Below are positions 1 to 64,000 of a DNA stretch of 64,000 nt, piece by piece; positions within the stretch are counted from its first letter, which is position 1; each line of letters starts with the position of its first letter. The stretch is from an uncultured bacterium (GTDB taxonomy: Bacteria > Oederibacteriota > Oederibacteriia > Oederibacteriales > Oederibacteriaceae). The notes beneath the pieces are model-generated. The model had not been told where the DNA came from. It saw nothing but the letters and a program-made list of their open reading frames with translations, and searched no databases. The stretch is taken from assembly GCA_965112635.1 (NCBI GenBank), contig OZ218778.1, positions 2,336,001-2,400,000 of the forward strand, read 5' to 3'. The translations under genes were made by a program, and so were the position numbers.

Positions 1-403
1 GAGCATTTTCTGAATCCGAAAAGTATGAGTTGATCGTTGGGCCGCTGCTGGTTGTTAGGGGGATATTATCCGAACCTAGTCTTATATAACTTATCGCATA
101 GGTCCCAAAATCTTCAAATGTTTGGGCGTAGTTAATAAAATCATAATTCTGAAGTTCATTTGGATTTAAATGAATACCGGTCACTTCGATATTGTCGATA
201 AACGTTAAGCCAGCTGGGTTCCAGTAAGCCGCGCTGGCATCATCCGCTACTGCAACAAAAGCACCACCCATACCTAAAGCTCTGGCCCCTACACCTATGG
301 AAAGGAACTCCCCCGCGTAGTTTGTATTCTGAGCAGATGAAATTGAAATCGTCAGCAAAAGGATTAAATTCAATAACGCCAAAATTCTAATTACTCTTGC
401 CAC
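1..403 (-). CDS. PorV/PorQ-family (UPF0164-like) outer-membrane beta-barrel protein, 5' part; runs off the window edge
   Basis: Not in the ORF track. Manual translation from GTG at 403 (AAGGAGG RBS upstream) gives the signal peptide VARVIRILALLNLILLLTISISSA, then YAGEFLSIGVGARALGMGGAFVAVADDASAAYWNPAGL, the family N-terminal motif. Confidence 0.8.
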   Translation of the reverse strand, partial: MARVIRILALLNLILLLTISISSAQNTNYAGEFLSIGVGARALGMGGAFVAVADDASAAYWNPAGLTFIDNIEVTGIHLNPNELQNYDFINYAQTFEDFGTYAISYIRLGSDNIPLTTSSGPTINSYFSDSENA

Positions 404-487
404 CGTGCCTCCTTATCATAAATGTATATAAAACATATCCCGCACAGATTTCTTTAGCTTGAAATTTCTTTATAATATTTAGGGCTA

Positions 488-516
488 ATTCTAGCTTGCA
501 AATTTGATATTTACAA
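488..516 (-). promoter_or_regulatory. sigma70-type promoter candidate for the PorV-like gene
   Basis: TTGTAA-N17-TAGAAT on the minus strand. Confidence 0.45.
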
Positions 517-603
517 TAGCTGGAGAAAAAAATGTTGTTCTTTTAACTAACCCTGCCCTTCGGCAAAAATTGAGCTTACTTGACACAAAGCCTAGGTTTC
601 TAC

Positions 604-1647
604 TTATGAAATCTTAACTTTATTTTCTCCTTTAATTATCTCGCCAATGACATAACAACGCTCGGTTACATTGAGAGACCTCAGAACCATCTTGACATCT
701 TTTGGGTGCACAATAAGCACCAGTCCAATACCCATATTTAATGTTCTATAAGCTTCTTTATCTGACAACTTCCCCTTCTCCTGAATGAGTTCAAATATCT
801 TGGGTATCTGCCAAGAACCCTTGCGAACATAAGCCTGGCAACCATCCGCCAGAATTCGTGGAATATTCTCCAGCAAACCGCCCCCAGTAATATGTGCCAT
901 TCCATTTATCTGAAAGCGGTCCAACAACGGCAGCACCGATTGGCTGTAGCAGCGATGTGCGGCGAGCAATTCTTCTCCAATGGTCTTGCCCAAACCGCGA
1001 ACAAAGGAATTCGGTTTTAATTTCATCTTGTTGAAGAATATATTCCTGGCCAGCGAGTATCCATTTGTATGGAGCCCTGAAGAAGCCAGGCCAATTAAAA
1101 CATCCCCGGGCTTTATTTTTTTGCCATCAATGATCTTCTTTTTGTCCACTAATCCAACAATAAAACCGGCGAGATCATATTCCTCCTTTTTATATACATC
1201 GGGCATTTCAGCGGTTTCACCACCAATCAAAGCGCACCCGGCCCGACGGCATGCACTTGCCATTCCTTTCACGACTTCTTCAACAATACGAGGCGAGAGT
1301 TTACCTGCTGCAAAATAATCCAAAAAAAACAAGGGCCTGGCACCCTGCACTAAAATGTCATTGATGCAATGATTCACAAGATCTATTCCAATAGTATCGT
1401 GTTGCCTCATGGCAATGGCAACCTTCAACTTTGTCCCAACGCCATCAGCGGACGCAACAAGTACGGGTTCAGAAGATTTAACGCGGCTAATATCAAAAAG
1501 TCCTCCAAATAGCCCTATGTCCGCCAGAACTTCCGGCCCAAAAGTAGTTTGCACATGGGCCCTGATCCTTTTAACCGATTCATTTCCTGCATCAATATTT
1601 ACCCCTGATTGCTTGTATGTAATTTTCTCAGAAATTAATTTTTTCAT
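604..1647 (-). CDS. purM: phosphoribosylformylglycinamidine cyclo-ligase (AIR synthetase)
   Basis: YKQSGVNIDAG, DGVGTK, PLFFLDY, GGETAEMP, SSGLHTNGYSL, HITGGG motifs; pur operon context. Confidence 0.97.
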   Translation of the reverse strand: MKKLISEKITYKQSGVNIDAGNESVKRIRAHVQTTFGPEVLADIGLFGGLFDISRVKSSEPVLVASADGVGTKLKVAIAMRQHDTIGIDLVNHCINDILVQGARPLFFLDYFAAGKLSPRIVEEVVKGMASACRRAGCALIGGETAEMPDVYKKEEYDLAGFIVGLVDKKKIIDGKKIKPGDVLIGLASSGLHTNGYSLARNIFFNKMKLKPNSFVRGLGKTIGEELLAAHRCYSQSVLPLLDRFQINGMAHITGGGLLENIPRILADGCQAYVRKGSWQIPKIFELIQEKGKLSDKEAYRTLNMGIGLVLIVHPKDVKMVLRSLNVTERCYVIGEIIKGENKVKIS

Positions 1648-3039
1648 TCAGCACTTCCTCTCCAATTTCTCCTTAGAAGGCTCTTCAGTAAAATGCACTG
1701 GATAGACACCATCAAAGCAGGCCTTACAAAAACTTGAAGAGGCCTTTGCGGAGGCCATCATCATTCCTTCTATGCTCAAATAACCTATACTATCAACACG
1801 CAGATATCTGGCAATTTCATCCAGAGTATGAGTGGCGGCTATTAATTCTTTGCGTGTCGGGAAATCCATGCCATAGAAGCATGGATACATGATGGGAGGT
1901 GAACTCAGCCTCAAATGTATTTCTTTGGCCCCTGATTCCCTGAGCATCTTCGTGATCTTTCTCTGGGTTGTGCCTCTCACTACAGAATCGTCAACCACTA
2001 TAACCCTTTTCCCTTTTAGTAAAGACCTCACCGGATTATATTTAACCTTGGCCCCGAAATCCCGAATGCTCTGGCTTGGTTCTATAAACGTACGCCCCAC
2101 ATAATGGTTCCGGATGAGAGCTATTTCATAGGGGATCTTCGATTCTTCGGCATACCCTAGGGCAGCAGTATTGGAGGAGTCAGGGACTGGCACCACCAAA
2201 TCTGCAGAGATAGGGTGTTCTCTGGCCAGCATCCTGCCCAATTGTTTTCGGATACTTTCCACGTCATGGTTATAAATAATACTGTCCGGCCTGGAAAAAT
2301 AAATGAACTCAAAAATGCATGGGGTAGGGACTGTTTGAGCAAAAGGTTTGATGGATTTTAAACCGCGCTCGTTAATGATAACAATCTCGCCAGGCTCAAT
2401 ATCCCGGATATAGGTCGCATCCACAATATCAAAAGCACAACTTTCCGAAGCAACTACATAAGCATCTCCCAGCCGCCCTAGGCACAGAGGTCTGAAACCG
2501 TTCGGATCTCTGACCGCAATCAACTCTTTTTGCGTCATGACAAGTAAGGAATAGGCGCCTTTGACCTTTTTCAATGCGTCGATAACGGTATCAAGGAAAG
2601 AAATTTCCCCAGAACGAACGATCAAATGAACTATCACTTCGCTATCGCAAGACGATTGAAAGATGGAGCCATAGGCTTCCAGCTCATCTTTGATCAAGGC
2701 GGCATTAACCAAGTTGCCGTTATGGGCCACAGCTAAAGAGCCCCGGCCATATTCCACATGAATAGGCTGCGCGTTCTTCAACTCAGAAGAACCCGTGGTA
2801 GAGTACCGCACGTGTCCTATGGCCAAATGACCGGGCAGGCTGTCTAATATCCTTTCATTAAACACATCAGCGACCACGCCCATTTGCTTATAAGTAAGCA
2901 AATTGGAGCCATCCGCCGCACTAATCCCTGCGCTTTCTGCCCCGCGATGCTGTAAGGCATAAAGACCCAAATAAGTTATTTTCGCAGCTTCTGGATGATT
3001 ATAGACACCAAATACACCGCAATATTCTTTTAAGTCCAC
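1648..3039 (-). CDS. purF: amidophosphoribosyltransferase (Fe-S type)
   Basis: Short propeptide then CGVFG; LQHRG, GHVRYST, HNGNL, VVDDSVVRGTT; Fe-S cysteines in PCIFE, PCFYG, FCKACF. Confidence 0.97.
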   Translation of the reverse strand: MDLKEYCGVFGVYNHPEAAKITYLGLYALQHRGAESAGISAADGSNLLTYKQMGVVADVFNERILDSLPGHLAIGHVRYSTTGSSELKNAQPIHVEYGRGSLAVAHNGNLVNAALIKDELEAYGSIFQSSCDSEVIVHLIVRSGEISFLDTVIDALKKVKGAYSLLVMTQKELIAVRDPNGFRPLCLGRLGDAYVVASESCAFDIVDATYIRDIEPGEIVIINERGLKSIKPFAQTVPTPCIFEFIYFSRPDSIIYNHDVESIRKQLGRMLAREHPISADLVVPVPDSSNTAALGYAEESKIPYEIALIRNHYVGRTFIEPSQSIRDFGAKVKYNPVRSLLKGKRVIVVDDSVVRGTTQRKITKMLRESGAKEIHLRLSSPPIMYPCFYGMDFPTRKELIAATHTLDEIARYLRVDSIGYLSIEGMMMASAKASSSFCKACFDGVYPVHFTEEPSKEKLERKC

Positions 3040-3064
3040 CGATTATCCTCCCCTTTTATGCTAA

Positions 3065-3874
3065 TCATCCGTTTTTTAGTTTTTTGGAAGCATACGCAAT
3101 AGCTGCCCGGAAAAAAGATAAACCTTGTCCTTCTGAACCGCCCGTTTTGTCCATTCTGGTCCATCGCGGGTGATTATAAAAGCTCCAAAAACGTTCGGGG
3201 TGTGGCATCATACCCATGACATTGCCCTTGGCATTGCAAATAGCTGCGATATGACCAACAGAACCGTTTGGATTCCAGGGGTAAGAACCGAATTGGCCAT
3301 TTTCTTTAATATATTGGAAAACAACCTGTTTGTTACTGATAATTTTGTCCAAAGTTTTCTTTCCATCCACCATGAATTTTCCCTCGCCATGGGCGATAGG
3401 TAGATAAAAACGTTCGGGCAGATTTTCTACAAAAACACAACAGGAATAGAGGTTTGTTTTAAGGTAGATCCATCGGTCATCAAACCTGCCAGAATTGTTA
3501 AAAGTCAGAGTTGCCACCTGTCTTTCATCAGACAGGCTAAACCCAGGCAAAAATCCAGACTTAATAAGAACTTGAAAACCATTACAAATTCCTATAACTA
3601 AACGGCCTTGTCCAATATATCGCTCGAGTTCTGCCTTCAATTTATATTTCAATTCATTGGCAAATATTTTGCCAGCTCCAATATCATCGCCATAGGAAAA
3701 TCCACCTGGTATGACAACTAAAGAATAGGGATCCAGAATATCTTTGTTTTTTACGAGGGTATTTACAGCTAACAAACTAGGTTCAGCGCCTGTCAGCTCG
3801 AGCGCATGCACTGTTTCTTTGTCGCAATTAATCCCAGCTACTCTGAGCACCGCTGCTTTAATTTTTTTCGACAT
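3065..3874 (-). CDS. purQ: FGAM synthase glutaminase subunit
   Basis: GINCD, PGGFSYGD, GICNGFQ, AHGEG, MPHPER. Confidence 0.96.
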   Translation of the reverse strand: MSKKIKAAVLRVAGINCDKETVHALELTGAEPSLLAVNTLVKNKDILDPYSLVVIPGGFSYGDDIGAGKIFANELKYKLKAELERYIGQGRLVIGICNGFQVLIKSGFLPGFSLSDERQVATLTFNNSGRFDDRWIYLKTNLYSCCVFVENLPERFYLPIAHGEGKFMVDGKKTLDKIISNKQVVFQYIKENGQFGSYPWNPNGSVGHIAAICNAKGNVMGMMPHPERFWSFYNHPRWTRMDKTGGSEGQGLSFFRAAIAYASKKLKNG

Positions 3875-3907
3875 TACTCTTTTTTCCTTCCGAATACAAC
3901 AAACTCA

Positions 3908-6262
3908 CTAAAAGTTTAGCGTCTTTTTCCAGGCAGTTTTTAAATTAGCTATATTCTCTCTGATAATCACTTTTTTATTGAATCCCCGAACAACAAATAA
4001 ATCACTTTTATTCACTTTACCAATCAGACTGAACGGCACTTTCTTGAAAAATTGATTGAATTTCTTTTGCATCCGAGGCTCTATTTCAACGAGAAAACGG
4101 CTGTTGCTCTCGGAAAATAAAATATAATCATCACGCAATTCACCACTATATGGCACTTTCCTCAAGTCTATTTCAATCCCCGCCCCCCCTGCAAAGGCCA
4201 TTTCTGCAGCAGCAATTCCTAATCCGCCTTCGGAACAGTCATGGCAGGCTACTATTAGACCGCTCTTGATGGCTGAGTGGATCGCTTTAAATTCTTCCTT
4301 CGCCATGTTCGGGTCAACAAAGGGAACCCTGGGACTTGATGCTTTTAATAAATCAAAGTAACAAGATCCGCCCAATTCATTTCTGGTCATTCCAATAAGG
4401 TAAATAAAATCGCCCGGATTTTTTAGATCCATAGAAACGACCTTCCTTCGATCCGGGATGACCGAAATTGAAGAAATTAATAATATTGGCGGGATAGCCC
4501 CAGCTTGACTTTCATTATTTAGGCTGTCCTTTCCCGAAATAAAAGGGGTTTCAAGCACTTTTGCCATATCATAACAAGCTTGGGCGGCTAGAACGAGGCC
4601 ACCTAGTTGGTCCTTTTTATCCGGATTACCCCAGCAAAAATTATCGAGCAATGCCGTTCTTTGGGGGTCCCCTCCGACGCATACCACATTGCGCATGGCT
4701 TCATCAATGGCTGAAGAGGCCATGGCATAAGGGTCGATCTTTCCAAACTTACAGTTGATGCCACAACCTACCACAATCGCTTTAGATGAATTTAAAACAG
4801 GCTGAACAACACAAGCATCACCAGGTCCGTCATTGTTGACTCCCACTAAAGGTTTCAGGATACTCCCTCCTTGAACCTCATGGTCGTACTGTCTAACAAT
4901 CCACTCCTTGCTCGCAATATTATGGTCTTGCAAAAGCCTTATCAAAATCTTTCCTAAGTTAGCGGGCTCATCGGGATTTGATTCCGGGATGAATGGTTCT
5001 ACCCAATTGGTCGTTTTGGTTTGGCGAGGGCAGCCATCGTGTAAAAAGTCCATAGAAAGGTCACCGATTTTTGCGCCTGAATAATAAAGGCGGAGGCGTC
5101 GAGATCTGGTAAATACCCCAATCGCTGTTGCTTCAACATTTTCAAAATCAAATATTTCTTTCAGTCGGGCAAATTTTTGAGGGGGGACTGCCAGGACCAT
5201 TCTTTCTTGGGCTTCCGAGACCCAGATTTCCCACGGCAATAGTCCCTTATATTTAAGTGGGGCTTTTTCCAAATGAACCTCAGCTCCAGTCAGAGCACCC
5301 ATCTCACCGACAGCGGAAGAAAGACCTCCGGCCCCGCAATCGGTGACAGCATTAAATAAATTAAGGTCTCTGGCCAGGATTAAGGCGTCTAAAACTTTTT
5401 TTTCTTCAATAGCATTACCAATCTGCACCACGCTTCCTTCTGTCTTCTCTTTCAATCCTATTGAGGAAAAAGTAGCCCCATGAATGCCGTCTCTGCCTGT
5501 CCTGCCTCCCACAACGACCACGAGATCATTCGTCTTTGCCCTTTTAAAGGCTTTGCCTTTGGGGATCACGCCGACGGTCCCACAGAAAACTAGAGGATTC
5601 CCTAAAAAGCCATCGTCAAAACAGACCGCCCCATTAACGGTCGGAATCCCCATTCTATTTCCGTAATCACGAACCCCACTTACAACTCCCTTCATAATAC
5701 GTAAGGGATGAAGAATGTTTTTTGGGATCGACGAAGAAGGAAAATCGGGCCTGGCAAAACAGAATACATCGGTATTCATGACAGGTTTTGCGCCAAGACC
5801 AACTCCCAAAATATCCCGGATCACGCCCCCCAGACCTGTATTGGCCCCTCCATAAGGCTCAATGGCCGACGGATGGTTATGCGTCTCAACCTTAAAAGCA
5901 ACATGATGGCTCTTATCTAAAGTGATAATTCCTGCATTGTCCTTAAATACAGAAATACACCACGGCTTGTTGAGTTCCCTGGTAACCCGCGCGATAGTTT
6001 TTTTAAACATATTGTCGATGACTGTATGCCCAAATCGAATATACCCTTTAAAAGTTTTATGAATACAGTGCTCTGACCAAGTCTGGGCTAATGTTTCAAG
6101 TTCTATATCGTTGGGCTCTCTCTTTTCTCTGGAAAAATATTTTTGGATTTCCCGCATTTCAGATAAATTGAGGGAAAGGCTTCCTTTGTCGCTTAATTTC
6201 AAAAGTCCCTCAGAACTTAATGGTCTTAAGAGGACCTTCTTGCAACGCACACGGTTTGCCAT
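3908..6262 (-). CDS. purL: FGAM synthase synthetase subunit (small-type PurL)
   Basis: WSEHC, KVETHNHPSAIEP, GRDGIHGATFSS, DCGAGG, SEAQERM, QYDHEV, SGKDSL. Confidence 0.96.
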   Translation of the reverse strand: MANRVRCKKVLLRPLSSEGLLKLSDKGSLSLNLSEMREIQKYFSREKREPNDIELETLAQTWSEHCIHKTFKGYIRFGHTVIDNMFKKTIARVTRELNKPWCISVFKDNAGIITLDKSHHVAFKVETHNHPSAIEPYGGANTGLGGVIRDILGVGLGAKPVMNTDVFCFARPDFPSSSIPKNILHPLRIMKGVVSGVRDYGNRMGIPTVNGAVCFDDGFLGNPLVFCGTVGVIPKGKAFKRAKTNDLVVVVGGRTGRDGIHGATFSSIGLKEKTEGSVVQIGNAIEEKKVLDALILARDLNLFNAVTDCGAGGLSSAVGEMGALTGAEVHLEKAPLKYKGLLPWEIWVSEAQERMVLAVPPQKFARLKEIFDFENVEATAIGVFTRSRRLRLYYSGAKIGDLSMDFLHDGCPRQTKTTNWVEPFIPESNPDEPANLGKILIRLLQDHNIASKEWIVRQYDHEVQGGSILKPLVGVNNDGPGDACVVQPVLNSSKAIVVGCGINCKFGKIDPYAMASSAIDEAMRNVVCVGGDPQRTALLDNFCWGNPDKKDQLGGLVLAAQACYDMAKVLETPFISGKDSLNNESQAGAIPPILLISSISVIPDRRKVVSMDLKNPGDFIYLIGMTRNELGGSCYFDLLKASSPRVPFVDPNMAKEEFKAIHSAIKSGLIVACHDCSEGGLGIAAAEMAFAGGAGIEIDLRKVPYSGELRDDYILFSESNSRFLVEIEPRMQKKFNQFFKKVPFSLIGKVNKSDLFVVRGFNKKVIIRENIANLKTAWKKTLNF

Positions 6263-6270
6263 AGGACTTC

Positions 6271-6732
6271 TTAATGATCTCCTTTTATGATTTTTACGGA
6301 ATGAATCAAACTGTTAGACAACAACTCGTGCGCTATAATTTTTGTGGTTATAAGGCTTGAGATTCCTTCGAGAATATACTTACTTCCGGTTCTTACCTCT
6401 GAAAGAGTAAAGATGCCCATATCTCGAGCTGCTTTTAAGACGCTCTCGCCTACTACATCGGTCACCCCTGGCTTGAACCAAACTTCTACGGCAGAAGAAC
6501 CCCGGGGCACAGGAACATGATGGTCGGAGTAATTTTGATTAACTCGGTCTGTTAACAAATCTTCACAGAATAGCTTCAGATGGGATGGACTCAAATTGCC
6601 TTTTATTTGATATAGCTGTACGAATCTAACGTGATGGACTGTAGTCCCCATCTCATGAATGCTCTTCTTAATTCCATCTCCTAATGGATCCCTTACTTTG
6701 TGATTATACGCAACCTCGATAGTCTTTATCAA
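6271..6732 (-). CDS. purS: FGAM synthase PurS-like subunit with two tandem PurS-like repeats
   Basis: Two repeats (VAYNHKVRDPLG... and VWFKPGVTDVVGES...); lies between purB and purL; likely TTG start at 6732 behind AAAGGA (ORF track extends to 6768). Confidence 0.75.
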   Translation of the reverse strand: MIKTIEVAYNHKVRDPLGDGIKKSIHEMGTTVHHVRFVQLYQIKGNLSPSHLKLFCEDLLTDRVNQNYSDHHVPVPRGSSAVEVWFKPGVTDVVGESVLKAARDMGIFTLSEVRTGSKYILEGISSLITTKIIAHELLSNSLIHSVKIIKGDH

Positions 6733-6745
6733 AATTCGTCCTTTG

Positions 6746-8053
6746 TTATTTTTTTTCAATAGCTGCACGCTTAAATATTTTAGGTAAATTCTTCAAATAA
6801 GCATTGGCATCGAAACAACCTTCGATATTGGCCTTTTCAAGATATTGGCAAATCATTGGGTCATTTTCGGCCAAAATCTTTAGGGGCCGCTTTTTTTCCC
6901 AAGCCTCCATAGCAAGAGATTGGGCAAGGCGGTAAGCCTTCTCTTTGTGCATCCCTGCTTTAGTCAACGCCAGCATCAACCGCTGGGCGAAAATCGCCCC
7001 GTAAGTTTTCTCGATATTCTCGGCCATATGGTCAGGATATATGGTCAATTTATCGAACATGCGAGTAAATGTATTCAGCATATAATCACATAGGATCAAA
7101 CTGTCCGGGATTACAATCCTTTCCACGGATGAATTGGTCAGGTCTCTTTCGTGCCAAAGGGAAATGTTCTCAAGGGACGTCAGGGCGTACCCTCTCATAA
7201 CCCGCGCCAGGCCTGATATTTGTTCGCTGATGATAGGATTACGCTTGTGGGGCATAGCGGAAGAACCTTTTTGGGATGCAGAAAAATACTCTTCAAGCTC
7301 TAGAATTTCGGTGCGCTGCAAATTGCGTATTTCAGTGGAAAACTTCTCCAATGAGCTAGCGATAAGAGCAAGAGTTACAACAAGCTGTGCGTGTCTATCT
7401 CTTTGCAATATTTGGGTAGAAACCACAGCGGGCTTTAACCCCAAAGCCGAGCATACCTTACTTTCTATTGCCGGTGAAATGTTCGCAAAAGTACCAACTG
7501 CCCCAGAAAGTTTTCCCACAGCAATCATTTCTCTAGCCTGCTTGATTCGCTGAAGGTTACGCTTAATTTCCTCATGCCAAACAAGAAATTTAAATCCAAG
7601 GGTGATCGGCTCTGCGTGAACGCCATGGGTCCGGCCAATCATGATTGTATTTTTGTAATTTTTAATCTTAGTCTTTACAGCACCAAGCAATCTTTTGAGA
7701 TCATCGGTGATAATATCGCAAGCTTTGACCAAGCGCCACGAAAGAGCTGTATCCTCAACATCATAAGATGTTAACCCCCGATGCAGGTACCGCGCCTCTG
7801 GCCCAACGGATTCGCCCACAGCCTCCAGAAAAGCATTTAGGTCGTGTTTAACAAGTTTTTCAAGTTCCTCAATACGGCTGACAGAATACTTTGCTTTTGA
7901 CTTGATCTTATTAAATGCTTGTTTAGGTACTTCCCCACGCCTGGCTTGTTCTTCACATACCAATAATTCAACTTTTAACCAAGAGTCGAATTTTGCTTCT
8001 TCCGAAAAAAGTGCGGCCATCTCTGGTAAAGAATAACGTCGTATCATAGGCAT
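6746..8053 (-). CDS. purB: adenylosuccinate lyase
   Basis: MIRRYS, GRTHGVHAEP, GSSAMPHKRNP signature, WHERD. Confidence 0.97.
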   Translation of the reverse strand: MPMIRRYSLPEMAALFSEEAKFDSWLKVELLVCEEQARRGEVPKQAFNKIKSKAKYSVSRIEELEKLVKHDLNAFLEAVGESVGPEARYLHRGLTSYDVEDTALSWRLVKACDIITDDLKRLLGAVKTKIKNYKNTIMIGRTHGVHAEPITLGFKFLVWHEEIKRNLQRIKQAREMIAVGKLSGAVGTFANISPAIESKVCSALGLKPAVVSTQILQRDRHAQLVVTLALIASSLEKFSTEIRNLQRTEILELEEYFSASQKGSSAMPHKRNPIISEQISGLARVMRGYALTSLENISLWHERDLTNSSVERIVIPDSLILCDYMLNTFTRMFDKLTIYPDHMAENIEKTYGAIFAQRLMLALTKAGMHKEKAYRLAQSLAMEAWEKKRPLKILAENDPMICQYLEKANIEGCFDANAYLKNLPKIFKRAAIEKK

Positions 8054-8114
8054 CCCCTTTCTATAGATCTAAAACAGCCATCACATATTCCACAAACAAT
8101 TTTTCACGGACTTT

Positions 8115-8915
8115 TCATCGTGGCCACGGCTCCCTTTTTTTGTATTCTTCCAAAATTTCCTTTAATTGTGGCATGGCCGCCACGGCAGCTTGCTCTCCCG
8201 CCTCAATAAGAACCTTTGCCTTCTTGAAATTATAAGGTTCAGCGTCCGTTATTTTGGGGCATATCATAATATCAGCGCTCTCCGCTATTGATTTGGACCC
8301 TTGGATCAAAAATAGATGAAGGGTCTGAATAATCAGATCGGGAATAGTATCCAGTTTTTGCGTTTTCTGCACGCAACCTAGAACATTAACCCCCACCACG
8401 ATATCGGCGCCTTTCTCTTGCAATGTCCGTGCGGGAACATTTTCAACAATCCCGCCGTCAGCCAAGATCATCCCTTCATAATGTATCGGTGGAAATATAC
8501 CAGGTATTGACGAACTGGCCAAAACGACCTTGCCCAAAGGCCCTTTCTCTAACACAACCTTGCTGCCTGACTGCAAATCGGTAGCAACGACGTAAAAAGG
8601 AATTTTCATCTCGCTGATATCGCTCTTGCCTGTTGTACTTTCAACAAATCTTGATAAAGGGATTGCATTAAAAAAACCATTATTGGCAATAGAAATATGC
8701 ATCAAGTCTCTAAATTTAATTTTCTTCGTTATTTCCTCAAGCTGAGAAGCCTTGAGCCCGGATGCGTACAACGACCCAATAATAGCACCAGCGCTTGTTC
8801 CTGCCAGCATTGAGATCGGGATTTCTTCTTTTTCGAGGACTTTGATCACTCCCACATGAGCCAAACCGTAAGCTCCACCCCCGCCTAAGGCCAAACCAAT
8901 CTTCGGACGCCGCAT
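8115..8915 (-). CDS. patatin-like phospholipase (RssA/NTE family)
   Basis: LALGGGGAYGLAHVG oxyanion loop, GTSAG nucleophile, DGG motif. Confidence 0.9.
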   Translation of the reverse strand: MRRPKIGLALGGGGAYGLAHVGVIKVLEKEEIPISMLAGTSAGAIIGSLYASGLKASQLEEITKKIKFRDLMHISIANNGFFNAIPLSRFVESTTGKSDISEMKIPFYVVATDLQSGSKVVLEKGPLGKVVLASSSIPGIFPPIHYEGMILADGGIVENVPARTLQEKGADIVVGVNVLGCVQKTQKLDTIPDLIIQTLHLFLIQGSKSIAESADIMICPKITDAEPYNFKKAKVLIEAGEQAAVAAMPQLKEILEEYKKREPWPR

Positions 8916-9003
8916 GACTCAACACCTCATGAACAAACGAGAAATATAATCAATGATTGCTTCTGGAGGGTTTGCTTTATCTTTGTCTCTAATTGCAGAA
9001 ACA

Positions 9004-9825
9004 TTACTTCTTTAAATCAAGGCCCAAATCCGTCACAACCTGCTCCACGATAGTCGAAGAAATGACCTCTTTTTTGATTAAATAACCTTCTAGCAAGCAA
9101 TTGTCACACAGCGTATTGATCAGCCGAGGAATTCCCTTGCTAAACTGATAAATAGTTAGAGCTGCGTCAGGAAGAAAAATTTCCCTAGTGCACCCAACGA
9201 TGGAAAGTCTATGCTTAATATAATTGCCGGTTGAGACAGGGTCCAAAGATTTTAGGGTAAATTTTACGGCGATACGCTGCATAAGGGGGGGGTCCAAAGC
9301 TAGATATTTGTCTAAATCAGGAAGCCCCATCAGGACGACGGAAATAAGCTTGCGTCCAGGGACTTCTAGATTGAGAAGGCCCCTAAACTCTTCAAAGATC
9401 TCTCGGGTCTGCAGCATATTGGCTTCATCGATAATGACCACCGCTTTTTTCCCTTGTTCATAGATCTCCATAAGGCGGTTATAGAGTTGGGTCAATATCG
9501 CACTCTTAGTTTCAGCTGGCTCAGCTACACCAAGTTGCAGCGCTATCTTCCTCAAAAGCCATTCAGCCGATATTTCAGTGTGAACAATAACCAGCAAGGC
9601 TGCCTCATACTCATCCGTCTGTAAACGATCCAGCAGTTTCCGGGCCAATAAAGTCTTGCCTGCGCCCATCTCCCCGACCATCACAACGAGACCCTTCATC
9701 GTCTTAACGCCGTGAAGGATCCTCACAATTGCTTCAGAATGCTGGTCGCTTTCGTAGAAAAAACGACTATCCGCCGCGTTAGAAAAAGGCTGTTCTGTGA
9801 AGCCGTAAAACTTTTCGTAACTCAA
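9004..9825 (-). CDS. ExeA/GspA-family AAA ATPase
   Basis: YEKFYGFTEQPF start, Walker A GEMGAGKT, Walker B IIDEA, SKGIPRLINTLCD. Confidence 0.9.
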   Translation of the reverse strand: MSYEKFYGFTEQPFSNAADSRFFYESDQHSEAIVRILHGVKTMKGLVVMVGEMGAGKTLLARKLLDRLQTDEYEAALLVIVHTEISAEWLLRKIALQLGVAEPAETKSAILTQLYNRLMEIYEQGKKAVVIIDEANMLQTREIFEEFRGLLNLEVPGRKLISVVLMGLPDLDKYLALDPPLMQRIAVKFTLKSLDPVSTGNYIKHRLSIVGCTREIFLPDAALTIYQFSKGIPRLINTLCDNCLLEGYLIKKEVISSTIVEQVVTDLGLDLKK

Positions 9826-9872
9826 AGAGAACCCTCCAACTCTACCGGCCTAATGCACGACACGGTTGATTA

Positions 9873-11939
9873 TTAGACATAAGAGACACGGCCTTTTTTG
9901 GGAATTTTTGCCGAGGCCGCGGTTACACCCGCATCTTTGGATGCGCTTGACATTGACTGCATGGCAAGCTTGTTGTTTATATCATTGATCTTGGCTTTTA
10001 AATCGGCATTATCAGGGTCTTTTTCCAACAATTTTTTATAAATTTTAAGGGATTCTTTGATCAAGCCTCTTTTGAGATATATTTCCGCCACGGTCGTGGT
10101 CATTAATTCCTGGGGGATCTCTTCACTTTTACTGCCATCCGGCAAATCGTCAATCTGTTTTTCGAGGTGCTCTCTTTCTTTGCGTTGCTGAACAGATGCA
10201 AAAAGTCTCTCTTCTTCAGCTTGTTTCGGAGGCGTAACGCCACTGCTTCCGCTATGAACAACGGCTTCGCTCTTCCTGCCGACTACATCCACTTGAGGTG
10301 GCATCACTTGTTTTGTAGCGGAATCTACAATTGATCCTTTTTTACTGCGAATCTCTTCGACTTTTCTTACTATTTCTGGATGATTTGGAACCAGCGCCAA
10401 GATAGATTGATAATGTTCAAGGGCCTCATCAAACAAACCCTTCCCTGCAAAGACATCTCCAATCTTTGCGTGCATATCTACTTCCATTTTGAGGGCGGGA
10501 TCTAAAGGCGCAGGCTCTCCCGGAACAGCAACATTGGGAACGGGCTGTTTTGCGGAGGCAACGGTCTCCTGAACAGCAGGCCCCTTAGTCGACCTAGTCG
10601 TCAGTTGAGAAAAAGGTTCAATAGGCATACTGGCATCTGGTATTTTCCCAACCTGCGGTGCACTTTCGACTTTTGCTTTGAGATCACTGCTTTGCGGGTC
10701 GCATTCCAAAGCAGATGCAAAGGCCTGCTTGGCTTTTTCAGGATCATTTTTAGCCTGGTAATAATTCCCCAACCATAAAAACTCGACAGCAGCCTCTTTT
10801 TTCATATCCCTTTGCACCAATATCTCGCTTACCTGTTTATGGGCCTCTAGGCTGTCTGGGGAAATAGCAATGGCTTTTTGACAAACCTCTTGGGCTTTGT
10901 CGAATAAATTAGCTTTGACATAACATTCAGCGGCTGCTAGATAATGTACAGCTGCATCTTTTAGGACGTTCTTCTTGGCGTAAACATCTGCCATTTCCAA
11001 ATGAATATTGGCATTATCAGGTTCTAATTTAAGTGCTTTCCCATAGGTGGCAAGAGAATCATCCATCTTCCCTTGCTTAGCAAAAACTCTGGCTAAATGG
11101 AGAAGGGCTCCTTTGTGGTTGACCTTGTACTTTAATATGGTTTCTAGTTGGGTTTTCGCTTCATCGAACATTCCTTTCATGAAATAAACAACGCCCAGCA
11201 AATAATAAGCCTCTATGCTTTTCAGCTGAACAGATTTTTGGCTATAGGTTAATGCCTTATCGAGCTGCCCTTCTTCGATACAGATCTCCGCCACACTGAG
11301 GAACTCCTTCTTCGCCTCGCTTTCCATTCCTTCTTTTGCGTAAATTTCACCCAACCCCGCATGGGCGTTGCTGTTGTTAGGCTCAAGCACTAAGACCTTT
11401 TGAAAAACAGCCATAGCTTTTTTATGCAACCGATTGCTGAAAAAAGCCTCAGCAATGGACATGTATTCCATGATTGCTTCCTTAACCCTGCCAGATTGCT
11501 CACAAAGTTCGGCTAACTTCTGGCGTGAAAAGAAATCCTCGGGATCGTTTTTTACTATTTCCTTATAGGCATCAATAGCCTTATCCGGCTGACCTTGCTC
11601 TAATGCGGTTTCGGCGGCAACTTTTTGTTTGATGACCCCCTGTTTAGCCTTTGCTGATTCGTCTAGATTGGCAGGGTCAAACTTCGCCATTTTCCTATAA
11701 ACCACATTGGCTTTATCCATTAACCCTTGCTGGGAATACGCCTCAGCTACAAAAGAGTATTCTTTATAGGCTTCCTTTAATTCGCCTTTTTTCACATAAG
11801 CATCGCCTAACATGTTGTGCGCATTCAAATCGCTGGAATCCATCGTAAGCAATTTCTTATACTCGGCGATCGCTTTATCCCAGCGGCCTTCCTGAAAATA
11901 CACGAAGGCCATCTTTACGATAGTTTTCTTGTCTTCCAT
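9873..11939 (-). CDS. large tetratricopeptide-repeat protein
   Basis: Many TPRs, a Pro/Ala-rich linker, C-terminal TTTVAEIYLKRG...IYKKLL..DP module. Start placed at ATG 11939 (AAAGGA RBS) because the ORF-track start at 12011 lies just downstream of a predicted -10. Confidence 0.88.
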   Translation of the reverse strand: MEDKKTIVKMAFVYFQEGRWDKAIAEYKKLLTMDSSDLNAHNMLGDAYVKKGELKEAYKEYSFVAEAYSQQGLMDKANVVYRKMAKFDPANLDESAKAKQGVIKQKVAAETALEQGQPDKAIDAYKEIVKNDPEDFFSRQKLAELCEQSGRVKEAIMEYMSIAEAFFSNRLHKKAMAVFQKVLVLEPNNSNAHAGLGEIYAKEGMESEAKKEFLSVAEICIEEGQLDKALTYSQKSVQLKSIEAYYLLGVVYFMKGMFDEAKTQLETILKYKVNHKGALLHLARVFAKQGKMDDSLATYGKALKLEPDNANIHLEMADVYAKKNVLKDAAVHYLAAAECYVKANLFDKAQEVCQKAIAISPDSLEAHKQVSEILVQRDMKKEAAVEFLWLGNYYQAKNDPEKAKQAFASALECDPQSSDLKAKVESAPQVGKIPDASMPIEPFSQLTTRSTKGPAVQETVASAKQPVPNVAVPGEPAPLDPALKMEVDMHAKIGDVFAGKGLFDEALEHYQSILALVPNHPEIVRKVEEIRSKKGSIVDSATKQVMPPQVDVVGRKSEAVVHSGSSGVTPPKQAEEERLFASVQQRKEREHLEKQIDDLPDGSKSEEIPQELMTTTVAEIYLKRGLIKESLKIYKKLLEKDPDNADLKAKINDINNKLAMQSMSSASKDAGVTAASAKIPKKGRVSYV

Positions 11940-12016
11940 AAAAAATCCTTTTCTCTCTCTTCTGCTAACTCCTTTAGAAAGAAGAAAATTTATATTTAGA
12001 TTTTTACCCAATATTA

Positions 12017-12045
12017 AATTTAGCAGTAAAAAAGAAGGGTGTCAA
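12017..12045 (-). promoter_or_regulatory. sigma70-type promoter for TPR-exeA-patatin (and possibly pur genes)
   Basis: TTGACA-N17-TAAATT with TGn extension. Confidence 0.6.
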
Positions 12046-12137
12046 GAAAAGTCTCAGTAAATAAAGGAAATTGGTCAATTTTATTATTCGGCAAAATCAT
12101 TCTATAAATCTTTACGCAGAACTAATCGCCATTTTAA

Positions 12138-12923
12138 TTAAGGGTGGAAGAACTTTTGAATCCGCTCGATTCTTTTCGCTTTGCCAGTCAACACATCTAT
12201 TTCAATAAATGCGCCGCAAAGCTTAATATCCTCGTTGGCCACCTCTAATTTCGTTGGCAACTGGGTCAAGAATCGCTTTAGGATAATATCCTTTTTCACA
12301 CCAATGACAGAATCATGCGGACCGGTCATTCCTAGATCGGTAATATAGGCAGTCCCCTTGGGCAAAATGGCTTCGTCCGCTGTTTGAATATGGGTGTGTG
12401 TGCCAAACACCGCGCTAACTTTTCCGTCAAGATACCATCCTATTGCCCGCTTTTCTGAAGTTACCTCGGCATGCATGTCTACAAGTATGACTTTAGTTTT
12501 GCTCAACAATTTTTCGACTTCAGCTAACCCGACAGTAAAAGGGCTTTCAAAATCTTTCATATACACTCTGCCTATGAGGTTAATGACGCCCACCAGCAAG
12601 CCATTAACTTGAAAGAGACAGGTGCCTCTGCCGGGTACTGCTGGAGGGTAATTAGCTGGTCTTAATAAATTGGGGTCAGAATCGATAATATTTAGGACCT
12701 CTTCTTTATCCCAAATATGGTTTCCAGAAGTTAAAACGTCAACTCCAGACTCGTAGATTTCCTGGGCTACCGAGGGGGTGATGCCAAAACCAGCAGCGGC
12801 ATTCTCAATATTGGCAACAACAAAATCGATCTTTTTTTCTTTCTTCAAAATAGGTAATAATCCCTTAACGGCCAACCTGCCAGGCTTCCCAAAAATATCG
12901 CCTATACAAAGAACATTCATCAA
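12138..12923 (-). CDS. ymdB: YmdB/TIGR00282-family metallophosphoesterase
   Basis: GDIFGKPG, NIENAAAG, SGNHIWD, DMHAEVTSEK, GTHTH, TDLGMTG; directly downstream of rny. Confidence 0.93.
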   Translation of the reverse strand: MMNVLCIGDIFGKPGRLAVKGLLPILKKEKKIDFVVANIENAAAGFGITPSVAQEIYESGVDVLTSGNHIWDKEEVLNIIDSDPNLLRPANYPPAVPGRGTCLFQVNGLLVGVINLIGRVYMKDFESPFTVGLAEVEKLLSKTKVILVDMHAEVTSEKRAIGWYLDGKVSAVFGTHTHIQTADEAILPKGTAYITDLGMTGPHDSVIGVKKDIILKRFLTQLPTKLEVANEDIKLCGAFIEIDVLTGKAKRIERIQKFFHP

Positions 12924-12958
12924 GCAGCCTCTCTTAGAAAATGGCGGTTGTTTAATAG

Positions 12959-14503
12959 CTACCGGGCATATTCAACAGCCCTTGTCTCGCGTATAACGAT
13001 CACCTTGATTTGACCCGGATATTCTAATTCTTTTTCAACTTTTTTGGCAATATCTCTCGCTAATTGGCTGGCCCCTATATCATCCACTTCCGCATGATCA
13101 ACAATGATTCGTATCTCCCTCCCCGCCTGAATAGCAAAAGCTCGCTCGACGCCCGAGAAAGAATCAGCGATTTTTTCGAGGTTCTCCAAACGTTTAATAT
13201 AACTTTCTAGCATTTCCCTGCGTGCGCCGGGCCTGGAAGCGGATACCGCATCGGCTACTTGAACCAACACGGCTTCAAGACACTGAAAGGGAGTCTCAAA
13301 ATGATGCGCCTGAATGGTATTGAGAACTTTGGGAGATTCGTTGAATTTGCGCGCCATATCAGCGCCAATCTGAGCATGAGAACCTTCTACCTCATGGGAA
13401 ACCGCTTTGCCAATATCATGCAGCAAGCCTCCGCGCTTGGCTACAGCCACATCGGCACCCAATTCCGCAGCCATTATTCCTGCAAGATAACACACTTCAA
13501 GTGAATGCATGAGAGTATTCTGGCCATAGCTTGTCCTATACTTCAGCCGCCCCAACAACTTGATCGCCTCGGGATGTAATCCAGGAATTCCTGCGTCTAC
13601 AGAGGCCTTTTCCCCTATCTCGCTGAGCTTAGTCTCCATCTCTTCTCTCACTTTGGCAACGACTTCCTCAATCCTGGCTGGATGGATACGTCCATCCACA
13701 ATTAAACGCTCAAGGGTTATACGGGCAATCTCCCTCCTAACCACATCGAATCCAGAAAGGATAACAGCCTCAGGAGTGTCGTCTACAACCACGTCGACAC
13801 CAGTGGCCATTTCCAAAGCACGAATATTTCGCCCCTCTTTGCCAATGATCCTGCCTTTCATATCTTCGTTGGGCAGAGTAACAACTGAAACCGTGGACTC
13901 CACGGTATGCTCTGTGGCAATCCGCTGAATGGCTGTGCTAACTATTTCCCTGGCTTTTCTCTCGGCAGTTTCCTTAGTCTCTTCTTCTATTTGCCTGATG
14001 AGGACTGCGCCGTCCAAACGGATCTGCTCCTCTAGCTGTTGTAACAAAGATTTTTTGGCCGCCTCTGCTGTCATCCCCGAAATCCTCTCCAAACGCTGGG
14101 TTACTTCTTCGATAAGCGCAGAGCACTTCTGCTCTTTCTCGAGAACACCCTTTTCCTTGAGGACAGACTCTTTTTCTCTTCCTATTAAATCCCGCTCCCT
14201 TTTCTCCAGGGTTTCTGATTTATTCTCCATGTTTTCTTCGCGTTGATTCAATCTTTTTTCGAGGTTTTGCATCTCATTCCGGCGGCTCTTGACCTCCTCG
14301 TCAAACTTGGCCCTTTCTTGGTAAAAAAAATCCTTCATTTCGACCGAAGTTTCCTTTTTTGCGTTATCGATCTGTTTTTTAGCGTCATCTAATATTGCTA
14401 ATGCCTGATCTTTTTTTGAACCCACGTAAGAGCCAACCAAATAGGTGCTGACCGCATAACCTAAACCAATTCCTGCTAAGCCAATAATAATAGGCAAAAA
14501 CAT
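12959..14503 (-). CDS. rny: ribonuclease Y
   Basis: N-terminal TM helix, coiled coil, KH domain ([13 protein letters not shown]), HD domain (LLHDIGKA), SRPGARRE; start at ATG 14503 behind AAGGAGG. Confidence 0.97.
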
Positions 14504-14865
14504 AATGTGCGCCTCCTTAGGCAAAATATGAAATGGAAACAACTGTTTGATGAATATTTTTGGCTAAAAAAGGAATAAAAAGGGTGGCCCATGAAAAACT
14601 AGCTGAAAATGTCGGAAGAAAAAAGCAGCATCAATAGACCACAAAACTTATTAAACAATTGGCTGTTCCAAACACCATTAAGTTTTTACCAATCACATAA
14701 CAAGTCTATCTTCTACTGCCTGAACAGGCTAAAAACCCCGAGCAATCATTCTTCGTGTTCTTTAGCAATTTTTGTTAAAGCCTGATACAAAGGAAATCTC
14801 CCAAACAAATTCTTAAGCGCCAAAAGCCTTTTATCCAGTTTGTTAGCTCATACTTTACTAAATAT

Positions 14866-14895
14866 ATCATAATACATTCGTGTTCTGAATGACAA
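14866..14895 (-). promoter_or_regulatory. candidate sigma70 promoter about 350 nt upstream of rny
   Basis: TTGTCA-N18-TATGAT on the minus strand. Confidence 0.4.
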
Positions 14896-14910
14896 TAACA
14901 AAACGAATAA

Positions 14911-15465
14911 CTAGGACTTTCCCGAGCTTCTAGATTTTTTTAGCAAACCAAAGACCCTCATCCTATTTCCACCAAACCGAACCAACAAAACCGAAAGAAA
15001 TAAGAGAGAAAAATCCCTAATTAAGACGCCTGCTCCTATCTTTTCCCCCCAACCTAACAAATCAAAACAACCGCAGTCCAGATTGAAACCCCGTAAAAGA
15101 CTTATGGTAATGACCGCTATAAAAACCGATAGTAACACTGAAACGATCAAGGCTGCGCTCTGGACAAAAACATCGAACAAAACAAAAACCCCGCAGGTGA
15201 ATTCCAGCCAAGACATGATGGGCGAAAAAATAGGAACAAACACTTTAGGCAGCAGATCGTACAAATAAACTGTCTTTAGAAATTTATCCGGATAAACTAT
15301 TTTGCCTAGCCCGGAAATAATGAATAAAAGGCCGATAGTTAATTTGGCAATCAAAAATATGAGTGGCAAAAACCAGGGAACATGGCTTTTATTGCGGCGC
15401 CTTAACTCTATCCTTTGACTTGGCCTGAATTTTGAAAATAAGGCACTCTTATTTTTTCTTGACAT
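14911..15465 (-). CDS. MauE/DoxX-family membrane protein
   Basis: IGLLFIISGLGKI..P..F....YDLLP, LEF, RGFNLDCGCF, LIRD motifs; likely start ATG 15465 overlapping the rhodanese stop. Confidence 0.85.
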   Translation of the reverse strand: MSRKNKSALFSKFRPSQRIELRRRNKSHVPWFLPLIFLIAKLTIGLLFIISGLGKIVYPDKFLKTVYLYDLLPKVFVPIFSPIMSWLEFTCGVFVLFDVFVQSAALIVSVLLSVFIAVITISLLRGFNLDCGCFDLLGWGEKIGAGVLIRDFSLLFLSVLLVRFGGNRMRVFGLLKKSRSSGKS

Positions 15466-16054
15466 ACTTTTCCTCGTCACCCTGTTCGATGGGATAGCGG
15501 GCTTCTTTCCACATATCCCAACCCCCAAAAAAAACACAAACTTTCTTGTAACCAAAATCCCACAGCACCTCAGCAGCTTCCTTGGATAGATTGCACTCTG
15601 TCCCATGACAATAAGTGACAATGAGCTTGTTTTTGTTTTTCTTCAAAAGCTTAAAAACTCCGCCCGGGTCTTTAGAGATTACGGGCGAAGGGATAGCTCC
15701 TCGAATGTGTCCGGTTAAATACTCCTCATAGGACCTTGCATCTATAAATATAGTCTTTTTGCTCTTGAATAAAATCAAAGCCGTAGCAAGATTAATGGTT
15801 TTAATCTGCTGTTTAGATGAAGCGGGCTGTAATAAATTTTGATTAACAAAAATTATTTCCCTTTTATCATTTGGAATACGCTTTGATGTGACATGTCTAC
15901 CCTGATCCACAACAGGACCAGATTGAGGTTCTGTTAAATAATATACGCGCACCTGATTAATCACTGCCAATATTATAGAGATGAACAAAATGAGCAAGGA
16001 CTGCAGTATTATATCTTTAACTTTTTGATCTAGCAAAATAACTCTAATTTGCAT
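15449..16054 (-). CDS. membrane-anchored rhodanese-like domain protein
   Basis: N-terminal TM helix; FIDAR, GHIRGA, active loop YCHGTEC, FFGGWDMW. Confidence 0.88.
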   Translation of the reverse strand: MQIRVILLDQKVKDIILQSLLILFISIILAVINQVRVYYLTEPQSGPVVDQGRHVTSKRIPNDKREIIFVNQNLLQPASSKQQIKTINLATALILFKSKKTIFIDARSYEEYLTGHIRGAIPSPVISKDPGGVFKLLKKNKNKLIVTYCHGTECNLSKEAAEVLWDFGYKKVCVFFGGWDMWKEARYPIEQGDEEKYVKKK

Positions 16055-17192
16055 GGCCCCTTCTTTTTATATTGAACCGGTCGATACCGAACGGCTTGAT
16101 AATGTCCGAAGTTCGGCCTGATAATATTAACGCTGATATCTCCTGCGCTGTAATAGGAGTCAAAAGTATTCCTTTCCTAAAATGACCTGTTGCTAAAATG
16201 TACCCCTGAATAGGTGTTAAACCCAAAATGGGCCACCGGTCGGGCGCGGCTGGTCGCAACCCGCTTTCTACGCTTTCCATTCTGTAATTTTTTATTCCAG
16301 GATAGGTCTGAAGTGCCATCTTTAGCAAGCGATACACACCTTCGGGCGTAGAGGTTTTGTCAAAACCGACATCTTCTTCTATGGAGCCTAAGATCAAAGT
16401 ACCGTCTTTACGAGGAACTAAATAGCATCCCTTGGAAAAAACAACATTTTTTAGGTGGGAACGGTGCGCTGTATTGCTTATCCGCAAATTAACCCGCTGC
16501 CCCCTGATAGGGATGATGGGAACTTTTAAAGAAGGAACGCACAAAGAGGGCTTCCCAGCCCATGACCCTGCTGCGTTAATGACCCAGGCAGCTTTGAAAC
16601 TACCACACTTGGTTTTCACGCCCTCAACAACCGTCTGCTCTTCTAGTAGACCGACGACCTCTTGCTTCTCTTGAATATTGACATTGAATAACTTGCAGGC
16701 AGACAACAACGCCATCGTCAGTTTCCGGTTATCCACCTGATGGTCATTGTGTACATAAAAACCTCCTAAAAAAGAACTAGACACCCCAGGCCAATGGGCC
16801 AACATATCCTTTTTAGACATCCTGTCATAAACAAGCCCTCTTTTGTTTTGCCACATAAACTGGGATACAAGTTTTTTCTCTTCGGTTTGTTTATACACAG
16901 GATACAAGACGCCCGTCGGGATGTAATCGGCAGTTAACCCGGTAAAGTTTTCAAGCTCTCGTATAAAGGCAGGGTATAAAAGGCTACTTGCTTGATTTAA
17001 TAGGAAAAAATCGTCATTTTCAAAGGATTCGCCATAAGGCAACAACATTCCTGCAGCGGCAAAGGAAGCCTCCCTACCTATTAGTCCCCGTTCCAGGATG
17101 GTTATTTTTAGTTTTTTCTGGGACAACCGCCAGGCTATTGCCAAACCTATGATACCACCACCAATAATGATAACATCCGACTGGTTTTTCAT
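16044..17192 (-). CDS. thiO: glycine oxidase ThiO-like FAD oxidoreductase
   Basis: GGGIIG FAD motif, EASFAAAGML, VDNRKL, PIRGQ, YLVPR, GLRP, ATGHFRKGILLTP. Confidence 0.85.
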   Translation of the reverse strand: MKNQSDVIIIGGGIIGLAIAWRLSQKKLKITILERGLIGREASFAAAGMLLPYGESFENDDFFLLNQASSLLYPAFIRELENFTGLTADYIPTGVLYPVYKQTEEKKLVSQFMWQNKRGLVYDRMSKKDMLAHWPGVSSSFLGGFYVHNDHQVDNRKLTMALLSACKLFNVNIQEKQEVVGLLEEQTVVEGVKTKCGSFKAAWVINAAGSWAGKPSLCVPSLKVPIIPIRGQRVNLRISNTAHRSHLKNVVFSKGCYLVPRKDGTLILGSIEEDVGFDKTSTPEGVYRLLKMALQTYPGIKNYRMESVESGLRPAAPDRWPILGLTPIQGYILATGHFRKGILLTPITAQEISALILSGRTSDIIKPFGIDRFNIKRRGHAN

Positions 17193-17209
17193 TTCCGAAC
17201 CTCTCTAAA

Positions 17210-17812
17210 TTACCCGATCTGTCCGAACTCCCTGACCCGGAATTCAGCGCCAAGTTCGCGTGCTATTGTTTCGCATGCCTTGATATCTATAGTTGGTAAT
17301 CCCACCACAGTGACCACTACCCTTGGTATATATTTTGTGCACTCACCAATAAAATCCAAGACCCCCTGGAAAGCTGCCTCCCCGAATTCTGGCCTGCATA
17401 AGGCAACATATTTTTCTTTGTTTTCAGCGTTGAGGCTTATGGAAACAGCTCCCAGAAATCTGGCCAGGCCCGGAACAATATTGGTTTTATGAATCAGATT
17501 TCCATGCCCATTAGTGTTTAGCCTGATATTTCCGCCCGATTTTTTCAAAGCCATCCCCACTTGATTCAGGCAATCTAATCGCAGAGTCGGCTCACCAAAA
17601 CCGCAAAAAACAACCTCTTTATATTGTTTAGTATCCCCCACTGCCCTTATAATTTCTTCGGCTGATGGTTCCTTGGCTAAGCTCAGGTCAAATCCCTGGA
17701 CAATCGGTTTTTTTTTACGATCACAAAAAAGACACTCTGAAGTACACCGATTAGTAATATTGAGATATAGAGACTCTCTGATTTTATAGACAAAAATGGG
17801 ACGTTCAGTCAT
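17210..17812 (-). CDS. TatD-associated-type radical SAM protein
   Basis: LYLNITNRC, CxxxCxxC (CTSECLFC), VFCGFGEPT, RLNTNGHG, SISLNA; probable start ATG 17812. Confidence 0.85.
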   Translation of the reverse strand: MTERPIFVYKIRESLYLNITNRCTSECLFCDRKKKPIVQGFDLSLAKEPSAEEIIRAVGDTKQYKEVVFCGFGEPTLRLDCLNQVGMALKKSGGNIRLNTNGHGNLIHKTNIVPGLARFLGAVSISLNAENKEKYVALCRPEFGEAAFQGVLDFIGECTKYIPRVVVTVVGLPTIDIKACETIARELGAEFRVREFGQIG

Positions 17813-17835
17813 CTGCACAACCCTTTGCTCAATAG

Positions 17836-18906
17836 TTAATAGCTCTTGGGGTAGTAACAATTTTCGTAAGCGGTCTTGTACATAGCCAAAATATTCTCTA
17901 GAGGCGCGTCTGGTTGAATGTAAGTATGGGAGGGACCTAGGATAAACCCCCCGCCATTTCCCAAAAGTCTGAATTTATTTAAGACCTCATTTCTTACGTC
18001 CCCAGGATTGCCCTTCCGTAGAATATTTAAAATATCTACGGAACCATAAAAAGTAATATCTTTTCCAAAATCTCTTTTTAGCCCTTCTGGTTCCATGCCC
18101 ACAGCCGTAGTTTGTATCGGCTCAAGGATGTCCACCCCTGCCTCAATGAGTTCCGGCATCAATTTCCTGACACTACCACACACATGGAGCAGAAATTTTT
18201 TTTGGTGTTTATGCAAAATATCAGAGATTGTCTGTAGGTATGGCTTAACATATTCCCGGAACATGGGGACTGAAATCATCGGCCCCTGAGCAGTACAAAA
18301 ATCATCAGCCATATAATAAATATCGAAAAATGGGCCAGCCTCAGAACACAGCCGTTCGACCGCCGGAAACATATAATGGGTTATCTTTCCTAAAATGGCT
18401 TTGGCTAGAGCCGGATTCTCAGCCATATCCATCAAAAAATTTGTCAGTCCCCTCATAAAAGTGGCGTTAAAAAAACATCCATGGGTGATATCCGCAATGA
18501 CCGCAACATCGGGATATCTCTGTCGGGCGGTCTTGATATTTTCATATGTAGTTTCATCAACGGTCGGCCAGGGATAGGCTTCAATCTCCTCGACCGTGTT
18601 TAAATTCCCCAGGGGATGATAAGCAATCTCGTATAAATAGCCGAAATCGTACTTCACTTTTCGTGTCCCATACCCCCAGAAACAAGTACTAATTCCTCCC
18701 GGCCTCTCACCGATATTTTTGAAATGATGGGTAACTTGTACTTCGCGGGTATCAGCGTGCACGGCTTTCCACAACTCATCATCTGTCTTGATTTTAAAAT
18801 GCTCTTTGAGTATAACCTTGACTTCCGCTTCGCAATCAAAAGTAATGGGCACCCTGTCCGGTTCTTTGTGACCCACTGCAGTCAAAACTCTGGCTCTTCC
18901 ATCCAT
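17836..18906 (-). CDS. uroporphyrinogen decarboxylase / MtaA-CmuA-like TIM-barrel protein
   Basis: KEPDRVP, ATFMRG..NFLMDM, ADDF...GPMIS, LHVCG, LEPIQ, GGGFILGPSH..QPDAPLEN. Confidence 0.85.
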   Translation of the reverse strand: MDGRARVLTAVGHKEPDRVPITFDCEAEVKVILKEHFKIKTDDELWKAVHADTREVQVTHHFKNIGERPGGISTCFWGYGTRKVKYDFGYLYEIAYHPLGNLNTVEEIEAYPWPTVDETTYENIKTARQRYPDVAVIADITHGCFFNATFMRGLTNFLMDMAENPALAKAILGKITHYMFPAVERLCSEAGPFFDIYYMADDFCTAQGPMISVPMFREYVKPYLQTISDILHKHQKKFLLHVCGSVRKLMPELIEAGVDILEPIQTTAVGMEPEGLKRDFGKDITFYGSVDILNILRKGNPGDVRNEVLNKFRLLGNGGGFILGPSHTYIQPDAPLENILAMYKTAYENCYYPKSY

Positions 18907-18934
18907 AATACTAGCCTAACCTTTCGTTTCGTTC

Positions 18935-20245
18935 TTACTTGGTCAGATCGTATGTCCCGCTCTTCTCACCGAACACGCCCCATTTATCCAAAGCTTTTTT
19001 TAGCTCTCGGTTGGATTCGGCCGCAACCCTGAGCGGAGTATGGCTTAAAGTAGCTTTGATGGCCTGGTAAAAAGCTTTCACCCCGGCCACTACCCCGTCC
19101 GGATGCGCGTGTATCCCCCCACCAGCACCAATAAGAAAATCGTTCCCAAAATACTCCATCATTTCAGTAACCATGCCAGGATAATTCCCGGCCGCTGGCC
19201 CAGGCAGAACCTTTTTCAGGTTATACATGGGATAAGTCAATTCATGTGCCACCCGTACGGCTTTTTCTTTCACTAATGGTACCTTGCCAAAGGGTCCGGG
19301 GTAAATTAGCATGTCGGCCCCGCTCAACCTCAAAAATTTTCCAAAAATAAGATTGGAGGTAAGGCCATAAAGAGGCGACTCAAACTGGCTTCCTGCGTAG
19401 GCTGGATGGGCCAAGATCGGCAGTTCTATCTGTTTATTTTCAGCCAATTCTTGTAAAGCGCCATATCCAACGGCATAGGCGTTGACCATAAGAGCATTAC
19501 CTCCCATCTTTTGGACCTTTAATGCTTTTTTGACCATAAGTGATGGGGTATCGGTCACATTGATGGTATAAAGCGTCTTCTTGCCGGTCTGCTTACAAGC
19601 CTTTTGGATGCCCTTCATGCATTCGCTTAATCTCGCTTCCACGGAACAAAATTCTGGATCGGCTAACAACTCGTCGTCCTTGATAATATCAATCCCTCCC
19701 ATAGCCATCTCATAGACCAACTTTCCCGCAGTCTTCGCAGAGATTCCCACACAAGGCTTGATCATTCCACATAAGAGGGGGCGTCCATGAACATCCAAAA
19801 GCTTCCGGATACCCGCGATGCCAAATTTTGGTCCTTGAAAATGGCTGACAAAAGATTTGGGAAGAAAAACATCTAGCAATTTAAGCCGGCTGAGCATGGA
19901 AATATTGCCGTATAGCGTCGTAATCAATTCTGGTATTTGATAATTGATATTAATGATCGGGAACGCAACAATAATAATGAATTTACGGGTCTTCACTTCA
20001 GGCGGAACCATATCTTCGTAACTAGGTACTTCATGGACCCCGATGACCCGTCCGCCGCTAACTTTCTTGACCGTATCTGTATCTTCTGGGACCGGTTGCC
20101 ACGTTCCGGTTGTTTGCTCAACGGCCAAAGCAGCCGACCGCATTAAGAGATCCGATGTTTCAGCTTCAGAATAATAAATGGCCAGGATATATTTTTCTTT
20201 GTCCAAACCTTCAAAAATATCAAAGGTAAAAGGATCATATCTCAT
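18935..20245 (-). CDS. RuBisCO-like protein (Form IV)
   Basis: EQTTGTW, GPKFGIAGIR, IKDDE carbamate motif, GGGIHAHPDG; substitutions relative to Forms I-III (KPC for KPK, HPA for HRA, no HxGT). Confidence 0.93.
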   Translation of the reverse strand: MRYDPFTFDIFEGLDKEKYILAIYYSEAETSDLLMRSAALAVEQTTGTWQPVPEDTDTVKKVSGGRVIGVHEVPSYEDMVPPEVKTRKFIIIVAFPIININYQIPELITTLYGNISMLSRLKLLDVFLPKSFVSHFQGPKFGIAGIRKLLDVHGRPLLCGMIKPCVGISAKTAGKLVYEMAMGGIDIIKDDELLADPEFCSVEARLSECMKGIQKACKQTGKKTLYTINVTDTPSLMVKKALKVQKMGGNALMVNAYAVGYGALQELAENKQIELPILAHPAYAGSQFESPLYGLTSNLIFGKFLRLSGADMLIYPGPFGKVPLVKEKAVRVAHELTYPMYNLKKVLPGPAAGNYPGMVTEMMEYFGNDFLIGAGGGIHAHPDGVVAGVKAFYQAIKATLSHTPLRVAAESNRELKKALDKWGVFGEKSGTYDLTK

Positions 20246-20436
20246 GGATTTGTCCTCCTTACAAAAAATATAAGCATCTATTTTCCCAATTATTCACATT
20301 TAATAGATATATGCAACCCTTGATTAAAAAATAACAGATGTTTTCAGTCGGATGTTTTCCATTCAAATTTTCGCTTCTCATGGTAAACTTGCTTTGAATA
20401 AACCCTAAAAACCTACGGGTTGCAATAGGAGTTATC

Positions 20437-20895
20437 ATGGAAAAGAACACAGGGTGGCTTGAGAAAAGAAAGCACGAGCGGGTGGATGTCGTAATAAAGA
20501 TAAAATTTACCCCGCTTAATGAGAAAGAAATATCCAGCCTTAATATTAAAGAAAATTATCAGTCAGTGGACAGCACAGTGTTGTCCGAATTTTCTAAACA
20601 AGAAAAGACCCTCGAAGCCATAACCCAGGATATTGGATCGGGGGGCATCATGATAGTCAGCAATACGCCACTATTTTTTGGTCAAAAGCTTCTAATAGAA
20701 ATGGTTTTGCCCAATGCAAGAAGGACATTGAGGGCACTGGTGAGAGTGGTCCGCGTTCAGGAAGACAGAGGCAAAGCTGCACCGGCTTATCGAGCAGCCA
20801 TCCAGATCATCTCGATCAATCAGGCAGACCTCGAGGATCTAGAGCGTTTTGTACAGAATCAGATCATGAAAGACATCTTAAAAAAGATGACGTAG
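20437..20895 (+). CDS. PilZ-domain protein (candidate c-di-GMP receptor)
   Basis: EKRKHER (RxxxR) and DIGSGG motif. Confidence 0.8.
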   Translation: MEKNTGWLEKRKHERVDVVIKIKFTPLNEKEISSLNIKENYQSVDSTVLSEFSKQEKTLEAITQDIGSGGIMIVSNTPLFFGQKLLIEMVLPNARRTLRALVRVVRVQEDRGKAAPAYRAAIQIISINQADLEDLERFVQNQIMKDILKKMT

Positions 20896-20912
20896 GTTCC
20901 ATTAGAGAACCT

Positions 20913-23642
<2,730 letters not shown>

Positions 23643-23663
23643 CTTCCCTCCTTATTGCATTAT

Positions 23664-23711
23664 ACCATATACCTTGTGTGAGGATTGAGTATATACCACT
23701 ACCTGTTGTGC
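23664..23711. promoter_or_regulatory. tandem NrdR-box-like operators
   Basis: ACCATATACCTTGTGT (23664-23679) and CCACTACCTGTTGTGC (23696-23711), 32 bp apart, resembling acaCwAtATaTwGtg; minus-strand TTGACA at 23713-23718. Confidence 0.7.
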
Positions 23712-23838
23712 TTGTCAATGAAACCTCAAAATATTCCAGTAAGTTTATACTACTTTTAAAAGATTGATTTAAAAATTGCCTAAGGAGGGTTAAAAGGGAT
23801 AATATGAAGTGCGTTCTCTCTAAACTTTTACTGGTTAC

Positions 23839-25149
23839 TTACCCTTCTTCTGCGCTTATTAATCCTTCCTCGGTCCAAACAAATTCTTCATCCTCAATCA
23901 TGACCACGTCGCCAACTTTAACATGGAGCTCTTTTAGGTTGTCGATTAATCCGATTTTCTGCATGATCGTCTGGAATCTAGTTGCCGCCTCAAAATTTCC
24001 AAAATCGGTCATCTTTGACCATTTCACGGGCTCCTTGCCAGTAACAATAATATCCCTGCCCTCCTGTTTGATGCTGAACCTAGCTTCCGCTTTATAAACT
24101 TTTGAGGCAATCTCCATATCCGGAACAGGAGCCAGGCTTTTGACCAAAAAGGCCAGCCTGTTAAGTAGTTCTGGGATGCCTTGGCCTGTAAAAGCGGATA
24201 TGGGGAAACATTCTATCTTTTTCCTTTTGAGTGACCTGGCCAGCTTTGAATATTCCGCGGTGGATTTAAAAAGGTCCATCTTGTTGGCTACAACGACCTG
24301 GGGTCTTTTGGCTAAGTTAGCGCTGTATTCTGCTAACTCCTTGTTGATAATTTTAAAATCTTCCAAAGGTCCTCTTTTCTTTTTTTTCATCTCATCATCT
24401 AGCAAAGAGGACATATCAATAAGGTGCACTAACAACTTCGTTCTTTCCACATGTCTCAAAAACTGGATTCCCAATCCCGTGCCACGATGCGCGCCTTCGA
24501 TCAGACCAGGTATATCTGCTACAGTATAGCTATCCCCCAAATCGTTTTTAACTACCCCCAAATTGGGCGTCAAAGTCGTAAATTCATAATCCGCTATTTT
24601 GGGATGTGCGTGAGAGATACGTGAAAGCAATGTAGATTTACCCGCATTAGGAAAACCTATAAGCCCAACGTCCGCAAGTAACTTTAATTCTAACAAAAGT
24701 ATCTTATCCTCTCCTGGCTCCCCCTTTTCAAATAAGGTAGGCGCTTGATGCGTGGAAGATTTAAAGCTGGCATTTCCCCTGCCGCCACGCCCTCCATTAG
24801 CAGCTAAATATTTTGATCCGGGATTTTTTAGATCAGCCAATATCTCGCCATTTTCTGAATCTTTTACAATGGTGCCCACAGGCACTTTCAAAATAAGAGC
24901 GGGTGCCCCCCTGCCCGTGCAGTCATCACCTTCGCCGTTTTCGCCGTCCAGAGCTTTGTAGTGGGGATGATAGCGGAAATCCTGCAAAGTGGTCAACCTG
25001 GGATCTGCCTCTAGAAAAACATCTCCGCCGTTCCCGCCATTGCCTCCGCTAGGACCGCCCAAAGGTCTGCGAGTTTCCCTTTGGAATGCCATACAACCAT
25101 TACCGCCGTCACCTGCTTTAAGGACGATTTTGGCTTCATCAATAAACAT
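23839..25149 (-). CDS. obgE: GTPase ObgE/CgtA
   Basis: MFIDEA, Gly-rich Obg fold, LADVGLIGFPNAGKST, YEFTT, DIPGLIEGA, NKMD. Confidence 0.97.
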   Translation of the reverse strand: MFIDEAKIVLKAGDGGNGCMAFQRETRRPLGGPSGGNGGNGGDVFLEADPRLTTLQDFRYHPHYKALDGENGEGDDCTGRGAPALILKVPVGTIVKDSENGEILADLKNPGSKYLAANGGRGGRGNASFKSSTHQAPTLFEKGEPGEDKILLLELKLLADVGLIGFPNAGKSTLLSRISHAHPKIADYEFTTLTPNLGVVKNDLGDSYTVADIPGLIEGAHRGTGLGIQFLRHVERTKLLVHLIDMSSLLDDEMKKKKRGPLEDFKIINKELAEYSANLAKRPQVVVANKMDLFKSTAEYSKLARSLKRKKIECFPISAFTGQGIPELLNRLAFLVKSLAPVPDMEIASKVYKAEARFSIKQEGRDIIVTGKEPVKWSKMTDFGNFEAATRFQTIMQKIGLIDNLKELHVKVGDVVMIEDEEFVWTEEGLISAEEG

Positions 25150-25274
25150 CTATTCTATTGCCTCCAAAGTGATTTGAATGGAAACCAAGATATCTCAAAA
25201 CCATTATAAGTCTGGTGAAATTAAAAAAACTAAGGTGTTTTTGGGCAAAAAGGTTGAATTATTGGAAAGATGGA

Positions 25275-25544
25275 CTACTTTTTTGAAGGAACAGCGTCGA
25301 TAATGCTTACTTTTTTCTGGCCTTCACGGACCGTGGAAAACTGCACAAAACCTTTCTTTAGTGCAAACAAAGTATCGTCCTTGCCAATGCCCACCCCAAA
25401 CCCAGGCTTGATTTTAGTACCTCTTTGACGGACCAGGATTTGTCCGGTCAAAACAGATTCGCCCCCGAACTTCTTTATACCTAGTCTTTGCCCTGGACTG
25501 TTCCTTCCGTTTGTTGTACTACCGCCGCTTTTACTTGTTGCCAT
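25275..25544 (-). CDS. rpmA: 50S ribosomal protein L27
   Basis: [35 protein letters not shown]. Confidence 0.97.
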
Positions 25545-25556
25545 GGACTGACTCCT

Positions 25557-25868
25557 TTACAACAATATCTCGTCTATTTTTAGGCGCGTGTAATTTTGAC
25601 GGTGCCCCCTGATCCGCGCGTAGCTTTTTGTGCTTTTATACTTGAATACGATGATTTTTTTGCCTCTGCCTTGGCCCAGGATGGTTCCGACCACCTTGGC
25701 GTTAGGAACATAAGGATTTCCGACCGTCACCTTTTGCTCGTCAGCAACAAGTAAAACATGGCTTAATTCAGCCTTTTGGTTAATTGCTCCCGGCAAAGTC
25801 TCCATATCCAGGACATCCCCGGGTTTGACTTTAAATTGTTTGCTTCCGCTTTCTACGATTGCGTACAC
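25557..25868 (-). CDS. rplU: 50S ribosomal protein L21
   Basis: MYAIVESGSKQFKV, KIIVFKYK, GHRQNYT. Confidence 0.97.
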   Translation of the reverse strand: MYAIVESGSKQFKVKPGDVLDMETLPGAINQKAELSHVLLVADEQKVTVGNPYVPNAKVVGTILGQGRGKKIIVFKYKSTKSYARIRGHRQNYTRLKIDEILL

Positions 25869-25898
25869 TTAGAACTCCTATACCGAAAAAGTTACAAC

Positions 25899-25928
25899 AT
25901 ATTAATTGGTCAATTATAGTAATGTCAA
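25899..25928 (-). promoter_or_regulatory. sigma70-type promoter for rplU-rpmA
   Basis: TTGACA-N18-TAATAT. Confidence 0.5.
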
Positions 25929-25939
25929 GTAAAATTTGG

Positions 25940-28900
25940 TCATTCCCAGCCATCTTGGGGCACATACCCTTGAAAATAACTCACCACAGTAAAATCGACC
26001 CGCCACTCATTGTAGTAGTAATTCAAATCCTTATAATAGCTGAGCTTCCTTCCTTCCCTTAGAGTGTATTCCACCCCGATCTTATGACCAATGACCTCAT
26101 TGATGGAAGAGCCCAGAACATTGAGAGGAGTGGGGGTACCAGACCCCCCCACCGTCGTGACCACGGAAGGATCCTGGTCCAACAGAACGAGCTTGTAGTT
26201 CACATACAGGTTGGATGTGAAATTCTTGCCCAGCTCGAACTCCACGTTCTTGAGAAGACTGGCAACATTAGTCTGGTTCGCCTGGGGAATCGCGGTCTGG
26301 GTGACTGCCTGGGGAGATACTGTAGCGGTAGTATTCGTATCCTCTTGGGCCTTTTCACTAGTCTGCCGAACCGCCACCACGTCGGCCAGCCACGATAGGT
26401 AGCCCGAAACACTTCTAAAAAACCAGCCGAAAAAATACCTGAAAGAGGTATCGGTCAGGGCGTCGATGCTTTGTTGCTGAAAGTTCTGACCCTGCATTCC
26501 CGAAAAGCTCTTGCCCAGGGTCAGGTAGGTGGCGATATCGCCATTAGAGATTGCTGGGCTGGACGAAAACTCCACCACAAAAGGCAACTCTTCAGCGCCC
26601 ATGCTGCCTTTTTCCCTCATCTCATCGGGATTGGGCGGCCTCAGGGCAATATAAAAAGTGACGCTGTCCAGGTCTTTGGGGCTTGGAGTGTTGACGGTGG
26701 CGGGGTCTTTGATGCCTGAGTTTTTGATAGCATTGGTCTTGCCGTAGATAAAAAGATACAACTTGTTCTTTTTTTCTGTCTCGCTGTAGATCAATTCCAG
26801 ACGGCTGCGGTTCTTTTCACCCGCGCCGATCTCTGAACTCGCCTGGTACACGTTATTGTTGGCAGCCGAAGTCTGCCCTAAATTCCCTCCGGTCGTGGAA
26901 GCGGATCCTGACGCAGGGTTATTGGCATTGATCGAGGTGTCCACTGAGGAGGACTGCTTGTCCTGCACAGAGAACTGGGTGTTGATATAGGTAAACTGGC
27001 CTTTATCTTTGATGAAATAGATGAATCCGTTTGTCTTGATCACCGGGCCCCTGCCTCCGAGCAGAATAAAATTACGGGCAGGGTCCGTGTCCATATCAAC
27101 CGCGATGTTCGTGATGAGCTTGACGTCCACGCCCTTGAGCCCGAAAGCGCCCTGGGCCAGTCTGCCGATGCCGTCTTGGTTGACGTATTGCAGCCTTTTT
27201 CTGAAACCGACCTTGATGTTCCACTCCGTGTCGTCCAGGAAAGACCGGCCCCCGGCCTGGGATGCCAGAGCGCTGGCCTGGGGGCTGTAGGTAAGCGCGG
27301 TATCCACCAGGTTCAGATTTCCCCAAACCTCCTGGTGGGGCGCGCTGTCCTTTTCCTCGACCCAGCCGTCCTTCCCCAGCCTGTGCCTAGTCATGCCCTT
27401 TTGAAAAGTGATGTCAGCATCGACATATCCACGCATGATCTCCGGCAAATAATTAAAAGTAACCCCCTGGTCGTGGTCCGTGACCAATCGCACCTTGTAG
27501 GAATCGGGCAGCCACTGCGTGGCCCAAAGATAACCAGTGATGTTAAAAGTGCGGTCTACCCTGCCTTCTCCCCGCTTAAACTCAAAATAGTTCTTGTTTT
27601 GACCGTCCACAGGGTCTGTTTTTTGGCTGGTTTGCACTTCAATATTGATATCTTCGATAGGGTGCCCTCTCTCATGAATCCCTTTCTTTACCAAATAAAT
27701 ATTTTCTGGAATAATACGCCCGCCACGAATAAATAAAGTACCCGTGATGATGGGATTGGCATAAGTGCCCCGGATTCCCAAATCTATCTGGATCTGGCCG
27801 TTGGCTTCAGCAACTCCTGGCAAAGCGGCCAATAACCCAAGGTCCCCTTCTGGGCTCATGACCCTAAGGGACATTTCGCGCCCCTGAATGGCTTCTTGTC
27901 CCTTTTTACTCCAAACTAAAGGGAGAGCGCCTGAAATCGTCATCACCTTTTTACCGCTAGCCTGCACAACAACAGATTTGGAGGCGTCATCCTTGGATGA
28001 AAGCTGGAACACGCCCCCTTGATAGTCGACGGGAATATCAATGAAGTCGTAATTAAACCGATTGAGCATGCCGTTGCGGAGGGCTAGTTCCCCGCTCATG
28101 GTGGGCAGGTCTTGATTTCCATCGACCAGAAGGGACAGGGAAAGTGATCCACTAACATTATCTAGGCTGACCCATGGTCTTATGAGGGGGGCCAACTCGC
28201 TGACTTGTACCTTTGTTAGATCGCTTCTAAGTTTATCAAAAACAAGTCTTCCCTTGTCGAACCTCAAAGCACCCCCGATTTTCCACCGGCCGTCCGCTGT
28301 AGCTACGTTACATTTTGCACTGTCGGAACCACCCGACATTTCCGCGGTCAAAGCAGAGTATTGTTTGCCAAACACGGAGAACGGCCCAAGGGTATTGGCA
28401 TGACCTTCCCAGTGCAATTTTGTTGGATTGCCAGAAATCTCCACGCTTGCGTCGACTTTGCCAGCCAAATCGTATTGGTTAAAGAAAACGGCTTTTACAG
28501 TTGCCAAATCAATGCCGTCCGCATTGAATTTCAGGGCCAATTCAGGATTGTTGCCATATTTAAAGTTGATCTTCCCTGAACCGGATAGTGACCCACCAAG
28601 ACAATCTGCCTTGAAATCCTTTAAAGCGAAAAGGCCGCCGTTGAAAGACCCTGTCAGAGAGGTGCGGACAAAATCCAGGTTGTTGATTTTTGCTTGTTGA
28701 ATAATTAAACCAAAATCCACACGCGGGGCGTTCAGGGGACCGTTAACGCTTCCAACAATATCCACTTCGCCCGTACAAGTGAGATTTTTCAACGGAATAT
28801 AATCCTTAAAAATATCTAGGGGAATTTGTTTTGAGGTGATATCCATGTGAATAATTGGATTTTTGAAATCCATAATCTTTCCCGAAACAGCGCAGGAACT

Positions 28901-29899
28901 TCCGGCAATGCTAGCTATTAAGCTGTCGATTTGGACAAAATCCTTAGTTATGGACATCTCAAGATTGACATCTTTAAAATCATCTTTAAGGGGCGGCATC
29001 AATACTTGCGCTCCTGTAACTTGAATCTTACCTGCCGGGATTAATCGGTCAAGCAATGTCTCTAAAGTTCCCTGGCCCGATTCCAAGTTTAACTCAGCCG
29101 TTAAATATCCTTTTTTGAGTTCTACTGGTAGAAACGTCAAAAAATCACTGTAGGATGAAAGGTCAATGGTGTTGACCTTTACTCTGCCTGAAGTCTCGCC
29201 CGTCTTAAGGTTAAAATCCCCCCTCAAAAAAATGTCAGCCTGGGAATGGTCATTGGATACCGCGGTAAATTTAAAACGACCCTGATTAAAATCAAGGTTG
29301 CCTTGGATGTCGTCGACCTTAGCCACTATTCTCTTGGAAAGGTCGGTCAAAATTAGCTTACCACTGTCGATGATCAACTTGCCCTTAAGACCGGCAAACA
29401 TGTCGGGCTGGTTGCCAGCTTTGCTCGGTGTTTTTTGCATTGATGGGCTTTGGGGTTTTCGCTGAATAGCGGGCTTGGCCATGATTTCCTGTCTTGTTTC
29501 TGAGCCCTCGTTGGAAAAACTCCATTGCCCGCTCTTTTCTTTGTTCAAATAAAAAGTGGGCCTTACGATTGTAATGCTGTCCACAATCTCAAACAAACTC
29601 GCTTTTTCTGAGAACATCTTTAGTGGCTTATATTTCAACACGATCTTGTCCAGCTTAAATAGACTGCCCGAGGAGGGATCTTCGCTGTTGGCTATGGAAA
29701 TTCCCTGGGCGGTTAGTTCGCTCAAGGGGTTCCCGTAAAGATCTTTGATAATCACAGCCCTGCCGATCTGTTTGGACAGGGAGTTTTCTATAAAACTTTT
29801 TACAGGCGCTAAAATAGTGGAATTAAGGCCAGCTTGCCCGGGATCGCTAGCGGCAAGGATAAATAAAATAAAAATTAGGCCAATTCGTTGGAATCTCAC
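25940..29899 (-). CDS. TamB/AsmA-family large periplasmic protein
   Basis: N-terminal hydrophobic segment, long repetitive beta-strand region, GTYANPIITG, C-terminal FSSSPAISNGDIATYLTLG and ELGKNFTSNLYVNY resembling the TamB C-terminus. Confidence 0.75.
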   Translation of the reverse strand: MRFQRIGLIFILFILAASDPGQAGLNSTILAPVKSFIENSLSKQIGRAVIIKDLYGNPLSELTAQGISIANSEDPSSGSLFKLDKIVLKYKPLKMFSEKASLFEIVDSITIVRPTFYLNKEKSGQWSFSNEGSETRQEIMAKPAIQRKPQSPSMQKTPSKAGNQPDMFAGLKGKLIIDSGKLILTDLSKRIVAKVDDIQGNLDFNQGRFKFTAVSNDHSQADIFLRGDFNLKTGETSGRVKVNTIDLSSYSDFLTFLPVELKKGYLTAELNLESGQGTLETLLDRLIPAGKIQVTGAQVLMPPLKDDFKDVNLEMSITKDFVQIDSLIASIAGSSCAVSGKIMDFKNPIIHMDITSKQIPLDIFKDYIPLKNLTCTGEVDIVGSVNGPLNAPRVDFGLIIQQAKINNLDFVRTSLTGSFNGGLFALKDFKADCLGGSLSGSGKINFKYGNNPELALKFNADGIDLATVKAVFFNQYDLAGKVDASVEISGNPTKLHWEGHANTLGPFSVFGKQYSALTAEMSGGSDSAKCNVATADGRWKIGGALRFDKGRLVFDKLRSDLTKVQVSELAPLIRPWVSLDNVSGSLSLSLLVDGNQDLPTMSGELALRNGMLNRFNYDFIDIPVDYQGGVFQLSSKDDASKSVVVQASGKKVMTISGALPLVWSKKGQEAIQGREMSLRVMSPEGDLGLLAALPGVAEANGQIQIDLGIRGTYANPIITGTLFIRGGRIIPENIYLVKKGIHERGHPIEDINIEVQTSQKTDPVDGQNKNYFEFKRGEGRVDRTFNITGYLWATQWLPDSYKVRLVTDHDQGVTFNYLPEIMRGYVDADITFQKGMTRHRLGKDGWVEEKDSAPHQEVWGNLNLVDTALTYSPQASALASQAGGRSFLDDTEWNIKVGFRKRLQYVNQDGIGRLAQGAFGLKGVDVKLITNIAVDMDTDPARNFILLGGRGPVIKTNGFIYFIKDKGQFTYINTQFSVQDKQSSSVDTSINANNPASGSASTTGGNLGQTSAANNNVYQASSEIGAGEKNRSRLELIYSETEKKNKLYLFIYGKTNAIKNSGIKDPATVNTPSPKDLDSVTFYIALRPPNPDEMREKGSMGAEELPFVVEFSSSPAISNGDIATYLTLGKSFSGMQGQNFQQQSIDALTDTSFRYFFGWFFRSVSGYLSWLADVVAVRQTSEKAQEDTNTTATVSPQAVTQTAIPQANQTNVASLLKNVEFELGKNFTSNLYVNYKLVLLDQDPSVVTTVGGSGTPTPLNVLGSSINEVIGHKIGVEYTLREGRKLSYYKDLNYYYNEWRVDFTVVSYFQGYVPQDGWE

Positions 29900-29909
29900 G
29901 TCTCATCCC

Positions 29910-31265
29910 TCAAAGAACCTGTAATTCGGAGATGAATTTTCCTCTTAAACTCCACGCAAAAACTTGTGAAACCTGCACAAGGGCTGTCTTTGAAATCAGG
30001 TGGACAGGCCCCTCAAAAATGAGTTCTTTGAAGGTCCGGGTGCGCCCAACAAGAGGGCTCCGTAAGGGATCTGGGGTCCCGCGGTGATTTGCCACGACCC
30101 TCTCGACCAGCACCTCTTCCTTTGTCCCTAATAACTTTTTATTCTTGGCGACAAGAATTTTTTCTAAAGTCTCGTTCACAACCCTTAATCTGCGTTTTTT
30201 TGTTTCATTGTTCACGTCGTCCGGAAGTGTCGCAGCCGACGCTTGGGGTCTGGCCGAATATTTGAATGTATAAGCATTATCAAATCGCACTTTCTCTATG
30301 AGCATGACTGTATCGGAAAAATCTTTCTCGGTTTCACCAGGGAAACCAACAATGATATCTGTCGTTACCGAGGCGCGGGGTATAATCGTTCTCAGAGAGG
30401 CTATTTTGTCCAGATAGGCTTCCCTAGTATATCCCCGGTTCATAGCCTTTAATATTTTATTGCTTCCTGATTGCACAGGCAGATGAAAATGTTCACAGAC
30501 TTTATCAAGGGTTTTGACTTTTTCAAAAAATTCCTTGGACGCAAATACTGGATTAGGACTGCTGAATCTTATTCTTAGCAGACCCTTAATGCCTTGCAAT
30601 GCTTCCAAAAGGTCAATAAAACGTACAGGGGGGCTCAAATCCAACCCATAGGCATTAACGGTCTGTCCCAATAAGGTGATTTCTTTATATCCACGCAGCG
30701 CCAGGTCAGTGACTTCCTGAATGATATTGGACAAAGAGCGGCTTCTTTGTGCCCCGCGGGTAAAAGGCACTACGCAATAGGAACAGGACAGGTTGCAACC
30801 CTCCATAATGGTCACAAGGGCCTTAAAATTATGGGCCCTAAATTGGGAGTTATAAATAACCCTACTAACACCCGGCTCGATTTCCACGAGATGCTTCTTG
30901 CCGGTTCTGATGCGTCCCAACACCTCAGGAAAACGCCCAAAAGCCTGACTACCCACTAAAAAATCAATTTGGGGTGCGCCTGCAAACATCTTTTCCCTGT
31001 ATAGCTGAGGCATACAACCACAAACCCCGATTTGCCTCCCTTTCTTTTTTTTCTTCCAGTCTTTAAGTCTCCCCAAGAGGCTGGATACGCGGTGTTCGGC
31101 ATGATGACGGATACTGCAGGTATTGATGACGACTATATCCGCCTCGGGAAGATTTTCCGTGATGTCGTACCCGTCTTTCAGTAAACCGTCGACAATAATT
31201 TCAGAATCACGAAAATTCATTTGGCAACCAAAAGTGATTACTTTGGCAGCTCTCTGCTGCATCAT
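29910..31265 (-). CDS. miaB: tRNA-2-methylthio-N6-dimethylallyladenosine synthase
   Basis: TFGCQMN..DSE, NTCSIR, CGCM, GCNLSCSYCVVP, LLGQTVNAY, HLPVQSG, TRAM domain. Confidence 0.93.
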   Translation of the reverse strand: MMQQRAAKVITFGCQMNFRDSEIIVDGLLKDGYDITENLPEADIVVINTCSIRHHAEHRVSSLLGRLKDWKKKKKGRQIGVCGCMPQLYREKMFAGAPQIDFLVGSQAFGRFPEVLGRIRTGKKHLVEIEPGVSRVIYNSQFRAHNFKALVTIMEGCNLSCSYCVVPFTRGAQRSRSLSNIIQEVTDLALRGYKEITLLGQTVNAYGLDLSPPVRFIDLLEALQGIKGLLRIRFSSPNPVFASKEFFEKVKTLDKVCEHFHLPVQSGSNKILKAMNRGYTREAYLDKIASLRTIIPRASVTTDIIVGFPGETEKDFSDTVMLIEKVRFDNAYTFKYSARPQASAATLPDDVNNETKKRRLRVVNETLEKILVAKNKKLLGTKEEVLVERVVANHRGTPDPLRSPLVGRTRTFKELIFEGPVHLISKTALVQVSQVFAWSLRGKFISELQVL

Positions 31266-31275
31266 GGTCACGATA

Positions 31276-31902
31276 TTATTTTCCCCCGGCCTGCAGATCT
31301 TGAAGGATCTTTTGGGCCCCCTCATTGAGCGGGTCAATGGCTAAAGCCCGCTGAACAGATTTTAAGGACAGTTCTTTCTTGCCCCTGGCAAAGAATATCA
31401 AGGCTGCCTCTGAATAATATTTCCGGGCCTCCTCATTTCTACCAATATTCTCTAGAAACTCGGCAAATCGCCATATAAACTCTGCCGACTGGGGAGATAG
31501 TTCCAACCCCTCCCTAAAATACTTTTCGGCTTTTTCGTTTTCTTGAGCCTCGATCGCCTCAAGGGCAAGGGCAATTTTTGTAATAGCTTCCTGTCTTTTT
31601 TTCAATTCGCGGTCCGCGCCAGTCAAGTCTAATCGGGAGGCTTTTTTGTAGAGATTACCGGATTTCATTGCGTTTCCTTGTTCTTCATAACCCATAGCTG
31701 CTGCAATAAATTGAACAAAGGCCTCAATAAAAAGACCCCTTTTTGCGTACATTTCACCCAAAGCATTGATGGCATTATAATCATGGGGATCCAGTTTAAC
31801 TATTTTTTCATAGGCCTCCATGGCTTTGACCCATTTACCCTCTTGACTGTAAAGAAAGGCACTTTTTACCAAGTCTCTTTTATCTTCTTGAAAATCCAGC
31901 AT
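31276..31902 (-). CDS. TPR protein, paralogous to the N-terminus of the 9873-11939 TPR protein
   Basis: TPR patterns; colinear similarity EDKRDLVKSAFLYSQEGKW.KA vs EDKKTIVKMAFVYFQEGRWDKA. Confidence 0.82.
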   Translation of the reverse strand: MLDFQEDKRDLVKSAFLYSQEGKWVKAMEAYEKIVKLDPHDYNAINALGEMYAKRGLFIEAFVQFIAAAMGYEEQGNAMKSGNLYKKASRLDLTGADRELKKRQEAITKIALALEAIEAQENEKAEKYFREGLELSPQSAEFIWRFAEFLENIGRNEEARKYYSEAALIFFARGKKELSLKSVQRALAIDPLNEGAQKILQDLQAGGK

Positions 31903-31997
31903 TATTTTCCCTTGTAAAATAAGAATGACTGCAATTGCTGTTTCTCCGCAAATATTATACTCTATATCAATATTTTAAGGAAAAGGTGATTAGCGTT

Positions 31998-32858
31998 ATG
32001 AATAAAATGGGGGCTGTTCTTCTTTTAAGTCTAACTGTAATTCTTGCCTTGAATTTGTTTATCATAGGTTGGCTTCTTGAGGAAACCTATGCTTCCCTGT
32101 TGCAAACCGACGACTTCCGATCGCAAATATTGCTAAATGATATGGTTCAAAAGGGTTGTCAGGCGTTCATACAGAAAGACGATTTGCTTCTGGTAGACAC
32201 TGTCAAATCGCTAACGAAAAACAACTTTGTTTTTGAAGCATTTTTTCTAAACACCAGCGGCCAGGTACTGGCCCATACGGACAAAAACAAGATAGGCAAA
32301 CAGCAAAACGGCGTCTTCACCACCAAAGCCTTGCAAGAGAAAAAAGGTTTTGTTATTCCCTATGTTAATAATAAAGAACATTTCCTCGACCTTGCCGCGC
32401 CTATATGGGTAAAGGATAGATTTTGCGGTTTGGCACGATTGAGCATTAGGACTGAAAATACCTACCAAAAGGTATTCTTCTACAAAGTTGTTTTTTTTCT
32501 GTGTATTATTTTGGCAGCACTTTTTCTTTTTCTATCGGCAAAAAAGGTGGGTTTCAATTTTCATGAAACAGTTAGTGGCAGCTCTTTCATTTTGGTCAAT
32601 AACGAAAACAGGATTGTGGCAATCTATTCTCAGGCTTTTCAAGACCACAATCTCGTCGGTCAGCACATTCTTGATGTAATCAAGGAGAGCGAATTTTCCG
32701 CTATACTCCAGCAATCCCTGAACGCAAAAAACAAGTGGATCAGACAACAAATTTCCATACAAAGCTTGAATAAGAATCCTCTTTGTGTCGAGATTTATTC
32801 CACATCTTTTGATGAGGCACAAAAAACAGCCATTTTAATCCATATCAGGGAATCCTAA
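31998..32858 (+). CDS. membrane sensor-like protein (TM, Cache-like domain, TM, short PAS-like domain)
   Basis: Two TM helices flank FLNTSGQVLAHTD..KIG and LDLAAPI..G.ARL; no kinase or cyclase output; start ATG 31998 behind AAGGTGAT. Confidence 0.65.
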   Translation: MNKMGAVLLLSLTVILALNLFIIGWLLEETYASLLQTDDFRSQILLNDMVQKGCQAFIQKDDLLLVDTVKSLTKNNFVFEAFFLNTSGQVLAHTDKNKIGKQQNGVFTTKALQEKKGFVIPYVNNKEHFLDLAAPIWVKDRFCGLARLSIRTENTYQKVFFYKVVFFLCIILAALFLFLSAKKVGFNFHETVSGSSFILVNNENRIVAIYSQAFQDHNLVGQHILDVIKESEFSAILQQSLNAKNKWIRQQISIQSLNKNPLCVEIYSTSFDEAQKTAILIHIRES

Positions 32859-32909
32859 GAAAGAACCCCAGATAAAACCTAGATGTTCCCTAATATCTTT
32901 TGCGGAAAC

Positions 32910-32937
32910 TTGACACAATCAAAAAATGATAGATAAT
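32910..32937 (+). promoter_or_regulatory. sigma70-type promoter candidate for the TolB-like gene
   Basis: TTGACA-N16-GATAAT. Confidence 0.45.
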
Positions 32938-32978
32938 CAATGAAAACGAACTTGCGAGAAAGCGAAAGGAGCGTGACA

Positions 32979-34175
32979 ATGTCGAGGGTTTTTGTGTTTT
33001 GCCATAGATTTCCGGCCTTACTGATGGTCGTTCTATTGGTATCACTACTCGGATTGTCTTGTAAAAAGAAACAAGAACAAACAGTTGCTATTTCAACAAC
33101 TCCAGTCATAGTACAAAAGGCTGTTAAAATACCCGGCGACATCGTCTATGTTTCCAAACAAAACAACTCCTTTTTTTTACGAAGCTATAATTATGCAACA
33201 AAATCTTCTGAGAACTTGTTGAGCTGGAATGGCGAAATTAAGATGCCGGCTTGGTCCCCTGATGGAAATAGGCTAGTTTTCTTTGGTCAAGACAAAGGAA
33301 AATGGCATCTTTATATCATGGATAAGGTCCAGAAAAAACCTATTCCCTTAACTTTGGAAGAAGATCTTTCGCCAAAAGCCCCCCCTCAATGGTCCGCAGA
33401 CAGTAACCAAATAGCCTTCCTATATCAAGGGATTTGGTTAATTAATCACGATGGGACCAACCCCCGAACTTTAATCGCCGATGAATCGGTCAAGGAATTG
33501 GCCTGGTCCTTTGATGGCTCAAAAATAGCTTTTACCCGCCTTAACGATCATGAAACAAATATCTGGACCATACAACCTGACGGCACGAATTTAATCAAAA
33601 TTACTAACAACAATGAATGCCGCAATCCCTCCTGGTCTCCTGATAGCCAAAAATTGGCTTTTACCCTTATCAACAAACAAGCAAAAAATATCTGGGTCAT
33701 AGGAGGAAATGGGAGCGACTTGCATCCTTTAACTTATAATAACCAAAGTTATGCGCCGGCCTGGTCCCCTGATGGCAGCAAAATTACCTATCTCTATGGT
33801 GTTTTCACGACCCCCAGCCTTTGGGTGATGAGCGTCGATGGAACCGGCGCCACACCCCTATCTGACTCGTTGGCGCTGCATATTCCTGAGCCTTTGGCAT
33901 GGTCCCCTTCATGGGCTTGCGATGGCAGCCAAATTGTATTTGTAATGGGGTCCTTGGCTACTCCTAACATTTTCACCATTGATGCTGCGGGAAGGCAACC
34001 AAAACAGATCAGCCAGGATTATGGGATGGATCCCACGTGGTCTTTTGTATTAAGTAACGAAACCGCGGGAAAAATTTCCAATATCCCTGTCACAGCTCTA
34101 CCCCAGACAGTTATAACGCCAACCAAAACGGTGATGCCAAAACTAACGCCTAAAAAAGAATCCCAAAAAAAATAG
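32979..34175 (+). CDS. TolB-like (PD40 beta-propeller) lipoprotein
   Basis: Lipobox LGLSC; repeated PAWSPDG/PSWSPDS motifs; Pro/Thr/Lys tail; start ATG 32979 behind AAAGGAG. Confidence 0.87.
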   Translation: MSRVFVFCHRFPALLMVVLLVSLLGLSCKKKQEQTVAISTTPVIVQKAVKIPGDIVYVSKQNNSFFLRSYNYATKSSENLLSWNGEIKMPAWSPDGNRLVFFGQDKGKWHLYIMDKVQKKPIPLTLEEDLSPKAPPQWSADSNQIAFLYQGIWLINHDGTNPRTLIADESVKELAWSFDGSKIAFTRLNDHETNIWTIQPDGTNLIKITNNNECRNPSWSPDSQKLAFTLINKQAKNIWVIGGNGSDLHPLTYNNQSYAPAWSPDGSKITYLYGVFTTPSLWVMSVDGTGATPLSDSLALHIPEPLAWSPSWACDGSQIVFVMGSLATPNIFTIDAAGRQPKQISQDYGMDPTWSFVLSNETAGKISNIPVTALPQTVITPTKTVMPKLTPKKESQKK

Positions 34176-34211
34176 GCGCTTTTTACTTATGAATGAGGGA
34201 TTTGGTTAATC

Positions 34212-34400
34212 TCAATTAGTGTTTCCTGGGTGGTTTTGGCGGGCCTTTTTCCAACCTTCATAATGCTTGCTTAACCAGTCAAAAGCCGCTGCATTGCCGC
34301 CCATATTTCTACCTATCTTTTCGCTTTCATACCATTTGTGTTTCTCAATCTCGCTTATAATTTCCTGAATATATTTTTTGAATTTTTCATCCGAATTCAC
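34212..34400 (-). CDS. small DUF4032-like protein
   Basis: HKWYESEKIG.NMG..AAAFDWL motif; GTG start with GAGGAGG RBS. Confidence 0.7.
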   Translation of the reverse strand: MNSDEKFKKYIQEIISEIEKHKWYESEKIGRNMGGNAAAFDWLSKHYEGWKKARQNHPGNTN

Positions 34401-34427
34401 AATTCCGCCCTCCTCAAAATCATATAA

Positions 34428-35231
34428 CTATTCTATCAAAACCCTTTTAATCCTGCATGACATATTGCCCAGTATCTTCTTGGTTAGACGTGAAAAGGGT
34501 TGGGGAACATCGGTTACATAAATTTCACAAAATCTTCGGCGGGAAGAATGCGTGGCATTTTTTGGCCAAGCCTCCAAAATTCTATCAACCTGGGCAGCGA
34601 TTTCCTCGGCCGAATCAACCAGTGTCACGCGGGGCCCCATTACTTTTTTGATGGCATTTTTTAAGAGTGGATAATGGGTGCAGCCTAGGATCAGCGTATC
34701 GATCTTCTTGTTTTTCAAGGGACGAAGATAAGTGTCGGCGATATTTTCCGCGACTTTTGATCCTGCCCATCCTTCTTCAACCAATGGAACAAAAAGCGGG
34801 CAGGCTTTACTATAAACCCTTAAGTTCGGGGCATATTTTTTGATGCTTTTTTCATAAGCTCGGCTGCGAATAGTCGAGTGAGTCCCTATAACACCTACCC
34901 GACCATTTTTAGTTGCCCTGATAGCTCTTAGGGTCCCTGGTTCTATCACCCCCAAAAGAGGTAAAGAATACTTTTTCGCCAGCCCTTCAAGACAAAGCGC
35001 CGATGCGGTATTGCAAGCCACTACAATGATCTTCACTTTCCTTTTTAAAAGAAAATCGATATTCTTTAGGGAAAGGCTCCATATGGTATCTTTGGACTTT
35101 GATCCATAAGGCAAATGCGCCGTATCACCCAAATAAACGATCGATTCACCCTGAATCACCCTTTTTATGGTCTTTAAAACAGTCAACCCACCAAGCCCTG
35201 AATCAAATATCCCGATAGGACCCCTCATCAT
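34428..35231 (-). CDS. murI: glutamate racemase
   Basis: IGIFDSGLGGLTV, PYGSKS, VACNTAS, LGCTHYP. Confidence 0.97.
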   Translation of the reverse strand: MMRGPIGIFDSGLGGLTVLKTIKRVIQGESIVYLGDTAHLPYGSKSKDTIWSLSLKNIDFLLKRKVKIIVVACNTASALCLEGLAKKYSLPLLGVIEPGTLRAIRATKNGRVGVIGTHSTIRSRAYEKSIKKYAPNLRVYSKACPLFVPLVEEGWAGSKVAENIADTYLRPLKNKKIDTLILGCTHYPLLKNAIKKVMGPRVTLVDSAEEIAAQVDRILEAWPKNATHSSRRRFCEIYVTDVPQPFSRLTKKILGNMSCRIKRVLIE

Positions 35232-35264
35232 TTCACCTCAACATTAACGAATGCTCAGAATGAT

Positions 35265-35849
35265 CTATCTAATCACCGTTTCATCTAAAGTAAAAGCCTT
35301 TGCGGCATTTAGATGTCCGAACAAATCCTCGTCTCGTTGACCTTCAACAAGTAATTGGATTGCTTTTATATCTCTGAAATTTTTCTTCACCGTCCCAGCA
35401 ATGGCGTTCTCAAACAAATATTCGCTATAAAAACTACTGGCCGATTCACCCTTAAACTCCCTGCTGAAATTCAAATAGAGATTTGATTTCTCATCAATAA
35501 AAAGGTCTAACAACTTTGTGTCAGCAGGAATCACCCTATATTTTCTCCTATCTTCAGGTCCTGCAATGAGGGCTTCTATGGTTTTCTTGATCTTTTCACT
35601 GAAAGACTGGTCAATTAAACTAATCATCCTGTTTTCAGGTTCCAATGAAACCCCATTTTCTGCGATAAAATAAAGGCTTACTGGCAACGATTGTTCTTTT
35701 GAGGATAAAGGCAGTCCAGGTGTTGTAGAGGGCAGATAGTTTATATCTATCCAAGTCCAAACCAACCAAAGGATGGCAAAAACCCCGCTCACGATAAGAA
35801 TAACCCTGAACAAAGGTACGGTCTTCTTCTTAATTCTGATATTTTTCAC
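35265..35849 (-). CDS. GerMN-domain membrane-anchored protein
   Basis: N-terminal TM helix; LYF..E..LEPE.R, ALIAGP, IPADTKLL, LNFS, LLVEG, GHL; amidase-GerMN-murI context. Confidence 0.85.
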   Translation of the reverse strand: MKNIRIKKKTVPLFRVILIVSGVFAILWLVWTWIDINYLPSTTPGLPLSSKEQSLPVSLYFIAENGVSLEPENRMISLIDQSFSEKIKKTIEALIAGPEDRRKYRVIPADTKLLDLFIDEKSNLYLNFSREFKGESASSFYSEYLFENAIAGTVKKNFRDIKAIQLLVEGQRDEDLFGHLNAAKAFTLDETVIR

Positions 35850-35854
35850 CTTGA

Positions 35855-36571
35855 TTACCTTTTAATATAGAATTCTTCAATAGCAAGCGCAATACTTCTC
35901 CCCAACTCCTGCTTGTAAGCTTCATCATTAAGTAGGGCAGCTTGTTTCTGGTTCGTTAAATTTCCTATTTCTAATACTACCGCAGGCATCGACAAACCGT
36001 CTAGAAGCACGGAGGACGACTGTTTTGCACCCAAAAAAGGACAAGGGGCGTCTTGAGGCTGTATTTTTTGGAAAAGCATAGACAACCCATCCTGGAATAT
36101 CTTCGAAAATCTTATACACGCCTCCATATTTTCTGGATTTGGGTTTTCCCAAAGGCTGAAATTGGGCACGCTTGCATTAGTTCGGCCGATTGGATTGATT
36201 ACAGAAACACGTGGAAGAAAGATCTCAAAACCATTTGAAGATGGCGATAATAATTCCCCGCAATGGATAGAAATAAAAAGGTTAGCCTTCAGCCGGTTGG
36301 CCAGAACTGCACGAGAGGTATTAGATAAAGCGCTATCGTCTGAACGAGTCAAAAAAACAGTAATTTCTGGACGGACCGCAAGATTTTTTTTTACGATCTC
36401 CGCCAGGTCTAAATCAACATCCTTTTCTTTCAAAAGGTTTGTCGCCGTAATACCGGCATCACTTCCCCCATGGCCTGGATCGACTACAACAATATAGGAA
36501 GTACTCAACGCCGTCTGTGCATTAATAGGGAGGGCGCTAAACAATAAATAAATTAGAAATAAAATAAAAAT
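35855..36571 (-). CDS. N-acetylmuramoyl-L-alanine amidase (Amidase_3)
   Basis: DPGHGG, EKD, LTRSDD, R...AN, FISIH, VLEIG. Start uncertain: TTG 36544, or ATT 36571 which restores the signal peptide. Confidence 0.85.
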   Translation of the reverse strand: MFILFLIYLLFSALPINAQTALSTSYIVVVDPGHGGSDAGITATNLLKEKDVDLDLAEIVKKNLAVRPEITVFLTRSDDSALSNTSRAVLANRLKANLFISIHCGELLSPSSNGFEIFLPRVSVINPIGRTNASVPNFSLWENPNPENMEACIRFSKIFQDGLSMLFQKIQPQDAPCPFLGAKQSSSVLLDGLSMPAVVLEIGNLTNQKQAALLNDEAYKQELGRSIALAIEEFYIKR

Positions 36572-36582
36572 TTAAACCACCT

Positions 36583-37566
36583 CTAAAGAGGGTTAATAGT
36601 AACGTTGGCTAAAGAGGTAAGATTGGTATACCAGCGGTCATATCCCTGCTCTTTTTTCATGTTTAAGATTTCCTGTTTGCCGAATTGCTTCATCTCATCA
36701 AAAGTAATCGTTCGAGGTGGTTTTTTCCCCAAAACTTGGATGATCTCAAAACCATATTGCGTTTTTATTGGGGTGCTGATTTGGTTGATTTTCAAATTGC
36801 CAATGACTTTTTGTATATCCGGAGGCAACCGATTAAGGGCCACATAGCCGACAACCCCTTTTTTGGCTTTACTAATTTGGTCATTGGAGTTTGCCTGAAT
36901 TACATCGTCAAAATCTCCCGGATGACTGGCTAATCGCTTACCTAATTGCTGAGCTAGCGCTTCATCTTTAATGGACACATGCTTAATGTTGAACTGAACG
37001 GGAATGCTGAACTGCCGCTTGTTGGCTGTATAATACTCCCTCAGTTCTTTGGCTGTTACGCTCAAATTCCGGCCAAAGGGCTCTTTGAGCTTCTCTTCGA
37101 GCACGTTCCAGTAAAGAGTATCTTTATAATCGTTCAAGGTTAATGCGTGATTCTTGAGGTCATTTAGAAAAGCTTGATAATTTGGATATCGCTGGCTCAT
37201 TTGGGAGATTTGCTGGTCAATCTCCTGTGGTAAAACTTCTATCCCCTGCGCCTTAGCACCCTGCCTTATAATATTCCTCTTGATCAACATGCTTAACACC
37301 AGATTCCTGAAGTTCATCATTTCTTCTTTTCCCTGGGGTCCCGGCAGCTTCTTGCCGGCGCTTCCGGTCCTCGTCTGGTTAAGATAAAAATCTAGGTTCT
37401 TTTTGAACTGGTAATAGGATATTTTTTCTCCGTTCACATAAGCGACAGCTCTGCTCAGCCAAAGGGAGTATAAGACGATGGCCACTAGCAGGATCAGGGC
37501 CCCCCAAACAACAGATTGAACAACGAGCCTTCTTTTCTTTGTAAAAAGCTCTGACAATTTGGTCAT
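36583..37566 (-). CDS. SurA/PrsA-like parvulin peptidyl-prolyl isomerase foldase
   Basis: N-terminal TM helix, AYVNGEKI, SurA-N-like helices, parvulin segment (IKHV, S.D..SK.K.G.VG, S.PIKTQYGFEII). Confidence 0.85.
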   Translation of the reverse strand: MTKLSELFTKKRRLVVQSVVWGALILLVAIVLYSLWLSRAVAYVNGEKISYYQFKKNLDFYLNQTRTGSAGKKLPGPQGKEEMMNFRNLVLSMLIKRNIIRQGAKAQGIEVLPQEIDQQISQMSQRYPNYQAFLNDLKNHALTLNDYKDTLYWNVLEEKLKEPFGRNLSVTAKELREYYTANKRQFSIPVQFNIKHVSIKDEALAQQLGKRLASHPGDFDDVIQANSNDQISKAKKGVVGYVALNRLPPDIQKVIGNLKINQISTPIKTQYGFEIIQVLGKKPPRTITFDEMKQFGKQEILNMKKEQGYDRWYTNLTSLANVTINPL

Positions 37567-37661
37567 AAATCATTCCTCTCCCGGAAAAAATCCAGCCATT
37601 TTTAGCTGGTAGGACTTTACTAAATTAGGACTATAAAAACATAAAAACCATCAAAGGTCAA

Positions 37662-38975
37662 TCATGGCTCTAGCTTAGTCGTTACTTCGTTTGACACTAC
37701 TGAACATTCCTTCCCTTTGGACTTATAAATAGCCGTGGCATGCCCTGCTTCCTCTCCCTCCCCATTATTTTTCCTGCCAGCAATGTAATATATTTCTCCT
37801 CTAGAATTCCGTGAAACAGGGCCCTTGATAAGGAATCGGATCTCATTCTTTTCAGAATTATATTTTCCTCCCTTGGAAATTCCCTTCAACTCCAAAAAGG
37901 AAGGTAAAATATCAGTTAAAACCAATCCTTCTTTTAATAATGAGTTCGCTTTCCACTTTATCTGATAGGTCAAGGACATTTCATTATTGTCCTCGTAAGA
38001 TACAGCCAGAGACTTGGTTAATTCCACATCGGCTGATGGAGTGGTTGTAGCAACTGCCTCCTGTACCCCTGGCTTAAAAGAGTAAACCTCTACGGTTGTA
38101 GGGGTATTCATGGCCGGTAAAGGTGACGGGCTGGGTTTAGGAGTAAAAATAAAAACCTGCGTGGCTTTTGGTGTTGGTGGAAGCGGAATCTCTGTCAACG
38201 ATGGCGAGGGAATAACTTCTGTGAAAACAACAATCCGGGTCGGGATTTCCGTCGGCGTAGCGGCCATGGTCGGGCTGAAGGGAGGCGTTTCCGTTGCTGT
38301 CAACACAGTTGTATAAGACGGAATAGGGGTTTGGGTGAAAGTTACAGTGTCTGGCGGCGTGGCTGTCGGAGTTGGAAAATCCAACCGGAACTTTCGACGG
38401 TAATAGTTGTTGCTATTGTCATATCCATTGTCAGACTTGCCGTCTGGAAAAAAGTTTAGAGCATTGATGGTTAATCCAGTGTCTGGATTTTGTGGCAAGG
38501 GGAACTTCACATGCTCTACGATATTTACGGGAGCATCCCAGCTACTATCATCAAAATCATATTTAGCCCAGTCCGGAGCTGGAGCATTTAGATCCTGGCC
38601 AGGAGGAATTGCTCCTCTTGGGTCACCTGGTCCATAGCGTAACGATTTCCAACCAGCATCTTCATCATCGCTGGCCTTATAGATCGTCCTTCCAGAGTCC
38701 GTGTGTATAATGAGAAGAAAACCTATTCCTTGAGGTCCTCCATAATTATAATCCTGCGCTGCCAAAATATTTTCCGTCTTAAACAGGCTTGGGGCTACTG
38801 CAGTTTTTGACAGAACCTGTATACCGCAATAAGTAATCGTTTTTCCATTGAGGTAGATTATTCCCGTATCATCCGCCGCAGCATCTATTTCTGCGCTAAC
38901 TATCTTCTCAGCAGAGCTAATTCTGAAAAATAAAAAGAATAAAACCGTCGATAAAATTACATATTTTTTCATCAT
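37662..38975 (-). CDS. exported lectin-like / Pro-Thr linker / DUF11-like protein (paralog 1)
   Basis: Signal peptide; AADD..IYLNG, FDDSSW, YYRRKF; PT-rich linker; C-terminal LTK..TDILP..SNEVTTKLEP. Confidence 0.75.
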   Translation of the reverse strand: MMKKYVILSTVLFFLFFRISSAEKIVSAEIDAAADDTGIIYLNGKTITYCGIQVLSKTAVAPSLFKTENILAAQDYNYGGPQGIGFLLIIHTDSGRTIYKASDDEDAGWKSLRYGPGDPRGAIPPGQDLNAPAPDWAKYDFDDSSWDAPVNIVEHVKFPLPQNPDTGLTINALNFFPDGKSDNGYDNSNNYYRRKFRLDFPTPTATPPDTVTFTQTPIPSYTTVLTATETPPFSPTMAATPTEIPTRIVVFTEVIPSPSLTEIPLPPTPKATQVFIFTPKPSPSPLPAMNTPTTVEVYSFKPGVQEAVATTTPSADVELTKSLAVSYEDNNEMSLTYQIKWKANSLLKEGLVLTDILPSFLELKGISKGGKYNSEKNEIRFLIKGPVSRNSRGEIYYIAGRKNNGEGEEAGHATAIYKSKGKECSVVSNEVTTKLEP

Positions 38976-38982
38976 ATCAAAC

Positions 38983-40536
38983 CTACTTGTTTTGCTCAGT
39001 TGGTTCGATCTTAGTGATAACCTCGTTAGAGCTCACTGAGTAAAGGATATTATGATAAACATAAATGCCTGTGGCTTTACTCCGGAATATATCTTTGCCC
39101 GGGGGCATTGTTTGATCAAGTCCTCTTTTCATAACATAGAAAAGTTCTCCCGACATACCTTTGACAACAGGCTCCCTGAGGATAAACACGATCTCTCGGC
39201 GTACTGGATCGTATTCGCCACCTTCAGTGAATCCTCTTAACTCGAGGAATTCAGGCAACTTATCAACGATTTTAAATCCATTTTTCAGGTCTATAGGGCT
39301 GAACCAGCTTATTTTATAGGTATACCTTTGCTCATTCTTATCAGTGTATACAAGAGCCAGGGTTTTAACCAAAAACAGCTGGACAGGGGTCACCGTCAAG
39401 GTCATTTCCGGGGTACCGCGTCGCATGACCCGGATGAACTCCTGAGTAGGGACACGCACTGGGGTCGGAGGTAAAGTCGGCTGGGGGACTGCCGTGAACG
39501 CTTTAGCAGGTATTGGAGCTTGGGTATAGGTGGATGTTGGCGGCATAGGCGTAAAGGTTCGAGTAGCTGGTACCGTATTGGTCGGAACAGGCGTAAAGGC
39601 CTGGGTAAAGGTATTGGTGGGCGGCACGGTATTGGTCGGCACCGGAGTGAACCCGGGCACCGTGGGCCTCGGAGTAGCCGTAGGCAGCGGCGTGCTGGTA
39701 TTCACCGCCGTCGCCGAGAACGTAAAGGTCAATGGAGGCACTTTCGTCGCCGTCGAGGTCGGTATCGGCACCGGCGTCTCCGTCTGCGTGTAAGTGGCCG
39801 TGTCCGTAGGCCATAGGTTGAAATGCCTGCGGTAATAGTCTATGTCGTTGCCGCTGGTCTGCGAGATCGTGTGCTCGTAACTTGACAGCACTCCTATCCC
39901 CATCCCCGACTCGGGGTTTATCACCGCCGTCATATAATTGGGAGCATCGTAAATGGTGCTGTTCCACTCGGAATCGTTAAATCCATAGTTCAACCAACCC
40001 TTGGGCCCCAGTTCCGCGTAGTCCCGGTAGGGAAACTCCCTCCCGGCCGCCACATCCGCTTTGGTCAGGTATCCGGTGGACTGGTCATTGCCTTTGGAGA
40101 TCATCAGAAGAATGTCATCCGGGTTGTGCAGCATTTTCGTGTCTTCAACGGATTCCTGGCTGGATTCCAAATACCATTCTTTCCCGTTGTCCAGCTTGAC
40201 GTGAAGGAGGTAAAAAATGCTCATGGATTGAGGCTCGCGGTTGTAATTCTTCATGCAGAGCACGTCGCTGGCATTCAATATATCCGGCGGAATGGACCTG
40301 GCCGTGCAGGTCAACGGATACATCGGCGGATAATGCGGATAAACACGGTATTTGTCGTTAGCGGTCATCGTCACGTCCAACCAGACCGGGTAGCCGTTGA
40401 CCCAGGCGTCCCCGGCGTCGTCGAACTGACAAAGAATGTCCGCTTCCACCGCTTTGGTGGCGAAATTTTTTGGAACAAAGCTAACAGCAAAAAGAATAAA
40501 AAAAAATAAAACAGCAATTATTGATTTAACTCTCAC
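38983..40536 (-). CDS. exported lectin-like / Pro-Thr linker / DUF11-like protein (paralog 2)
   Basis: Probable GTG start at 40536; FDD..AWVNG, FNDSEW, YYRRHF; long PT linker; LVKTLAL..VDKLP..VSSNEVITKIEP. Confidence 0.75.
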   Translation of the reverse strand: MRVKSIIAVLFFFILFAVSFVPKNFATKAVEADILCQFDDAGDAWVNGYPVWLDVTMTANDKYRVYPHYPPMYPLTCTARSIPPDILNASDVLCMKNYNREPQSMSIFYLLHVKLDNGKEWYLESSQESVEDTKMLHNPDDILLMISKGNDQSTGYLTKADVAAGREFPYRDYAELGPKGWLNYGFNDSEWNSTIYDAPNYMTAVINPESGMGIGVLSSYEHTISQTSGNDIDYYRRHFNLWPTDTATYTQTETPVPIPTSTATKVPPLTFTFSATAVNTSTPLPTATPRPTVPGFTPVPTNTVPPTNTFTQAFTPVPTNTVPATRTFTPMPPTSTYTQAPIPAKAFTAVPQPTLPPTPVRVPTQEFIRVMRRGTPEMTLTVTPVQLFLVKTLALVYTDKNEQRYTYKISWFSPIDLKNGFKIVDKLPEFLELRGFTEGGEYDPVRREIVFILREPVVKGMSGELFYVMKRGLDQTMPPGKDIFRSKATGIYVYHNILYSVSSNEVITKIEPTEQNK

Positions 40537-40629
40537 TGTGACTGCTCCAGAAGTAATCCTTATGTGCTGCCATGAAGGGTAAAAATAATGATCACCCACG
40601 AATTGACCGCGTAAAATCTCGAATTGGTC

Positions 40630-42066
40630 TTATTTTTTATTCTGATCTTGAGGTTCTACTTTTGTAATGACTTCATTTGAACTTACCGAATATAAAATAT
40701 CGTTAAAGACATAGATTCCCGTAGCCCTGCTTCGAGCCGTCCCTTTATCCGGGGCAATAATTTGGTCCAGCCCTCTCTTCATAATGAAAAACAACTCGCC
40801 AGTCGACCCCCTGACAATAGGACCGGGTACTTTGAATTCAATTCTATGAGTATCTGCATGATATTTACCGCCCTGAGTATATCCATTGATTTCTAAAAAA
40901 TCTGGAAGTTGGTCAACTATTTTAAATCCAGTCTCCAGCTCTATTGGACAGAACCAATTTATCTTGTACATATAATTTTGTTCATTCTTATCTTTGTAGT
41001 CCAGCGCCAAAGTCTTCACCAGGACCAACTGGACCGGAGTCGCGGTAAATGTGATTGCAGGGGTCCCCCGAGCAATGAGTAAAACAAAAGGTCTTGTAGG
41101 AACCTCCCGCGGTGTCGGAGCAAGGGTTGCCGGAGGGATAGGTGGAGGCGCCTTGCGTACCGCAGGTATCGGCGTATTCGTAGGAGTAAAAGGAACCGGC
41201 GTAAAAGTCAACATAAGCGGTACCGGCGTTGCCGTTGGCATTGGAGTGGCCGTGAAAACAGGCGTGAACGTCGCCATTGGCAAGGCAGTGCTGGTTGGCA
41301 CCGGCGTAAACACAGGCGGCATTGTTGCTGTCGGCATAGGGGTTGAGGTCGGCAGTGGCGTGGCGGTCTTTAGGGGCGTAGCCGTCTGGGTCGAGGTATT
41401 TGCCGGTTTGGGAGTGGCCGTACCTGATGGGGTGCTGGTGGCAGTGTCCGCAGGCACAGGGGTCGGTTCTTCAATAGGAAGGGTTATCAATACTCTATAA
41501 TAATCCATTTCATTGGCAAGGTTTGGATTATTGCCATGTTCATGGCTGGAAATGGCATCTACAGGAGAGTCCGTGCAAGGATTCTTAAAAATATCACCGC
41601 CACGCTGTGATGGGGTTTGAAAAACTACACCACCCCACCCTGAATCATCAAAATCTATTTTTCTCCAACCCTGAGGATCTGCGGCAGGCGCATCAGGAAA
41701 ATGCATAAGCTTTGTATCAGGTTGATGTTCACCACTATCCACGCAAATCGTCTGCCCGTTATCTAGTTTTAATATAAGGATATACTCGCAATCGACGCTC
41801 TGTGGCTCATGATTCCAATTCTTGATGCAAAGGATGGTCTTGTTGTGAAAAACACTGGGAGGGATAGTATTGAGAGTCGTGGCATTATTATTATTCCGAG
41901 TTGCTGCAGGATAATCGAAGATCCAGGCTTCAGCCCCATCGTCTCCTGCCAAATGAAAAGTTGCCTCAACCACCTTTGTGCCTTCAAGGGGATTGGAACA
42001 AATTATGCCTAACAAAAGAATGAAAATAGCGGCAATTAATTTGGGACCACAATTCAATCGACTCAT
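40630..42066 (-). CDS. exported lectin-like / Pro-Thr linker / DUF11-like protein (paralog 3)
   Basis: ATG 42066 with AGGAG RBS; GDD..AWI, FDDSGW, YYRV; PT linker; LVKTLAL..VDQLP..VSSNEVITKVEP. Confidence 0.75.
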   Translation of the reverse strand: MSRLNCGPKLIAAIFILLLGIICSNPLEGTKVVEATFHLAGDDGAEAWIFDYPAATRNNNNATTLNTIPPSVFHNKTILCIKNWNHEPQSVDCEYILILKLDNGQTICVDSGEHQPDTKLMHFPDAPAADPQGWRKIDFDDSGWGGVVFQTPSQRGGDIFKNPCTDSPVDAISSHEHGNNPNLANEMDYYRVLITLPIEEPTPVPADTATSTPSGTATPKPANTSTQTATPLKTATPLPTSTPMPTATMPPVFTPVPTSTALPMATFTPVFTATPMPTATPVPLMLTFTPVPFTPTNTPIPAVRKAPPPIPPATLAPTPREVPTRPFVLLIARGTPAITFTATPVQLVLVKTLALDYKDKNEQNYMYKINWFCPIELETGFKIVDQLPDFLEINGYTQGGKYHADTHRIEFKVPGPIVRGSTGELFFIMKRGLDQIIAPDKGTARSRATGIYVFNDILYSVSSNEVITKVEPQDQNKK

Positions 42067-42085
42067 GAAACTCCTAAATAGCACT

Positions 42086-44677
42086 TCAGTACCCTCTTGC
42101 TTGCTGAAGGTTTTTAGCATAACTATCATTGTTCGGCTCTAACTGGCTCGCTCTTTCTAGCTCCCTAACCCCTCGTTCCCTTTTCCCAAAATACATGAGA
42201 AGCATGCCTAAATTTTCATGGGCCACACTATTTTGGTCGTCCAACTGCACGGATTTTTGTGCATACTGAAGAGCACTTGAGTATTGGCCCAGACGAATAT
42301 AAACAACCGACAAATTACATAAATTGGGCGAATTAACATCACCGACCGCCATAGCTTTAAGGTATTCTTTTAAAGCCAGCTCGTATTGCTGGTCTCTCAA
42401 ATACTGATAAGCTCTAGTGGAGGGCAGGAACGCCTTGGGCAACTGCTGCCCTTTGACCTCGCCCTGGAAATCTATCCTATAAACCCCTGACCCCTTCGAG
42501 TCATACAAAATCTGCAGATGCTTTTCCCAAAACTCCCGTAAAAGCGGGTAATCTTCCCTTTCCAAGGGAAAAATGTCATATTGCATCTGCAAACGCGTTG
42601 TTTCCATATCATTATATAGGATATAGTCCACATTAAAAGGCCTGAGGGCCTTTTCCAGCTGTTTGATATTCCTGCTTTTTTTGATTGCCACCCAAAGAGG
42701 GTTGTTATTATAAGCGGTACAGGAAATAAAATTTTGCTGAAGATAAAACCCCCTGGTTTCCCCTACGAACAGAACCTTGGCCTCCTTTGGAAGATTTTTA
42801 TTGGCATACTCTAGCGAATCATAAGAGGAATTCATCATCCATTTTTTAAGATAATTGGATTGGCTCTCTAGCCCTAAAACAGTGCCCCAGGGATCCAAAT
42901 TGCCCCATAACAAAACTGCGCCGCTGAACATATTGGCTAAAGAAACAATAAATATAATCACCACTGCTACAAAACCCAGCCATTTGGAGTTTTTGGTAGC
43001 AACATAAACAACATAGCAGGAAATTAAACACATCAGAGCTAAGCCTGGCTCGAAAAACCGAAGAATATGGGTTTGGGAGAGCCAAATAACTAGTGAAAAC
43101 AGAAAAAGGATAACCACGATCCGCATATACCGCGGTAGATTTTTTATAAAAAGTAAAAAAGGCAAAAACAACAGTAACAAAGGGCCAACTAAAGAATCTC
43201 CCGTATCGCCTTTTATGGTAAGGTTCCAAGGCAGCGCCAAATACTCCGCAAAAGTATGGGCCCACTTTTCATGTTGTTCACCAAGCACATGGTTAAGCTT
43301 TTGTGGGTCTATCTGCCATGTACCAAGGATTGAGCCTAGATAGGGAAAAAAGGGGTTACCGGTAAAGACAAAGTTCTTAATCCAATACACTAATAATGGT
43401 GTCAAAAAAACAATACCGGCAATCAAGGTATTCTTCAAAAGGGTCGAGCGCCGAATATTTAAGAACCAAGAAGCTTCGTACCCGCATATCAAAAATAAGG
43501 GAATGACCCAGAAAACTGCATTGTACTTGGTCATAACAGCATAGGAGGACAAAATTACGATGATATATAAACATGGCAATGCCGCCCCGGATGACACTTC
43601 CCCTTTATTAACTGGTTCTTGTGAATATATTTTTAGGAAGGCGGAAACAGCATTTAGAACAAAAAAAGTCATCCCCAGGTCCACGGCGGCTTCCCACGAA
43701 CTGACTTGAACAATAGGGATTGTATAAAACATGACTGCAGCCATAAAACCGACCATTTGATTAAAATATTTATTGCCCAGATCAAAAAGAATAAAACAAC
43801 AACCCAAACCTAAAAACCAGCATAATAACTTGCTTACCATTTCACTATGCAGCAGGCTTCCCAGACAAAAAAGCATTTCCAAGCCCATAGAATAATTTGA
43901 AAAAAAATTTGATGGGATTTGGTAGATTTTATGATGCTGGATAAATGAAAAAGGCACCGACAAATGATACACAAGGGCGTCATAAAACCTTTCGGGTGCC
44001 AACTGGCCTGCTAGGTTATTTGCAGCAGTTAGAAATAATAAGCAAAGCAAAACCAGGGAAATCTTGTCCATAATAAAAGGCTTAAGTTTGGCTAGGGAAA
44101 TTCGTCGCCACCTTTTTTGATAGATGAACTTCTCTAAAAAAACAGTGCAAAAAAATAAGACCAAAAGGCATGCTACTAGAGGAAATAAAAGGCCAGCCAA
44201 ACCCAAAGCGAATACTAAAAGAGAAGTCAAACCCAGACCCAGGGATAATTTTAACCACCCAGACTGATTAAGAGGTAAGAAGATACCTAATAGCGCTAGA
44301 ATTTTATCGCCTAACTCGAGTGCGGATAAAAGAAGAATAAAAAGCCACCCCAAAGCAGCTGTGTAGTGGCCAAATAATTGAAATTGTTGATTGAGACCCA
44401 ATCCGCCTGGATAACGGCTCCAATCAAAGATTCTTTTAAGGACTTCCCAGGTACGATACAACCATTGAAAATCTATCAAAGAATAAACAGATTCGCCCCA
44501 CAAAGAGAACAAAGAACCTTTAACAGCTTCCAAGGATACGGTCTTCCAGGCAACTGCTATATAAATGGGGATCAAGAAGAGGGCCCATAAACAAAAAATA
44601 ATGCTAAAGAGGCTTGCAGGGATCCTTAACTCTCCGCAAATTATCGCCTGTTTATTATGCAATTCGGATTGATTCAT
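42086..44677 (-). CDS. multi-pass GT-C-fold (GT39/ArnT/PMT-like) glycosyltransferase with C-terminal TPRs
   Basis: Many TM helices; PERFYDALVYHL loop motif, VDL, TKY, W.KN..FTGNPFFP, RF..P, LFVGETR; TPRs at the C-terminus. Confidence 0.75.
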   Translation of the reverse strand: MNQSELHNKQAIICGELRIPASLFSIIFCLWALFLIPIYIAVAWKTVSLEAVKGSLFSLWGESVYSLIDFQWLYRTWEVLKRIFDWSRYPGGLGLNQQFQLFGHYTAALGWLFILLLSALELGDKILALLGIFLPLNQSGWLKLSLGLGLTSLLVFALGLAGLLFPLVACLLVLFFCTVFLEKFIYQKRWRRISLAKLKPFIMDKISLVLLCLLFLTAANNLAGQLAPERFYDALVYHLSVPFSFIQHHKIYQIPSNFFSNYSMGLEMLFCLGSLLHSEMVSKLLCWFLGLGCCFILFDLGNKYFNQMVGFMAAVMFYTIPIVQVSSWEAAVDLGMTFFVLNAVSAFLKIYSQEPVNKGEVSSGAALPCLYIIVILSSYAVMTKYNAVFWVIPLFLICGYEASWFLNIRRSTLLKNTLIAGIVFLTPLLVYWIKNFVFTGNPFFPYLGSILGTWQIDPQKLNHVLGEQHEKWAHTFAEYLALPWNLTIKGDTGDSLVGPLLLLFLPFLLFIKNLPRYMRIVVILFLFSLVIWLSQTHILRFFEPGLALMCLISCYVVYVATKNSKWLGFVAVVIIFIVSLANMFSGAVLLWGNLDPWGTVLGLESQSNYLKKWMMNSSYDSLEYANKNLPKEAKVLFVGETRGFYLQQNFISCTAYNNNPLWVAIKKSRNIKQLEKALRPFNVDYILYNDMETTRLQMQYDIFPLEREDYPLLREFWEKHLQILYDSKGSGVYRIDFQGEVKGQQLPKAFLPSTRAYQYLRDQQYELALKEYLKAMAVGDVNSPNLCNLSVVYIRLGQYSSALQYAQKSVQLDDQNSVAHENLGMLLMYFGKRERGVRELERASQLEPNNDSYAKNLQQARGY

Positions 44678-44766
44678 ACAATTTTCCTCGCGTCTGTTTA
44701 CTGATTAGTAAGGAACAGGCTGCATTAGAAGCTTAAAATTTTATTAATCATATCATCATTCTTTTG

Positions 44767-44809
44767 AAAAACAAAAAACCTCCCGTCTGCATTTGCAAAC
44801 GGAAGGTTT
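44767..44809 (-). terminator. intrinsic terminator after glnA
   Basis: Minus-strand hairpin AACCTTCCGTTTGC/GCAGACGGGAGGTT followed by a T-rich tract. Confidence 0.8.
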
Positions 44810-44840
44810 ATGTGAAAATCTGCTAAACAACCAGATACGA

Positions 44841-46259
44841 TTATAGATCAAAATAAAGGTAGAACTCCCATGGATGGGGACGCAGCCTGATGGCGTCTAC
44901 CTCTTTGCTCCTCTTGTAATTGATCCATGTTTCCAGGACATCCTTGGTAAATACGCCACCTTTCAAAAGAAAGTCATGATCCTTTTCCAGTTCTACCAAG
45001 CATTTATCCAACGCATCTGGAACGACTTTGATCTTCTTTAGTTCCTCAGCGGGTAGTTCGAAAAGGTCCTTATCTACAGGGGCCCCTGGATGGATCTTAT
45101 TTTGGATCCCGTCGAGACCAGCCATAAGAATAGCCGGGAAAGCCAGGTAGGGGTTGCAGGTACAATCAGGACACCTGAACTCTATCCTCTTTTGCTTCGG
45201 ATCCTGTGAGTATACCGGGATACGGCAGGCCGCCGAACGGTTGCGCTGGGAGTAGACCAGATTAACCGGCGCTTCAAATCCAGGCACCAGGCGCTTGAAG
45301 GAGTTGGTGGAAGGCGCGCAGAGAGCCAACAAGGCAGATGCGTGTTTCAAAATACCCCCGATATAGAATAAAGCTGTTTCGCTCAGCATTCCATATCCCT
45401 TGGCATCAAAGAATAAGGGTTTTCCAGCCTTCCAAAGGGAGGAATGGATATGCATTCCGGTCCCGTTGTCCCCGAACAGTGGCTTAGGCATGAAAGTCAC
45501 AATTTTGTTATGTCTTTTGGCCACATTACGCAGGACATATTTGTAAATCATAACATTATCAGCCTGGACAAGGAGCGCATTGTATCTCATGTCGATCTCC
45601 GCCTGACCGCCCGTGGCGACTTCATGATGCTGGGCTTCTATGTCGATGCCCATATTCTGGAGCTCAAGAACCATCTCTGTTCTGAGGTCCTGATAGCTGT
45701 CGGTCGGAGGCACTGGGAAATAACCTTCTTTAGGACGGATTTTATATCCTAAGTTGGGGTTCTCTTCCCTGCCATTGTTCCAGTTGCCCTCTATGGAATC
45801 GATGAAGTAATAACCGCTGTTTGTGGTCTGGTTGAAACGGATGTCGTCAAAAATAAAGAACTCAAGCTCAGGTCCCCAGAAAGAGGCATCCGCTATTCCT
45901 GTGGTGCCCAAATATTTCTCAGCTTTACGGGCGATATATCTTGGATCCCTGTTGTATTCTTTGATCTGCTTCCCTGGCTCTTTGACATCACAGATAAGAC
46001 TTAAGGTAGGAATCTGACAGAAAGGATCAATGTTGGCTGTATTCGGGTCAGGGATAAGGAGCATGTCGCTTTCATCAATAGCCTGAAACCCGCGGATACT
46101 AGAACCATCGAAACCAACGCCAGTCTCAAAAGTCTCCTCGTCCAACTTGTCCACCGGGACAGAAAAATGCTGCCAAACCCCTGGCATATCGATGAATTTT
46201 AAATCCACCATTTTTATATTTTTTTTCTTACAAATTTCCAAAACTGCTTTAGCCGTCAT
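44841..46259 (-). CDS. glnA: glutamine synthetase type I
   Basis: [59 protein letters not shown]; start ATG 46259 behind GGGAGG. Confidence 0.97.
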
Positions 46260-46287
46260 GAACCCAACCTCCCTTTCATAATATTTT

Positions 46288-46341
46288 AAAAACAAAAAAG
46301 GCGTCCTTGCCGCATTTAACATCAAAGACGCCTTTGTCTTT
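46288..46341 (-). promoter_or_regulatory. ANTAR-binding dual-hexaloop RNA element overlapping an intrinsic terminator in the glnA leader
   Basis: P1 AAAGAC-AAAGGC-GTCTTT and P2 GGC-AAGGAC-GCC, both loops A1/G4; alternative pairing AAAGGCGTC/GACGCCTTT followed by a U tract. Confidence 0.85.
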
Positions 46342-46361
46342 AAAAAATTCAAATTTATTGA

Positions 46362-46390
46362 AAGATACCACCTGGAGCAATACCTGTCAA
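46362..46390 (-). promoter_or_regulatory. sigma70 promoter of glnA
   Basis: TTGACA-N17-TATCTT with TGn extension. Confidence 0.7.
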
Positions 46391-46418
46391 GTTATCCCTG
46401 AAAATTCTTTGGCTCCAG

Positions 46419-47624
46419 TCACATCTTTATTTCTGAAGCTAAAATAATAGCCTCTGCAACTTCTTTCATGGTTTTTCTAATATTCATACTTTGCTGCTGG
46501 ATGAATTTATAAGCCGCTTCCTCAGTGATTCCTCGTTCTTTCATCAGTATTCCTTTGGCGCGCTCGACCATCTTTCTTGATACTAGGGCTTCTTTATTGG
46601 CCAATGCATCGTCCATCAAGTTCGTATTCTCAATGGCAACCGCAGCTTGGTTAGCAATAGCCTGCAATATTTTTATCTCTTCTTCTTCAAAAACATGGCG
46701 GGAAGACGTGTAAGTATTAATGACCCCTATCACTCGATCTTTGATCATCATTGGCACGCATAAAAGTGATACCAGCCCCTCTTCATTAGCCAACTCTGAG
46801 TAAGCAAAGCGTTTGTCGTCCCGGACATCAAGAATCGTAACCGTTCGTTTCTCGCGGACAGCAATTCCGCTAACACTGCGGGCAACCTTTAAAGGCGGTT
46901 TTTGCCGATAATTTTTGCTTAAGCTCTGAGTTGCCTTTATAGCGAGCTCCTGGCCGGTTTTATCCAACAGCATGATCGAACAAATTTTTGAGCCCATCAT
47001 CTCGGCGGTCACTGCAACGATAAGGTTCAGGATCTCTCCAAGATAACCGCTCGAAACAATAGTATGGCTTACTTTAGAAAGGGCCTCGATTTGATTGGCT
47101 TTATTTTGCGCTTCCCTAAACAATCTTGCATTCTCAATTGCTGAGCCGACAAGCACTGCAATGGCTTCCATCAACTCAATAATTGAGGGGCTCCAACGAT
47201 AAGCTTTCTTTTTTTGGAGGTTCATCACGCCGATAAGGCGTTCTTTGTGGAATATTGGAACAGACAAGAAAGCTTCGTAAACATCTTCGGGAAGATTATG
47301 GAAAAATTTAAACCGCGCGTCTTCGCTGGCATTATTTGATATAGCAACAGTCTTTTTTTCTTTTGCCACCCACCCAGTAATTCCCTCCCCCATCTTCAGA
47401 CGAAGCCTGCCTAACATTTTAGGGTGGGGATTTTTCGAAGCCATGAGGACCAATTCCTGTTGTTGGGAATTATACAAGTAAAGTAAGCAGGATTGAGCCT
47501 GGGTCACTTTGGCAACCATGTCCACAACCCGGTGCAAGATTTCCTGTAAATCCAAAACTGATCCAACGGCCTGGCTTATATGAAGCAATATTTTAAGGTT
47601 TTCAGTCTGCTTGTATCTACTCAA
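46419..47624 (-). CDS. GAF-GAF-ANTAR RNA-binding antitermination regulator
   Basis: Two GAF domains (GEGITGWVA..FLSVPI..IGVMNL; LLCVPM..IGVINTY); ANTAR domain RKMVERAKGILM...AYKFIQQQSMN..MKEVAEAII. Confidence 0.93.
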   Translation of the reverse strand: MSRYKQTENLKILLHISQAVGSVLDLQEILHRVVDMVAKVTQAQSCLLYLYNSQQQELVLMASKNPHPKMLGRLRLKMGEGITGWVAKEKKTVAISNNASEDARFKFFHNLPEDVYEAFLSVPIFHKERLIGVMNLQKKKAYRWSPSIIELMEAIAVLVGSAIENARLFREAQNKANQIEALSKVSHTIVSSGYLGEILNLIVAVTAEMMGSKICSIMLLDKTGQELAIKATQSLSKNYRQKPPLKVARSVSGIAVREKRTVTILDVRDDKRFAYSELANEEGLVSLLCVPMMIKDRVIGVINTYTSSRHVFEEEEIKILQAIANQAAVAIENTNLMDDALANKEALVSRKMVERAKGILMKERGITEEAAYKFIQQQSMNIRKTMKEVAEAIILASEIKM

Positions 47625-47760
47625 ATTCGAACGCTCCCGTTCTCAGAATAGAAGTAATATAACATAGCCTCCAAAAACATGACAGCATGGTTACTTCAAT
47701 TTCTTGAGGTTTAATTAAATTTCTTCTAAAATGGGTCGGTAGATTAAATTATTCTGGGAG

Positions 47761-48339
47761 ATGCGCTTGCTCACAATGATAGCCAATTGGGATAGGCAGA
47801 TATTTTTGCTCCTCAATCAAAAGACAATAAATCCATTCTTTGATTGGTGCATGCCCATTCTCAGCAGACAGGAATATTGGTATCTGCCTCTAGCTCTGCT
47901 AACACTACTGACCATACTATTTTCAGAGAATAAAATCAGGCAAACCATCGTAATTTGCACAATCTTTTTAACCGTCGGGCTAACAGATTATTTTTGCCAC
48001 ATCATCAAACATTTAGTTGCTCGGCCTAGGCCATTTACGATGATCCCCGGTGCTCACGTTTTGATGGGCGCAAACGGATATTCATTCCCATCCAACCATG
48101 CGGCCAATATCTTTGCTGGCAGTATTTTTTTGGCTTTATTATTCAAGCGTTGGCTGGCTCCCTTACTATTCATAGCCCTGGCTGTTTCTTTTTCCAGAAT
48201 CTATGTAGGGGACCACTATCCTCTGGATGTTTTTGGTGGCGCCTTCATTGGATGTTGCTTTGCTTTCCTTGCTGCTCTAATATTTAAACGGTTAAATTCC
48301 AAAATAGAAAGGATAATTGATGAACGCCAAAAATATTAA
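47761..48339 (+). CDS. PAP2-family phosphatase (undecaprenyl-pyrophosphate phosphatase-like)
   Basis: K..VARPRP, SFPSNHA, SRIYVGDHYPLDV. Confidence 0.92.
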   Translation: MRLLTMIANWDRQIFLLLNQKTINPFFDWCMPILSRQEYWYLPLALLTLLTILFSENKIRQTIVICTIFLTVGLTDYFCHIIKHLVARPRPFTMIPGAHVLMGANGYSFPSNHAANIFAGSIFLALLFKRWLAPLLFIALAVSFSRIYVGDHYPLDVFGGAFIGCCFAFLAALIFKRLNSKIERIIDERQKY

Positions 48340-49486
48340 GGTGGGTATACCAAAAAATGTTAAAGTTATGGGCTTGGCCAGTCTTTTTAACGACATCAGT
48401 TCTGAAATAATTTATCCCTTTCTCCCAATCTTTTTTACTGAAACTTTAAAGGCCTCGGTTTCTTTTTTCGGTCTTATTGAAGGGGTCGCGGAAAGTACAG
48501 CCAGTATTTTAAAATTATTTTCAGGATGGCTATCCGACACCCTGCGCTCCCGCAAACCCCTTGGGCTTACAGGTTACCTCCTTTCTTCCATCAGCCGGCC
48601 GCTTTTGGCCATAGCTATGTCCCCTTGGCAGGGGTTACTGATCCGCTTTTCTGACCGCTTTGGGAAAGGAATCCGTACAGCCCCTCGCGACACCTTGATC
48701 GCGGATTCCTGCAACGAAAATCAACTCGGACGTTCTTTTGGTTTCCACAGGGCCTTGGACAATGCGGGAGCTGTGGGGGGGCCGTTGATTGCTGCCTTGT
48801 TCCTCGGGTTAGGATTTTCCAACCTCAGGATGCTATTTTGGATCGCCACAATCCCCTCGCTGTTATGCGTCCTTACGTTTGGTTTTTTGGTTACCGAAAA
48901 AAAACCTTCTTCCACGAGGGCCCTGCCTAGCTTCAGCCTCAAGCCGTTTTCTTCTAAATTCAAAAAATATCTTATGATCGCCTTTGTATTTGCCCTGGCC
49001 AACTCTAGTGATACTTTTTTGTTATTAAGGGCCAAATCTCTTGGGGAATCCCTCTTAGGAATAACTTTTTTGTGGGCCATGATCAACGCCGTACGAGTTT
49101 TGAGTGCTTGGCGAGGGGGAATTTTATCCGATGTTCTTGGCAGGACACCTTTGATCATCACCGGATGGGTGCTGTACGGTCTCGTTTATCTGGGTTTTGG
49201 CTTATGCCAACAATCATGGCTATTGTGGGTGCTTTTTGCGGTTTATGGAGCTTTTTCAGGATTAACAGAAGGCGCCGAAAAAGCTTTTGTCGCAGATCTT
49301 GTTCCCGCAAATCTCAGGGGTACAGCTTATGGTCTTTATAATTTGAGTCTAGGACTTGCGGCTTTACCCGCTTCCTACTTGATGGGACTGCTTTGGCAAT
49401 ACGCTGGAGTTTTTGCGGCATTTTCTGTTACTAGCTTATTGGCCTTCCTGGCGGCTCTGCTTCTTTACTTTCTACCAAAACAATAA
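48317..49486 (+). CDS. MFS transporter
   Basis: Multiple TM helices; SLFNDISSE, G.LSD, DRFGKGIRTAPRD, FGFHRALD. Confidence 0.92.
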   Translation: MMNAKNIKVGIPKNVKVMGLASLFNDISSEIIYPFLPIFFTETLKASVSFFGLIEGVAESTASILKLFSGWLSDTLRSRKPLGLTGYLLSSISRPLLAIAMSPWQGLLIRFSDRFGKGIRTAPRDTLIADSCNENQLGRSFGFHRALDNAGAVGGPLIAALFLGLGFSNLRMLFWIATIPSLLCVLTFGFLVTEKKPSSTRALPSFSLKPFSSKFKKYLMIAFVFALANSSDTFLLLRAKSLGESLLGITFLWAMINAVRVLSAWRGGILSDVLGRTPLIITGWVLYGLVYLGFGLCQQSWLLWVLFAVYGAFSGLTEGAEKAFVADLVPANLRGTAYGLYNLSLGLAALPASYLMGLLWQYAGVFAAFSVTSLLAFLAALLLYFLPKQ

Positions 49487-49525
49487 ACCGCATAGCCTAA
49501 CCGAGTTGGGCTGGGTGATGTTGTA

Positions 49526-51568
49526 CTAAACGACCTGGGATGCCCTTTTCTTGGCATATTCTTGCTGCGCCGCAAGAGCATCTTGGGCGACCTTGCTGAT
49601 CATCGCATTTTTACTCTTTGCCTGCTTCTCTAAAAATACCGTAACATCCTGACGGTCAAAGGCTGCAAGAGCATGCAACGCAGCCACTCTGACTTTGATG
49701 CTTTTCTTTTTCTGGAACATACTTTGGTTGCCAGCGGCTCCCATTAAAGAAGATATAGCCTCCGGGTCCCTGAGCTGACTCAAAGAAACGCATGCTTCAG
49801 CCTGTAACAGATCTTCGGGTTCATTGCCAAAAAGGCCGTTAATTTTTATTAACTCAACGAGGGTTTCAACAGCTTCTTTAAATCGCAATTTACTTAATTG
49901 GCGGACTGCTTCTAGCCGTATCGAAGGGTCTTCATCCGATACCGCGCTGCATACGAATTGATTGGCTTTCAGGCTGCCGATTCGGCTGATACACCGCAGG
50001 ATTGCTTGGCGGACTGCGGGATTATGGTGGTAAAAGGCGGTCTGCAGCTGATTGATCATGGTGTCCTGGTATCCCAATCCATCCAAGACCTCAATGACCC
50101 TTTTGGCAGATTCCAAAGACACCTGAGGGGTTATTTCTTTGACGAGTTCCCACACTGCCCCTTCGCCTATTTTCTTCAAAACAAAAGCGACCACTTTACG
50201 CAGGTGGTAATCCTCTGTTTCTTTGATAGCATCAATGAGTGGACGAATGGAGGCTGTCTCGAACTTCATGACCACACCGTAGGCTTGCGATTGGGTCTTT
50301 TTATCATCAGACCGCAGGTCACTGATCAAAATCTGCAGGATTTCACTTCCGGCTAAACGCTTTAAAATTTCATTGGCACAATCCAGCCTTCGGGAAAAAT
50401 CCTTATTGGGTTCAACAGTATGACGCTTAAACATTCCGATAATCTGCTCTCCTCGGTCATAATCTCCTTCCCTGAACAAACGTTTGGCCCCTGATTCCAA
50501 GAGCTCGGCCAATTCCACGTATACCTGCTCTTCAACCTCTTTATCCTCTGTGACCAGAAACTTCTCGTCAAGGTTTTGCTGGACAGCTTTGTCCGACAGG
50601 GTGTCCACAGTGCTTTCTAATTCTTTAAAGGAGCGGACAGCCTCCAACCGGTTCGTCACGAGACTGCTCTCTAAGTTCGCAGCTACTTTATCTACAATCT
50701 TGGTGGCAAGAGGCATTTTATTGATATCGTCCAAGTCTTTAATCAGTTGAGCCAACTGTTGTCTGTTTTCCGGCAGTAGCAATCTGTCGGCTTCTTGGCT
50801 GAACAGGTTTTCAGCGTTCTGGACTAATTTTTGTTCATGGGAAAGTGCCGACGGCCCAATTTCCTCTTCGGGCCCTGCCCCAGCACCTAAGGCGGCGAAC
50901 TTCTCCTGGGACAAAGCCAAAAGTTGTTGCAGCCTTCCTTTCAAAATAGCCAAGTCTGAATCAGACCTCTTCCCTTCTTTAACCTCTTTTTCTAGCTGAC
51001 TATACTTTCCCCTTTCGCCGTCGATCTGCTTGTTTAATTCCTCGCGCGACAACTTCTTGATTTTTTCAATATCTAGAGGCTCTTCCTTGGCTTCAATCCT
51101 CTCCCCTTCATTATTGACGGCTACATACACCATCTTGTTGATACGGATTTTATCTATACCAGCCTTTTTCATGCTCTCCTCAAGATTTTCGCTGGCATCT
51201 TCTTTCCTCGGCTTGCGGCTCATGATTTCCAGAAAAGACGACAACTCCTGCCTAGCTACTCCCTTTTCAAAAATAACCCCTCGCAGCTTTCTCGATTCGG
51301 CAAGCTTGATCATGGCCTGGGCGGCGGACAATGTTTCACTCTTCGAATCTAGATGGTGACCGTTAACCAACAACTGATTGTCTACGACTGAAAACGCAAG
51401 GATCTCAAACTGGCCGGTAATGGTTTCTAATATTTTGGCGGCGGAATCTAGGGAATCTTGGACAGCCTTGCTTCCTACGGGATAAAGCTGGATATTTGAT
51501 ATGGCCAGTCTGAAAGCTCCTAAAAATTGCCCGGCAGCTATTATGAGCTCCTCTTTGGTAGGCGCCAC
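49526..51568 (-). CDS. HEAT-repeat protein with an N-terminal 'LYP' domain
   Basis: N-terminal NIQLYPVGS...LLVNG domain, coiled coil, C-terminal HEAT/PBS repeats (VRQAILRCI, IRLEAVRQL, VRVAALHAL). Confidence 0.75.
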   Translation of the reverse strand: MAPTKEELIIAAGQFLGAFRLAISNIQLYPVGSKAVQDSLDSAAKILETITGQFEILAFSVVDNQLLVNGHHLDSKSETLSAAQAMIKLAESRKLRGVIFEKGVARQELSSFLEIMSRKPRKEDASENLEESMKKAGIDKIRINKMVYVAVNNEGERIEAKEEPLDIEKIKKLSREELNKQIDGERGKYSQLEKEVKEGKRSDSDLAILKGRLQQLLALSQEKFAALGAGAGPEEEIGPSALSHEQKLVQNAENLFSQEADRLLLPENRQQLAQLIKDLDDINKMPLATKIVDKVAANLESSLVTNRLEAVRSFKELESTVDTLSDKAVQQNLDEKFLVTEDKEVEEQVYVELAELLESGAKRLFREGDYDRGEQIIGMFKRHTVEPNKDFSRRLDCANEILKRLAGSEILQILISDLRSDDKKTQSQAYGVVMKFETASIRPLIDAIKETEDYHLRKVVAFVLKKIGEGAVWELVKEITPQVSLESAKRVIEVLDGLGYQDTMINQLQTAFYHHNPAVRQAILRCISRIGSLKANQFVCSAVSDEDPSIRLEAVRQLSKLRFKEAVETLVELIKINGLFGNEPEDLLQAEACVSLSQLRDPEAISSLMGAAGNQSMFQKKKSIKVRVAALHALAAFDRQDVTVFLEKQAKSKNAMISKVAQDALAAQQEYAKKRASQVV

Positions 51569-51628
51569 AACTTCCCCCTTATCTAAATAATCTTTACCTA
51601 TTTTATCACCAAAACTATATGGCTATCA

Positions 51629-52747
51629 TTATAGTTTCTTGAAACGGTACAGGAAACTCTTGATTTTTGGATAGGTATCTTCGCTTTTTGAGCTATCAAA
51701 TTCTTTTAAAAGCGCCCGCTGCTTGTCCGTGAGGTTGACCGGCACCTCGACTTGTATTTGTACCAACTGATCGCCACGACCATAACCATGCATCGAGGGA
51801 CTACCCTTGCCTTTGAGCCTTAAAACTTTGCCAGACTGTATCCCTGGAGGAATCTTCATTTTGACATTCCCGCTTAAGGTCGGGACATCAACTTCCCCCC
51901 CCAAAGCGGCCACTGAATAGGTGATGGGTATTTCGCACAAAATATCATCCCCTTGTCTTTCAAAAAATTCATCGGAAGCCACATGAATAAAAACATAAAG
52001 GTCACCCCGTTCTCCTTTGCGCGCGCCGGCTTCACCCTCCCCGCGCACCCTGAGCCTTACTCCATCCTCGACTCCAGCAGGCACTTTGACTGAGATTTTC
52101 CGGATATGCCTGACCCTTCCCTGGCCCTTGCACTCACGGCAGGGATTATCCACGATGGTCCCTTCTCCACGGCATCTGTTGCAGGTCCGCGAAATAGAAA
52201 AAAAACCCTGGGAATACCTTACCTGACCTTTGCCCTGACACTCGGGACAGGTTTTGGGTGAACTTCCTGGAGCGCTTCCAGATCCCCGGCAAACAGAACA
52301 AGCCTCCATGCGCGGAATCTCCACATCCGCGCTTGTGCCAAAAACCGAGTCGCGAAAACTCACTTCCAGGTCATACTTGAGATCCGCGCCCCGCTGGGAC
52401 CTTTGCCGCGAAGACCCCAAGCCCTCTCCGAAAAGATCGCCAAAAATATCCCCGAACATGTCCGAATAATCAGCACCTGTCCCTGGGACCCCCTGGCTGA
52501 ATCCTGGGGAACCTCCGCCTTCAAAGGCCTGGTGCCCGAACTGGTCATAGGCTCCCCTTTTTTGAGGGTCGCTCAAAACGCTGTACGCCTCATTAAGTTC
52601 CTTGAACTTTTCTTCGGACTCCTTACGGTGGTCGGGGTTGGCGTCGGGATGGTGTTTTTTGGCCAGGGTCCTGTAAGCTTTTTTAAGGTCCTCATCGCTG
52701 GCGTTCTTTTGCACGCCCAGTATGTCGTAATAATCTTTTTTGGCCAT
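51629..52747 (-). CDS. dnaJ: chaperone DnaJ
   Basis: J domain with HPD, G/F-rich region, four CxxCxGxG repeats. Confidence 0.98.
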
Positions 52748-52877
52748 TTTTATCCTGTTCCAGCCGGTCTTTTAAAAAGTTCGCCGCAGGGCCATCAACC
52801 CGATCAGGGAACCGATTCAGCTATCTTTTTTTGCTCATTACAACTGGCCATTCATCCACGGGCCTGGGTCCGTGACC

Positions 52878-54803
52878 TTACTTCTTGCCTTCATCCTCGA
52901 CTTTAAATTCGGCATCCTGGACATTATCGTCATGGGGGGCCGCTTCCGGACCCGGTCCGGCTTGGGACTCTGGCCCTGCCTGGCCTGCTGGTGCTTGCTG
53001 GGTGCTCTTATACATCTCTTCGCCCAACTTCATCGAAACCTTGGAAAGCTTTTCCGCGGCCTTGCGGATGGTTTCCGCGTCATTGCCTCCCAGCGCTTTT
53101 TTGGTATTGGCGATCTCCTCTTTGATGTTGTTCCGCGTCCCCTCGTCCACCTTGCTGCCGTGCTCTTCCAGGGCCTTTTCCATGGAATAGACCAGGGTAT
53201 CGGCCTGGTTTCTGGCTTCCGCGGTTTCTTTTTTCTGTTTGTCCTCGGCCGAATGCGCCTCAGCCTCTTTGACCAGCTTCTCAATTTCATTCTTATCCAG
53301 CCCGGAAGAAGAGGTGATGGCAATGGCCTGTTCCTTGCCCGTGGCTTTATCCTTGGCCGAAACATGCATGATGCCGTTGGCATCGATGTCAAAAGTGACT
53401 TCTATCTGGGGCATCCCGCGGGGCGCCGGAGGTATCCCGACCAGGTCGAACCGACCCAGGGTTTTGTTGTCCGAGGCCATTTCTCTTTCGCCCTGGAGCA
53501 CGTGCACGCTCACCGCGGTCTGGCCGTCGGCCGCCGTGGAAAAGATCTGGCTTTTGCGCGTGGGGATGGTGGTGTTCCGGTCAATGACCCGGGTAAACAC
53601 TCCGCCCAAAGTTTCAATGCCCAAGGAAAGCGGGGTCACATCCAAAAGCAGAACGTCCTTAACCTCGCCCTTTAGGACCCCGGCCTGGATGGCAGCGCCG
53701 ACAGCCACCACTTCATCTGGATTAACTCCCTTGTGGGGTTCCTTGCCGAACACTTTTTTGACCGTTTCCTGGACCTTGGGCATACGGATCTGTCCGCCTA
53801 CGAGGATGACCTCGTCAATATCCTTGGCCTGCAGTCCGGCATCCCGCAGCGCACTTTCACAGGGACCGATAGTTCTCTCGATCAAGTCCGCAGTTAACTG
53901 TTCCAATTTGGCCCTGGTCACTTTAATAGTTAAATGCTTCGGGCCGGTGGCGTCGGCTGTAATGAACGGAAGGTTGACCTCTGTTTCCAGGACAGTGGAC
54001 AGCTCGCACTTGGCCTTTTCAGCGGCTTCTTTGAGCCTCTGCAAAGCCATCTTATCTTTACGCAAATCAATCCCCTGTTCTTTTTTGAACTCATCGGCGA
54101 TATAGTCCATTAAGCGTTGGTCAAAATCATCCCCACCCAGATGGGTGTCGCCGTTGGTGGATTTGACCTCGAAAACACCCTCTCCCAGTTCCAGGACCGA
54201 CACGTCGAACGTCCCGCCGCCCAAGTCATACACGATGATCTTTTCGTTCTTCTTACTATCTAACCCATAGGCCAAAGCTGAAGCCGTGGGCTCATTGACG
54301 ATCCTCAATACTTTGAGTCCAGCGATCTCGCCGGCATCCTTGGTCGCCTGCCGCTGGCTGTCATTGAAATAAGCGGGCACCGTAATCACGGCCTCAGTGA
54401 TTGGCTCTCCCAGATAAGCTTCGGCGTCCACTTTTAGTTTCTGTAATATCATGGCCGATATTTCCGAGGGGGAATAATCTTTATTGTCTATTTTAACTCT
54501 GACATCGCCGTTATTGGCCTGAGTTAAAGCATAGGGGATCACTTTGCGGTCTTTTTCAACAATTGGATCGGCAAACTTTCTTCCCATGAATCTTTTGATG
54601 GAAAAGATCGTATGCTCGGAATTGGTAATGGCCTGTCTTTTGGCCACCTGGCCTACCAGTCTTTCCCCGGATTTATTAAAAGCCACGACAGACGGGGTCA
54701 GGCGGTTGCCTTCGCTGTTGGGGATGACGACCGGCTCCCCTCTTTCGACATAAGCCACAACGGAATTGGTTGTTCCCAAATCGATTCCAACCACTTTGCT
54801 CAT
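52878..54803 (-). CDS. dnaK: chaperone DnaK
   Basis: [36 protein letters not shown]. Confidence 0.98.
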
Positions 54804-54827
54804 TTTATTTACCTCCTGTTTTTCATT

Positions 54828-55424
54828 TTAAGTGTCTAACTTTTGATTTTGGATATTGTCTTTTTTACAAGGCTTGGAAACACGTACTTTTGCCGGCCTT
54901 AACACTTTACCTTCTATTAAATATCCTTTTTGCATTTCTTCGGCCACCATTTCCGGTTCCAGGTCATCCGTATCCTTGTGGCCGATCGCCTCATGGAAAT
55001 GAGGATCAAAAGGTTTGCCTGCGGTGTCCTGGGACTTGACCCCGAACTTTTCCAGCGCTTTTTGAAACTGTTTCAAGGTAATCTCCAGTCCCTTATGCAG
55101 GTGGTCCCCGTAACCCGCGCTGTCCTTGGGTACAGCCAAAGCTTTTTCCAAACTATCCGCCACTGGAAGCATTTCCTCCAGGACCGCGACAACGGCTGAC
55201 CAGAAAAATTCAGACTTTTCTTTGGCCATTCTCTTTTTGTAATTGTCCAGGTCAGCCAGAGCCCTTAAAAACTGGTTATAATTTTCTTTGGCTTCTTTTT
55301 CCTGCACCTCTAGCATGGTTTTTAAGGTGTCCAGGGTCTGCTTGCCTGTTTCTGCTTCCTTATTAGCGGGTTCGGCCCCGGGGACCTCAGATTCGTTTTT
55401 TTCTTTGGCATTATCTTTTCCCAT
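54828..55424 (-). CDS. grpE: nucleotide exchange factor GrpE
   Basis: RALADLDNYKKR, FDPHFHEA, QKGY...VLRPAKV. Confidence 0.95.
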   Translation of the reverse strand: MGKDNAKEKNESEVPGAEPANKEAETGKQTLDTLKTMLEVQEKEAKENYNQFLRALADLDNYKKRMAKEKSEFFWSAVVAVLEEMLPVADSLEKALAVPKDSAGYGDHLHKGLEITLKQFQKALEKFGVKSQDTAGKPFDPHFHEAIGHKDTDDLEPEMVAEEMQKGYLIEGKVLRPAKVRVSKPCKKDNIQNQKLDT

Positions 55425-55445
55425 AGCTGCGCCCTTCTCCAATGT

Positions 55446-56471
55446 TTAAAATCTTTCGTTCAAATAGTCACTTATGCTTCTTGCGGTATACTCCAGCAGG
55501 GGAACGACTCTTTCATACTCCATCCGCATGGGGCCGATAATTCCCAGGGCACCTATAGGATGCCCTCCTATCTCGTAGGGTGTCAGCACCATGCTGAGAT
55601 GCCGCATTTCCCTGAAAGGGCTCTCAGACCCGATAAATATCTCCACTCCGGGATTTAAATTGTGTTCATGGAAAAAAGTTCCCAAGGAAAAAGGATGGCT
55701 CAAAAAATTCAGGATGCTCCGCTCCTCTTCTTCCTCTAGGTCCAGATCGTCCAGGATAGAGGGTATGCCCTCCACAATGACTTCTTCGGTGGCCTCTTCC
55801 GTGAAACATTCCTTGCATAAGGCTATGGTCTGCTTCAAAAGGTCCCGGTATGTTTCCTTGTCTCTTTCCAGCTTGTTCAGCAAAGACAATCTGACCTCGT
55901 CTAAAGTCAGGCCTTTAAAACTTTCTTGGATAAACGAGCTGATCTTTTTGAGATCTTCTTCGGCAATCGCCTCTTTTAAATTGATCATCTTGTGCTTGAC
56001 CATCCCCGAGCGGCTGACCAGAAGCGCCAGTACCTTTTTAGGGCTGACGGAAATAAAATCAATATGGCTGAGCACGCTCTGGGAAAGCCGCGGCGCCACG
56101 GCAATGCCCGTGTAATGCGAAAGCAGGGTAAGCGTCTGTAAGGCCTCATGCAAAAAATCATCCATTTGGCCGGAGGGATAGCTGTTTAATTCTCTGATCT
56201 TTTCCTCATCAGGCTTTTCCAGGGGCTTGGAAGTTAAAAGTTCATTGATATAAAACCGGTAACCCTGTTCTGTGGGAACACGGCCGGCGGAAGCATGGGG
56301 ATGATGGAGATACCCCAGCTCTTCCAATTCAGCTAACTCGTGACGTAGCGTGGCTGAACTCAACCCCAACTTGGTTTTTTTGGCCAAATCTAAGGAAGCT
56401 ACGGGCTTTCCTGAAAAATGGTGTGTTTCGAGTAGGTTTTTTAATATTTTTTGCTTCCGTGCGCTCAACAT
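55446..56471 (-). CDS. hrcA: heat-inducible transcription repressor HrcA
   Basis: LSARKQKIL, PVAS, SSATLRHELAELEELGYL.HPHASAGRVPT..GYRFY, IIGPMRMEY. Confidence 0.95.
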   Translation of the reverse strand: MLSARKQKILKNLLETHHFSGKPVASLDLAKKTKLGLSSATLRHELAELEELGYLHHPHASAGRVPTEQGYRFYINELLTSKPLEKPDEEKIRELNSYPSGQMDDFLHEALQTLTLLSHYTGIAVAPRLSQSVLSHIDFISVSPKKVLALLVSRSGMVKHKMINLKEAIAEEDLKKISSFIQESFKGLTLDEVRLSLLNKLERDKETYRDLLKQTIALCKECFTEEATEEVIVEGIPSILDDLDLEEEEERSILNFLSHPFSLGTFFHEHNLNPGVEIFIGSESPFREMRHLSMVLTPYEIGGHPIGALGIIGPMRMEYERVVPLLEYTARSISDYLNERF

Positions 56472-56573
56472 TTTGAACTCCACTAATAATATTTTCGTTA
56501 TAACATTTACTAAGCATTTTCTTTTCGGATCAATTTTCTGAATTTATGAAATATTGTATAAAATCAACTTGGC

Positions 56574-56604
56574 CAGCGGGCCTGCGTATCAGGCAGGCCC
56601 GCTG
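56574..56604. terminator. strong GC hairpin after groEL without an adjacent U tract (weak terminator or mRNA stabiliser)
   Basis: Perfect 12-bp stem CAGCGGGCCTGC/GCAGGCCCGCTG with a 7-nt loop. Confidence 0.6.
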
Positions 56605-56620
56605 CCTGTTTCACCCGTCT

Positions 56621-58273
<1,653 letters not shown>

Positions 58274-58286
58274 TTAACGCTTGAAT

Positions 58287-58580
58287 TTAAACAATGATCC
58301 CCAGAACATCTTCCTCGCTGAGAATGAGGTAGATATCCCCGTCGATTTTGACTTCCTTGGGACTATAATCATTGAAAAGGATCTTATCTCCGACCTTGAC
58401 GCTCATAGCAGCTCTCTGACCGTTCTCTAAAAGCTTCCCGGATCCTATTGCGACTACCGTACCGCGAGCCGATTTCTCTTTGGCCGTATCAGGGATGATG
58501 ATGCCACCCTTTTTAACTTCCTCTTCCTCAATGGGTTTTGCTACCAGCTTATCGCCTAATGGTTTAATATTCATTGCCAT
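58287..58580 (-). CDS. groS: co-chaperonin GroES
   Basis: IKPLGDK, GGIIIPDTAKEK, VKVGDKIL, EEDVLGI. Confidence 0.97.
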   Translation of the reverse strand: MAMNIKPLGDKLVAKPIEEEEVKKGGIIIPDTAKEKSARGTVVAIGSGKLLENGQRAAMSVKVGDKILFNDYSPKEVKIDGDIYLILSEEDVLGIIV

Positions 58581-58718
58581 TCCTTTGTACTCCTTTCTAT
58601 ATTTTGAAACTTAGGGGCCTATCATGGCACCCTACTGGTTTTTGGGGGTTTCTTCCCAAGTAATTGCTATGCTGTTATCCTTGCACCTCCTCTCACATTT
58701 TTATTATATCTCACCAGT

Positions 58719-58757
58719 TATCTGCTAGCAGATGGATGCTACGCCTGCTAGCAGATA
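58719..58757. promoter_or_regulatory. divergent CIRCE-like inverted repeat (putative HrcA operator)
   Basis: CTAGCAGAT-N9-GCCTGCTAG (58725-58751) in 9-9-9 geometry versus the canonical TTAGCACTC-N9-GAGTGCTAA; immediately downstream of the groES promoter. Confidence 0.7.
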
Positions 58758-58758
58758 C

Positions 58759-58787
58759 AATGTAAGGTAATCCTAGCTCCTTGTCAA
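58759..58787 (-). promoter_or_regulatory. sigma70 promoter of the groES-groEL (heat-shock) operon
   Basis: TTGACA-N17-TACATT. Confidence 0.7.
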
Positions 58788-58885
58788 CAGAATTTTTTTA
58801 AGCATGCAGGTTTTCATATAATTGGGGCATTGGCGCAATTTATATTGTGTCCCCAATATTGGTGGGATAAGGAAACGCTTAAGTG

Positions 58886-60031
58886 CTAAAAGAATTCTTC
58901 AGCTATACGGTCAGCTAAAGGCATTCCTTTTTTAGTCAACATAAAGGACTCCCCTTGATTTTCAAGGAATCCTTCAGAAACCAAGTATTTTATCTCTTTT
59001 TCATGCCTTTTTTTAAACTCCAAACCAAATATTTCTTTAAATTCCGTGGTTTCTACTCCTTTTTTAAGCATTCGCAAATGAAGAAAAACATATTCGGACA
59101 TTTGCTGTTGAGGACTCAAGGTTTCGCTTCCCATTAAAGGAGAACTGCCATTAAACAATTTCTGTAAATAATCAGGCAATTTATCGCCATTCCACGATCT
59201 TACCCCATCCCAAAAAGAATGAGCGCCTAACCCCAGCCCAAGATACTTTCCCTGGTTCCAATAGATCATATTATGCCGGCTTTCCCGTCCCGGAAGGGCG
59301 TAATTGGAGATCTCATAGTGGACAAATCCCTTACTTGTCAAAAAATCATGGGCCTTTAGGTTCATGGCCACCTGCATTTCTTCCGGAGGCATTACCACCA
59401 TTTTTCGATCGACCATTTTCTCCAAACCAGTGCCTGGTTCCACTGTAAGACAATAAAGGGATAAATGTTCCGGTTTGAATGTGAGGATCTGTTCCAAACT
59501 TTCTTCCCATTGCTCGACTGATTGGTCTGGTAAACCATACAACAGGTCAATGTTAACATTCTTAAAACCCGCCTCCCTACTCCATTCCAGACATTGTTGA
59601 TTATCTAATTGTTTATGAACTCTACCTAAGGCTTTCAATAAACTGTCATCAAAAGCTTGTGCACCTATACTAATGCGGTTAACGCCAATATCACAATATT
59701 TCCTCAAGTTGTTTTTGGTTACTGTTCTGGGATTTATTTCTAAGGTTACTTCTGGTTCGTTTTCCCAACTAAATGCCCTCTTGCAATGTTCAAGAATATG
59801 TAAAATCGCTTCTGGTGCAAAAAGAGACGGCGTGCCTCCTCCAAAATAAATAGTTGTGAACTTATGTCCTTGTGCCAAGTAGCTTTTTTGTTCCACCTCA
59901 TGTTCTAACGCTTTGAGGTAATCAGGAATTGGGGGATTTCTTCCTTGCACCACGTTAAAATTACAATATGGGCAACGAGAAAGACAAAAGGGTAGGTGAA
60001 AATAAAGTCCTTTTGGTTTATTGGGGTTCAT
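58886..60031 (-). CDS. hemW: radical SAM heme chaperone HemW
   Basis: LYFHLPFCLSRCPYCNF, YFGGGTPS, YEISNYA, SRHNMIYW (HNxxYW). Confidence 0.92.
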   Translation of the reverse strand: MNPNKPKGLYFHLPFCLSRCPYCNFNVVQGRNPPIPDYLKALEHEVEQKSYLAQGHKFTTIYFGGGTPSLFAPEAILHILEHCKRAFSWENEPEVTLEINPRTVTKNNLRKYCDIGVNRISIGAQAFDDSLLKALGRVHKQLDNQQCLEWSREAGFKNVNIDLLYGLPDQSVEQWEESLEQILTFKPEHLSLYCLTVEPGTGLEKMVDRKMVVMPPEEMQVAMNLKAHDFLTSKGFVHYEISNYALPGRESRHNMIYWNQGKYLGLGLGAHSFWDGVRSWNGDKLPDYLQKLFNGSSPLMGSETLSPQQQMSEYVFLHLRMLKKGVETTEFKEIFGLEFKKRHEKEIKYLVSEGFLENQGESFMLTKKGMPLADRIAEEFF

Positions 60032-60032
60032 T

Positions 60033-60692
60033 TCAATGCGCTAACCGCACCCTGTCCAGCGGCCAGTATATTAAAAGGGGCGTACCTTTTAAGTTGTCAT
60101 AGGGGACAAACCCCCAAAACCTGCTGTCATAACTGTCGTCGCGGTTGTCGCCCATAACAAAAAAACAGTCAGCAGGAATTGTTATGGATTTGAAATTATC
60201 ACGGTTGTAATCTTTGAATTGCGACTTATGGACCGCATAGGGCTCAACCAAAGGCTGGCCGTTACGGAAAACTTGCTGGCCTTTCATGGAAATGATATCA
60301 CCTGGTACTCCAATACAGCGTTTGATGAAATCACGGTTGGGATCCTGGGGATATTTGAAAACAACGACCTCGCCGCTCCTGGGTGAACGAATCCTGATCA
60401 GGGTCTTGTTATTGAAAGGGTTGCGTATGCCAAAAACAAAGCGGTTGACCAGAAGATGGTCCCCGATAAGGTAGGTATCCTCCATGGAGCCCGAGGGTAT
60501 TTTAAATGCCTGTATCACGAACGCCCTCATAATCAAAGCCAAGACAATGGCGGTTAAAAGAACCTCCACCCATTCCTGCACAGTCTTAAGAAATGCTGGC
60601 TGATAAAATCTCCAAGTTATTCTGATGGCTACCGCGGCAATGAAAAGAATGATCGCTCCAATAAAGATTTGCTTATCAGTTATTTCAAACAT
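60033..60692 (-). CDS. lepB: signal peptidase I
   Basis: IPSGSMEDT, FIKRCIG.PGD, MGDNRDDSYDSRFWG. Confidence 0.95.
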   Translation of the reverse strand: MFEITDKQIFIGAIILFIAAVAIRITWRFYQPAFLKTVQEWVEVLLTAIVLALIMRAFVIQAFKIPSGSMEDTYLIGDHLLVNRFVFGIRNPFNNKTLIRIRSPRSGEVVVFKYPQDPNRDFIKRCIGVPGDIISMKGQQVFRNGQPLVEPYAVHKSQFKDYNRDNFKSITIPADCFFVMGDNRDDSYDSRFWGFVPYDNLKGTPLLIYWPLDRVRLAH

Positions 60693-60761
60693 TTCTCCCC
60701 TTTCTAGAATTCAATGCCCTGTTTTAACGCACATAGGTCAAAACCGTATTATCCTAAACCT

Positions 60762-62561
60762 TTAGCGCACTTTCAAGACCGCCAAAAAAGCTTCTTGCGG
60801 GATATCCACCCGCCCCACGTGTTTCATGCGCTTTTTGCCTTCTTTTTGCTTTTCCAGCAATTTGCGTTTACGGGTGATATCGCCGCCATAACACTTGGCT
60901 ATCACATTTTTGCGCATGGCCGGGATATTTTCCCTGGCGATCACATGAGCTCCGATGGCAGCCTGGATAGGCACCTGGAACATCTGCCGCGGAATAAGCT
61001 CCTTGAGTTTTTCAGCCAAAGTTTTGCCTATTTCATAGGCTTTGTCTTTGTGGACGATCACTGCCAGCGCGTCCACAGGTTCTTCGTTGACCAGGATGTC
61101 CAGCTTGACCAGCTCGCCCGGCTTATAACCCGCATATTCATAATCCAGAGACGCATAGCCCTTGGTGCAAGATTTAAGCTTGTCAAAGAAATCCAGCACA
61201 ACCTCAACCAGGGGCAGCTCATAGGTGATAAGGACGCGGTCCTTGCTGATGTATTCGGTATTGAGATGGTTTCCTCTGCGGTTCTGGCAAAGGTTCATGA
61301 CCGGCCCCACGAACTCAGCGGGCGAAAAAATGTAGGCGGTGATATAAGGCTCATCCATAGAGGCGAATTCATGCGGCAAGGGCATTTTATTGGGACTGTC
61401 CACCTCCACGATCATGCCGTCGTTCAGCATCACCTGAAATTTGACCCCAGGCGCTGTCGCGATCAGGCTCAGGTTATATTCCCTTTCCAGCCTTTCCTGG
61501 ACAATGTCCATATGCAACAGCCCTAAGAAACCGCATCTGAAACCAAACCCCAAAGCAACCGAATTTTCAGGTTCAAAAAACAGCGAGGAGTCGTTGAGTT
61601 TCAGCTTTTCCAGAGCCTCCCGGAGGATCTCGTATTGTTCCGCCTCAATGGGATAAAACCCGCAAAACACCATGGGCTTGACTTCTTTATAACCGCGCAA
61701 GGCCTTGCTAGTGGGTCTAGCCGCATCCGTGACTGTATCCCCGACCTTTACGTCAGCAACATTTTTGATATTAGCCACGATATATCCCACCATGCCTACA
61801 GTTAATTCAGCCACCGCTTCTCTCTGGGGCAGCATCACGCCGACCTCCTGAACTTCGTAGGACTTAGCGTTGGACATGAACAAGATCTGCTGGCCCTTTT
61901 TTAGGGAACCCTGCCTCAGCCTCACGAACACGACCACACCTAGGTAGGAATCGTAATCTGAATCGAAGATAAGCGCCTGTAACGGAGCTGCCGGGTCTCC
62001 TTGGGGTGGCGGCACCCTGGCAATGACCGCCTCCAGAATCTCCTCAGTGCCCCTGCCCTCTTTGGCGCTCCCCAGCACCATCTCGGAGCGTTCAAACCCG
62101 AGGATGTTCTCCAGTTGAACGCTGGTCCCTTCGATATCAGCGTTGTTAAGGTCGATCTTATTGATAAACGGTACCAGCTTTAATTCCTGAGCTTCGGCCA
62201 GACGGGTATTGGCCAAGGTTTGCGCTTCCACACCCTGGGAAGCGTCCACCACCAGGATGCCGCCTTCGCAGGCGGCCAGGCTCCTGGACACTTCATAGGT
62301 GAAATCCACGTGCCCCGGCGTGTCAATGAGGTTCAAAAGGTATTCCCGGCCATCCTTGGCCTTGTATTTCATCCTCACCGCCTTGGCCTTGATGGTGATA
62401 CCCCGCTCCCGCTCCAGGTCCATTTTGTCCAATATCTGCTCCTTCATGTTGCGGAGAGCAATGGAGCCGGTCAATTCCAGCAGCCTGTCGGCCAGAGTGG
62501 ATTTTCCGTGGTCAATATGGGCGATAATGCAAAAATTCCGGATGGATTCCTGGGTAATCAT
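60762..62561 (-). CDS. lepA: translation elongation factor 4
   Basis: [53 protein letters not shown]. Confidence 0.98.
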
Positions 62562-62566
62562 GGGGA

Positions 62567-63826
62567 TTAGCGGTCCTTGACTCGTTCTATTTTGGCGCCC
62601 AGTTTCCTCAATTTTTCCTCTATCTTTTCGTAACCGCGGTCCAGATGGTAGACGCGGTTGATTTCAGTTGTACCCTTGGCCACCAAACCGGCCAACACAA
62701 GAGCCGCGCTGGCGCGCAGGTCCGAGGCCATCACCTTGGCGCCAGATAGCTGCGCCGGGCCACGAATCACGGCGTTCTGGACCCGTATCTTGATCTGGGC
62801 GCCCATGCGGATGAGCTCGCTGGCGTGCATGAATCGGTTCTCAAAGACCGTCTCCGTGATCGTGCTTGTTCCTTTGGCTACGGTCATCAGAGCCATCCAC
62901 TGGGCCTGCAGGTCGGTTGGAAACCCGGGATACGGCGCTGTTTGGATGTTCTCGGCTTGGATGACTTTGGGGCCCTGGATTTCGATGCAGTTATTGAAAT
63001 AAGAAAGCTTGGCCCCTGCTTCCTTTAGTTTGGGTTCCACAGCGCCCAAACACTCCGGTGATACCGCCTCAAGGGTGATCTTACTACGGGTGATCATGGC
63101 CGCGATCAGAAATGTACCCGCCTCGATTCGGTCAGGGATCACGGAATGGTTAGCGGCTTTTTTCAGCTCCTTCACCCCTTCGATCTTTACGACCGATCCG
63201 CCTTCTCCAGTGATCCTAGCACCCATCTTTTTGAGAAAATAGGCCAGGTCAACTACCTCTGGTTCCCGGGCCGCGTTCTCAATGATGGTAGTGCCCTCAG
63301 CTAATGCAGCCGCCATCATTATGTTTTCTGTGGCTCCTACACTGGGATAATCCAACCCCAGGACAGCTCCTTTGAGCCGCTTTGCAGTGGCTTCGACATA
63401 ACCTTTACAGATCTTGATCTTCGCGCCCATGTCTTCCAAAGCTTTTAGGTGGATATCGATGGGCCTGGCGCCTATGGCACATCCGCCTGGCAGGGACACT
63501 CTGGCTTTCCCAAATTTGGAAAGAAGCGGGCCCAGCACAAGGAAAGAGGCCCTCATAGTCCGGACTAGATCATAGGGCGCCTCCCATTTGGATAAATCGG
63601 ATGGGTCAATGAGCAGGGTCTTAGCCTGCCTGTCCACCTTGGCTCCCAGCATGTCCAACAACTTGGCCATGGTATTAATGTCATTGAGAACAGGGACATT
63701 GCGTATCGTGCTTGCGCCCGTGCCCAGCAAAGCCGCCACCATAATTGGAAGTGCGGCATTTTTGGAACCGTTGATCTCCACGATGCCCTTGAGACTATGC
63801 CCGCCTTGAATGATCATTTTGTCCAT
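62567..63826 (-). CDS. murA: UDP-N-acetylglucosamine 1-carboxyvinyltransferase
   Basis: [48 protein letters not shown]. Confidence 0.97.
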
Positions 63827-64000
63827 AAAAACATCCTTTCCCCGTTAAAACCCTGACAAGTTCAAAATTTTAACAATTTACCAAAACATTTAAAAGACAT
63901 ATCTTCCGCTGCTTTTCCCTGGAGCCCTGTTTTCAAAGTAACGGACATGGTAAGCTTATCCCTTAATGATATTGTAATGATCCCGGAAGGAGGAAAATTT

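Follow-up and report, generated by a model that had tools for sequence, protein, structure and literature searches.

The window analyzed here, a 64,000-nucleotide stretch of DNA from an uncultured bacterium, encodes a Form IV RuBisCO-like protein (RLP, P0001, 436 aa, positions 18935–20245, minus strand) beside a UroD/MtaA-fold protein (P0002, 356 aa, 17836–18906, minus strand), and the question it raises is which reaction the RLP catalyzes and with which partner. The original prediction rested on a gene pair that is real: both open reading frames lie on the minus strand with a 28 bp gap (18907–18934), and all of the motifs quoted (IKPCVG, KDDE, YGNIS, HPAYAG, FGKVP, PGPAAG, HVCG, and GPSH) are present in the translations. 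Pfam searches of the window identify RuBisCO_large in the RLP (E 3e-49) and URO-D in its neighbor (E 5e-25). Downstream on the same strand are genes for a TatD-associated radical SAM protein (17210–17860; TIGR04038, 262 bits vs a cutoff of 129.7) and the glycine oxidase ThiO (16044–17192; TIGR02352, 299 vs 250.8 bits), for which no link to the RLP was seen. A divergent PilZ-domain gene (20437–20895, plus strand) marks the upstream edge of the RLP transcription unit; promoter and terminator scans gave only chance-level results. It had also been stated that no methionine-salvage genes are nearby. This holds for the window, where no mtn gene was recognized in an open reading frame list judged by eye, but mtnA and an adjoining nucleoside phosphorylase gene occur elsewhere in the genome.

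Placement of P0001 among RuBisCO-like proteins

P0001 combines the RuBisCO large-chain fold and the carbamate-Lys/Asp/Glu metal site with replacement of the RuBP-binding and carboxylation residues, as expected of Form IV. Its motifs fall at N114 (YGNIS), K163 and C165 (IKPCVG), 189–192 (KDDE), H280 and P281 (HPAYAG), and K321 (FGKVP). When equivalents are placed via alignment to Form III-type sequences, in spinach RuBisCO numbering, the protein retains E60, T65, N123, K175, K201, D203, E204, H294, K334, G381, G403, and G404, while K177 is replaced by Cys, R295 by Pro, H298 by Ala, and H327 by Ile, with Ala at the S379 position. The first phosphate site is intact and the second is gone; with K177, R295, H298, and H327 lost, the RLP is therefore without the second-phosphate site for RuBP. 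The residues that appear unusual are traits of the clade, not peculiarities of P0001: E43, T48, C165, K189, D191, E192, H280, P281, K321, G353, G375, and G376 are invariant in the RLP subclade (41/41 sequences), N114 and K163 each occur in 40 of the 41, and 21 have Ser at the S379 position. Judged by its sequence, the RLP would bind Mg2+ together with a neutral-tailed ketose 1-phosphate and could handle a carboxylate, and its substrate is probably singly phosphorylated.

The data support the view, already part of the original prediction, that P0001 is a genuine Form IV RLP of no assigned function, and not MtnW. It scores below the cutoffs of both MtnW HMMs (PRK09549, 387.9 vs 409; TIGR03332, 336.6 vs 513.6). 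In a tree of 44 sequences with two MtnW references, UFBoot support is 99 for the KPC clade, 100 for the MtnW pair, and 68 for the sister link, and P0001, a member of the LeuA-linked subclade of the KPC clade, falls outside the MtnW clade. The YGNIS of P0001 aligns with FGKLS of MtnW (2OEK), which puts Asn at the position of MtnW Lys98 in P0001, as in 40 of the 41 subclade RLPs. Lys98, at the N123 position, is the residue that Imker in 2007 reportedly assigned as the MtnW general base. Unlike at true mtnW loci, neither mtnX nor mtnB was seen beside the RLP homologues, and the best MtnB match genome-wide reaches 71.6 bits against a cutoff of 137; no MtnB above the cutoff is available to make the MtnW substrate.

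Other assignments were rejected as well. P0001 is not a DeepYkr isomerase, as it has KDDE rather than KDDH, retains K334, and falls in a separate clade, with KDDH-type relatives standing in for the R. rubrum sequence. An OiaX or DUF1537-linked RLP is discounted by the NF042437 score (208.7 vs 700 bits), the loss of R295, and the lack of a nearby DUF1537 kinase, and a bona fide RuBisCO by the replacement of K177, R295, H298, and H327, the Ala at S379, and a type III HMM score of 236 vs 497 bits. A role as a DXS substitute was dismissed since the genome has a DXS gene. The FGGY-, GlpABC-, and Tm-1-linked sister branches also keep K334, E60, and N123, and these residues are therefore not specific to the RLP–synthase pairing described below. 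The H-P motif is common to the subclade, the KDDH type, and MtnW, but most of the FGGY-linked members carry H-M-D or H-L-D there. An RLP of the KDDH type was found in other genomes of the same phylum, and fusions among distant RLP representatives (to ribose-bisphosphate-isomerase-family, cupin, and TIR domains) all belong to other clades. A single-protein scan of GTDB contigs returned only 2 loci.

The UroD-like neighbor

The UroD-like gene is an incidental neighbor of the RLP. P0002 is one of 18 paralogs in the genome, and an HMM built from these paralogs had no match in 102 homologous RLP loci, among which 85 of the 101 with a full RLP offer at least 1.1 kb of downstream sequence for the search, or in 6 further loci. 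In two RLP-bearing Elusimicrobiota genomes, no match to P0002 is found at E ≤ 1e-3, and its best relatives (41–43%) are on other contigs, those without an RLP. The adjacency is thus not conserved, and the proposal that the RLP and UroD-like enzymes perform consecutive steps is not borne out. P0002 was also rejected as an MtaA/MtbA methyltransferase; it keeps the H-x-C element, but the distal (third) Cys of MtaA is absent and it scores 64 bits against cutoffs of 235–244.

Co-inheritance of the RLP with a Claisen synthase

The RLP subclade was shown to travel with one specific LeuA/homocitrate-synthase-like DRE-TIM enzyme, P0122, whose gene (C1:1100049–1101437) lies outside the window, 1.25 Mb from the RLP. 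Among 99 genomes of this bacterium's own phylum, the RLP occurs in 20 and the synthase in 20, with both at threshold in 18; G248, in which an RLP fragment at a contig edge is directly upstream of the synthase, is a 19th. Counting G248, 19 of the 99 genomes have both, 77 have neither, and 3, all incomplete, have one only. When the comparison is confined to genomes at least 90% complete (n = 60), the same 11 hold both and 49 neither. The pattern recurs in Elusimicrobiota, where 2 of 201 genomes have the RLP and the same 2 have the synthase. Nine genomes with a KDDH-type RLP have neither the subclade RLP nor the synthase, and 15 of 41 genomes have no RLP match of any kind. In family f2, G001 is the sole holder of either gene, and it has both.

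In the 22 genomes with both genes, the order is RLP then synthase, adjacent, in 11 (in two named genomes the locus tags are successive, AUJ67_09280/09275 and A2044_00450/00445); the two are split at contig edges in 2 and separate in 9. Paired RLP and synthase trees from 17 genomes largely match (Mantel r 0.73, 0/5000 permutations), although this test and the above counts include related genomes that are not independent. Both trees show the same two separate acquisitions by Elusimicrobiota; the RLP of G017 is discordant. We consider it highly probable that the RLP and P0122 catalyze steps of one pathway. The synthase seems to be the more widespread of the two and to occur without this RLP elsewhere: its clusters include three labeled Nitrospirales (175, 55, and 50 members) as well as Atlas clusters rich in Acidobacteriota and Vulcanimicrobiota, whereas the RLP subclade reaches 25 members in its largest cluster. 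No orthologue of the synthase was found on viral contigs or plasmids (best matches 35% and about 33%).

The partner synthase

P0122 consists of a DRE-TIM barrel and subdomain II with no regulatory domain (Pfam HMGL-like and HCS_D2). The elements of a DRE-TIM acetyl-CoA Claisen synthase, namely, R-D-x-E-Q, H-x-H, the carboxylate-binding Thr, and the subdomain II His and Tyr, are present in 55/55 sequences, with R39, D40, E42, T228, H256, H258, H352, and Y363 as the catalytic residues. The pocket is equally constant, as L133, E194, A196, C224, and S226 occur in all 55 and M105 in 54. In structure, its closest matches are homocitrate synthase (6KTQ) and a plant methylthioalkylmalate synthase (6E1J). 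From the residues, we infer that P0122 joins acetyl-CoA to a 2-oxo acid that is small and neutral. Homocitrate synthase binds acidic substrates via His/Arg/His, which P0122 is missing (PMC12961565, Table 1).

The more obvious roles for P0122 are already taken in this genome. A homocitrate synthase for lysine was rejected on the pocket, in which His/Arg/Thr/Ser/His is replaced by Met/Glu/Ala/Cys/Gly-or-Ser; in addition, lysA is present in this genome and a second LeuC-type gene is not. Phosphorylated or acidic substrates (phosphohydroxypyruvate, 2-oxoglutarate) are disfavored by a pocket without a basic residue. LeuA and CimA were rejected because two P0122 orthologues are under the cutoffs of all 13 NCBIfam models matched and the genome has a separate LeuA and CimA. 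A stand-in Re-citrate synthase was rejected on the Si-citrate synthase encoded here and in 10 of the 15 carriers, and the pair as a KdsA substitute on the presence of a KdsA gene. In this genome P0122 sits in a sugar-nucleotide/glycosyltransferase cluster. Where the synthase is apart from the RLP, its neighbors are often cell-envelope genes that differ between lineages, as named by sequence reading and BLAST to this genome's open reading frames, mostly without HMMs.

A possible oxygen-independent methionine salvage

The leading reading of the two sequences, held tentatively, is that the RLP carboxylates and splits methylthioribulose-1-phosphate and that the product is lengthened to the methionine keto acid. 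Spermidine synthase would yield MTA, from which a phosphorylase and MtnA would form 5-methylthioribulose-1-phosphate. The RLP would enolize this sugar, add CO2 at C2, and hydrolyze the C2–C3 bond in a RuBisCO-like manner to release 3-phosphoglycerate and d-3-methylthiolactate. A GlcD/d-lactate-dehydrogenase-type flavoenzyme would convert the latter to 3-methylthiopyruvate, which the synthase, followed by the single LeuCD and LeuB, would extend by one carbon to 4-methylthio-2-oxobutanoate, and a transaminase would give methionine. The C–S bond would stay intact throughout this route from MTA via methylthiolactate and methylthiopyruvate to methionine. With 5-deoxyribulose-1-phosphate as an alternative RLP substrate, the products would be 3-phosphoglycerate and d-lactate. 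The broader claim would be that a Form IV RLP carries out true CO2 fixation with methylthioribulose-1-phosphate, not RuBP, as the acceptor and, joined by a synthase dedicated to chain elongation, constitutes a new oxygen-independent methionine salvage; we put this forward as rather doubtful.

The genome carries two spermidine synthases, MtnA with its adjoining phosphorylase, one LeuC, and one LeuB. The phosphorylase has Asp in its TDxC motif, which we take to mark a 6-aminopurine-type enzyme; by HMM, it scores 370 bits as PNP and 83 bits as MTAP, against a cutoff of 275 for the latter. A GlcD-like homologue is found in 14 of 15 synthase-bearing genomes (it was missed in G033) and also in 7 of 26 without the synthase, and in G045, an Elusimicrobiota genome, the synthase gene overlaps a GlcD-like dehydrogenase gene, the sole such adjacency. 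In the phylum of the window's own bacterium, mtnA (38/41 genomes) and the spermidine synthase family (41/41) are near-universal, and therefore their profiles do not discriminate. Neither mtnA nor the phosphorylase gene was seen beside an RLP or synthase; among the matches listed from 20 loci, no class II aldolase lies beside mtnA; and no MTA deaminase is evident, with two amidohydrolase-family matches. The replacement of K177 by Cys counts against a carboxylating RLP. R. rubrum forms methylthiolactate from MTA in a RuBisCO-dependent manner, which speaks for the route; RLPs, however, are described as incapable of carboxylation, and carboxylation-dead RuBisCO mutants still support growth of R. 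rubrum on MTA (PMC4958253). R. rubrum methylthiolactate therefore need not derive from carboxylation.

Alternative explanations

The same pair might act on another substrate, and this is a possibility to be taken up seriously but tentatively: the RLP would split or decarboxylate a non-sulfur ketose 1-phosphate (e.g., ribulose-1-phosphate or 5-deoxyribulose-1-phosphate), and the synthase would condense the neutral 2-oxo acid so formed (e.g., hydroxypyruvate) with acetyl-CoA to a homoserine precursor or a branched envelope acid. All of the pairing evidence fits, the E194/S226/C224 pocket also suits a hydroxylated side chain, phosphatase genes flank some RLP loci, and the synthase keeps the company of sugar-nucleotide genes here and of envelope genes in several other genomes. 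Those envelope neighbors vary by lineage, however, and pyruvate is already handled by CimA, glycerate requires no chain elongation, and the H-P motif is common to RLPs acting on methylthio sugars. It is unlikely that the RLP handles no CO2 at all and instead isomerizes or epimerizes methylthioribulose-1-phosphate or a related ketose 1-phosphate, or tautomerizes it with loss of phosphate, so that the synthase would receive its keto acceptor by an indirect route. K177 is lost, the sister branches lie in kinase/PTS operons where isomerization is a natural reading, and of the two characterized H-P-motif RLPs, one is a tautomerase and the other a 1,3-isomerase (PMC6302742, PMC5893883). Those two enzymes have lost K334, however, which is invariant in this subclade, and isomerizing a pentulose phosphate does not yield a 2-oxo acid, nor would the synthase pocket offer a basic residue for its phosphate.

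Co-occurrence could also arise if the genes share ancestry or move together as a block of two, with the enzymes in unrelated pathways, and the presence pattern does largely track families, with the synthase seemingly present without this RLP in other phyla. We nevertheless regard it as quite improbable: nine genomes keep both genes though apart, including G045, in whose phylum each is found in 2 of 201 genomes; the lone f2 carrier has both; and the near-complete genomes divide 11/11 vs 0/49. That the RLP and the UroD-like protein act in turn on a methylated substrate or a sugar acid is very improbable. The shared strand and short gap speak for it, as do the roughly 1.6% chance per gene of an immediate UroD neighbor in this genome and the UroD expansions in many RLP-bearing relatives, but beyond its absence from the other RLP loci, P0002 finds no match in G041 and G042 or, at 1e-30, in G001, G010, G016, G033, and G038, and the same-strand run extends into the unrelated radical SAM and ThiO genes. 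Least credible is MtnW itself, the DK-MTP-1-P enolase of Bacillus-type methionine salvage, even though the best HMM, sequence, and fold matches are all MtnW, JGI gives many relatives that name, and mtnA is in the genome; the HMM cutoffs, the Asn at Lys98, the tree, and the missing mtnX/mtnB neighbors all oppose it.

Implications

The pair amounts to two soluble enzymes and a short substrate list, which opens a database-labeled "MtnW" branch of RLPs to direct testing. Should the RLP prove to carboxylate a sugar with a single phosphate, Form IV proteins could no longer be regarded as a group incapable of carboxylation. That result would bear on the origin of the RuBisCO carboxylase from an RLP ancestor, which is the current view (PMC13454268), and might also explain the methylthiolactate seen in anaerobic MTA metabolism (PMC4958253). 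If the sugar is methylthioribulose-1-phosphate, the RLP would be a present-day instance of the intermediate stage that has been proposed to lie between RLPs of methionine salvage and RuBisCO. Even if the guess at the substrate is wrong, a co-inherited RLP and Claisen synthase point to a pathway for which we found no description in the literature.

Comparison with known systems

The nearest characterized relative of P0001 is MtnW/YkrW (G. kaustophilus 2OEK/2OEM and B. subtilis 2ZVI; E 9e-92), and the AlphaFold model (pLDDT 95.2) has MtnW 2OEM as its top fold match (TM 0.88, 36% identity). The two have in common KDDE, K175, H-P at 294/295, a PSAG-type loop, and the first phosphate site, but MtnW is without equivalents of E60, N123, and K334, all of which P0001 has. 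P0001 has KPC where MtnW has KG, and its partner is a LeuA-like synthase rather than MtnB/MtnX. The DeepYkr RLP of R. rubrum, presumably itself of the KDDH type, is a methylthioribulose-1-phosphate 1,3-isomerase of the MTA-isoprenoid shunt whose substrate is the one proposed for P0001. N123 is common to both sides and the KDDH-type relatives share the H-P motif, but their K334 is replaced by Arg, and no cupin methylsulfurylase was seen beside P0001. The apiose-pathway RLPs OiaX and OiaT (3-oxo-isoapionate-4-phosphate decarboxylase and transcarboxylase/hydrolase) keep R295, unlike P0001. OiaX and the DUF1537-linked plasmid RLPs retain K334 and have lost K177, as has P0001, which shows that carboxylate chemistry can survive the loss of K177. 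RuBisCO Forms I–III share with P0001 the metal triad, E60, T65, N123, K175, H294, K334, and the P1-site glycines.

For the two partners considered, P0002 shares the UroD fold and H-x-C with the methylcobamide:CoM methyltransferase MtaA (4AY7), which has Cys where P0002 has GPSH. P0122 has all of the Claisen catalytic residues in common with BjMAM1 (6E1J), 6KTQ, and LeuA at about 31% identity, and is set apart by its M/L/E/A/C/S pocket and an insertion of roughly 20 residues; L133/E194/C224/S226 of its neutral pocket correspond to V182/E223/A253/P255 in BjMAM1, a match compatible with a methylthio 2-oxo acid as substrate without being diagnostic of one. MAM lengthens methylthio 2-oxo acids by one carbon (PMC8468904), and the substrate proposed for P0122 would be one carbon shorter than those of MAM.

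The RLP and Its UroD-like Neighbor

Both predicted open reading frames, and every motif quoted for them, are found in the translations. The RuBisCO-like protein (RLP) P0001 (436 aa; 18935-20245, minus strand) is followed after 28 bp by the UroD-fold protein P0002 (356 aa; 17836-18906, minus strand), each identified by ORF, translation, and Pfam. A TatD-linked radical SAM gene and then thiO follow P0002 on the same strand, and a divergent PilZ gene lies upstream of the RLP. The source genome, G000, contains the window within a single contig of 2.88 Mb (97% complete), and encodes one RLP and 18 URO-D-family proteins. At 37665-44677 the window also holds a run of divergent extracellular-looking genes with a large membrane protein, where the GC skew shifts locally.

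The original prediction held that the RLP and the UroD-like enzyme form a functional pair, which proves wrong. An HMM built from the 18 G000 paralogs detected a UroD gene in none of 102 loci around RLP homologs (2 GTDB contigs, 20 relatives, and 80 metagenomes); of the 101 loci whose RLP is full-length, 85 include at least 1.1 kb of downstream DNA, as do 16 of the 18 belonging to the P0001 subclade, the branch defined below. Six further RLP loci likewise lack a UroD gene. The contigs that carry the closest relatives of P0002 (41-43%) have no RLP, and two RLP-bearing Elusimicrobiota genomes gave no P0002 match. P0002 also lacks the third Cys of MtaA and scores far under the MtaA cut-offs. The placement of P0002 beside the RLP is incidental. 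Although the pairing was wrong, the locus opens a more specific, testable question.

Phylogenetic Placement

The best matches to P0001 are MtnW enolases (E 9e-92), and its predicted structure (pLDDT 95) gives a TM score of 0.88 against 2OEM. P0001 misses both MtnW cut-offs and has Asn at the Lys98 position of MtnW. In a 164-sequence FastTree and a 44-sequence IQ-TREE phylogeny, which drew their references from annotated plasmid genes and KDDH-type relatives but not R. rubrum Rlp1, OiaT, or the hamamelose RLP, P0001 falls in a large clade, here called KPC (UFBoot 99), to which MtnW does not belong. The proposed placement in a Form IV tree returns a genuine RLP outside MtnW; the sister link between the KPC clade and MtnW is weak (support 68). 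Within the KPC clade, the P0001 subclade (UFBoot 90) comprises ∼76 clusters at 90% identity, as delimited by a score gap, with named members from Firestonebacteria, Elusimicrobiota, Desantisbacteria, Nitrospirota, and Omnitrophica.

Sister branches have neighbors of their own: an FGGY kinase gene in 49 loci, a saccharopine-dehydrogenase-like gene in 27, and a class III aminotransferase gene in 23, with GlpABC-like/PTS genes or Tm-1/PEP-hydrolase genes beside others. At L075 and L077, a KPC-clade RLP gene follows GlpABC-like genes and is itself followed by a gene for a PHP-domain protein, and L075 additionally contains PTS genes; the GlpABC and PTS names were read from sequence, and the set is a candidate sugar-alcohol phosphate route. 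KPC-clade RLPs at L125, L134, L143, and L150 sit by PEP-hydrolase-like, Tm-1-like, and 2-phosphosulfolactate-phosphatase-family genes. The RLP loci L054, L056, L057, L074, and L099 are flanked by phosphatase genes of the inositol monophosphatase, histidine phosphatase, or HAD-like kind, a PhyH-family dioxygenase coming next in L057. A separate RLP type with KPCVG and HRDF and no K334 (GGY) occurs in other families of the phylum (L067, L070, L071, L044, L048); in three of the loci it comes after clpB and genes for a peptidase-like and a membrane protein. Finally, the RLP P0496 carries a fused N-terminal TIR domain and FDDE in place of KDDE, and in P0491 and P0519 a Form III-type RuBisCO is joined to an IF-2B-family isomerase.

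A LeuA-like Synthase Co-inherited with the RLP

In 7 of 18 subclade loci, the gene directly next to the RLP encodes a 460-aa LeuA/homocitrate-synthase-like protein with HMGL-like and HCS_D2 domains, which scores under all 13 NCBIfam models matched. Its G000 ortholog, P0122 (64% identity, C1:1100049), is distinct from the genome's leuA and cimA. The RLP has a match in 20 of 99 genomes of the phylum and the synthase likewise in 20, with an overlap of 18. A further genome, G248, has an RLP fragment at a contig edge just upstream of the synthase; with it counted, 19 have both, 2 the RLP only, 1 the synthase only, and 77 neither. The RLP-only genomes are G244, where 236 bp separate the end of the RLP from a contig edge, and G038, which is 76% complete; in the synthase-only genome, G246, the gene begins at base 1 of its contig. 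The 60 near-complete genomes divide into 11 with both and 49 with neither. Of 201 Elusimicrobiota genomes, 2 carry the RLP, and those two alone carry the synthase; one of them served as the search center.

The genes are adjacent in 11 of 22 genomes carrying both, split at contig edges in 2, and apart in 9. Two named genomes give them consecutive locus tags, and 11 of 69 RLP records match one of 120 synthase records in size of longest contig. Paired trees from 17 genomes correlate (r 0.73, reached in 0 of 5000 permutations), and two separate Elusimicrobiota acquisitions are mirrored in both; G017 is discordant. Since kin are not independent, we place the main weight on the Elusimicrobiota and within-family contrasts rather than on p-values. 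We consider the RLP-synthase pairing highly probable. The P0001 subclade is real, belongs to Form IV, and is uncharacterized; the partner identified here is new and tightly co-inherited with it.

The Claisen catalytic residues are all invariant in 55 synthase homologs, as are the pocket residues L133, E194, A196, C224, and S226; M105 is kept in 54. The pocket is His/Arg/Thr/Ser/His in homocitrate synthase and Leu/Glu/Ser/Asn/Glu in LeuA (PMC12961565, Table 1), so that of the P0122 family suits a small neutral side chain. The top fold matches are 6KTQ, a homocitrate synthase, and 6E1J, a methylthioalkylmalate synthase; other genes already account for the synthesis of citrate, lysine, leucine, and isoleucine. 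The family is apparently larger than the RLP subclade, with big Nitrospirales-labeled clusters and Atlas clusters rich in Acidobacteriota and Vulcanimicrobiota; judging by cluster sizes only, the synthase appears to occur without the RLP in those clusters.

In G000 (L152, C1:1094777-1111044), the synthase gene lies behind an aldo-keto reductase, within a cluster of DegT-type aminotransferases and glycosyltransferases that also encodes a nucleotidyltransferase, a heptose-isomerase-like protein, and a GHMP kinase. The synthase gene looks like an insertion into this cluster, not a native member of it. A second synthase paralog (G033:C87, L179; 41% identical), near nitrogenase cofactor-like genes, is probably NifV.

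A Possible Route to Methionine

From a ketose 1-phosphate, a RuBisCO-type reaction would yield 3-phosphoglycerate together with a D-2-hydroxy acid made of C3-C5; the acceptor of a LeuA-type enzyme is a 2-oxo acid. The substrate that would make a dedicated synthase necessary is methylthioribulose-1-P, the fragment released being methylthiolactate. Its oxidation to methylthiopyruvate, followed by a one-carbon extension by the synthase, LeuCD, and LeuB, would give precisely the methionine keto acid. G000 encodes two spermidine synthases, one LeuC, and one LeuB; its MtnA adjoins the genome's only PNP/MTAP-family phosphorylase, and no MtnB over the cut-off was found there. In G045, a GlcD-like D-2-hydroxyacid dehydrogenase gene, found after the route was conceived, overlaps the synthase gene; of 15 synthase carriers, 14 have a GlcD-like homolog, but so do 7 of 26 other genomes. 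North et al. (2016; PMC4958253) report RuBisCO-dependent formation of methylthiolactate and S-methylcysteine from methylthioadenosine (MTA) in R. rubrum, where growth on MTA is still supported by a carboxylation-dead RuBisCO, and describe RLPs as non-carboxylating. These last two points count against the route, as does the loss of K177 in the subclade RLPs.

Further points against the route are that mtnA and the phosphorylase, both nearly ubiquitous in the phylum, are linked to neither the RLP nor the synthase at any locus, and that L052 is the only subclade locus with a spermidine synthase gene close to the RLP. Retention of K334 is shared with the sister branches, and the apparently larger size of the synthase family also counts against the route. 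Because lone synthase genes often sit among envelope genes, a non-sulfur substrate for the pair is as likely as the favored one. The full route from methylthioribulose-1-P to the methionine keto acid is a tentative proposal, favored here but less likely than not. Among the matches listed by full-text literature searches, with most subscription papers outside their scope, those on RLPs with isopropylmalate, homocitrate, or citramalate synthases include no description of this pair or pathway. Nor do the matches listed for methylthiopyruvate/methylthiolactate routes, RLP neighborhoods, and RLPs in Elusimicrobia/Firestonebacteria; the Gerlt-lab supplementary networks, which possibly list the cluster, lay outside their scope.

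Throughout the phylum (L154:761-2692, L222-L241), a PNP-scoring phosphorylase with Asp in the TDxC motif precedes mtnA, usually after proC; no RLP of any kind matched in 15 of 41 phylum genomes. A bacterial microcompartment locus in G000 (L153, C1:2538513-2547053) carries a class II aldolase, an aldehyde dehydrogenase, and an acetate-kinase-like gene. Its type was read from sequence as fucose/rhamnose, and its aldolase is the best, sub-cut-off MtnB match in G000.

Active Site of the RLP

Across 41 P0001-subclade sequences, the equivalents of RuBisCO E60, T65, K201, D203, E204, H294, K334, G381, G403, and G404 are invariant, and those of N123 and K175 are kept in 40. In all 41, Cys replaces K177 and Pro replaces R295; H298 and H327 are missing, and the S379 position is Ser, Ala, or Gly. 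The residues called unusual in the original prediction are indeed present, but they are clade traits rather than peculiar to P0001. The subclade thus keeps the first phosphate site of RuBisCO, its metal site, and its carboxylate-stabilizing residues, and has lost the second phosphate site. The H-P motif is common to the P0001 subclade, MtnW, and the KDDH type. K334, lost in MtnW and the KDDH type, is retained in the subclade, which, like OiaX and the DUF1537-linked RLPs, combines K334 with the absence of K177.
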